A stretch of DNA of 31,756 nucleotides. Source: a candidate division WOR-3 bacterium. Its GTDB lineage: Bacteria; Hydrothermota; Tepidihabitantia; Tepidihabitantales; Tepidihabitantaceae. Location of the stretch: the NCBI GenBank assembly GCA_965648905.1, contig CBFGIT010000029.1:1-31756 (forward strand), in the 5' to 3' direction. The notes beneath the pieces are model-generated. The model did not search any database, had not been told where the DNA came from, and was given only the letters and a program-made list of their open reading frames with translations. Positions within the stretch are counted from its first letter, which is position 1. Each line of letters starts with the position of its first letter. The position numbers and the translations under genes were made by a program. Shown here piece by piece: positions 1 to 31,756 of the stretch.

Positions 1-497
1 TGGCTGTCATGCCTGAAGTGCCGGAGGTCGTGCTGAAACAGGCGCCGCGTGAAGTCGCGTCAGTCGTGCCGGCCAGCGTCACGAAGTTCCTGCCGACACC
101 AATGCCGCGCCAAGTGCGGACTGGCTGTACTTCTCAGATTCCGCCGGACATGTCATCTGAGGTGCCGAGACCGTCGAGTCGAACAAGCACGCTGGTCGTC
201 CAGACTGGAGTAACAATAGGAGTGCTTCAGGGAACTGCCTACTGGGCATGCCTGAACAAGTGCCCAAGGGCCGGCCTGCGCGTGTAACTAGTTGACTGTC
301 AATCTGTTGCCATGGTCACGATGGGGAGCAGGAGACCGGCTTGGCCTGCCCGTGCATCTTGGCTGGGTGCGACACGCAGAGGCAGGCAGGCCGCGATTAT
401 CTAGCCCCCCTACGCCTTTGCCTGGTACGTTCGACAGCGCGTGTCCGGTAAGTGACGAATTGACAAGATGTTATCCCGATAGGGGGGCGATTCGTGC

Positions 498-525
498 TTG
501 ACATTTCCTTGGGGCGCCCCATAAT
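498..525 (+). promoter_or_regulatory. sigma70-type promoter upstream of the YVTN gene
   Basis: TTGACA (498-503), 16 nt, CATAAT (520-525). Confidence 0.6.
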
Positions 526-754
526 GGTGGCAGAGCGGATGGATTGACGCAGGCCTGTGGCGATGTCAATGCCGGCTGCCCCTTGGCAGCCGGGCAATCC
601 GCAAGTGTGACCGTCAAGTGCCGCATTGGAGGTGACCGTGGAGAACGTCTTGTCGAGGTTTCTTGAGTTCGGGCAAACCCGGCGTGCCGCCGCGCCGGAA
701 GATGACAACCGAAGCCCTGCGCCGGCCCGGGCCGCGCGAAACGGCCGGGCAACG

Positions 755-3151
755 ATGGCTGTGCTATCCCTGTGTGCTGTTTCCTGTCTGCTGTATGTTC
801 CGGTTCACGGTCAATTCCTTGAGACGACAATCTGGCTGCCCGACTCGCTCGCCGGGATGAGCTATCCGCGGGCGATTGCGTGGAACCCGATGAACAACCA
901 GGTCTATGTTGCCAGCGAGGTGAGCGAGTGCGTCATTGCCATCGACGCCCGTACGTGGCAGAAGGTCGCCCGCATCCCCTCGGGCCGTGGCGGCGCGGCC
1001 CTGCTCTGCACCCAACCGGACAACAAAGTCTACTGCGCCGACGAATCCAGCAACACCCTCACCATCATCGACGGCAGCCGGAACGCGAGAATCGCCACGC
1101 TACCGGTCGGGAGGCGTCCTCGGTCTCTCTGCCACAACACGGCCCAGAACAAGGTCTACCTCTCCGCGTTCGGCACCTGGCCTGACCTCCCCGATTCGTT
1201 TGTGTTCGTAGTCGACGGGTCGGCTGATTCCATTATCACGCGAGTGCACGTCGGCTCCTACCCGAGCGGCCTCTGCTACAATCCGGTGAGCAACAAGGTG
1301 TACTGCACGGTCTTTCTCGACTTCGCGCCGGGCAAGGTCAGTATCATTGATGGTGCATCGGACTCGATAGTCGCGAGCGTCTCGCGATACCGGACGTCAC
1401 CGTTGGTAGTCTGCTGCAATCCGGACGAGAACAAGGTCTATGCGGCGGAGTGGCATCCGGTCCATTGTGGTGACTTCTGGGTTATTGACGGTGTCGGGGA
1501 TACACTGATTGCCCTGTTGCCTTGGGGCCTATCGACCGACATCTGCTACAGCCCGGTGACCGGCAATGTCTACAGCGCCAACCCTCAAACCAACAACGTC
1601 CGCGTGGTCGATGGCAGGGGCGACACGCTGAGGGCGGCAATCGGGACCGGCTACGCCATCGACCTCTGCCCCAGCCCGCAGGGCCCCAAGGTCTACGCCG
1701 CGGTGTCGGGCCGCGGCGTAGTGGCGGTGATAGATGGGCTGGGTGATACGGTCGCAGCCGAACTACGGACCGGGTCAGAGCCGACCCGTCTCTGTTATGC
1801 CTCAGCGGCAAGCCAGGTCTTCTGCTCCCAGCGCCTTGGCCATGATGTGGCCATCATCGACGCGGTGTGTGATTCGGTGGTAGGCCATGTGACGGTGGGA
1901 GACTACCCAAGCGACCTGAGCATCTGCCCGCAGGCTGGCAGACTCTACTGCGCGAACCTGCGCAGCGGCCTGGTTGCGGTCGTGGATGCGCAGAACAACC
2001 GGGTCCTGCGGACCGTGGCAGTTGCAGACAGTCTTCTGGCTCTTAGCTACAACCCGCTGGGCCACAGGGTGTACTGCGCAGACGGCGTCCGCGGAAGAAT
2101 CACGGTGCTGGACGCCGAGCAGGATACCATCCTTGGCGCAATTCCGGTTGGCAGCGGACCGGCGGTACTGCTCACCGGCCCGCAGGGCAACAAGGTCTAC
2201 TGCGCGAACTACGGGCGTTGGCCGGAACAGGATTCAACGGTCACGGTCATCGACGGACATGCCGACACCGTGCTAACGACGGTCGTCGTCGGCAACCGGC
2301 CGCGGGCACTGCTCTTCAACCCGACAGCGAACAAGGTCTATTGTGCCAACTATGGCAACGGTTCGGTCTCGGTGATTGACGAAACGTCGGACACGGTCAT
2401 CACGACGGTTCCGACCGGCCAGTGGCCCGGGCCGATGTGCTGGAGCAGCCGGCAGAACAAGGTATACATCGCGAGCGAATGGGGTAACCGGGTAACCGTG
2501 GTAGACGGCGTCCGCAACAGCGCCGTGACGACGGTGCGCGTCGGGAACCAGCCCTCGGCTCTGTGCTACGGCTCAGCGAATGACCGGGTCTACTGCGCCA
2601 ACCGGACCGACGGCACGGTAAGTGCCATCGACTGCACGAATGATAGCGTGATTGCCACCGTGGCTGTCGGCCAGAGGCCCGAGGCGCTGAGCTACGATTC
2701 GAGCCACAACTCCGTCTACTGTGCCTGCGCCGGGTCAGATTCGGTCTATGTCATTGATGGAACCAGCAACGCGGTCGTCGCGCGGGTTGCAGTCGGCAGG
2801 GAACCGAACAAGCTGGTCTGGGACCCAAGCACGGGCAGAACGTATGTGGCGAACTACCTTGGGTCGAGTTTGAGCGTCATCCGCGACACGTCAGTCGGAG
2901 TCGCGGAACGCTCTACGCTCTACGCTTCACGCACTGCGCCGGTAGCCAGCATTGTGCGGGGCAGCTTGGTGTTGCCTGAGGTAGACAGCAGAAAGTACAC
3001 AGGATACAGGGTGGAACTCGTGAACGCGGCGGGGCGCAGGGTCGCGGACCTGAAGCCGGGTTCGAATGATGTTCGGGCATTGCCTGAGGGGGTGTACTTT
3101 GTGAGGACCGCGCAGGAGAGCTCAGTGCGGCGCGTGGTGGTGGTGAAGTGA
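755..3151 (+). CDS. Secreted YVTN/YncE-family beta-propeller repeat protein with T9SS-like CTD
   Basis: Many repeats of the form NKVYCAN..xTVxVID; signal-peptide-like MAVLSLCAVSCLLYVPVHG from ATG 755 (ORF is open from 626; GTG 638 is an alternative start); ends ...GRRVADL..GVYFVR..VRRVVVVK. Confidence 0.88.
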   Translation: MAVLSLCAVSCLLYVPVHGQFLETTIWLPDSLAGMSYPRAIAWNPMNNQVYVASEVSECVIAIDARTWQKVARIPSGRGGAALLCTQPDNKVYCADESSNTLTIIDGSRNARIATLPVGRRPRSLCHNTAQNKVYLSAFGTWPDLPDSFVFVVDGSADSIITRVHVGSYPSGLCYNPVSNKVYCTVFLDFAPGKVSIIDGASDSIVASVSRYRTSPLVVCCNPDENKVYAAEWHPVHCGDFWVIDGVGDTLIALLPWGLSTDICYSPVTGNVYSANPQTNNVRVVDGRGDTLRAAIGTGYAIDLCPSPQGPKVYAAVSGRGVVAVIDGLGDTVAAELRTGSEPTRLCYASAASQVFCSQRLGHDVAIIDAVCDSVVGHVTVGDYPSDLSICPQAGRLYCANLRSGLVAVVDAQNNRVLRTVAVADSLLALSYNPLGHRVYCADGVRGRITVLDAEQDTILGAIPVGSGPAVLLTGPQGNKVYCANYGRWPEQDSTVTVIDGHADTVLTTVVVGNRPRALLFNPTANKVYCANYGNGSVSVIDETSDTVITTVPTGQWPGPMCWSSRQNKVYIASEWGNRVTVVDGVRNSAVTTVRVGNQPSALCYGSANDRVYCANRTDGTVSAIDCTNDSVIATVAVGQRPEALSYDSSHNSVYCACAGSDSVYVIDGTSNAVVARVAVGREPNKLVWDPSTGRTYVANYLGSSLSVIRDTSVGVAERSTLYASRTAPVASIVRGSLVLPEVDSRKYTGYRVELVNAAGRRVADLKPGSNDVRALPEGVYFVRTAQESSVRRVVVVK

Positions 3152-3162
3152 GTATCGTAGGA

Positions 3163-3229
3163 GAGAATACAGCAGACAGCATACAGGATACTGGGCGCGA
3201 ATGACCATTGACCAATTGCCAATGACCAA
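3163..3229. repeat. Two intergenic heptamer tandem arrays (GAATACA/GCAGACA/GCATACA/GGATACT and AATGACC/ATTGACC/AATTGCC/AATGACC)
   Basis: 7-bp periodicity read directly just after the YVTN stop codon. Confidence 0.75.
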
Positions 3230-3521
3230 GAGGAGAGCCTCGGTGACTTAGCGTCTTCCCCTTGGCCAGCCCTTGAAAGTGAAAAGGGCAGCGCCTGTCG
3301 TCCGGCCAAGAACTTCAGGTATTGGAGCTTGCGCTCCATGCTGCCCGCATCATTGTAGCAGGCGAGGTGGGTGCCTGCAATAGAAACAGGGTCGTTCACC
3401 ACCAAGGCGCCAGGACACGAGGAGGTGCCGGGCGAATCGGCTACTGACGGAGGGAGTTGGGGACAGCTCTTTGACAATCTGGAGAAACAAGAGCCGAGTG
3501 AAGAACGTTGAGTGCTGAGCG

Positions 3522-4901
3522 CTATTCTACGACCAGCACCTTGCGCACGACGGCCTGGTTGCCGAGACGGATGCGGAGGAAGTAGGTGCCAGCAGTGCTT
3601 GACGCTGGACGCCAGACCCCGGACGCCGGACGGGCGACGATGCGGCCAGAGGCGTCCGCGACTTCGCAGACGGCCGACTGCGGCAGCCCGGCGATGCGAA
3701 CAACCTCGCTGCGCCGCGCGACCGATGGCAGTACGGTTACCCGCTCCAGCGCGACCCTGGCCCGCTCCTCAACCCCGACCGGCAGCCACTCCCAGATGAG
3801 AGTGCGGTCCTGGTAGTCGCAGATGAGTTCGTCCCGGCCATCTGAGTTGATGTCGTGGAGCGTGGCTCGTTCACCGCCGCTGTCGGTCTGCCAGAAACAC
3901 TCGTATCGGTTGCTGCCGGTGCAGCGATACAGCCTGACGTAAACGCCGTTGGTTACCATGAACTCGAGGACAGAGTCGCCATCGATGTCCCCAACGGCAA
4001 CTGACCAAGCGTCCCAACTCCCGCCCTGTATCGAGTCGGCCCAGACGACTTCTGGCGAGCCAGCACACGGCCACTCTACCACGGCAACCTTGAAGAGGTT
4101 CTGTCCACGCGCGAGAAAAGGAACTAGGAGTTCGTTTCTACCGTCGCGATCGAGGTCCGGCATAGCGGCGAGTGCATAGCAACGAGAGACGTCGCTGTCC
4201 AGAATCCGCACGGTGTCTTTGAACTCAATCGAGTCATCCCCCACCGCCTCAAAAAACGCGATGCACCCGCCGGCGCGTACCGCGATCTCAGGCAGGCCGT
4301 TTCGGTCCAGGTCTTGAGTCTGGACAGCGACGTAGCCGTCACTGGGCGGGGGAACGTGGTATCGGTACGCGTACTGGTTATCGCCCACGCACTCGAAGAC
4401 GCAGATACCAACGCTCTCCCAGAACATCACGAGATCCCGTGCCGAATCGGCGTCAATGTCGGCGATAGCAGGATAGAAATGCTCGGACTGGCAGAGACCC
4501 GCACCCCAGACGCTATCTGTCGGCAGCGAGAACGAGTCAGGGCTTTCGAACACCAATAAGCCGTGTAGCACCAGATCGGTCAGCCCGTCCCCGTCAGCAT
4601 CACCGATTCCCTCAGGGCAAACCGTATTGGCCGGGGCCAGCCAGAAGGTGTCGAACTGGTTGTTGCCGATGTGCTCAAACGCGCACGCTGCCCAGCTATC
4701 AGGACCCACGTAGACACTCGCATAGAACTCGCGCTGGCCGTCGCGGTCAGCATCTGCACAGGGCACGGAGAGGTACGGCCGGCAGAACAGGTTGGTGACG
4801 ACCGCCATGCCCCAGGAATCGTGGTCAGCATCTTGAGTAGCTGACCCCACAGGAAGACCGGGCATGAGCGCGGCGGTGCTCAGCAACCAGATAAGCGCCA
4901 T
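3522..4901 (-). CDS. Secreted FG-GAP/VCBS repeat protein with T9SS-like CTD
   Basis: Repeated DxDxDG Ca-binding motifs (DADRDG, DADGDG, DLDRNG, DIDGDS, DINSDG); signal peptide from ATG 4901; ends GVEE...ASGRIV...GTYFLR..VVRKVLVVE. Confidence 0.85.
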   Translation of the reverse strand: MALIWLLSTAALMPGLPVGSATQDADHDSWGMAVVTNLFCRPYLSVPCADADRDGQREFYASVYVGPDSWAACAFEHIGNNQFDTFWLAPANTVCPEGIGDADGDGLTDLVLHGLLVFESPDSFSLPTDSVWGAGLCQSEHFYPAIADIDADSARDLVMFWESVGICVFECVGDNQYAYRYHVPPPSDGYVAVQTQDLDRNGLPEIAVRAGGCIAFFEAVGDDSIEFKDTVRILDSDVSRCYALAAMPDLDRDGRNELLVPFLARGQNLFKVAVVEWPCAGSPEVVWADSIQGGSWDAWSVAVGDIDGDSVLEFMVTNGVYVRLYRCTGSNRYECFWQTDSGGERATLHDINSDGRDELICDYQDRTLIWEWLPVGVEERARVALERVTVLPSVARRSEVVRIAGLPQSAVCEVADASGRIVARPASGVWRPASSTAGTYFLRIRLGNQAVVRKVLVVE

Positions 4902-4908
4902 TCGCGAG

Positions 4909-4937
4909 AGTCTAGTGATTGCACGAACACGTGTCAA
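4909..4937 (-). promoter_or_regulatory. sigma70-type promoter giving a probably leaderless mRNA
   Basis: TTGACA-17-TAGACT on the minus strand, 7 nt before ATG 4901, no SD. Confidence 0.6.
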
Positions 4938-5070
4938 CCGCTAACCGATGAAGGAAGACTAGGGGAGGTCAAGTATGCCGAAGAACGTGGCGGGGCTCAG
5001 CAAGCCGCTCACCCGTCGCGGGAGAACGAGCGGCCTACGATCGATAAGTACTCGAAAGAAGGAGTTCAGA

Positions 5071-5648
5071 ATGAAGCGACAGTTTGCCGCATACGTCCTG
5101 TGCCTACTAGCGCTGGCCGGCACAGGTCATCTCGCACAGAGCCAGGCAAGGTGGATAGTTGGACCTGCCAGTTCCTTCGCTTCTGGCGACTCGGTGGCCT
5201 TGGCCCGCAACAATGGCTGGGCAGTCGTCAGGAGGTCGTGGGTATCGCCCGGTGGCCGCGTTCACGTAGCATACTCGAAGAGGACCGGCAATCCGATCAA
5301 GTGGAAAGTCTTCACCAAGCACACCAGCAACTACGGACGGAGTTGGGCGGCCCCAATGCAGGTTTCAGGGCATCGCTACGATGCCCGGGACGCGGTGATC
5401 GCGTTTCTTCGGGACACGATTGCGTTGGTGAGCGGGGACGCTACCCATTTAGGCAATCATGTTGTCAATAGCACGCGACTTCGACTTCTGCCGTGCGGGC
5501 ATGTCCGCGCAGGCCTGAGGGTAATCGCGGACGCTACCCATTTGTAACTTGTGTTGTCGATATGACGCCGTGGTCGTGAGGCGTGAGGCGAAGCCGGCTT
5601 GACCCACCCGAGTTCCGCAGCGTGAAGAAGGCGGCGTTGATGAGATAG
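5071..5648 (+). pseudogene. Internally deleted secreted Asp-box/CTD protein gene
   Basis: AAGGAG RBS, ATG 5071, signal peptide and an Asp-box-like TSNYGRSW. Protein-like sequence breaks at the GGGGACGCTACCCATTT motif (5434). A CTD-like tail RLDPPEFRSVKKAALMR* remains at 5595-5648 in another frame. Confidence 0.65.
5434..5543 (+). repeat. GGGGACGCTACCCATTT REP-like motif, two direct copies
   Basis: 15-bp identical direct repeat at 5436-5450 and 5529-5543; a 16/17 identical copy at 26154-26170. Confidence 0.7.
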
Positions 5649-5692
5649 CCGGCAGTAGACGGAAGACAGTGGACAGCGTACAGGATACAGGG

Positions 5693-5730
5693 CAGGGCGG
5701 CGAGAAGAAACTCGCCGCCCTGTTCTTGTT
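5693..5730 (+). terminator. Intrinsic terminator
   Basis: 12-bp stem CAGGGCGGCGAG/CTCGCCGCCCTG, 6-nt loop, then TTCTTGTT. Confidence 0.75.
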
Positions 5731-5784
5731 CGAATGGGGCCCACGGCTATGCCAGAAATGGCCGGCCTCTGACCAGAGAGTTCC

Positions 5785-6029
5785 TCCTGCGGCTTGCGGC
5801 GCGGATTGGAGGGCGGCTTGCCGAGCGACGCCCGAAGCGGCTTGGTAAGCGACGCCCGAAGCGACTCAGGCTGCGCACCCGAGAGCGCAGTGCCGAGCCG
5901 CAAGGAGAGCCGAAAGGGCTGCGCCTCGGGTCGCGGCAGTCACCGGGGTTTGGGCCACGCTGGCCTGAGCCGCGGCCCAAGCCGCAGGGAAAGCCGCGCC
6001 GAGAGCGCTTCAGGGTTCGCTCCGGGTAG
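5785..6029. repeat. Degenerate 12-bp tandem array (consensus about nnnAGCsnnnnn), left part; continues at 7313-7355
   Basis: Units such as CCGAGCGACGCC, CGAAGCGGCTTG, GTAAGCGACGCC, CGAAGCGACTCA, GAGAGCGCAGTG, CCGAGCCGCAAG, CTGAGCCGCGGC, CCAAGCCGCAGG, GAAAGCCGCGCC, GAGAGCGCTTCA in unbroken phase. Confidence 0.75.
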
Positions 6030-6107
6030 ATACTGATGAAGAGCCTCCTCGAGTTTGAAGGTATGATTGAAGTGAAAAGTCCTTCAAACTGTCAAAGGAG
6101 GCAACCA

Positions 6108-7124
6108 ATGCTACACGTAGGACTAGATCTACACAAGCGGTTCTCGACCACGGCGACGATGGACGAGAACGGCAACATTCTGCACGAGGGCAAGCTGTAC
6201 CACGACGACCGTGGCCGGCTGACTGAGTTCTTCGGCAAGCTGGCAGGCAGGGCGGCAGTGACGCTTGAGGCCACGCGCAACTGGTACTGGCTGTACGAGC
6301 TGCTGGAAGAGCAAGGCGTCGAGGTGAAACTGGCTCACGCCCGTAAGGTCCGGCTGATTGCCGAAGCCAAGCTCACGAACGACAGGGTCGATCCCAGGAC
6401 CCTGGCAACGTTGGAACGCATCGGCTTCCTGCCGGAAGCCTACATCCCGCCGCGGGAGGTGCGTGACAGCCGCGAGTTCCTGCGCTACCGGCTGACCCTG
6501 GTGCGGCTCCGAACCGGGCTGAAGAACAGGGTCCATGCGCTCTTGGACAAGCTGGGCATATTCCACCCGTTCGCCGACCTGTTCTGCCCTGCCGGCCGGA
6601 AGTTCCTCGGTCAGCTCAAGCTCCGGCCGGTGTATCAGGAAGAACTGACCAACTACCTGGCGCTGGTCGAGGAGATCGAGCGCCGCATCGCCGCGGCGAC
6701 CAAGGCGATCAAGCAGCAGCTCAGACCTGACGCTCGGGCCGAGTTGCTGATGACGATACCGGGCATCGGGCATCTGACCGCCTACCTGCTCCTGGCCGAG
6801 ATCGGCGACATCAAGCGGTTTCCGAGTGCCGCCAAGCTGTGTGGTTACAGCGGGATTGTGCCGACGGTCAGGCAGAGTGCTGGCCACTGTCAGCACGGTC
6901 ACATCACCCGGGAGGGCAACCGATACATCCGCTGGGCACTGACCGAGTCGGCCTGCAAGGCGCCGAGTAAGGACTACGCACTGGGCAGTTTCTACCGGCG
7001 ACTGGCAACCAGACGTGGGCCGCTGAAGGCCCGGGTGGCGGTAGCGAGGAAACTACTGGTGGCGGTCTGGCATGTACTGACGTATGGAGAACCGTACAAG
7101 GTCACTGCAATCCCGAAAGTCTGA
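6108..7124 (+). CDS. IS110-family DEDD recombinase/transposase
   Basis: HVGLDLHK, LEAT and NDRVD (RuvC-like DEDD); LMTIPGIG and GYSGIVPTVRQSAG (Tnp domain with catalytic Ser); AGGAGG RBS before ATG 6108. Confidence 0.95.
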   Translation: MLHVGLDLHKRFSTTATMDENGNILHEGKLYHDDRGRLTEFFGKLAGRAAVTLEATRNWYWLYELLEEQGVEVKLAHARKVRLIAEAKLTNDRVDPRTLATLERIGFLPEAYIPPREVRDSREFLRYRLTLVRLRTGLKNRVHALLDKLGIFHPFADLFCPAGRKFLGQLKLRPVYQEELTNYLALVEEIERRIAAATKAIKQQLRPDARAELLMTIPGIGHLTAYLLLAEIGDIKRFPSAAKLCGYSGIVPTVRQSAGHCQHGHITREGNRYIRWALTESACKAPSKDYALGSFYRRLATRRGPLKARVAVARKLLVAVWHVLTYGEPYKVTAIPKV

Positions 7125-7297
7125 GCAAGCCCGGCGGGAACGCTGGCCAGGTCAAAGGGCCGAGGGTTAGAATGGGAAGCTCAGACTCGGATAGCCGTAC
7201 GTGTCACGCGGAGGACGAATAGAAGCTTGAGACGAACATCAGACGGTAACAGACCAAACCGGACCAGGAGACCTATCGAACCCCAAACTTGACACGG
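7118..7297 (+). ncRNA. Putative bridge/seek RNA of the IS1111-group element
   Basis: 9-bp stem AGTCTGAGC/GCTCAGACT (7118-7126/7179-7187) encloses an internal loop and an inner GGCC/GGCC stem; segments match the target (GGGAAC, GGGT) and donor junction (ATAGAAG, CATCAG). Confidence 0.7.
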
Positions 7298-7541
7298 GGC
7301 TCTTCATAGAAGCGGTTCCCTGAGCCGTATAGGGAACCGTTCCCCCTGGGGGTTCTGAATACCGGCCCATCTTCGGCTAACTTCATGATACTTTGAGGGT
7401 TGAGTCTCGAAACCGGCCAAGTCGTCATTATACAGCTTCGCCAAGTGGCCTTTGTGTCGCTATCTCTGAAACATGCGAGGACTTCAGCCAGGTTCGTGCC
7501 CAAGCAGTTGTCTTGCCGGGTGCCTGGGGCTCTGTGCTGCG

Positions 7542-10500
7542 CTAGTCCTGGATGACCAGTTTCTGCGTGGCAGCAGTGCCAGCCGAGGTCAGGCTGACAA
7601 AGTAGACCCCGGGCGCAAGCGAACAGAGGTCGAGCGCGAATGATGAAGTCCGAAGGTCGAATGACGAGTGAAGGACAAGTCGGCCGGCGGCGTCGAAGAT
7701 ACTGAGGAGAGCAGAGGACGAGTTCAGATTGCAGAATGCAGATTGCACATTGCAGAACAGAACAACCGAGCCGCGTGCCGGGTTGGGGCTGACCTGGAAT
7801 GCGACACGCCGGTTATCGGGCAATACCCGTTCCTCGGCGAATCCCGGAATCGGCACGTCGGTCGTGAACTTGATTGCCCGGCCCGAGTAGATGGGCGCGG
7901 CTGCGGCGTGGTAAGAATTGCGGTAGAGCAGGGTCATGCCGATAGTGTTGGTCGAGTCCTGGAGTCCGACCGTGCTCGTGGTCATGCTTCGGTTGTACCG
8001 GTACTGGAACATGAACTCGTTGTTGCCGTCGGCCGCGGCCAGGGTTGAGTCGTAGAGGATGAACTGGAACTTGTCGAACTGGGTCGAGCGTGCCCGATAG
8101 TGAACCGAGTCCCATTCGACGATGAGGCGGTGGCCGGCTGAGTCAAGGGCGTAGAGGACACCGCCGCCATAAGGCGGGTACAGGTCGTCCCAGTTGACCG
8201 CGATGAGCGGCGTGCCGACCTGAGCCGGAAGGCGGCGGCTGGCATAGCCGGTGAACGTGGTTGTGCCGGGCGCAACCCAGCCGTTGGCGCAGACCGAGAG
8301 TCGGGTGTACCGCTGGCCGTAGTAGTAGAACGGGCCGAAGGTCTCGGGCAGGTCGAGCGTGACCGTGGTATTGTCGCCGAGGGTGAGGCGCGTGCCTGAG
8401 CCGCGGAGCTCGACCCAGGAGAAGTCCGGATGTTCGGCGTAGGCGGTGTCGGTGTCGTCAAATGCCCAGTAGAGCGCCGGTACGCGCGGCCCGTCCGGCA
8501 CCGGGTCGCGGTTCGTGGTGATGCCGACGACGATGCCGAACCCAAACCGCCACTGCCGGCCCGGTGCCGAGACGATGAGGCTGCAGGGGATTTCGGTCTG
8601 GGGCACCATGTTGCCGGCGCGAACGACGAATGGGTTGGAGCTGTTGCTGGTGGCGGTTCCCGGGCCGGCATCGGGTAGAAGGGCGAGCGAGTCCTCGACC
8701 GACAGACGCGGGTCGAGCGAGCGGAGCGTTGCCCGCAGGTTCAGGGCCGTGCCCTGGCCGGAGTTGTATAAGGTGACGCGCAGGGCCGCGGCTTCGTTCG
8801 GGTCGAAGCGCTGGTTGCCGTTGCCCTCAAGCTCGACAATCGAGGTGTCGGTGAGCTCGAGTGCAGGCAGGCCGACCGGAACGCGAAAACGTGAGTCCCA
8901 GACATGCGGGCCCGAGGCGCAGCGCAGGTTCATGAGCAAGTTGCGGCCCTCAGGACACGTCGGGCCGACGCGGCAGCGAAACCCGGTGCCCGGCGTCAGC
9001 AGCGAGTCGTCGGGCAGGACCGTGCCGAGCAGGCACGTGGAGTCGAGCACCAGAGCCAGCGTGTCAAGCGTTGAGAGGGTAGCGGTGACCGAGCCGGCCG
9101 CGGAGTCGCCCCAGTTCCTGACCCAGACCGGCAGGTCAAAGGTTTCGCCCGGAGAAATGCAGCTATCGCCGTTGCCGCCGGGCGCCGGGTCGGAGATGAC
9201 ATACCGGTGATACGCGCAGAACGGGCCACCCTGGATTTCTAGGCGACAGGAACCAGAGTAAGGCCTGAGGTTCGGGCCGGTGACCGTGACCTGCATCAGG
9301 CCGGGTCGGTTGGAGCTGATATCAAGCTCGGCCCGACCTGATGAGTCGGTCGTGTCGATGACGTAGACCGCGGTGTCCATCCAGCAGCAGACGATTGCCC
9401 CTGCAACCGGTTGCCCCTCAGTCAGCACCGCGACCGGAAAGAGCGGCCCGCCGAGCCGGTACAGGGAGTCATGGGTAACGGTAATGGTGCGCGGCGGCCT
9501 GGTCCAGAGCGCAAGGTCAGGGTCGCCAAGCAGGCACCACTCGACGTATCGGTCACGCCGGTGGTAGAGCGAGTCGACTCGGAACCGGGCGCGGAGCGTG
9601 GCCGCGCCGAGCGAACCTGCGCCTTCGCTGAAGACTGCATCGAAGAAGCCACGATAGACCGCGCTGCGATACTGGGACAGCTCGTATCCGCTCATGCTTG
9701 TACCGAAGAACGCGACCATGCCGCCGAGCCCGGCCTCAGAGCCGTAGCGGAGACAGGCGTTGCCGAGCATCACTTCAGAAGGGGCGAGCGTGATGGTTTC
9801 GCAGGTGGCGGAGATGACAATCGGCATCCGGCCGCGGTTCTGCCAGGTTGCATCCGGGAAGAACGTGTAGTAGGGCATCGACCAGACCCCGCCGGCAACG
9901 CCACGATAGGTGATGTAGGCCCGACCGTCGTTCAGCGCGGTGACGACCCGGGTCGTGCTGCCGCTCGGGCCAAAGCTGTCAATCCGCGTGTAGCCGGCAG
10001 TACGCCACAGTTGGTGGGCGTGGCGCGAGTCGGTGAAGTAGTACGGGTCAGGGTTGAGCGAGTCATCTTCGGCGACGATGGTTGTGCCCTGACGATACCA
10101 GATGGTGTCGGTAACCGGTGGCGTGCGCTCGTAGGCCAGGATTTTGGCGACCATTGCGCGGCACTCGGAGACGTTCTCTGCCGGCAGACGTCCGACCGCA
10201 ATTTCCATCCGGTAGTCACCCTGCATGTTGCCGTAGTAGCAGTCGTCGTCGTTGTTGTTGCCGGGAAGGTGACGGGGTGCGCAACAGAGCAGGAGGTTCT
10301 CGGGTCGGGTGGGCCAGTTGGCCCAGGCGTTGCGCACGTAGTTCTGGACCTGGGTTGGCGTGGTGCCGGTAACCGAGAGCGGCACGACCCGGGCAGACAT
10401 GCCTTTGCTGGTCTTCCATTCGGCGAGCGGCTGAACCACGGACACGTACTCGTCGGCAGCGATGATGAGATAGCGGCAGCCCGTGCCCAACTGAGCCGGA

Positions 10501-10556
10501 AGTCTGGCTCCGGCTGAGAGCAGAGCCAAAATGACCAGACCGGGAGTCGGGCGCAC
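7542..10556 (-). CDS. Secreted C25 (gingipain-like) peptidase-domain protein with Ig-like domains and T9SS-like CTD
   Basis: YLIIAAD..LAEWK..KG, DCYYG...EIAVGRLP, SATC, LLGDP motifs; GNGD..ISPGE Ig modules; SPNP...GVYFV...KLVIQD C-terminus. Confidence 0.85.
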   Translation of the reverse strand: MRPTPGLVILALLSAGARLPAQLGTGCRYLIIAADEYVSVVQPLAEWKTSKGMSARVVPLSVTGTTPTQVQNYVRNAWANWPTRPENLLLCCAPRHLPGNNNDDDCYYGNMQGDYRMEIAVGRLPAENVSECRAMVAKILAYERTPPVTDTIWYRQGTTIVAEDDSLNPDPYYFTDSRHAHQLWRTAGYTRIDSFGPSGSTTRVVTALNDGRAYITYRGVAGGVWSMPYYTFFPDATWQNRGRMPIVISATCETITLAPSEVMLGNACLRYGSEAGLGGMVAFFGTSMSGYELSQYRSAVYRGFFDAVFSEGAGSLGAATLRARFRVDSLYHRRDRYVEWCLLGDPDLALWTRPPRTITVTHDSLYRLGGPLFPVAVLTEGQPVAGAIVCCWMDTAVYVIDTTDSSGRAELDISSNRPGLMQVTVTGPNLRPYSGSCRLEIQGGPFCAYHRYVISDPAPGGNGDSCISPGETFDLPVWVRNWGDSAAGSVTATLSTLDTLALVLDSTCLLGTVLPDDSLLTPGTGFRCRVGPTCPEGRNLLMNLRCASGPHVWDSRFRVPVGLPALELTDTSIVELEGNGNQRFDPNEAAALRVTLYNSGQGTALNLRATLRSLDPRLSVEDSLALLPDAGPGTATSNSSNPFVVRAGNMVPQTEIPCSLIVSAPGRQWRFGFGIVVGITTNRDPVPDGPRVPALYWAFDDTDTAYAEHPDFSWVELRGSGTRLTLGDNTTVTLDLPETFGPFYYYGQRYTRLSVCANGWVAPGTTTFTGYASRRLPAQVGTPLIAVNWDDLYPPYGGGVLYALDSAGHRLIVEWDSVHYRARSTQFDKFQFILYDSTLAAADGNNEFMFQYRYNRSMTTSTVGLQDSTNTIGMTLLYRNSYHAAAAPIYSGRAIKFTTDVPIPGFAEERVLPDNRRVAFQVSPNPARGSVVLFCNVQSAFCNLNSSSALLSIFDAAGRLVLHSSFDLRTSSFALDLCSLAPGVYFVSLTSAGTAATQKLVIQD

Positions 10557-10559
10557 GTG

Positions 10560-12062
10560 CTAGTCAGCGATGACGAATTTGGCCGACGCAGCCAGCCCTT
10601 CAAGACACAACAGGTATACGCCAGGACCGAGGCCGCAAAGGTCAAGCGGGAATGACGAAGTCCGAATGTCGAGTGACGAATGATGGACAAGACGGCCGGC
10701 GGCGTCGAAGACACTAAGGAGAGCAGTGGACGAGTTCAGATTGCAGAATGCAGATTGCAGATTGCGGAGCAGAACAACGGAGCCGCGCGCCGGGTTAGGG
10801 CTGACCGAGAGAATGCTGCGCCGGGCAAGAAGTGCGGGGTGTTCGGCGAGTCCGGTCAGGGCGTTAGTCGAGAACCAGATTTCGGCCTTGGTGTTGCGCA
10901 TGTCCTGCCAGGCAAGGTAGGCATAGCCCTGGTCGTCAACAGCAATGGTCGGGTCCCACTGCTGAACCAGCGGCAGGAGACTGACCGGCTCACGTTCGTC
11001 CCAGGTGACACCAGCATCAGTTGACCGGGTGTAGTAGATGTTCCAGATTGTGGTCTGGCGGTCGGCAATCATCAGGCCGGTGTGGACCGTGTTCTCCGAG
11101 TCAATCGCGAGCTTGGCGCCGTTGACAAAGGAGCTGTAGATGGTGTCGAGTTCGGTGACCATGACCTGCGGGCCCCATGAGTCCTGGGGTGTGTAGAGAG
11201 TGCGGGCCATGGTGACGCACTGATTCCCGTAGCCGTTGCCGCCGTAGTCGGTAATGATATGACCGACATCGGCAACGACGTGGGGCTGCTGTGAATAGCC
11301 GGAAAAAGTGTCGAGCTGGCATCCGGGCGAGAAAGTGCGGCCTAGGTCGGTTGACCGGTAGAAGTGGGAGTGAAGGACAATGCCCGAAGGGTAGCGAACC
11401 GGTGCAACCGCAGTGACGAGGTAGTGGTTTGTGCCGGGCTGGACATAGCAGTCCGGCGGGTAGCAGTTGAACGAAACCGTGTCGTCGTCCACGCGCACGT
11501 CCTGACCCCAGGTGCGGCCCTGGTCCGTGGAAACGTCAGAGTAGACCCGCAGGTACTGGCCCCGCTGGTCGGTCCAGGTGCAGAACAGGTTGCCCAGCGT
11601 GTCGAGCGCAAGCCGGGCCCAGCCGACGGCAACGCGCGACGGGTTGTCGTCAACCTGCACGGGCGCGGACCAGGTGCGGCCCGAGTCGGTGGAGCGGGTT
11701 GCGACGATGCGGCCCCGGCTGCCGTCAATCCGGTCGGTGATGACAAGGCAGAGCGTGCCGTCCGGGCCGACTTTCAAGTCCGGATAGCAGGCAAAGCGGT
11801 TGCCGCGAAGGACGATGATATTCTCTGGCAGCCAGGTCTGGCCAAAGTCGGTCGAGCGTTGGAACGCGATGTCGCTCGAAACAATCGTGAACGGGACCGA
11901 GTCGTCCTCAAACGCGCAGTAGATGGTCGGGTTCGGGCCCGGACTGACGGCAATGTCGGCGTGGTAGCAGGCATGACCGGGCCGGTCTTCCCGGTCAAGG
12001 CGCACAGCCGGGCAAAAGGTCGTGACCAGCAAGGCAGAAGCAAGCAGGAATGACGAAAGCAT
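10560..12062 (-). CDS. Secreted Asp-box (BNR) sialidase-like beta-propeller with T9SS-like CTD, paralog 3
   Basis: Five STDxGxT(W/F) Asp boxes; signal peptide; CTD. Confidence 0.85.
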   Translation of the reverse strand: MLSSFLLASALLVTTFCPAVRLDREDRPGHACYHADIAVSPGPNPTIYCAFEDDSVPFTIVSSDIAFQRSTDFGQTWLPENIIVLRGNRFACYPDLKVGPDGTLCLVITDRIDGSRGRIVATRSTDSGRTWSAPVQVDDNPSRVAVGWARLALDTLGNLFCTWTDQRGQYLRVYSDVSTDQGRTWGQDVRVDDDTVSFNCYPPDCYVQPGTNHYLVTAVAPVRYPSGIVLHSHFYRSTDLGRTFSPGCQLDTFSGYSQQPHVVADVGHIITDYGGNGYGNQCVTMARTLYTPQDSWGPQVMVTELDTIYSSFVNGAKLAIDSENTVHTGLMIADRQTTIWNIYYTRSTDAGVTWDEREPVSLLPLVQQWDPTIAVDDQGYAYLAWQDMRNTKAEIWFSTNALTGLAEHPALLARRSILSVSPNPARGSVVLLRNLQSAFCNLNSSTALLSVFDAAGRLVHHSSLDIRTSSFPLDLCGLGPGVYLLCLEGLAASAKFVIAD

Positions 12063-13592
12063 CTAGTCCTTGAGCAAGACCAGCCGGGTTGAGGCAGACT
12101 CTCCGCCGCAATTGACTTCGGCCATGTAGACCCCGGCCGCAAGCGGGCAGAGGTCGAGCGCCAATGCCGAAGTCCGAATGTCGAATGACGAATGATGGAC
12201 AAGTCGGCCCGAGGCGTCGAAGATACGAAGGAGAGCAGAGGACGAGTTCAGATTGCAGAAAGCAGAATGCAGATTGCAGAACCGAACAACCGAGCCGCGT
12301 ACCGGGTTGGGGCTGATTGAAAGGGTGCTGCGCCGGGCAATGGGTGCGGGGTGTTCGGCCATGCCGGTCACGGCGTTGGTTGAGAACCGGATTTCCTGGC
12401 GGTTGTTCCGGCCGTCCTGCCAGACAAAGTAGGCAAACCCGGTTGAGTCGACCGCGATGTCCGGGTCCGACTGGCTGCTCACGCTGTCTTCGTTCACCCG
12501 CTCACGGTCAGACCATGATGCGCCGTGGTCAGCAGACAAGCCATAGAATATGCCGTACTGCATGGCTGTAAGGCTGAATATCATCAGGGCGATGTGGACC
12601 CGGCTGTCGGCCGAGATGGCAAGCTTGTTCCCATTCAGTTCGGAAACGTGGAGCGAATCGAGGTACGTTACCGGCACGCGCGGGCCCCATGTGTCGGGCA
12701 CGGTGTAAAGGGTACGGGCTTCGGTTCTGCTCTGGTTGCCCGAGGATGAACTGGTTCCGGTGTAGTTGCAGATGATGTGCTCAGCGTCCGCGACAACGTG
12801 CGGCTGGCCGCAGTAGCCGTCAAACAAGTCAAGCTGCACACCGGGTTGGAACGTCCGGCCCAGGTCGGTGGACCGATAGAAGTAGGAATGATAGCCAATC
12901 TGGCCCGGTCTGACCCAGTAGGGCGAACTGGCGGTTACAAGCAGGTGGTTGGTTTGAGGCTGGACCGCAACGTCGGTGTGGAAACAGCCCATAGGTACGG
13001 TGTCATCATCCACCCGGACGTTCTGCGACCATGTCGCTCCACGGTCAGTAGAGATTGATGCCCAGATTCGCATCTGGCCGGTCTGGTTGCCGTTCCAGGC
13101 CGCGAACAGGTTGTCAGCCGAGTCAGCAGCGATGCGGGCCCAGCCGATCGGGACCGGGCTCGGGTTGTCGTCCATCGCCACCGGGCTGGACCACGTTGCG
13201 CCCTGGTCGGTGGAGCGGACGCAGTAGACGTGGCTGTGCAGGTTGTCGACCCCTTCGGTGTACACCACATAGACCGCGCCTCTGGAATCGGTAGTGATGT
13301 CCGGGTAGCAGGCAAAAGCCTGGCCCCGTTTGATGAGAACGTCCTGTGGCAACCACGTAGCACCGCGGTCGGTCGACCGCTGGAACAGGATATCAGAGCG
13401 CTGGGTCACGATCCCGACCATCGAGTCGACCTGGAACGCAACATAGACCGGCTGAGTACCGGCCGGAGCCGGACCAAGAGCGATTGCCCCATGGAAGCAG
13501 CCGTGGTTCGGGCGGTTCTCATGGTCGACCCGCACTGATGGGCAGAACCCGGAGACAATGGCAGTAGTGGCAACCAGCCAGAAGATGACCAC
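12063..13592 (-). CDS. Secreted Asp-box (BNR) sialidase-like beta-propeller with T9SS-like CTD, paralog 2
   Basis: STDRGATW, STDQGATW, STDLGRTF, SADHGASW; signal peptide; CTD. Confidence 0.85.
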   Translation of the reverse strand: MVIFWLVATTAIVSGFCPSVRVDHENRPNHGCFHGAIALGPAPAGTQPVYVAFQVDSMVGIVTQRSDILFQRSTDRGATWLPQDVLIKRGQAFACYPDITTDSRGAVYVVYTEGVDNLHSHVYCVRSTDQGATWSSPVAMDDNPSPVPIGWARIAADSADNLFAAWNGNQTGQMRIWASISTDRGATWSQNVRVDDDTVPMGCFHTDVAVQPQTNHLLVTASSPYWVRPGQIGYHSYFYRSTDLGRTFQPGVQLDLFDGYCGQPHVVADAEHIICNYTGTSSSSGNQSRTEARTLYTVPDTWGPRVPVTYLDSLHVSELNGNKLAISADSRVHIALMIFSLTAMQYGIFYGLSADHGASWSDRERVNEDSVSSQSDPDIAVDSTGFAYFVWQDGRNNRQEIRFSTNAVTGMAEHPAPIARRSTLSISPNPVRGSVVRFCNLHSAFCNLNSSSALLRIFDASGRLVHHSSFDIRTSALALDLCPLAAGVYMAEVNCGGESASTRLVLLKD

Positions 13593-13598
13593 GCTATG

Positions 13599-15137
13599 CT
13601 AGTTGCCCAGATTGACCAGCCGGGTTGTGACCGACTCTCTGCCAGAGTTGACTTCGGCGATGTAGACCCCGGCCGCAAGCGAGCAGAGGTCGAGCGGGAA
13701 CGACGAAGTCCGAATGTCGAATGACGAATGATGGACAAGACGGCCCGAGGCGTCGAAGATACGAAGGAGAGCGGAGGACGAGTTCAGATTGCAGAATGCA
13801 GAATGCAGATTGCAGAGCCGGACAGTTGAGCCACGTGCCGGGTTAGGGCTGACCGACAGGGTGCTGCGCCGGGCAAGGGGTGTGGGGCGTTCCGCAAGTC
13901 CGGTCACGGCATTGGCGGCGAACCAGATTTCGTCGCGTGAGTTGCGCTGGTCCTGCCAGACAACGTAGGCGAACCCGACTGAGTCAGCCGCGATGTCCGG
14001 GTCGGCCTGGACGTTTGTCGTGACGTCGTTGACGATTTCGCGCGGCAGCCAGGTCAGCCCGTGGTCGGTCGAGCGGGCATAGTAGACTTCGTATTCCCAG
14101 GTCACAAGGTCACAGACCATGAGCGAGGCGTGAACCGTGCCCACCGGGTCGACGGCCAGCTTGCCGCCGTTCAGGTATGATGAGTAGAGGGTATCGAGGT
14201 CGGTGACTCTGGCCGGCTCGGTCCAGGTGTTGCCAAGGTCGCTTGATGTCCGGGCTTCGGTTGCCATCTGGTTGCCGCCGCCGCTGCCCGAGTAGTCGCA
14301 GATGATGTGTTCGGCGTCGGCGACGACATGCGGCTGGCCGCAGTAACCCGAGAACGTGTCAAGTGTGACACAAGGCGAGAAGGTCCGACCGCAGTCGGTT
14401 GAGCGGGTGAACGCGGCATCTGAGTTGATGTACCCGGGTCTCATCCAGACCGGGTTCGACGACACAACCAGGTAGGCATTGGTTCCGGGTTGAACAAAGA
14501 CATCGGCATGGTGGCAGTCGCTCGGCACAGTGTCGTCATCGACCCGCACATTGGCTTGCCAGGTGTTGCCGCGGTCAGTGGAAACCGATGACCAGATACG
14601 ATGATAGGTTCCACGTTTGTCGTTCCATGCCGCAAGCAGGTGGCCGGCCGTGTCGACCGCAACCCGGGCCCAGCCGGCGGGAACCGTCGATGGATTGTCG
14701 TCAATCCGGGACGGCACAGTCCAGGTCTCGCCCGCGTCGGTCGAGCGGACGCACCAGAAGTGACCGTTGGAACCGGAAGTCCGCTCGGTATAGACAATGT
14801 AGATGCTGCCGTCCGGGCCGACCGCGATATCCGGGTAGCAGGCAAACAGGTTGCCGAGCTTTATCAGCCGGTCCTCAGGCAGCCAGGTACGGCCATGGTC
14901 GGTTGACTTCTGGAAGTAGACGTCCGAGCGGACCACAACGATGCCGGCGAACGAGTCGTTCTCAAACGCAACGTAGACGTTCTGCCCGGCCGGGCCGGTG
15001 GGGCCGTTGGCAATGGCCGCGTGGTAGCAGCCATGGCTGGGTCGGTTCTCGTGGTCAACGCGGATATTAGGCCCGAACGCGGCTCGGGCCAGACCCGAAG
15101 CAGCGAGCAAGATGAGAAGAACAGCAGTTGGCTTCAT
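13599..15137 (-). CDS. Secreted Asp-box (BNR) sialidase-like beta-propeller with T9SS-like CTD, paralog 1
   Basis: STDHGRTW, STDAGETW, STDRGNTW, STDCGRTF, SSDLGNTW, STDHGLTW; signal peptide; CTD. Confidence 0.87.
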   Translation of the reverse strand: MKPTAVLLILLAASGLARAAFGPNIRVDHENRPSHGCYHAAIANGPTGPAGQNVYVAFENDSFAGIVVVRSDVYFQKSTDHGRTWLPEDRLIKLGNLFACYPDIAVGPDGSIYIVYTERTSGSNGHFWCVRSTDAGETWTVPSRIDDNPSTVPAGWARVAVDTAGHLLAAWNDKRGTYHRIWSSVSTDRGNTWQANVRVDDDTVPSDCHHADVFVQPGTNAYLVVSSNPVWMRPGYINSDAAFTRSTDCGRTFSPCVTLDTFSGYCGQPHVVADAEHIICDYSGSGGGNQMATEARTSSDLGNTWTEPARVTDLDTLYSSYLNGGKLAVDPVGTVHASLMVCDLVTWEYEVYYARSTDHGLTWLPREIVNDVTTNVQADPDIAADSVGFAYVVWQDQRNSRDEIWFAANAVTGLAERPTPLARRSTLSVSPNPARGSTVRLCNLHSAFCNLNSSSALLRIFDASGRLVHHSSFDIRTSSFPLDLCSLAAGVYIAEVNSGRESVTTRLVNLGN

Positions 15138-15190
15138 GATACCTCGTCTGACGACGGTATCACTATGCCCGATTATGCGGGCCGAGTCAA
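15138..15190 (-). promoter_or_regulatory. Promoter of the four-gene secreted-protein operon with a downstream palindrome
   Basis: TTGACT-17-CATAGT on the minus strand, then GATACCgTCGTCaGACGAGGTATC directly before ATG 15137. Confidence 0.55.
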
Positions 15191-15206
15191 CAATGATTGT
15201 CGGGGG

Positions 15207-15746
15207 TCAGCCCGAGGTCTTTTCGAGGCCGACCGCGTAGCCCTTTTCAAAGGCCTCGATGTTCTTCTGCAGCAGCCGGTCGGGCACAGTGCCGGGAATC
15301 GAGTCGAGCACCGCCTGCTTTGGCATCAGCCTGGTGACCGCGATGATGAATCCAATCATCACGAAGTTGGCGTAGAGCCGGTTACCCAGTGACTCGGCGA
15401 TGCGCGTTGCCGGAATAGCGTATTGTCTGATTGTGCCGCGAACCGCGTGAGGCCTGACCAGGTCTTCCTCAATCAGGAGGATGCCGTCTTCCTTCAACTC
15501 CGGTTCGAACTTCTCGTACGCCTCCTGGGACATGGCCACAAGCACGTCGGGTGCGGTAAGGTACGGGTACAGAATCTCAGTCTCGGAGATGACAAGCTGG
15601 GCTGAGCAGGCACCGCCCCGCGCCTCAGGCCCGAAGCTCTGAGTCAGGGTGGCGTTCTGGTTGTTGTTGATGGCCGCAGCCTTGCCCAGGGCCATGCCGA
15701 TGCGGATAATGCCCTGGCCGCCGAAACCGGAAATCTTGATTTCCAT
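15207..15746 (-). CDS. korC: 2-oxoacid:ferredoxin oxidoreductase gamma subunit
   Basis: MEIKISGFGGQG, SFGPEARGGAC; start ATG 15746 abuts the korB stop. Confidence 0.9.
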   Translation of the reverse strand: MEIKISGFGGQGIIRIGMALGKAAAINNNQNATLTQSFGPEARGGACSAQLVISETEILYPYLTAPDVLVAMSQEAYEKFEPELKEDGILLIEEDLVRPHAVRGTIRQYAIPATRIAESLGNRLYANFVMIGFIIAVTRLMPKQAVLDSIPGTVPDRLLQKNIEAFEKGYAVGLEKTSG

Positions 15747-15747
15747 A

Positions 15748-16680
15748 CTACTTGTCTGCTGGAAGCTCTTGCCTGCGCTCAGAGTCGTCCGGGGACATCG
15801 GCCCGACATAAGGTACGTACCTGGCACCGAGCACCTTGCGCAGATGGGCGTCCATCATGTCGAGATAGGTCGGCTCCTCGCGCTGGACAAACTTGCCGAC
15901 GATGATATCCTGCTGGAAGCGGATGTCACACTCGCGGGTGCTGGCGAAGTTCTTGGTGATTGAATGGTCGTGGTAGAACTTCATCAGGTCGAGCCCGGTG
16001 CCGAGTCGGTTGCGCCGGCCGTACACCGTCGGGCACGGCGATATCACCTCGATGAACGAGAAGCCGCGGTGGTTCATCGCCTCTTTGATGGCGACGGTGA
16101 GCTGACGAACGTGGAGCGCGGTCCACCGAGCAACGTAGGTCGCGCCGCAGGAATCGACCAGGAACGGGATGTTGAAGGGCCGCTCGAAGCTGCCGTAGGG
16201 CGAGGTTGTGGTATTGGCGGTCTGAGGCGTGGTTGGTGCGGTCTGGCCGCCGGTCATGGCGTAGTTGAAGTTGTTGACACAGATGATGGTCATGTCCATG
16301 TTGCGGCGGGCGGCGTGAATCAGGTGGTTGCCGCCGATCGAGACGATATCGCCGTCGCCAGAGATGATACAGACCTTGAGCCGCGGGTTGGCGAGTTTGA
16401 GCCCGGTGGCATAGGGCAAAGCACGGCCGTGGGTCGTGTGGAACGAGTCGAATTTCAGGTAGCCTGCGGCCCGGCCCGTGCAGCCGATGCCGGAGACGAT
16501 GGCGATGTCCTCGCGCGGAATCGAGTTTTCCCGCACCGCGGCGATGAACGCGGTCAGAATCGTGCCCAGTCCGCAGGTCGAGCACCAGATGTGCGGTATG
16601 CGGTCCATGCGCAGGAAGTCCTCCATCGGATGATGGTCGGGCGTCCCGCGGGCCGTCGCCAACTGGTTCGGTTCCATCAT
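15748..16680 (-). CDS. korB: 2-oxoacid:ferredoxin oxidoreductase beta subunit (TPP-binding)
   Basis: WCSTCG, SGIGC, HTTHGR, GDGD...NN, YAMTGGQ, SPCP; ATGATG overlaps the korA stop. Confidence 0.92.
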   Translation of the reverse strand: MMEPNQLATARGTPDHHPMEDFLRMDRIPHIWCSTCGLGTILTAFIAAVRENSIPREDIAIVSGIGCTGRAAGYLKFDSFHTTHGRALPYATGLKLANPRLKVCIISGDGDIVSIGGNHLIHAARRNMDMTIICVNNFNYAMTGGQTAPTTPQTANTTTSPYGSFERPFNIPFLVDSCGATYVARWTALHVRQLTVAIKEAMNHRGFSFIEVISPCPTVYGRRNRLGTGLDLMKFYHDHSITKNFASTRECDIRFQQDIIVGKFVQREEPTYLDMMDAHLRKVLGARYVPYVGPMSPDDSERRQELPADK

Positions 16681-17837
16681 CGGGCACCGTCCACGATGGC
16701 GGCGAGAATGTCGCTCGGATTGTGGACCCAGCCGCCGCAATGGGGCACGAGCGTGGTCCGGCACTGGCCGGCAGTTGCCCGCTGGAGCTCGCGGAACATC
16801 TGGCCGAGGTTGAGTTCGGGCATCACCATGGTCTTCACCCGGCCGGCCAGTTCGCGGACTTTCTTCTCGGGAAACGGCCAGACCGTGATGAGCCTCAAGA
16901 AACCGACCTTGATGCCCTGCTTCCGGGCGTCGGCAATCGCCTTGGTTGCGACCCGGGCGCTGATGCCGTAGGCGACCACAATCACATCGGCGTCGTCCAG
17001 ACGTTCTTCCTTGAACATCATCAGCGCGTCGGCATTGCGGGCAATCTTGTCGGCCAGACGCGAGACACAAAGCTGCTGGCACTCGGCATTGATGACCGGG
17101 TAGCCGCGCTGGTCATGAGTCAGGCCGGTGATGTGGAACCGGTAGTCGTCTCCGGCCCGGACCATGGGCGGAACACCGTCGGCATCTGGTTGATAGGGTT
17201 GGTACTTGTCTTTGGGGCCGCGATACCAGCGCCGGGATTCGACCTCGATTTCGCCCACTGGCGGGATGACGACCTTCTCAGTCATGTGGCCGACGCACTC
17301 ATCCATCATCAGGAGCACCGGCACGCGGTACTTCTCTGAGAGGTTGAAACAGCGGATGGTCAGGTCAAAGCATTCCTGGGGCGAAGCCGGGCAGAGCGCG
17401 ATAATCTCATAGTCGCCGTGCGAACCCCAGCGGGCCTGCATCATGTCCTGCTGGCCGGTGAGGGTCGGCAGGCCGGTCGAAGGCCCGCCCCGCTGCACGT
17501 CGATGACCACACACGGCGTTTCGGTCATGATGCCGAGTCCCAGATTCTCCATCATCAGGGAGAAACCTGGACCCGAGGTGACGGTCATAGCCTTGGCCCC
17601 GGCCCAGGATGCGCCGAGCACCGCGGCGATTGATGCCAGCTCGTCCTCCATCTGGATGAACGTGCCGCCGACTTTCGGAAACCTTTCGGCGATGCGCTCC
17701 GCGACCTCGGTAGAAGGCGTAATCGGATAGCCGGCAACAAACCGGCAGCCCGCGGCAATCGCGCCTTCGGCCGCAGCGTGGTCGCCATCCAGATAGTGAG
17801 CGCCGGTCAGTACCGGACCGCGCACCGGCCTACTCAT
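16677..17837 (-). CDS. korA: 2-oxoacid:ferredoxin oxidoreductase alpha subunit
   Basis: AGYPITPSTE, QMEDE, TSGPG, QRGGPSTGLPT, ELNLGQ. Confidence 0.93.
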   Translation of the reverse strand: MSRPVRGPVLTGAHYLDGDHAAAEGAIAAGCRFVAGYPITPSTEVAERIAERFPKVGGTFIQMEDELASIAAVLGASWAGAKAMTVTSGPGFSLMMENLGLGIMTETPCVVIDVQRGGPSTGLPTLTGQQDMMQARWGSHGDYEIIALCPASPQECFDLTIRCFNLSEKYRVPVLLMMDECVGHMTEKVVIPPVGEIEVESRRWYRGPKDKYQPYQPDADGVPPMVRAGDDYRFHITGLTHDQRGYPVINAECQQLCVSRLADKIARNADALMMFKEERLDDADVIVVAYGISARVATKAIADARKQGIKVGFLRLITVWPFPEKKVRELAGRVKTMVMPELNLGQMFRELQRATAGQCRTTLVPHCGGWVHNPSDILAAIVDGAR

Positions 17838-18112
17838 TCCTTTGCCGCCTCTTCGGGTTGGTCGAGCGTGTTCCAGATGGCGAACTCCGGGCAGAGCGCC
17901 TCACACAGCCGGCAGTTGACACACCGCTCAGGGTGGGCAACGACCGGTGGATGATACCCCTTGCGGTTGAAGTCGCTCGATACATCGAGGACCTTGCGCG
18001 GGCAGTACGCGACGCAGAAGCCGCAGCCTTTGCAGCGCTCGAAGATGACGTGAACTTCGCCATGCGGAGGCTTCTTCTGGTCTGCGTCCAGGGGTTTGCG
18101 CCAGTACTTCAT
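17834..18112 (-). CDS. korD: 2x[4Fe-4S] ferredoxin-like delta subunit of the oxidoreductase
   Basis: CKGCGFCVAYCP and CVNCRLCEALCPEFAI; first gene of a D-A-B-C operon. Confidence 0.9.
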   Translation of the reverse strand: MKYWRKPLDADQKKPPHGEVHVIFERCKGCGFCVAYCPRKVLDVSSDFNRKGYHPPVVAHPERCVNCRLCEALCPEFAIWNTLDQPEEAAKE

Positions 18113-18130
18113 AGGCAAGGCAGGGCAGCA

Positions 18131-18158
18131 ATTATAGAGGCCTGGGCAGCACGGTCAA
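18131..18158 (-). promoter_or_regulatory. Promoter of the kor operon
   Basis: TTGACC-16-TATAAT on the minus strand. Confidence 0.7.
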
Positions 18159-18199
18159 GGAGATGCTTGCGTTCCTAACAGGCAGTGCGACAGGTTGCG

Positions 18200-18228
18200 T
18201 TGACTTCGGGTCAGGGCCGCATTATGAT
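18200..18228 (+). promoter_or_regulatory. Divergent promoter with no credible downstream ORF
   Basis: TTGACT-17-TATGAT. Confidence 0.55.
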
Positions 18229-18232
18229 CTAG

Positions 18233-18413
18233 TCAGGACCCGGTCCTGCCCGGCAAATCAAAGCCCACGGGCAGAGCCTGAGGGCCAGCGATTGGCAAGA
18301 TGGGGACGCCGGCAATCGACCGCAAGTCTGCTTGGCGGCATTCTCAGTGCCGCGAACGCGGCTCGTCAGTCCACCCCCTGTCGAGAGCCGGTTGGTGCCG
18401 ACGTCCCCAACCA
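18233..18413 (+). ncRNA. Candidate structured ncRNA or REPIN-like element
   Basis: Hairpin TCAGG..CTGCCCG/CGGGCAG..CCTGA, then a ~21-bp imperfect stem TGGGGACGCCGGCAATCGACCG/CGGTTGGTGCCGACGTCCCCA with an internal GCCGCG/CGCGGC inverted repeat. Confidence 0.35.
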
Positions 18414-18453
18414 TAGCCGACCCCGAACCAGACTGATTGAACCTGGTGCGGCA

Positions 18454-21400
18454 TCAGCCGGCTGGCACAATTTCTGGCAGGCTGGTGAAGATAAGGAAGG
18501 CGGACACCCTCCTGCCCGGATAGAGCTTGCGGCAGGCCGCGGCGTAGTGTCGGAGCTGGCCGTCGTGGTACTGGCGGGCAAGGGCCGGGATGTCCTTCTT
18601 CTTCACCTGGAAGGTCTTGTAGTCGTAGATTCTGACCTCGTCTCTTGAGACAATCAGGCGGTCGATGCGACCGGTAAGGATGGTCTCGCCGTCCGTGAAC
18701 ATCACCGGCAGCTCAGCAAAGGAGTCAGGCTGGGGACGGATGACCGACCAGACAGACGTGTCAGAATGCAGAGTGCAGAGTGCAGAATGCAGAGTGCCGA
18801 CAAGGGAAAGGTCGAGGCCGTGAAGCCGCAGCAGGCGCTCGATTTCGGCGGTAAGCTGTGCGCTGTCAGCGGTCAGAGTGCCTCTTGAGATTCTCTCCAG
18901 CAGTTTGTGCATCACTTCGCCGGTACCGACTGCTTCTTCGCCGAAGTCCCGGAAGTCGATGGCGAGATTGCGCGTGACCGCGCGGATGGTCGGGGCAGGC
19001 TCAGGCGATATCCGGACAGTGGCAACGCGGGGTTTGGGCTGCGGCCTTGCCCCGAGTTTCCGGGCAGGCACAGCGGCAGGGATGTCTTCGGGTGTCAGGC
19101 AGTGGACGCCGGGGATGTTCTCTTTGAGACTAAAACCGTTCCCGTCTTCCTGAAGCCCAAGGTGCTCTTCGAGCCAGTTGAGGAGCGTGTTGGTGCGGCT
19201 CTTGTGCCAGACACCGGTGATGAAGAGCGCGTCGGTCGCCCGCGTGCAGGCGACGTAGCAGGCACGCTTCTCTTCTTCCCACTCCTTCTCGGCAAACTCG
19301 GCATGGAAGGCGTTCTCCTTGCGCCGGTCTGATTTCTCGATGTAGGAGACCCAGGCCAGGTCTGGTCCCCGCTCTTCGATGAGGAGCTTGTCGTCGTCCC
19401 GCCTTTTCAGCGACACGTCGGCCCCGGCGTAGAAGACCACCGGGAACTGAAGCCCTTTGGCATTGTGAATGGTCATTATCTGCACGGCCTTGCTCGACTC
19501 GACGCTCACGTCAGCCCGCTTCTCGTCCGGCTTGCCGGCCAGGTACTCGATGATGCGCAGCGGATGCTTACCTTCGAGCTCCATCGCCTCGATGATACTC
19601 AGAAACTTACGGATATTGGCGACGCGCTGCGGTTCCCAGAAGACCCTCCACGCCCCGCGGTCAGACAAGGCCTGTTCGAGAATCGAAGCCAGGGTCTGGC
19701 GGTTGACCCGGCCCAGCCAGTTGCGGAGCTGCGCGACGACCGAGCCCAGAGTCGTGTCTCTGCCGGCGAGCGGCTGAAGTTTGTCCCAGAGGTGTCGGCC
19801 GGGCGCAAGCGCGGCGAGGACCAGGTCGCGTTCGGCCAGGGAGAAGAGCGGGCCGCGCAGTACAGCGTACAGGGCAAAGCCGTCAGTCGGGTCAACAAGG
19901 AACGAGAGCAGACTCTTCAGGTGACAGACTTCGGCTTCCTCGAAGAAACCTTCGCCGCCGACGGTAACAAACGGGATGGAGTGCTCGTGCAGGACGTCGG
20001 TGAGTGTGGTCAGGTGGGTGCGCGCGCGAATCAGAATGGCGATGTCACCGTACTCGCACGGCCGGGCGGTTTCGACGTCGCCCTGCCTTTCGAAGATGGT
20101 TAGTGCGTTCGGGACACGGTCATGTCCCTGCACGAGAGAAATGATGCGGCGGCAGATGAGCTCGGCCTCCAGCTTGCGGCGTTCGGACATGTTCTCGTCG
20201 CTGCGGTCGAGCAGAATCTCCACCTGTCCGGCAGCGTCGTTCTTGCGGCCGCGCTCAAACGGCTCGTAGACCGTGCGCCAGGCCGGGTTGGTCGGACCGG
20301 TCTCACCCGTCTGACTCATGAGCTTCGAGAAGAAGGCGTTGGTGAAATCGATGATGGCCTGCAGGCTGCGGTAGTTGTACTTAATGTGCTTGTCGGCCAC
20401 GCGGTCGCCTAAGTCCGCGTGCAGCCGCTTGCGGGCTTCGGCAAAGACCTCGACTTTGGCGTCGCGGAAAAGGTAGATTGACTGCTTGACGTCGCCGACG
20501 ATGAAGATGGTCGGCTCGATGCCCAGCTCGGCCTTGGCCCCTTCGCCGGCCCGCCACTCCTCGGTCAGTTTGAGGATGATGGCCCACTGGAGGTAGCTCG
20601 TATCCTGGAACTCGTCCACAAGCAGGTGGTCGGTCTGCTCGTCAAAGGCGTACAGGATGCTCTGCCACTGTTCATCCTCAGAGATGACCTTGAGCGCGCG
20701 GTGTTCCATGTCGACGAAGTCGATAACACCGGCTTCGCGCTTGTACTCGTCGTACGCGGCAAGGAAGCGACGGCGGAACAGGTCCAGCATCCGGCCGAAC
20801 TCGTCGTAGTCTGCGAGCGTGAGCAGGACGTTGCGGTACTCGGCCATCATCTCGTTCCACTCTTTGACTTCGTCGGGGACGCCGCGCTTGCGGATGGGGC
20901 CGCCGCCCGGGTTCAGGAACACGAGCCTGTTCTCCTCAAGCCGCTCCAGGGTGCGGGCAACCATCTCCGGCGACGGGTCATCCGGAAACAGCTTCGCGTA
21001 GCAGCCCGGCAGCTTCTCGCGGCCGATGGGGTGCGCGGCCAGTTGCGCACGCAGGATACGCAGTCTCTCGCACGCGGCAGGCGCAGGTTCGGCACGCTCG
21101 ACCGCGACGCGCTTGGCGTACAGTTTTGAGAACTGCTCGGTCAGCTTCTCCCAACCCATGCTCTTGCCCCGGCTCACGAGCGCCATCAGGTTACGGAAGT
21201 CGGCGCTGGTACGCGGCTCAGAGGCAATACGGCTCAGCGTGTCGTAGAGCGCGCGGCTCCAGAGCGCGCCCGCGCCGGACTCTTCCAGTCCTTCGAGCGC
21301 CGGGTCCAGACCGACATGGGGCGCGAACCGGCGCAGCAGGCCCAGACAGAATGCATGGATGGTCGAGATACGCAGACGCAGGATGTTCTCACGCACCTTC

Positions 21401-21597
21401 ATGTAGAGGTCAGGATGGTTCTGACGCAATCGCTTGAGGATGCGCTCTTTCATCTCGGCCGCTGCTTTGTCGGTGAAAGTTAGGGTAAGAATGCGCTCAG
21501 GCGCGACCCCGAGCCGGAGCAGCTCGATGTAGCGCCGGCTCAGTTCCTCGGTCTTGCCTGAGCCGGCTGGCGCGGCGACGATGAGACTCTTGAGCAT
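18454..21597 (-). CDS. addA: AddA/UvrD-type ATP-dependent helicase-nuclease
   Basis: APAGSGKT, LTFTDKAAAEM, STIHAF, VDEFQDTS, VGDVKQSIY, TIHNAKGLQF, YVACTRA; C-terminal nuclease GRIDRL..DYKT; start ATG 21597. Confidence 0.92.
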   Translation of the reverse strand: MLKSLIVAAPAGSGKTEELSRRYIELLRLGVAPERILTLTFTDKAAAEMKERILKRLRQNHPDLYMKVRENILRLRISTIHAFCLGLLRRFAPHVGLDPALEGLEESGAGALWSRALYDTLSRIASEPRTSADFRNLMALVSRGKSMGWEKLTEQFSKLYAKRVAVERAEPAPAACERLRILRAQLAAHPIGREKLPGCYAKLFPDDPSPEMVARTLERLEENRLVFLNPGGGPIRKRGVPDEVKEWNEMMAEYRNVLLTLADYDEFGRMLDLFRRRFLAAYDEYKREAGVIDFVDMEHRALKVISEDEQWQSILYAFDEQTDHLLVDEFQDTSYLQWAIILKLTEEWRAGEGAKAELGIEPTIFIVGDVKQSIYLFRDAKVEVFAEARKRLHADLGDRVADKHIKYNYRSLQAIIDFTNAFFSKLMSQTGETGPTNPAWRTVYEPFERGRKNDAAGQVEILLDRSDENMSERRKLEAELICRRIISLVQGHDRVPNALTIFERQGDVETARPCEYGDIAILIRARTHLTTLTDVLHEHSIPFVTVGGEGFFEEAEVCHLKSLLSFLVDPTDGFALYAVLRGPLFSLAERDLVLAALAPGRHLWDKLQPLAGRDTTLGSVVAQLRNWLGRVNRQTLASILEQALSDRGAWRVFWEPQRVANIRKFLSIIEAMELEGKHPLRIIEYLAGKPDEKRADVSVESSKAVQIMTIHNAKGLQFPVVFYAGADVSLKRRDDDKLLIEERGPDLAWVSYIEKSDRRKENAFHAEFAEKEWEEEKRACYVACTRATDALFITGVWHKSRTNTLLNWLEEHLGLQEDGNGFSLKENIPGVHCLTPEDIPAAVPARKLGARPQPKPRVATVRISPEPAPTIRAVTRNLAIDFRDFGEEAVGTGEVMHKLLERISRGTLTADSAQLTAEIERLLRLHGLDLSLVGTLHSALCTLHSDTSVWSVIRPQPDSFAELPVMFTDGETILTGRIDRLIVSRDEVRIYDYKTFQVKKKDIPALARQYHDGQLRHYAAACRKLYPGRRVSAFLIFTSLPEIVPAG

Positions 21598-21598
21598 G

Positions 21599-24394
21599 TC
21601 AGCCTTGCTCCGGTCTTTCGCGGCCGCACAGGAACGCCTGCGGGCAGTCCTCGCACAGCTTCTCGTCGGCCGGGGCTGGCGCGAACTCAGCGGCACGGAT
21701 GGCCTGGGCAATCTCGGCAACGTTCTCAAGCGCGGCCACGACCAGCACATCAACCTGGTAGTCGTCGTTCGCCAGCCAGTAGACCCTTGCCTCGCGGGTC
21801 ATATAAATGCCCATGTTATCGATGGTCGTACCCTGCCTCGCGGCCTTAAGCAGGTGGGAATAGACCGGCAACTGCAGGTGGGTGCGGGCTTCGATGACAT
21901 CCCGGGCAGTGACCTTGCCCGAGCTGCCGGTTTTGTAGTCGAGCACGCGCAACCGCTTGCCGCTCGCGTCATATCGGTCGATGCGGCCCTTGACCTGCAC
22001 GTCCGGCCCGGCCAATCCGACCAGCGCTGTCTCAGTGCCGGCCGGACTGAAACCCTCGGCGCGTAGTCCGGCCTCACACTCGATGATGTCATCGATGCTG
22101 TTCTCGAACAGACGTCTTGTGACCTCGGCCCAGAACCGGCTGAGCCCGGATTCAGCGATTACGTCGTTCAGGCTCTCAAGCGCCTTCTGCCTGATTTGTT
22201 CCAAGGGTACTGGTCCATCGCGGTAGAGCTTGGCCAGGGCCCGGTGGACGATGATACCGTAGAGTTGCGGCTCGACCTCCAGCCCGGGTAGGTCCAGAGG
22301 TTCGAGCCCGAGGACATCGCTCAGGTAGAAGCAGTAGGGACAGGCGCGAAACCTTTCCAGCGCTGTGACGCTCAACCTGCGCTCCGGGCCGAAGCGCTTC
22401 CTGAGTGCGGCGAGCACGTCCTTGTCCTTGCTCACGTCCACCGGTCGGCCCATCTGAGGCAGGGTCTGTCCGGTCGCCGCGCCCTCATAGCGCTGCTCCT
22501 CCTCGGGCGAGAACAGACCCGGAGCCGGCTGAACCGGTTTCGGCTCGAGGTCGAGAAACGGCGTGGGCAGGACCAGCTTCGCGTCGGCCGCAGCGTGGTA
22601 GCTGAGCCAGGGCGTCCGTCGGCTGCAGTTGCACGTCCGCTCGAAGTGGAACCGCTCGTGGTCGCGGTGCCAGTCGATGTCAGGCAGTCCCAGTCTGCGC
22701 CGGACCGAATCCGGCAGCAGCGGGTCAACCGGATAGCGTGAGGGAAGAGCCGATTCGGTCAGAGCGCCGATGTAGAGATTCTCAGGCGCAAGGCCCAGGG
22801 TCTCAGGCAGAGAAATGACCAGTACTCCGTGGGGCACGCGCTCAAGCGTGCGCTGGGACAGGCCGATGAGGTAGGTCAGGTTCCTGGTGAACTCGGTCAG
22901 GCTGGTCGGCTTGGTCCCGAAGTCAGTCTCGAAGTCCGCCAGCGAATCAAGGATGTCGTAAAGCTCCCCGCGGTCTTCAAGAAGGCGTTGGGCCTCAGGG
23001 TCATCGGCCGCGAGGTCGCGGCAGAACCCGGCAGCTTCGAGCAGGCGCTTGAGACTGCGGGCAAACTCACCCAGGGTGTCGGGCTTTGACATGAACTTCT
23101 CAACAAAGCCGATGGCCTGATGCACGCGCTGCTCGAGGTTGCGGGCGAACTTCTGTTCTTCGTCGTCCCTGAAGCCGTACTCGGGCTTGAGCAGCCCGGC
23201 CAGGTGCTGCCAGGAGTCCTTGCCTTTGACGATGCCGGCTTCGCACGCGGCGCGGTTGAGTGCCGCGGCAGCAGCAGCGCGGGGCGTACCGTCCTTGTCC
23301 GCGCTCAGGCGCAGCAGGCCGGGCAGGAACTCGGACGAGAACGCCGCGGTTGTGGCGGTCCGTTCAAAGCCGGTCTCAAGCGCGGCCAGCAGTTCGAGCA
23401 CGGCGACGACCGGCGGCGATGCGGCAAGGTCCTGAGCCGGATACACGGTGGCCGGGATGCCGTACTCCCGGAACGTGCGGCAGGCAAGTGGGGCCATGGC
23501 CTGAAGCGTAGGAAAGGCGACCACGGTCTTCGCAATGTCGAGTCGGCCGTCGAGACACTGCTGCTTGATGTCCCGACAGATGCCGACTATTTCGTCTTCC
23601 GGCGAGCTGAAGCTGAACAGCGTCGGCTCAGGTCGGGCCGGTGCGGGCTCCAGTTGCGTAACCGATAATCCCTGCTGCCTGAGGAATCGCGTGAAACCAG
23701 CCCCAAGCCGGTACGCCGGGTCATCACCAGTGGTACCGTAGCAGAGTGCCACAGCCGTCTCCGCCCGTTCCAGCAGACGAGCGATGAGCCGCAGTTCCAG
23801 AGTGCTGGGTGCGACAAAGCTGTCCAGCACGAGCAACCGGGCCGGGTCAGATGCCGCTGTCCAGGACGCAGCCAGGGCGAGGATGTCTTCGTCGTCAGAC
23901 CAGCCCTGTTCCTTGAGGACAGCATCGTAGGACTGGAGCACATTGAGGGCTTCGAGTGCGCGGGACTTGGGCTTCTCGTAGGGGTCGAGCAGTTCAGCGA
24001 CAATCCGCCGCGTAGCCGCGAGGTCTTCGGCCGCGGCACCGAGCTTCAAGTCCCGGATGAAATGAGCAACTGCCGAGCAGTAACCGATCGACGATGGTCT
24101 GGCCAGCAGACGCTGCACCAGCAGCGGCTTGAGCTCGGCGCGGAACCGGCGCGTGGTCCCGAACTCCTCGTGGAGTTCGCGGGCAAGCTCGAACAGGGTC
24201 AGAAATCGGGGCGGAACAAAGACATCGCGCTCCAAAGTGCGGGCGAACCGCACCTGCGCGTCCCGGAGTTTGCGCGGGCTGGGACAGAGATAAAGAACTT
24301 CGCCCGGCTCAACCCTGGATTCAGATACGACTGCCAGCAGCCGGTCGCTCGCGTCCGGCGCATTGAACGGAGCCAGCAGCAACTGGCGCTTCAC
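21599..24394 (-). CDS. addB: AddB-type PD-(D/E)XK nuclease subunit with Fe-S staple
   Basis: LSVTALERFRACPY, GRIDRYD..LDYKTG, QLPVY, CEDCPQAFLC; directly upstream of addA. Confidence 0.85.
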   Translation of the reverse strand: MKRQLLLAPFNAPDASDRLLAVVSESRVEPGEVLYLCPSPRKLRDAQVRFARTLERDVFVPPRFLTLFELARELHEEFGTTRRFRAELKPLLVQRLLARPSSIGYCSAVAHFIRDLKLGAAAEDLAATRRIVAELLDPYEKPKSRALEALNVLQSYDAVLKEQGWSDDEDILALAASWTAASDPARLLVLDSFVAPSTLELRLIARLLERAETAVALCYGTTGDDPAYRLGAGFTRFLRQQGLSVTQLEPAPARPEPTLFSFSSPEDEIVGICRDIKQQCLDGRLDIAKTVVAFPTLQAMAPLACRTFREYGIPATVYPAQDLAASPPVVAVLELLAALETGFERTATTAAFSSEFLPGLLRLSADKDGTPRAAAAAALNRAACEAGIVKGKDSWQHLAGLLKPEYGFRDDEEQKFARNLEQRVHQAIGFVEKFMSKPDTLGEFARSLKRLLEAAGFCRDLAADDPEAQRLLEDRGELYDILDSLADFETDFGTKPTSLTEFTRNLTYLIGLSQRTLERVPHGVLVISLPETLGLAPENLYIGALTESALPSRYPVDPLLPDSVRRRLGLPDIDWHRDHERFHFERTCNCSRRTPWLSYHAAADAKLVLPTPFLDLEPKPVQPAPGLFSPEEEQRYEGAATGQTLPQMGRPVDVSKDKDVLAALRKRFGPERRLSVTALERFRACPYCFYLSDVLGLEPLDLPGLEVEPQLYGIIVHRALAKLYRDGPVPLEQIRQKALESLNDVIAESGLSRFWAEVTRRLFENSIDDIIECEAGLRAEGFSPAGTETALVGLAGPDVQVKGRIDRYDASGKRLRVLDYKTGSSGKVTARDVIEARTHLQLPVYSHLLKAARQGTTIDNMGIYMTREARVYWLANDDYQVDVLVVAALENVAEIAQAIRAAEFAPAPADEKLCEDCPQAFLCGRERPEQG

Positions 24395-24432
24395 GAGCAG
24401 AACCTGACAGCCGTGGCTGCCAGCGGTCTGGC

Positions 24433-24543
24433 CTAGCTGGCTTCGGTCTTCTTGGCCTCGGCCTTGCGGCGCTCGGCGCGGCGGCGCTTCTTGAGTGCCC
24501 AGCGGTGACGCAGGCGGCGGGTCTTAATCTTGCTTCTTGGCAT
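24433..24543 (-). CDS. 36-aa Lys/Arg-rich small protein
   Basis: AAGGAG RBS 4 nt before ATG 24543; MPRSKIKTRRLRHRWALKKRRRAERRKAEAKKTEAS; fills an operon gap. Confidence 0.7.
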   Translation of the reverse strand: MPRSKIKTRRLRHRWALKKRRRAERRKAEAKKTEAS

Positions 24544-24556
24544 GAGTCTCCTTGGT

Positions 24557-25918
24557 TTATCTGACCAGCACGAAAGGCACGATTTCTGTTCTGGTTCGCA
24601 CGAAGTACAGACCGGCAGGCACTTTGCGGCCGGGTACAACGCCTCGGCCGTCAGGGCGGAATAAGTCGGCTCCAGGTAGAGTACGGACGAGTCGGGCCCG
24701 GAACCGACTGCCGGGCAGCGGCCGGGGTGTGTCTTCGATTCCGGTGAGAGGCGCACTGTTCACGCAGTAGACCTGGGACGAATCAGGCGAACTGCCCACG
24801 AGCACCAAGGCATGGCCGCAGTGGCGCGGGTCGATGACCAGAGCGCCCGTGCTCGAGATGCCGTCGGTTCTGATGCCGGAGTTGAACCAGTAGCCGTTGA
24901 AGTTGGAGCAGTGGTATATCTCTTCCATGTTGATGTTGCCGTTGATGCGTTCCCAGGTACAGTGAACGAAGTTACGGTCCATGGCAAATCCGCGCATGCA
25001 GGAGCTGGCCGAGGCGGTCATCAACTGATACTGGTCCCACTGAGTCGAGTTGGCCGGCCGGTGCAGGTACGACGTGGTCCATGGAAAGCCCCAGCCGTCA
25101 TTGCCGCTGACCACAACGAACAACTCGCCCGAGTCCCGGGCCGCAACTGCGGAAACATAGTCGACGTCGTTCTCAGTCGGCCCCAGCACTTCGTAGTACC
25201 ACACCGTGTCACCGGGGATGCGGTTCTGAGCGTGGTGCACGCGATAGGCCGGATAGTCGCCGCCCCGATAGGTGACGTGGGCGATGCCGGAAGGCTCGAC
25301 CGCCAGCCAGGGCGAAGCGCCCGAGCCGAATCCGCCGAGCTGGCTGCCCCAGAGGGTCTGCGGTTGCCATGCGCCGGACCGGTTTGTCGCGTAGGCGATG
25401 TAGTAGGCGCGGTCCGGAGTCTGGACAATCCAGGCCACGTGCACGCGCTCGCCTTCAAGAGCAATCGTCGGCAGCCATTCGGAAAGCGAGTCATCGGTCA
25501 GGCGCGTCTTCACCCAGGTGCCGGTGCGGTTCGTGGCATACATCACGTCCGCAGTACTGCCGACCGGCACGGTCCACGTCACGTGCGCGCAGCCGGTGTT
25601 CGGCTCGACCGCGATGGCAGCGTGGTTGTTCGTCGACTCGGCGATGACCTCAGGCCGGGTCCAGCCTGAGTCGGCCGGCTTGCGGGCATACATCACGTTC
25701 CGGAGCGAGGTGCTCGCGGCTTCGGTCCAGGTTGCGTGCAGGCAGCCGGACGAATCGCACGCGATTGCCTGCATTGACACCCACTTGCGGACCTGACTGC
25801 GGGTGACTGTGTCGGTCGCGGTCGTGACCCACTGGCCGTAACCGAAAACGCAGAACAGACTGAGAGCAGCGAGCGCTCTAGTCAGTAACCTTGTAGACAA
25901 CGTCGTGCTCGTGCGCAT
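24557..25918 (-). CDS. Secreted beta-propeller-like protein with a short T9SS-like CTD (start uncertain, possibly TTG 25900)
   Basis: Signal peptide RALAALSLFCVFGYG; repeated H(V/A)xW...(I/V)xYA blades; ends TGIE...DGR...AGLYFVR...FVLVR. Confidence 0.78.
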   Translation of the reverse strand: MRTSTTLSTRLLTRALAALSLFCVFGYGQWVTTATDTVTRSQVRKWVSMQAIACDSSGCLHATWTEAASTSLRNVMYARKPADSGWTRPEVIAESTNNHAAIAVEPNTGCAHVTWTVPVGSTADVMYATNRTGTWVKTRLTDDSLSEWLPTIALEGERVHVAWIVQTPDRAYYIAYATNRSGAWQPQTLWGSQLGGFGSGASPWLAVEPSGIAHVTYRGGDYPAYRVHHAQNRIPGDTVWYYEVLGPTENDVDYVSAVAARDSGELFVVVSGNDGWGFPWTTSYLHRPANSTQWDQYQLMTASASSCMRGFAMDRNFVHCTWERINGNINMEEIYHCSNFNGYWFNSGIRTDGISSTGALVIDPRHCGHALVLVGSSPDSSQVYCVNSAPLTGIEDTPRPLPGSRFRARLVRTLPGADLFRPDGRGVVPGRKVPAGLYFVRTRTEIVPFVLVR

Positions 25919-26135
25919 GGACACCGACCTTCACGCCGGCATCTTTGCCGACCTCGATGCGCGGGATCTGCTGGTGCTCGGACTGGATCGACTCGATGAC
26001 CTGGGTGTGGTCGGTGGTGTGACCCTTGATGTGGATTCTGTCGCCCACGGCAATCGGTGCCTCGGTGGCCTTGATAATCGCCACCCCGACCTTGCCGAAG
26101 TAGTGCGTGACGATACCGACTTTGGTTTCAGGCAT
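25878..26135 (-). CDS. Stand-alone translation-factor-type beta-barrel (EF-Tu domain II / U32 C-terminal-like) protein
   Basis: VGIVTHYFGKVGVA...VGDRIHIKGHTT...IESIQ..H...GVKV...DVVYKV; AGGAGG RBS. Confidence 0.8.
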   Translation of the reverse strand: MPETKVGIVTHYFGKVGVAIIKATEAPIAVGDRIHIKGHTTDHTQVIESIQSEHQQIPRIEVGKDAGVKVGVHAHEHDVVYKVTD

Positions 26136-26179
26136 TGCTTCCTCCTAGCTGATGGGGACGCTACCCGTTTTGGCAGTCA

Positions 26180-27475
26180 TCACGGGTAGATTTTCTCAAG
26201 CATGCGCGGGAACGGAATCGTCTCCCGGATGTGCTTCAGTCCGCAGACCCAGGCGACCGTGCGTTCCAGGCCCAGGCCGAAACCGGCATGGGGGAACGAA
26301 CCAAACCGGCGCACGTCAAGATACCATTCGTATGCGGCCCGGGGCAGCTTGTGCTCGGCGATGCGCTTCTCCAGTTCGGCGAGGTCGTCCTCGCGGACCG
26401 AGCCACCGACGATTTCGCCGTAACCTTCAGACGCAATCATGTCAAAGGCGAGAGCAAGGCTGTAGTCCTTCGGGTCGCGCTTCATGTAAAAGGCCTTAAT
26501 CGCCGCAGGATAGTGGTGGACCAGCACGGGCCGGTCATGCGCCTCACCAAGCATCGTCTCTTCCTCAGCGCCGAAGTCATCCCCGAGCTTCAGGGCCTTG
26601 CCTTTGTTCTGGAGCAGAGCGATAGCATCGGCATAGCTGAGGCGCGGAAACGGCTTCTTCACGGCTTCGAGCTTTGCCAGGTCACGCTCCAGTTCAACAA
26701 GGTCGGACCGGTGTTTGGTCAGTACGCGCTCAACCGTGTAGACGACCAGGTCTTCGGCCAGCTCCATATCACCCTCGAGGTCGAGGAACGCGGCCTCAGG
26801 CTCAAGCATCCAGAACTCGGTCAGGTGTCGTCGGGTCTTCGACTTCTCGGCCCGGAAGGTCGGGCCAAAGCAGTAGGTCCGGCGGATGGCAGCAGCCAGC
26901 GGTTCGTTGTAGAGCTGACCGGACTGGGTGAGAAAGACCTGCTCGCCGTAGTAGTCGACCGGAAAGAGCGTGGTCGTGCCTTCGACCGAGGCGGGCGTGA
27001 GAATCGGCGTGTCGCCGAGCACGAAGTCGTGTTCGTCCAGATAGTCGCGCATCGCCTTGACCATGGTGGAGCGGATACGCAGCACCGCAGCCTGACGCCG
27101 GGAACGCAGCCAGAGGTGGCGTTGGGACATCAGGAACTCAATCCCGTGTTCCTTGGGCGTAATCGGGTACGGCTCGGCAAGCTGGATGAGTTTCAGGTCG
27201 GTCGCGGTCAGTTCATAGCCGCCGGGCGCGCGCTTATCCTCGCGCACGGTTCCCCGGACTTCGACCGACGACTCCTGGGTCAGCTTGTCAGCCAGCTCGA
27301 ACGCCGGCTCAGGAACCTGGTTCTTCAGGAACACGCACTGGATAACGCCGGTGCCGTCGCGGAGCAGGATGAAACGAATCTTGCCGGAAGAACGGGTGTT
27401 GTAGACCCAGCCGGAGAGCGTAACCTCCTTGCCGGCTGAATCGGCGATGTGCTTGATAAGGGTTTCCTGCGGCAT
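26180..27475 (-). CDS. asnS: Asparagine--tRNA ligase
   Basis: N-terminal OB fold (LRDGTG); RHLWLRS, LTQSGQLY, FRAEKSKTRRHLTEFWM, GEIVGGS, PHAGFGLGLER. Confidence 0.96.
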   Translation of the reverse strand: MPQETLIKHIADSAGKEVTLSGWVYNTRSSGKIRFILLRDGTGVIQCVFLKNQVPEPAFELADKLTQESSVEVRGTVREDKRAPGGYELTATDLKLIQLAEPYPITPKEHGIEFLMSQRHLWLRSRRQAAVLRIRSTMVKAMRDYLDEHDFVLGDTPILTPASVEGTTTLFPVDYYGEQVFLTQSGQLYNEPLAAAIRRTYCFGPTFRAEKSKTRRHLTEFWMLEPEAAFLDLEGDMELAEDLVVYTVERVLTKHRSDLVELERDLAKLEAVKKPFPRLSYADAIALLQNKGKALKLGDDFGAEEETMLGEAHDRPVLVHHYPAAIKAFYMKRDPKDYSLALAFDMIASEGYGEIVGGSVREDDLAELEKRIAEHKLPRAAYEWYLDVRRFGSFPHAGFGLGLERTVAWVCGLKHIRETIPFPRMLEKIYP

Positions 27476-27481
27476 GACTCG

Positions 27482-27509
27482 ATTCTAGTTTCGGCCCGGC
27501 CCAAGTCAA
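27482..27509 (-). promoter_or_regulatory. asnS promoter (probably leaderless)
   Basis: TTGACT-16-TAGAAT, 6 nt before ATG 27475. Confidence 0.65.
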
Positions 27510-27601
27510 CCGGAGGCGCAGGGGCCGAGTTCGCGACCGAGTCGCCCAGAGCCAGTGAACGCTGCGCACAGAACAGGCTGCGGCCGCCGAACCCTGCCTG
27601 G

Positions 27602-27630
27602 TTGACACGTGGACGAAAACGGCCTAATCT
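27602..27630 (+). promoter_or_regulatory. Promoter for the 1288-aa gene
   Basis: TTGACA-17-TAATCT. Confidence 0.5.
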
Positions 27631-27685
27631 GAATCGTCGCGTCAGCGGCGGAGCGTAAGTCTTTAGGTCATGAAAGAAGGTTGCC

Positions 27686-30600
27686 ATGATAGGACGTTTG
27701 CTTGCAGTGTCCCTTATCGTTGCCGGGTCGGCGCTCTTTGCCGACATCATCCACGTGCCGGGTCAGTACCCAACGATTCAACAGGGCATCGACGCAGCCC
27801 GGGCCGGCGACATCGTGCTGGTGGCGCCCGGCCACTACCGCGAAGAGATTGTGCTCAAGGCCTCGGTCATTGTGCGCGGTGCGGGCGAGGGCCGGTCGAT
27901 TATTGACGGCCAGGGCGATGCCGGCGACGTCGTCCGCGCCATCGGCAACGCCATCGGCCCGGACACGAAGCTCGAGGGCTTCACCATCACCGGCGCGCAC
28001 AACAGCGGCGGGATGCCGGGCGGCGGCGGCGTGTTCTGCAATTCCGGAGCGCGGCCGGACATCGGCAACTGCCGGATTGAGGGCAATGATTGCGGCATCG
28101 CGCTCTGGAACGGCTCGACCGCCTACATCCATAACTGCGTGGTGGCGAATAACACCTACGACGGCATCAGCACCGGCGCGGGCGCGACCGTCGTGAACAA
28201 CACGATTCACGGCAACCGCATCGGGTTCTACGACTACTCGGGCTACGGCCCGGTGTTCATGAACAACATCGTGACCGGGAGCACGCTCTTTGGCGTGTAC
28301 GGGCCGAGCGGCGGCACTCCGCCACAACTCACCTACAACGATGTCTGGGGCAATGCCACGAACTACCAGCAGGCGACGCCGGGCGTCGGCAGCATCTCAC
28401 GCGACCCGATGTACCGGGACACCGCAAGCGGAGACTATCACCTGCAGCCTGGTTCTCCCTGCATCGACTCGGGCAACCCGGCGGCCCAGTACAACGACCC
28501 AGACGGCTCGCGCAATGACATGGGCGCCTATGGCGGACCGGGTGCAACTTCGAACCAACCGGAGATAACCACGCTGTTCCCGCCCCAGAACGCGCTACAC
28601 GTCAACCCGGCCACCGATGTCGGAGCAGGGTTCAACATGGCGATGAACTGGTCAACCGTGACAAACCGGACGTTCACCGTGCGCGGCGCGTGGACCGGAA
28701 CGCACTATGGCGCAATGGCCTTTGACACGTTGGCCAATGTTGTGACCATCGACCCTGATGCGGACTTCGTGGTCGGCGAGCCGGTGAGCACGGTACTGAG
28801 CAAAGGCATCGTCTCGGCCCTGGGCGACACCTTCTCCGGGTTCGTGTGGAACTTCACCTCCCGCGTGGCCGGCGGCTCAGGCCGATTCTCGGTGACTCGT
28901 TCGGATATCAGCCGGGCCGACCCGCTTTCGCTTGTCACCGGCGACTTCAACTCGGACGGTCATCTTGACGTGGCATCATGCACCGACATCGGCAAGCTCG
29001 GGGTGTTTCTGGGCCGGGGTGACGGCACTTTCGAGACCGAGCGCGTCGACTCGTTCGGCGGAGCATGGACATTGTGCTGTGCTGACTTCGACGGCGACAG
29101 CGCATTAGACCTGGCTCTGGCCATGGCTTCGAACCATATCGGCGTACTGTTCGGTCACGGCGACGGCACATTCGACCCGCCGGTACGCTACGCGTGCGGC
29201 AGTACTCCTGTCCAGGTGGCTGCAGCAGACCTAGACGTCGACGGTGACATCGACTTGGCCGCGGCCTGCTTCAACGGCCAGTGCATTTCGGTCCTGCTGA
29301 ACGCCGGCGACGGCACGTTCGCACCAGCGGTCTCGGTTTCTGACCCGGGTGCTCCGTCTGGTCTTGCCTGTGGCGACCTGAACCGGGACGGGTTCTTGGA
29401 CCTGGTGTCGGCCAACATGGGCTCAAACGACCTGGCCGTGTTCATCGGCAAAGGTGACGGCACATTCGACTCGCTCGCGCGCTATGCCGCCGGATACATC
29501 CCGTTCCGACTGAGTCTCGCCGACTTCAGCGAAGACGGCGTGCTGGATGTTGTCGCCGTCAATCAGGAATCAGCCAACGTTGTTGTGTACCTGGGCGACG
29601 GCACCGGCCGCATGCGCAGCCGCACCAACTACGCCGCGCCGGGCGAACCCGCGGGCCTGCTTGCAGCCGATTTCGACGGCGACGGGCACGAAGACCTGGC
29701 CATCTCCGGAACCAACGTCGTGAGCGTCTTCCCAGGACGAGGCAACGGTTCGTTTGGCGCCCGGACTTCATGGGCCAGCGGCTCGAACTCCTCGGGGCTC
29801 ACCCGCGCTGACCTTGACGAAGACGGAGACTTGGACCTGGTTGTGGCGCGGTATTCTGCCGGCTACATTACGGTGCTCTTCAACGACGATGCCCTGTCCG
29901 TGACCCGGGTTCTGCCTCAGCAGCACGCGGTCGCGGCCGAGCGCAGTGCAAATCTCGAGGCGACGTTCAACCTGACACTGAACCCGGTCAGCCTCGACTC
30001 GACCAGCTTCCTTGTGTTCGGCGCGATGACCGGGTTGCATCGGGGCAGCATCAGCTATGACAGCACGACTCTGACCGCGACTCTGGACCCGCGGCAGGAC
30101 TTCGCTGCGGGCGAGCAGGTTTCGGCCGTGGTCACGAACCGGGTGCGGGCGCGGACCGGGGTGTACTTGCGCGGGTTCGGCTGGAACTTCACCTCGCGCG
30201 TACCTTCGGGGTCTGCCGGCACGTTCGGCACGCAGAACAGCTACTCGACCGGGGCCGAGCCGCGAGGAGAATGGTGCGCCGACTTTGACGGTGACGGTGA
30301 CATCGACATTGCCACCACTTCGAACTCGCCGGCTGCGGTCTGTCTGCTCAGGAACTCAGGCGACGGCACGTTCGCCGCGCCGGTGTACACGAGCGTCGCC
30401 CAGGACCCGATATCGCTGTTCGGGGCTGACCTCGATTCAGACGGCGACGTGGACCTTGCCTGCTTCCATAACGAACCGGGTTCGTCCCATCTGGAAATCC
30501 TCAGAAACAACGGCTCCGGAGTTTTCACGGTCTCGCAGACCCTCTCACCCGCGGTCCTGGGCCAGCAGGTCCGGGGCGGAGACCTGGACGCAGACGGCGA

Positions 30601-31552
30601 CATCGATTTGGTACTGAGCGACGGCTGGGGTTCGCAGGACAACGTACGGGTGATGACCAACAACGGCTCAGGTGCATTCTCAGGACCGGCAAACTACTCG
30701 GCCGGGTCGTGGGCACGCGGCGTATCCGTGACCGACGTGGACAACGATGGCGACATGGATATCTGCGTGGCCAACGCCGGCAACGACAACCTGAGCGTGC
30801 TGTACAACGACGGAATCGGCGGATTCAGCAGCATGGCCAACTTCAGCACCGGTGCCGGCCCGTCCGGGCTGTACACCAATGACCTGAACGGAGATGGCTG
30901 GACCGACCTTGTCACCACGCACCCAAGCGGCACACAGGCGAACGTGCTCCTGAATCGGGGTGACGGCTCGTTCGCACCCCCGGCCGCGTACGGCACGCGG
31001 GTCGGGCAGATGACGGTATGTGGCGGTGACTTTGACGGCGACTCAGACGTCGACCTTGCGTTCTCCGGGTACAACGCGGACAGCGCGGCCGTGCTCCTGA
31101 ACGACGGACACGGCATGTTCGGCGGGCTCGCGCTTTACCGCACCGCCAGCCCACCCTGGCACGTCGTGACCGCAGACTTCAACCGCGACGGCGCACTCGA
31201 CCTTGCTTTGCCCTGCTACTCCGCGGGTAGCGTATCGGTGCTTCTGGCGACCGGACTGGGACTCACCAGCACCAATGAACTGAAGGCAAAACGTGTGCTT
31301 CTGCTCAGCCCGAACCCATTCCGCACGTCCCTGGCCATCAACCTGAACCCAGGCAGCGGTGTCAAGACGCTCTTGACTGTATCAGACGTGGCCGGTCGAG
31401 TTGTGCGAACGTACCAGACACTGCCCGGTCACACCACACTGGTCTGGGATGCGAAAGACGACCAGGGACGCCGCGTCGCGCCCGGGGTGTTTTTCGTGAA
31501 AGTCGAGGCTGGCACCTCAAACTTCGTAGAGAAGGCAATCCTCTCGCGCTAG
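27686..31552 (+). CDS. Large secreted modular protein: right-handed beta-helix, two (Ig-like + FG-GAP/VCBS propeller) modules, FlgD-Ig/T9SS-like CTD
   Basis: IHVPGQYPTIQQGID and DYHLQPGSPCIDSG..DMGAYGG (beta-helix); Big_5-like domains ending W(N)FTSRV twice; many DxDGDxD repeats; SPNPF...WDAKDDQGRRVAPGVFFV. Confidence 0.88.
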   Translation: MIGRLLAVSLIVAGSALFADIIHVPGQYPTIQQGIDAARAGDIVLVAPGHYREEIVLKASVIVRGAGEGRSIIDGQGDAGDVVRAIGNAIGPDTKLEGFTITGAHNSGGMPGGGGVFCNSGARPDIGNCRIEGNDCGIALWNGSTAYIHNCVVANNTYDGISTGAGATVVNNTIHGNRIGFYDYSGYGPVFMNNIVTGSTLFGVYGPSGGTPPQLTYNDVWGNATNYQQATPGVGSISRDPMYRDTASGDYHLQPGSPCIDSGNPAAQYNDPDGSRNDMGAYGGPGATSNQPEITTLFPPQNALHVNPATDVGAGFNMAMNWSTVTNRTFTVRGAWTGTHYGAMAFDTLANVVTIDPDADFVVGEPVSTVLSKGIVSALGDTFSGFVWNFTSRVAGGSGRFSVTRSDISRADPLSLVTGDFNSDGHLDVASCTDIGKLGVFLGRGDGTFETERVDSFGGAWTLCCADFDGDSALDLALAMASNHIGVLFGHGDGTFDPPVRYACGSTPVQVAAADLDVDGDIDLAAACFNGQCISVLLNAGDGTFAPAVSVSDPGAPSGLACGDLNRDGFLDLVSANMGSNDLAVFIGKGDGTFDSLARYAAGYIPFRLSLADFSEDGVLDVVAVNQESANVVVYLGDGTGRMRSRTNYAAPGEPAGLLAADFDGDGHEDLAISGTNVVSVFPGRGNGSFGARTSWASGSNSSGLTRADLDEDGDLDLVVARYSAGYITVLFNDDALSVTRVLPQQHAVAAERSANLEATFNLTLNPVSLDSTSFLVFGAMTGLHRGSISYDSTTLTATLDPRQDFAAGEQVSAVVTNRVRARTGVYLRGFGWNFTSRVPSGSAGTFGTQNSYSTGAEPRGEWCADFDGDGDIDIATTSNSPAAVCLLRNSGDGTFAAPVYTSVAQDPISLFGADLDSDGDVDLACFHNEPGSSHLEILRNNGSGVFTVSQTLSPAVLGQQVRGGDLDADGDIDLVLSDGWGSQDNVRVMTNNGSGAFSGPANYSAGSWARGVSVTDVDNDGDMDICVANAGNDNLSVLYNDGIGGFSSMANFSTGAGPSGLYTNDLNGDGWTDLVTTHPSGTQANVLLNRGDGSFAPPAAYGTRVGQMTVCGGDFDGDSDVDLAFSGYNADSAAVLLNDGHGMFGGLALYRTASPPWHVVTADFNRDGALDLALPCYSAGSVSVLLATGLGLTSTNELKAKRVLLLSPNPFRTSLAINLNPGSGVKTLLTVSDVAGRVVRTYQTLPGHTTLVWDAKDDQGRRVAPGVFFVKVEAGTSNFVEKAILSR

Positions 31553-31609
31553 CCCGGCGTTGCTGGTGGTACCTGTCTGCGTGCAGCGCACAGGCAGAGG
31601 CAGGCGGAG

Positions 31610-31643
31610 GAATTCCGGGTAGAATTCCGGGAATTCCGGGGAC
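31610..31643 (+). repeat. Triplicated GAATTCCGG ending in GGGGAC
   Basis: GAATTCCGGG TA GAATTCCGG GAATTCCGGG GAC. Confidence 0.7.
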
Positions 31644-31756
31644 GGGTTTAATGTCAAGCCGTGCGTTAGCTGCTCTCCCCTGAGACAAGGCTGACGACGG
31701 CGTCGGCCCATTTCTTGCTGCCCTGCCGCTTTCGATCGGTGTGATGGCATGCTGCG

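Follow-up and report, generated by a model that had tools for sequence, protein, structure and literature searches.

Closest Described Systems and the New Locus

The systems closest to the locus presented here are the insertion sequences of the IS1111 group with a seekRNA at the 3′ end, such as ISEc11, ISPa11, ISKpn4, and ISPst6 (Siddiquee et al. 2024, PMC11187229), and the IS621 element with its bridge RNA (Durrant et al. 2024, PMC11208160; PDB 8WT6). Members of the IS1111 group have sub-terminal inverted repeats of 7–17 bp with short terminal extensions (PMC11208160), and the longer of their two non-coding ends follows the recombinase gene (PMC11187229). In the elements described in the latter paper the recombinase has 330–350 aa, the C-terminal motif ends in SG, TG, or occasionally TA, and a promoter is formed at the junction of the joined ends (Fig. 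6 legend).

The window, i.e., the whole stretch of DNA that was analyzed, comprises 31,756 nucleotides of contig CBFGIT010000029.1 from a candidate division WOR-3 bacterium; all coordinates given are positions in the whole window and all features lie on its forward strand. Judged by its sequence, the segment 6030–7312 is a complete, intact insertion sequence of the IS1111 group (IS110 family). It is very probable that this intact element encodes in its right end a two-loop bridge RNA with guides for both the target and the donor.

The likeness to ISEc11, ISPa11, ISKpn4, and ISPst6 is drawn from published descriptions, not from direct sequence comparison. As in the elements covered by PMC11187229, there are sub-terminal inverted repeats, a long non-coding region downstream of the gene, a recombinase within the size range of the group (338 aa), and, in the RNA, a segment complementary to the top strand that precedes the match to the bottom strand in the 5′-to-3′ direction; a putative junction promoter formed by the joined ends and a target in repeated DNA are further features in common. 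Unlike the elements described there, the catalytic Ser is followed by Ala (SA rather than SG or TG) and the left-target guide contains an extra U. With IS621, as described in PMC11208160, it shares the two internal loops, target first and donor second, and a discontiguous pairing of the right-donor guide. It differs from the published IS621 in having its RNA 3′ of the gene, at the right end instead of the left, in the opposite order of the two strands inside each loop, in a core of AG instead of CT, and in sub-terminal repeats of 10 bp instead of 2–3 bp.

The Element, Its Ends, and the Recombinase

Both ends can be fixed to the base because unoccupied copies of the target repeat, with the sequence ...CCGGGTAG/CGGTTCCC... 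(here and below the slash follows the core), are present in the same genome. At C25, C23, C5, and C3, four loci of this genome, the 30 bases to the left of the element and the 30 bases to its right abut, overlapping by the two bases AG, and two more copies of the repeat (C18 and C39) are also devoid of the insertion sequence. Comparison of the filled site with the four complete empty sites shows AG alone to be shared, which indicates a site-specific insertion with no target duplication beyond the core. The left target half ends with the left copy of the core (6028–6029). This copy is followed by the left-end extension ATACTG (6030–6035), the putative right-donor half, assigned from the sequence and from relatives of the same geometry, the ends of the relatives having been set by the geometry of the repeats and not by empty sites. 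The left sub-terminal inverted repeat ATGAAGAGCC (6036–6045) is the exact reverse complement of the right one, GGCTCTTCAT (7298–7307), after which come the right-end extension AGA and the right copy of the core (7308–7312, with AG at 7311–7312). These exact 10-bp repeats are separated from the left and right ends of the element by 6 and 5 bp, respectively, an arrangement within that of the IS1111 group (7–17 bp plus short extensions). The non-coding ends are of 78 bp on the left (6030–6107) and 188 bp on the right (7125–7312), the longer one being downstream of the recombinase gene, as in the rest of the group. The right target half (7313–7339) is a hairpin, CGGTTCCC-N11-GGGAACCG, with CGGTTCCC as its first arm, and belongs to a multi-copy intergenic repeat.

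The recombinase ORF (6108–7124, 338 aa) matches PF01548 (7.9e-17) and PF02371 (8.8e-24). Its DEDD (RuvC-like) N-terminal domain is thus combined with a C-terminal PF02371 domain with the conserved Ser, which is the domain composition of the IS1111 group. Residues D7, E54, D92, and S257 are invariant in all eight aligned relatives, and position 95, a D in the present recombinase, is D in five of the eight. The C-terminal domain aligns to the PDB transposases IS621 (E = 3.8e-08) and ISCro4 (9.9e-08), and is the only domain in which the likeness to IS621 is detectable by sequence. The region of the motif G(L)-P----S(T)G reads GIVPTVRQSA, with the Ser kept and followed by Ala; among the about 7–8 aligned relatives SG is found in six and SS in one. 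The original prediction of a complete IS1111-group element with a DEDD/Ser recombinase, 10-bp sub-terminal repeats, and AG at both junctions agrees with the Pfam matches and with the empty sites, and the comparison of filled and empty sites that it had proposed bears out the ends and the AG core. The sequence features that it named (the inverted repeats, AG, ATAGAAG, CATCAG, GGGAAC, GGGT, and the stem TCTGAGC/GCTCAGA) were all found where it had placed them.

The closest annotated plasmid-borne gene of the IS110 family shows ~41% protein identity, and the hits labelled “IS110 family transposase” do not exceed 41%. A single-protein scan of the genome collection gave only three relatives, so a search of the phylum and a metagenome scan were needed; relatives with 76–87% protein identity were found on ~20 metagenome contigs, and the lineage can be called poorly sampled only in part. 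Upstream of the gene, the segment GCCUCCU (6043–6049) pairs with the Shine–Dalgarno sequence AGGAGGC (6096–6102) in a predicted 5′-UTR hairpin (6043–6102) with an MFE of −26.3 kcal/mol (z = −3.6), and none of 200 shuffles folds equally well.

A Conserved Two-Loop RNA Module

A two-loop RNA module of ~120 nt (7115–7235) begins at the stop codon of the recombinase gene. The covariance model R1 scores 112.3 bits there, its only match in the window, and has 85 matches in relatives (81 distinct), all of them located just 3′ of the recombinase gene. On these 85 rows, in an alignment (A3) fitted to the covariance model, 24 of the 25 base pairs are changed on both sides, i.e., carry compensatory changes. 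A hand-drawn structure evaluated on 30 sequences has 94.4% of its cells paired and 11 of its 21 pairs changed on both sides; none of 500 shuffles reaches it on four of five measures, and on the remaining one, which counts further pair types, 8 of 500 do so. When the 3′ partner is shifted by a single column, pairing falls to 40–44%, and the same helices were predicted independently by RNAalifold. The long non-coding end of the element thus contains a conserved structured RNA module, as is characteristic of bridge RNAs and seekRNAs.

The first loop is closed by helix P1, the 5′ strand of which, TCTGAGC (7120–7126), overlaps the stop codon (7122–7124) and pairs with GCTCAGA (7179–7185); in alignment A2 four of its seven pairs are changed on both sides, and RNAalifold concurs. 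Helix P1b, CCCG (7130–7133) paired with UGGG (7173–7176), is invariant in A2, and in the wider set A3 all four of its pairs are changed on both sides. Hairpin P2 (7145–7161) is formed by GGCC (7145–7148) and GGCC (7158–7161), and 14 of the 30 sequences have U-A there in place of C-G. The conserved AAUGGGAAG, followed by the 3′ strand of P1 (7171–7185), is kept whatever the target is and pairs with CCCG; it is structural and not a guide. Within this region UGGGAAG (7172–7178) was considered as a left-target guide and ruled out, being conserved regardless of the target and paired with CCCG. The second loop is closed by helix P4, in which CUCGG (7186–7190) pairs with UUGAG (7227–7231), with pairs changed on both sides at three of five positions in A2 and five of five in A3. 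Inside it lies hairpin P3 (7202–7217), UGUCA (7202–7206) paired with GGACG (7213–7217), with such changes in three of five pairs in A2 and four of five in A3.

Folding of single sequences is uninformative for the right end, since the MFE fold of 7110–7312 is no better than those of shuffles (z = −1.29), nor is that of the tail 7226–7312 (z = 0.24). Rfam 15 contains no family matching 7115–7312 at E up to 1, and gave only noise matches elsewhere. The scan for promoters and terminators gave nothing useful for the RNA, with no promoter-like site upstream of the module. Among the sequencing runs listed, none contains the stretch as RNA, and the one RNA run compared with it gave no match. Production of the RNA, its binding by the protein, and the activity of the present copy are predictions made from the sequence.

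Target Guides

The target-binding loop would be situated between P1/P1b and hairpin P2. Its 5′ strand carries the right-target guide GCGGGAACGCU (7134–7144), which complements the top strand across the core and the right target and ends in CU opposite the core, and its 3′ strand carries the left-target guide AGGGUUAG (7163–7170), which reads as the left target with its core, GGG-TAG, plus one U. The right-target guide scores 6.93/9 with its own target versus 3.32 with the targets of other elements (56 unique pairs), and the left-target guide 6.21/8 versus 3.34. For these two guides, as for the two donor guides discussed below, 0 of 2000 permutations equalled the observed fit, counts that overstate independence because the relatives share ancestry. 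The loop segments therefore co-vary with both target strands, and the test of right-end loops against target flanks suggested with the original prediction shows guides that fit their own targets. That prediction had taken GGGAAC (7136–7141) as the right-target guide and GGGT (7164–7167) as the left-target one; both lie within the guides delimited here, and both had been read too short, the second without the core AG and the extra U. When the non-coding end was shuffled 2000 times with its dinucleotides preserved, a match at least as long arose in 2.2% of cases for ATAGAAG, 8.6% for CATCAG, 58% for GGGAAC, and ~100% for GGGT, and all four occurred together in 0.15%. Short matches alone being weak, the support for the guides comes from the comparison with relatives and not from the single sequence; together with the covariance model, this comparison upholds the prediction of a bridge RNA or seekRNA with readable guides downstream of the coding sequence.

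The extra U inside the left-target guide is found in the whole clade (GGG-U-NAG in the guide versus GGG-NAG in the target), and the register skipping this U is the better one in eight of nine unique clade members. The right-target guide predicts the site AG/CGTTCCC, and the occupied site is AG/CGGTTCCC, with one extra G. The present copy scores 6/9 for the right-target guide and 5/8 for the left-target guide on its own site. In the part of the right-target guide that faces the target, the present copy departs from two relatives, L061 and L077, at a single base (7139, A here and G in both of them), and the sites of these relatives read GGGTAG/CGTCCCC. Natural insertions, including the present one, tolerate a one-base offset beside the core on the right-target side. 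Discontinuous pairing with DNA may perhaps be built into the bridge RNAs of this clade, and the present case could then, tentatively, be read as natural single-base retargeting combined with tolerance of a bulge.

The imperfect match between the guide and the occupied site also bears on whether the present copy might have inserted a single time, into a near-cognate site, and have since become an inactive, immobile relic. The insertion sequence is single-copy in the assembly and sits in GGGTAG/CGGTTCCC, with all 10 GGGTAG/CGTCCC motifs of its own genome, each one mismatch from the guide prediction, left unoccupied; moreover, Ala follows Ser257, where most aligned relatives have Gly. Against this, the reading frame is open with the catalytic residues intact, the sub-terminal repeats are perfect, and all the RNA helices are intact. 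Furthermore, in one sequencing run contigs 95–99% alike continue into dissimilar sequence from positions 6024 and 7314 outward, so a near-identical element sits in another context. Loss of mobility is consequently considered unlikely.

Donor Guides and the Circle Junction

The donor-binding loop would be laid out like the target-binding one, between P4 and hairpin P3, with the 5′ strand (7195–7199) pairing with the left end. The left-donor guide ATAGAAG (7219–7225) repeats the final seven bases of the right end, core included, as originally proposed, and from clade to clade it varies in step with the right-end terminus through seven types (AGAAG, AGATG, GGATG, AGGTG, GAGATG, AAGAAG, and AGCAGG), with a score of 6.90/7 in 20 unique pairs. 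The right-donor guide is assigned to CCGUA (7195–7199), which pairs with left-end positions +6, +4, +3, and +2 and has a mismatch at +5. This guide is weak, with four of five positions paired here and the smallest gap between self and non-self of the four guides (4.49/7 for the own donor versus 3.22 for others). Covariation is accordingly seen between the loop segments and the ends of the element itself, with a strong signal for the left donor and a moderate one for the right.

The weakness of the right-donor match would suit a shorter RNA in which only the first loop guides, a seekRNA of ~80 nt. Recognition of the ends would then depend on the target halves on either side and on the sub-terminal repeats, and the second loop would be conserved as DNA or because the protein binds it. 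According to Siddiquee et al. (PMC11187229), short seekRNAs of 82–96 nt predominate and carry two target matches only, and the target halves flanking the donor matter. However, the seven-nucleotide left-donor guide follows the terminus through all seven types, the compensatory changes in P3 and P4 are expected of an RNA and not of conservation as DNA, and three pair types occur at the right-donor guide positions r3, r5, and r7. Guidance by the first loop alone is thus quite improbable.

The original prediction had placed the right-donor guide at CATCAG (7237–7242), which would make a donor module divided between ATAGAAG and a segment further downstream. All six bases of CATCAG are complementary to the left end (positions +4 to +9), and a match of this length arises in just the 8.6% of shuffles given above. 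The mean longest exact complement in 45 elements is practically the same for the 25 nt downstream of P4 (3.87) as for the 10-nt donor loop (3.89), so it is the fixed-register count per position, and not this measure, that separates the two candidates. By that count r7 in the donor loop pairs with the variable left-end position +6 in 19 of 21 cases (16 Watson–Crick and 3 wobble, of three pair types), whereas the CATCAG column facing +6 gives a Watson–Crick pair in no more than 3 of the 16 unique relatives that could be scored. That map is therefore hardly tenable, as CATCAG lies outside the loop closed by the compensatorily supported P4 (7186–7190/7227–7231), in a tail with no fold above chance, and does not co-vary, TCAG recurring in clade members with the left ends ATACTT and ACAATC, and TCAGA in those with CTTATG, CTCATG, or ATCATG.

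With the two-loop bridge RNA as the preferred reading, the element would be excised as a circle with the junction ...CATAGA-AG-ATACTG.... Circularization would create a candidate promoter, TTGACA-17-GATACT, in which the −35-like box TTGACA (7289–7294) stands 17 nt from the −10-like GATACT across the junction, the latter being composed of the core G and ATACT of the left-end extension. The TTGACA box is found at a fixed place and is conserved in 30 aligned relatives. The recombinase together with the RNA would then bring the junction into register with a GGG(T)AG/CG..TTCCC site, and the strands would be exchanged at AG.

Significance

Thousands of orthologues of the IS110/IS1111-type family are known. 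The element is an ordinary new member of this already described family, and for that reason the gain is incremental. It adds one well-delimited pair of an IS1111-type recombinase and a bridge RNA, accompanied by an alignment of the 85 family matches (81 distinct) and by a map of all four guide segments. Two features may be of use to specialists: the indications that a bulged U is obligatory in one guide, and a donor loop that is here a simple internal loop with its strand order mirrored relative to IS621. The evidence that insertion in nature can occur with a one-base offset bears on the rules of off-target recognition, and pairs of a recombinase and a bridge RNA such as this one are the raw material for programmable DNA insertion.

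Element Ends and Empty Sites

The sequence features on which the original prediction was built are present as stated, and the element is real. The repeats ATGAAGAGCC at the left (6036–6045) and GGCTCTTCAT at the right (7298–7307) are exact reverse complements. The 1283-bp element occurs as a single copy in its own 3.0-Mb assembly of 60 contigs. At four other loci of the same assembly its two 30-base flanks adjoin, overlapping by 2 bases, and the repeat without the IS is present at two more; these empty sites read ...CTCCGGGTAG|CGGTTCCCTGAG... and, compared with the filled site, bear out the predicted AG core, AG alone being common to both junctions. Because the flanks overlap by AG only, the element can be written as 6030–7312 with one AG or, equally, as 6028–7310. 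This delimitation of the ends is the firmest result of the analysis.

A TTGACA box (7289–7294) is conserved across 30 aligned relatives; judged from the sequence, in a circularised element it would stand 17 nt from GATACT, across the junction. Junction promoters of the same kind have been described for the family (PMC11187229, legend of Fig. 6). At the left end a hairpin (6043–6102, z = −3.6), in which GCCUCCU pairs with the ribosome-binding AGGAGGC, buries the Shine–Dalgarno sequence, and may keep read-through transcripts from being translated before the junction promoter has formed.

Recombinase

The recombinase of 338 residues is encoded on the forward strand at 6108–7124, preceded by AAAGGAGG. 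It matches PF01548 (DEDD_Tnp_IS110, 7.9e-17) and PF02371 (Transposase_20, 8.8e-24), and its C-terminal 140 residues align with the PDB transposases of IS621 (3.8e-08) and ISCro4 (9.9e-08), the Ser of the ESG of IS621 facing Ser257. In an alignment of eight relatives D7, E54, D92, and S257 are invariant, position 95 is D in five of the eight, and the residue after the catalytic Ser, Gly in six, is Ala here, so that the SG motif of the family reads SA. With this departure, membership of the IS1111 group holds as far as sequence can tell.

Structure of the RNA Module

The conserved block, whose first bases are GUCUGAGCAAGCCCG, starts some 190 nt before the right end, independently of the position of the stop codon. 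Four helices were drawn by eye on an alignment of 30 sequences: P1 (7120–7126 with 7179–7185), P2 (7145–7148 with 7158–7161), P4 (7186–7190 with 7227–7231), and P3 (7202–7206 with 7213–7217), which thus leave two internal loops, each divided by a hairpin. In this alignment 94.4% of cells are paired and 11 of the 21 pairs changed on both sides; in 500 shuffles the observed value was never reached on four of five measures, and was reached 8 times on the fifth, while a one-column shift of the 3′ partners lowers pairing to 40–44%. RNAalifold finds the same helices independently, P4 with just three of its five pairs, and adds an invariant CCCG/UGGG helix, P1b (7130–7133 with 7173–7176).

A covariance model built from this alignment (122 positions, 25 pairs) and run on 100 sources totalling 304 kb gave 85 matches at E ≤ 0.01, among them 7115–7235 in the window with 112.3 bits. 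As these 85 sequences were aligned by fitting them to the model, the structure is favoured in the resulting figures of both-side changes in 24 of 25 pairs and 92.7% of cells paired. All matches lie just 3′ of a recombinase gene, save two extra partial copies at the loci of two relatives, L055 and L076. There, a second bridge RNA module, partial or solo, is located directly downstream of the complete element (L055:2697–2761 and L076:2212–2321), recalling the extra small-RNA copies reported for ISPpu9 (abstract of PMC12288879). No family of Rfam 15 matches the RNA module.

Target Guides

The loop strands were compared with the elements' own flanks in 61 elements having plausible ends. The 5′ strand of loop 1, reverse-complemented, equals the core plus the right flank, as in the relatives L077 (AGCGTCCCCAC against AGCGTCCCCACA), L074 (AGTTGAGCTC), L045 (AGTGTCCCC), and L100 (GCAACGACC), and the 3′ strand equals the left flank plus the core (L074, GATGTCAAG; L088, TTGAACATG; L119, TTAAGTCTG; L081, TCCGGAAG). 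Right-target guides match their own targets at 6.93 of 9 positions versus 3.32 for the targets of others (56 unique pairs), and left-target guides at 6.21 of 8 versus 3.34 (43 unique pairs), each with 0 of 2000 permutations, counts that are inflated by the relatedness of the elements; the signal is nevertheless robust because many different targets are represented across clades. In the window the right-target guide is GCGGGAACGCU (7134–7144) and the left-target guide AGGGUUAG (7163–7170). The predicted segments GGGAAC and GGGT fall within them, and the expected covariation of loops with target flanks is found across the elements compared. Sections of Siddiquee et al. (PMC11187229) place the top-strand match of IS1111 seekRNAs 5′ of the bottom-strand match, the order being reversed in the IS110 type; the strand order of the IS1111 seekRNAs is the same as in the window module. 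For IS621, excerpts of Durrant et al. (PMC11208160) describe loops whose 5′ side carries the bottom-strand guide.

Within the window clade the left-target guide reads (A/G)GG-U-NAG versus targets (A/G)GG-NAG, with covariation at N and at the first base (GGGUAAG/GGGAAG, GGGUUAG/GGGTAG, and AGGUAAG/AGGAAG for guide/target). The register skipping U is better in eight of nine unique guide–target pairs and equal in one; for pairs from other clades, the contiguous register gives the better fit in 26 of 27.

The right-target guide predicts AG|CGTTCCC, and the actual site is AG|CGGTTCCC; nine pairs form if one G is bulged, versus seven Watson–Crick pairs and one wobble of ten in contiguous pairing. 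All six other repeat copies compared have this additional G, reading CGG after the core, and it is therefore older than the insertion. One-base offsets between guide and site are likewise found in the relatives L065, L085, L012, and L070.

Donor Guides

ATAGAAG (7219–7225), proposed as the left-donor guide, is identical to the final seven bases of the right end. The same RNA position follows the terminus across clades (ATAGAAG, ATAGATG, ATGGATG, ATAGGTG, AGAGATG, AAAGAAG, ATAGCAGG) and scores 6.90 of 7 on self versus 5.52 on non-self (20 unique pairs), which confirms the assignment.

The right-donor guide was sought in the 5′ strand of loop 2, by counting its pairs with the left end over 21 unique AG-core elements. 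By left-end position, Watson–Crick pairs number 17 at +2 (two wobbles, three pair types), 17 at +3 (no wobble, two types), 13 at +4 (no wobble, three types), 16 at +5 (no wobble, one type), and 16 at +6 (three wobbles, three types). In other clades the strand reads AACAU for ATGTT, GAUAUCA for TGATATC, and UUAUCA for TGATAA. With the register held constant, the score is 4.49 of 7 on self versus 3.22 on non-self, a result that 0 of 2000 permutations reach. In the window the candidate is CCGUA (7195–7199), pairing with +6, +4, +3, and +2 and mismatched at +5. It displaces CATCAG (7237–7242), the segment first put forward, which lies 6 nt past P4, whose column facing +6 is Watson–Crick in only 3 of 16 scored unique relatives, and whose TCAG recurs beside different left ends. 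No fold better than chance was found in the tail holding CATCAG; the cruder longest-match measure does not separate it from the loop 2 candidate. Of the four guides, the right-donor guide is assigned with the least certainty.

Target Sites and Host Repeats

The insertion site lies in a mosaic of intergenic repeats, with at least ten copies, 74–95% alike, on ten contigs, and the right target half opens a hairpin CGGTTCCC-N11-GGGAACCG. Minus the IS, the intergenic region 5427–7480 consists of repeat modules, one at about 5427–5725 and another from about 5549/5594 to 7480, which recur at 74–99% identity, variously combined, on at least 12 of the genome's contigs and have no match in Rfam.

Ten unoccupied GGGTAG|CGTCCC motifs are present in the window's genome, two of them in the window (5435–5447 and 26155, both on the minus strand) and eight at further sites. 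The targets of two relatives, L061 and L077, have this same sequence; their right-target guide, GGGGACGCU, differs from that of the window on its target-facing side only at 7139. The ten copies read ...TTGACAACATGATTGCC(C/T)AAATGGGTAG|CGTCCCC..., and each stands at the edge of a conserved stretch at least 60 nt long, with unlike sequence on the far side. In the other genomes, too, L061 and L077 are inserted at this CGTCCCC-type motif; TTGACA about 25 nt upstream is found also in relatives with TGTCCC targets. In the right flank of L045 the target motif GGGGAAG|TGTCCCCAATAAACCC occurs again in tandem, about 48 nt downstream of the inserted element, and the target in that host therefore belongs to a short tandem unit. 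Clade B elements (L064–L071, L075) are placed in arrays of an 8–9-nt unit, (N)CACCAAG, and in some of these elements guide and flank are offset by one base.

The flanking genes (3522–4937 and 7542–10556, both on the minus strand) encode large, secreted-looking proteins, judging by their translations, with a similar C-terminal segment in both and repeated D-x-D-x-DG motifs in one. Weak, below-threshold matches to archaeal C/D-box sRNA families, at 7636–7686 (E = 0.33) and at L002:628–675, in a relative (E = 0.0017), are probably due to chance; the former falls within the 3′ end of a minus-strand ORF of 1004 residues, in a repeat (about 7602–7794) with three more occurrences in the window.

Relatives and Distribution

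A scan of the genome collection with the single protein gave three loci; in the phylum of the window's genome 28 of 272 genomes, its own included, have matches at E ≤ 1e-30, and from metagenomes 80 loci were kept of 526 confirmed, about 20 of them at 76–87% protein identity. The ends were set by empty sites in the window and by repeat geometry in all other elements; nearly all complete relatives have a core AG or TG, 5–6 bases, then (T)ATGAAA... at the left, and ...TTTCAT(A), three bases, then the core at the right. In one coded DNA run, parts of the element are covered by contigs 95–99% alike. At 6024 and 7314 two of these contigs diverge into unlike sequence, with GGGTAG (left) and CG (right) in common. 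A near-identical element is therefore present in another place, and these low-depth contigs may come from one copy or from several. The closest genome-derived relative, L016 (genome G204, 66% identity), has an in-frame TAG, a right end CATGGAAG versus its own guide ATAGAAG, and a left-target guide mismatching the flank at −3; by its sequence it is likely a copy in decay.

The recombination mechanism is carried over by analogy from published IS621 and IS1111 work, of which the sequence correlates were the part tested here. Close relatives are frequent in metagenomes, though the best annotated plasmid relative of the recombinase is about 41% identical.
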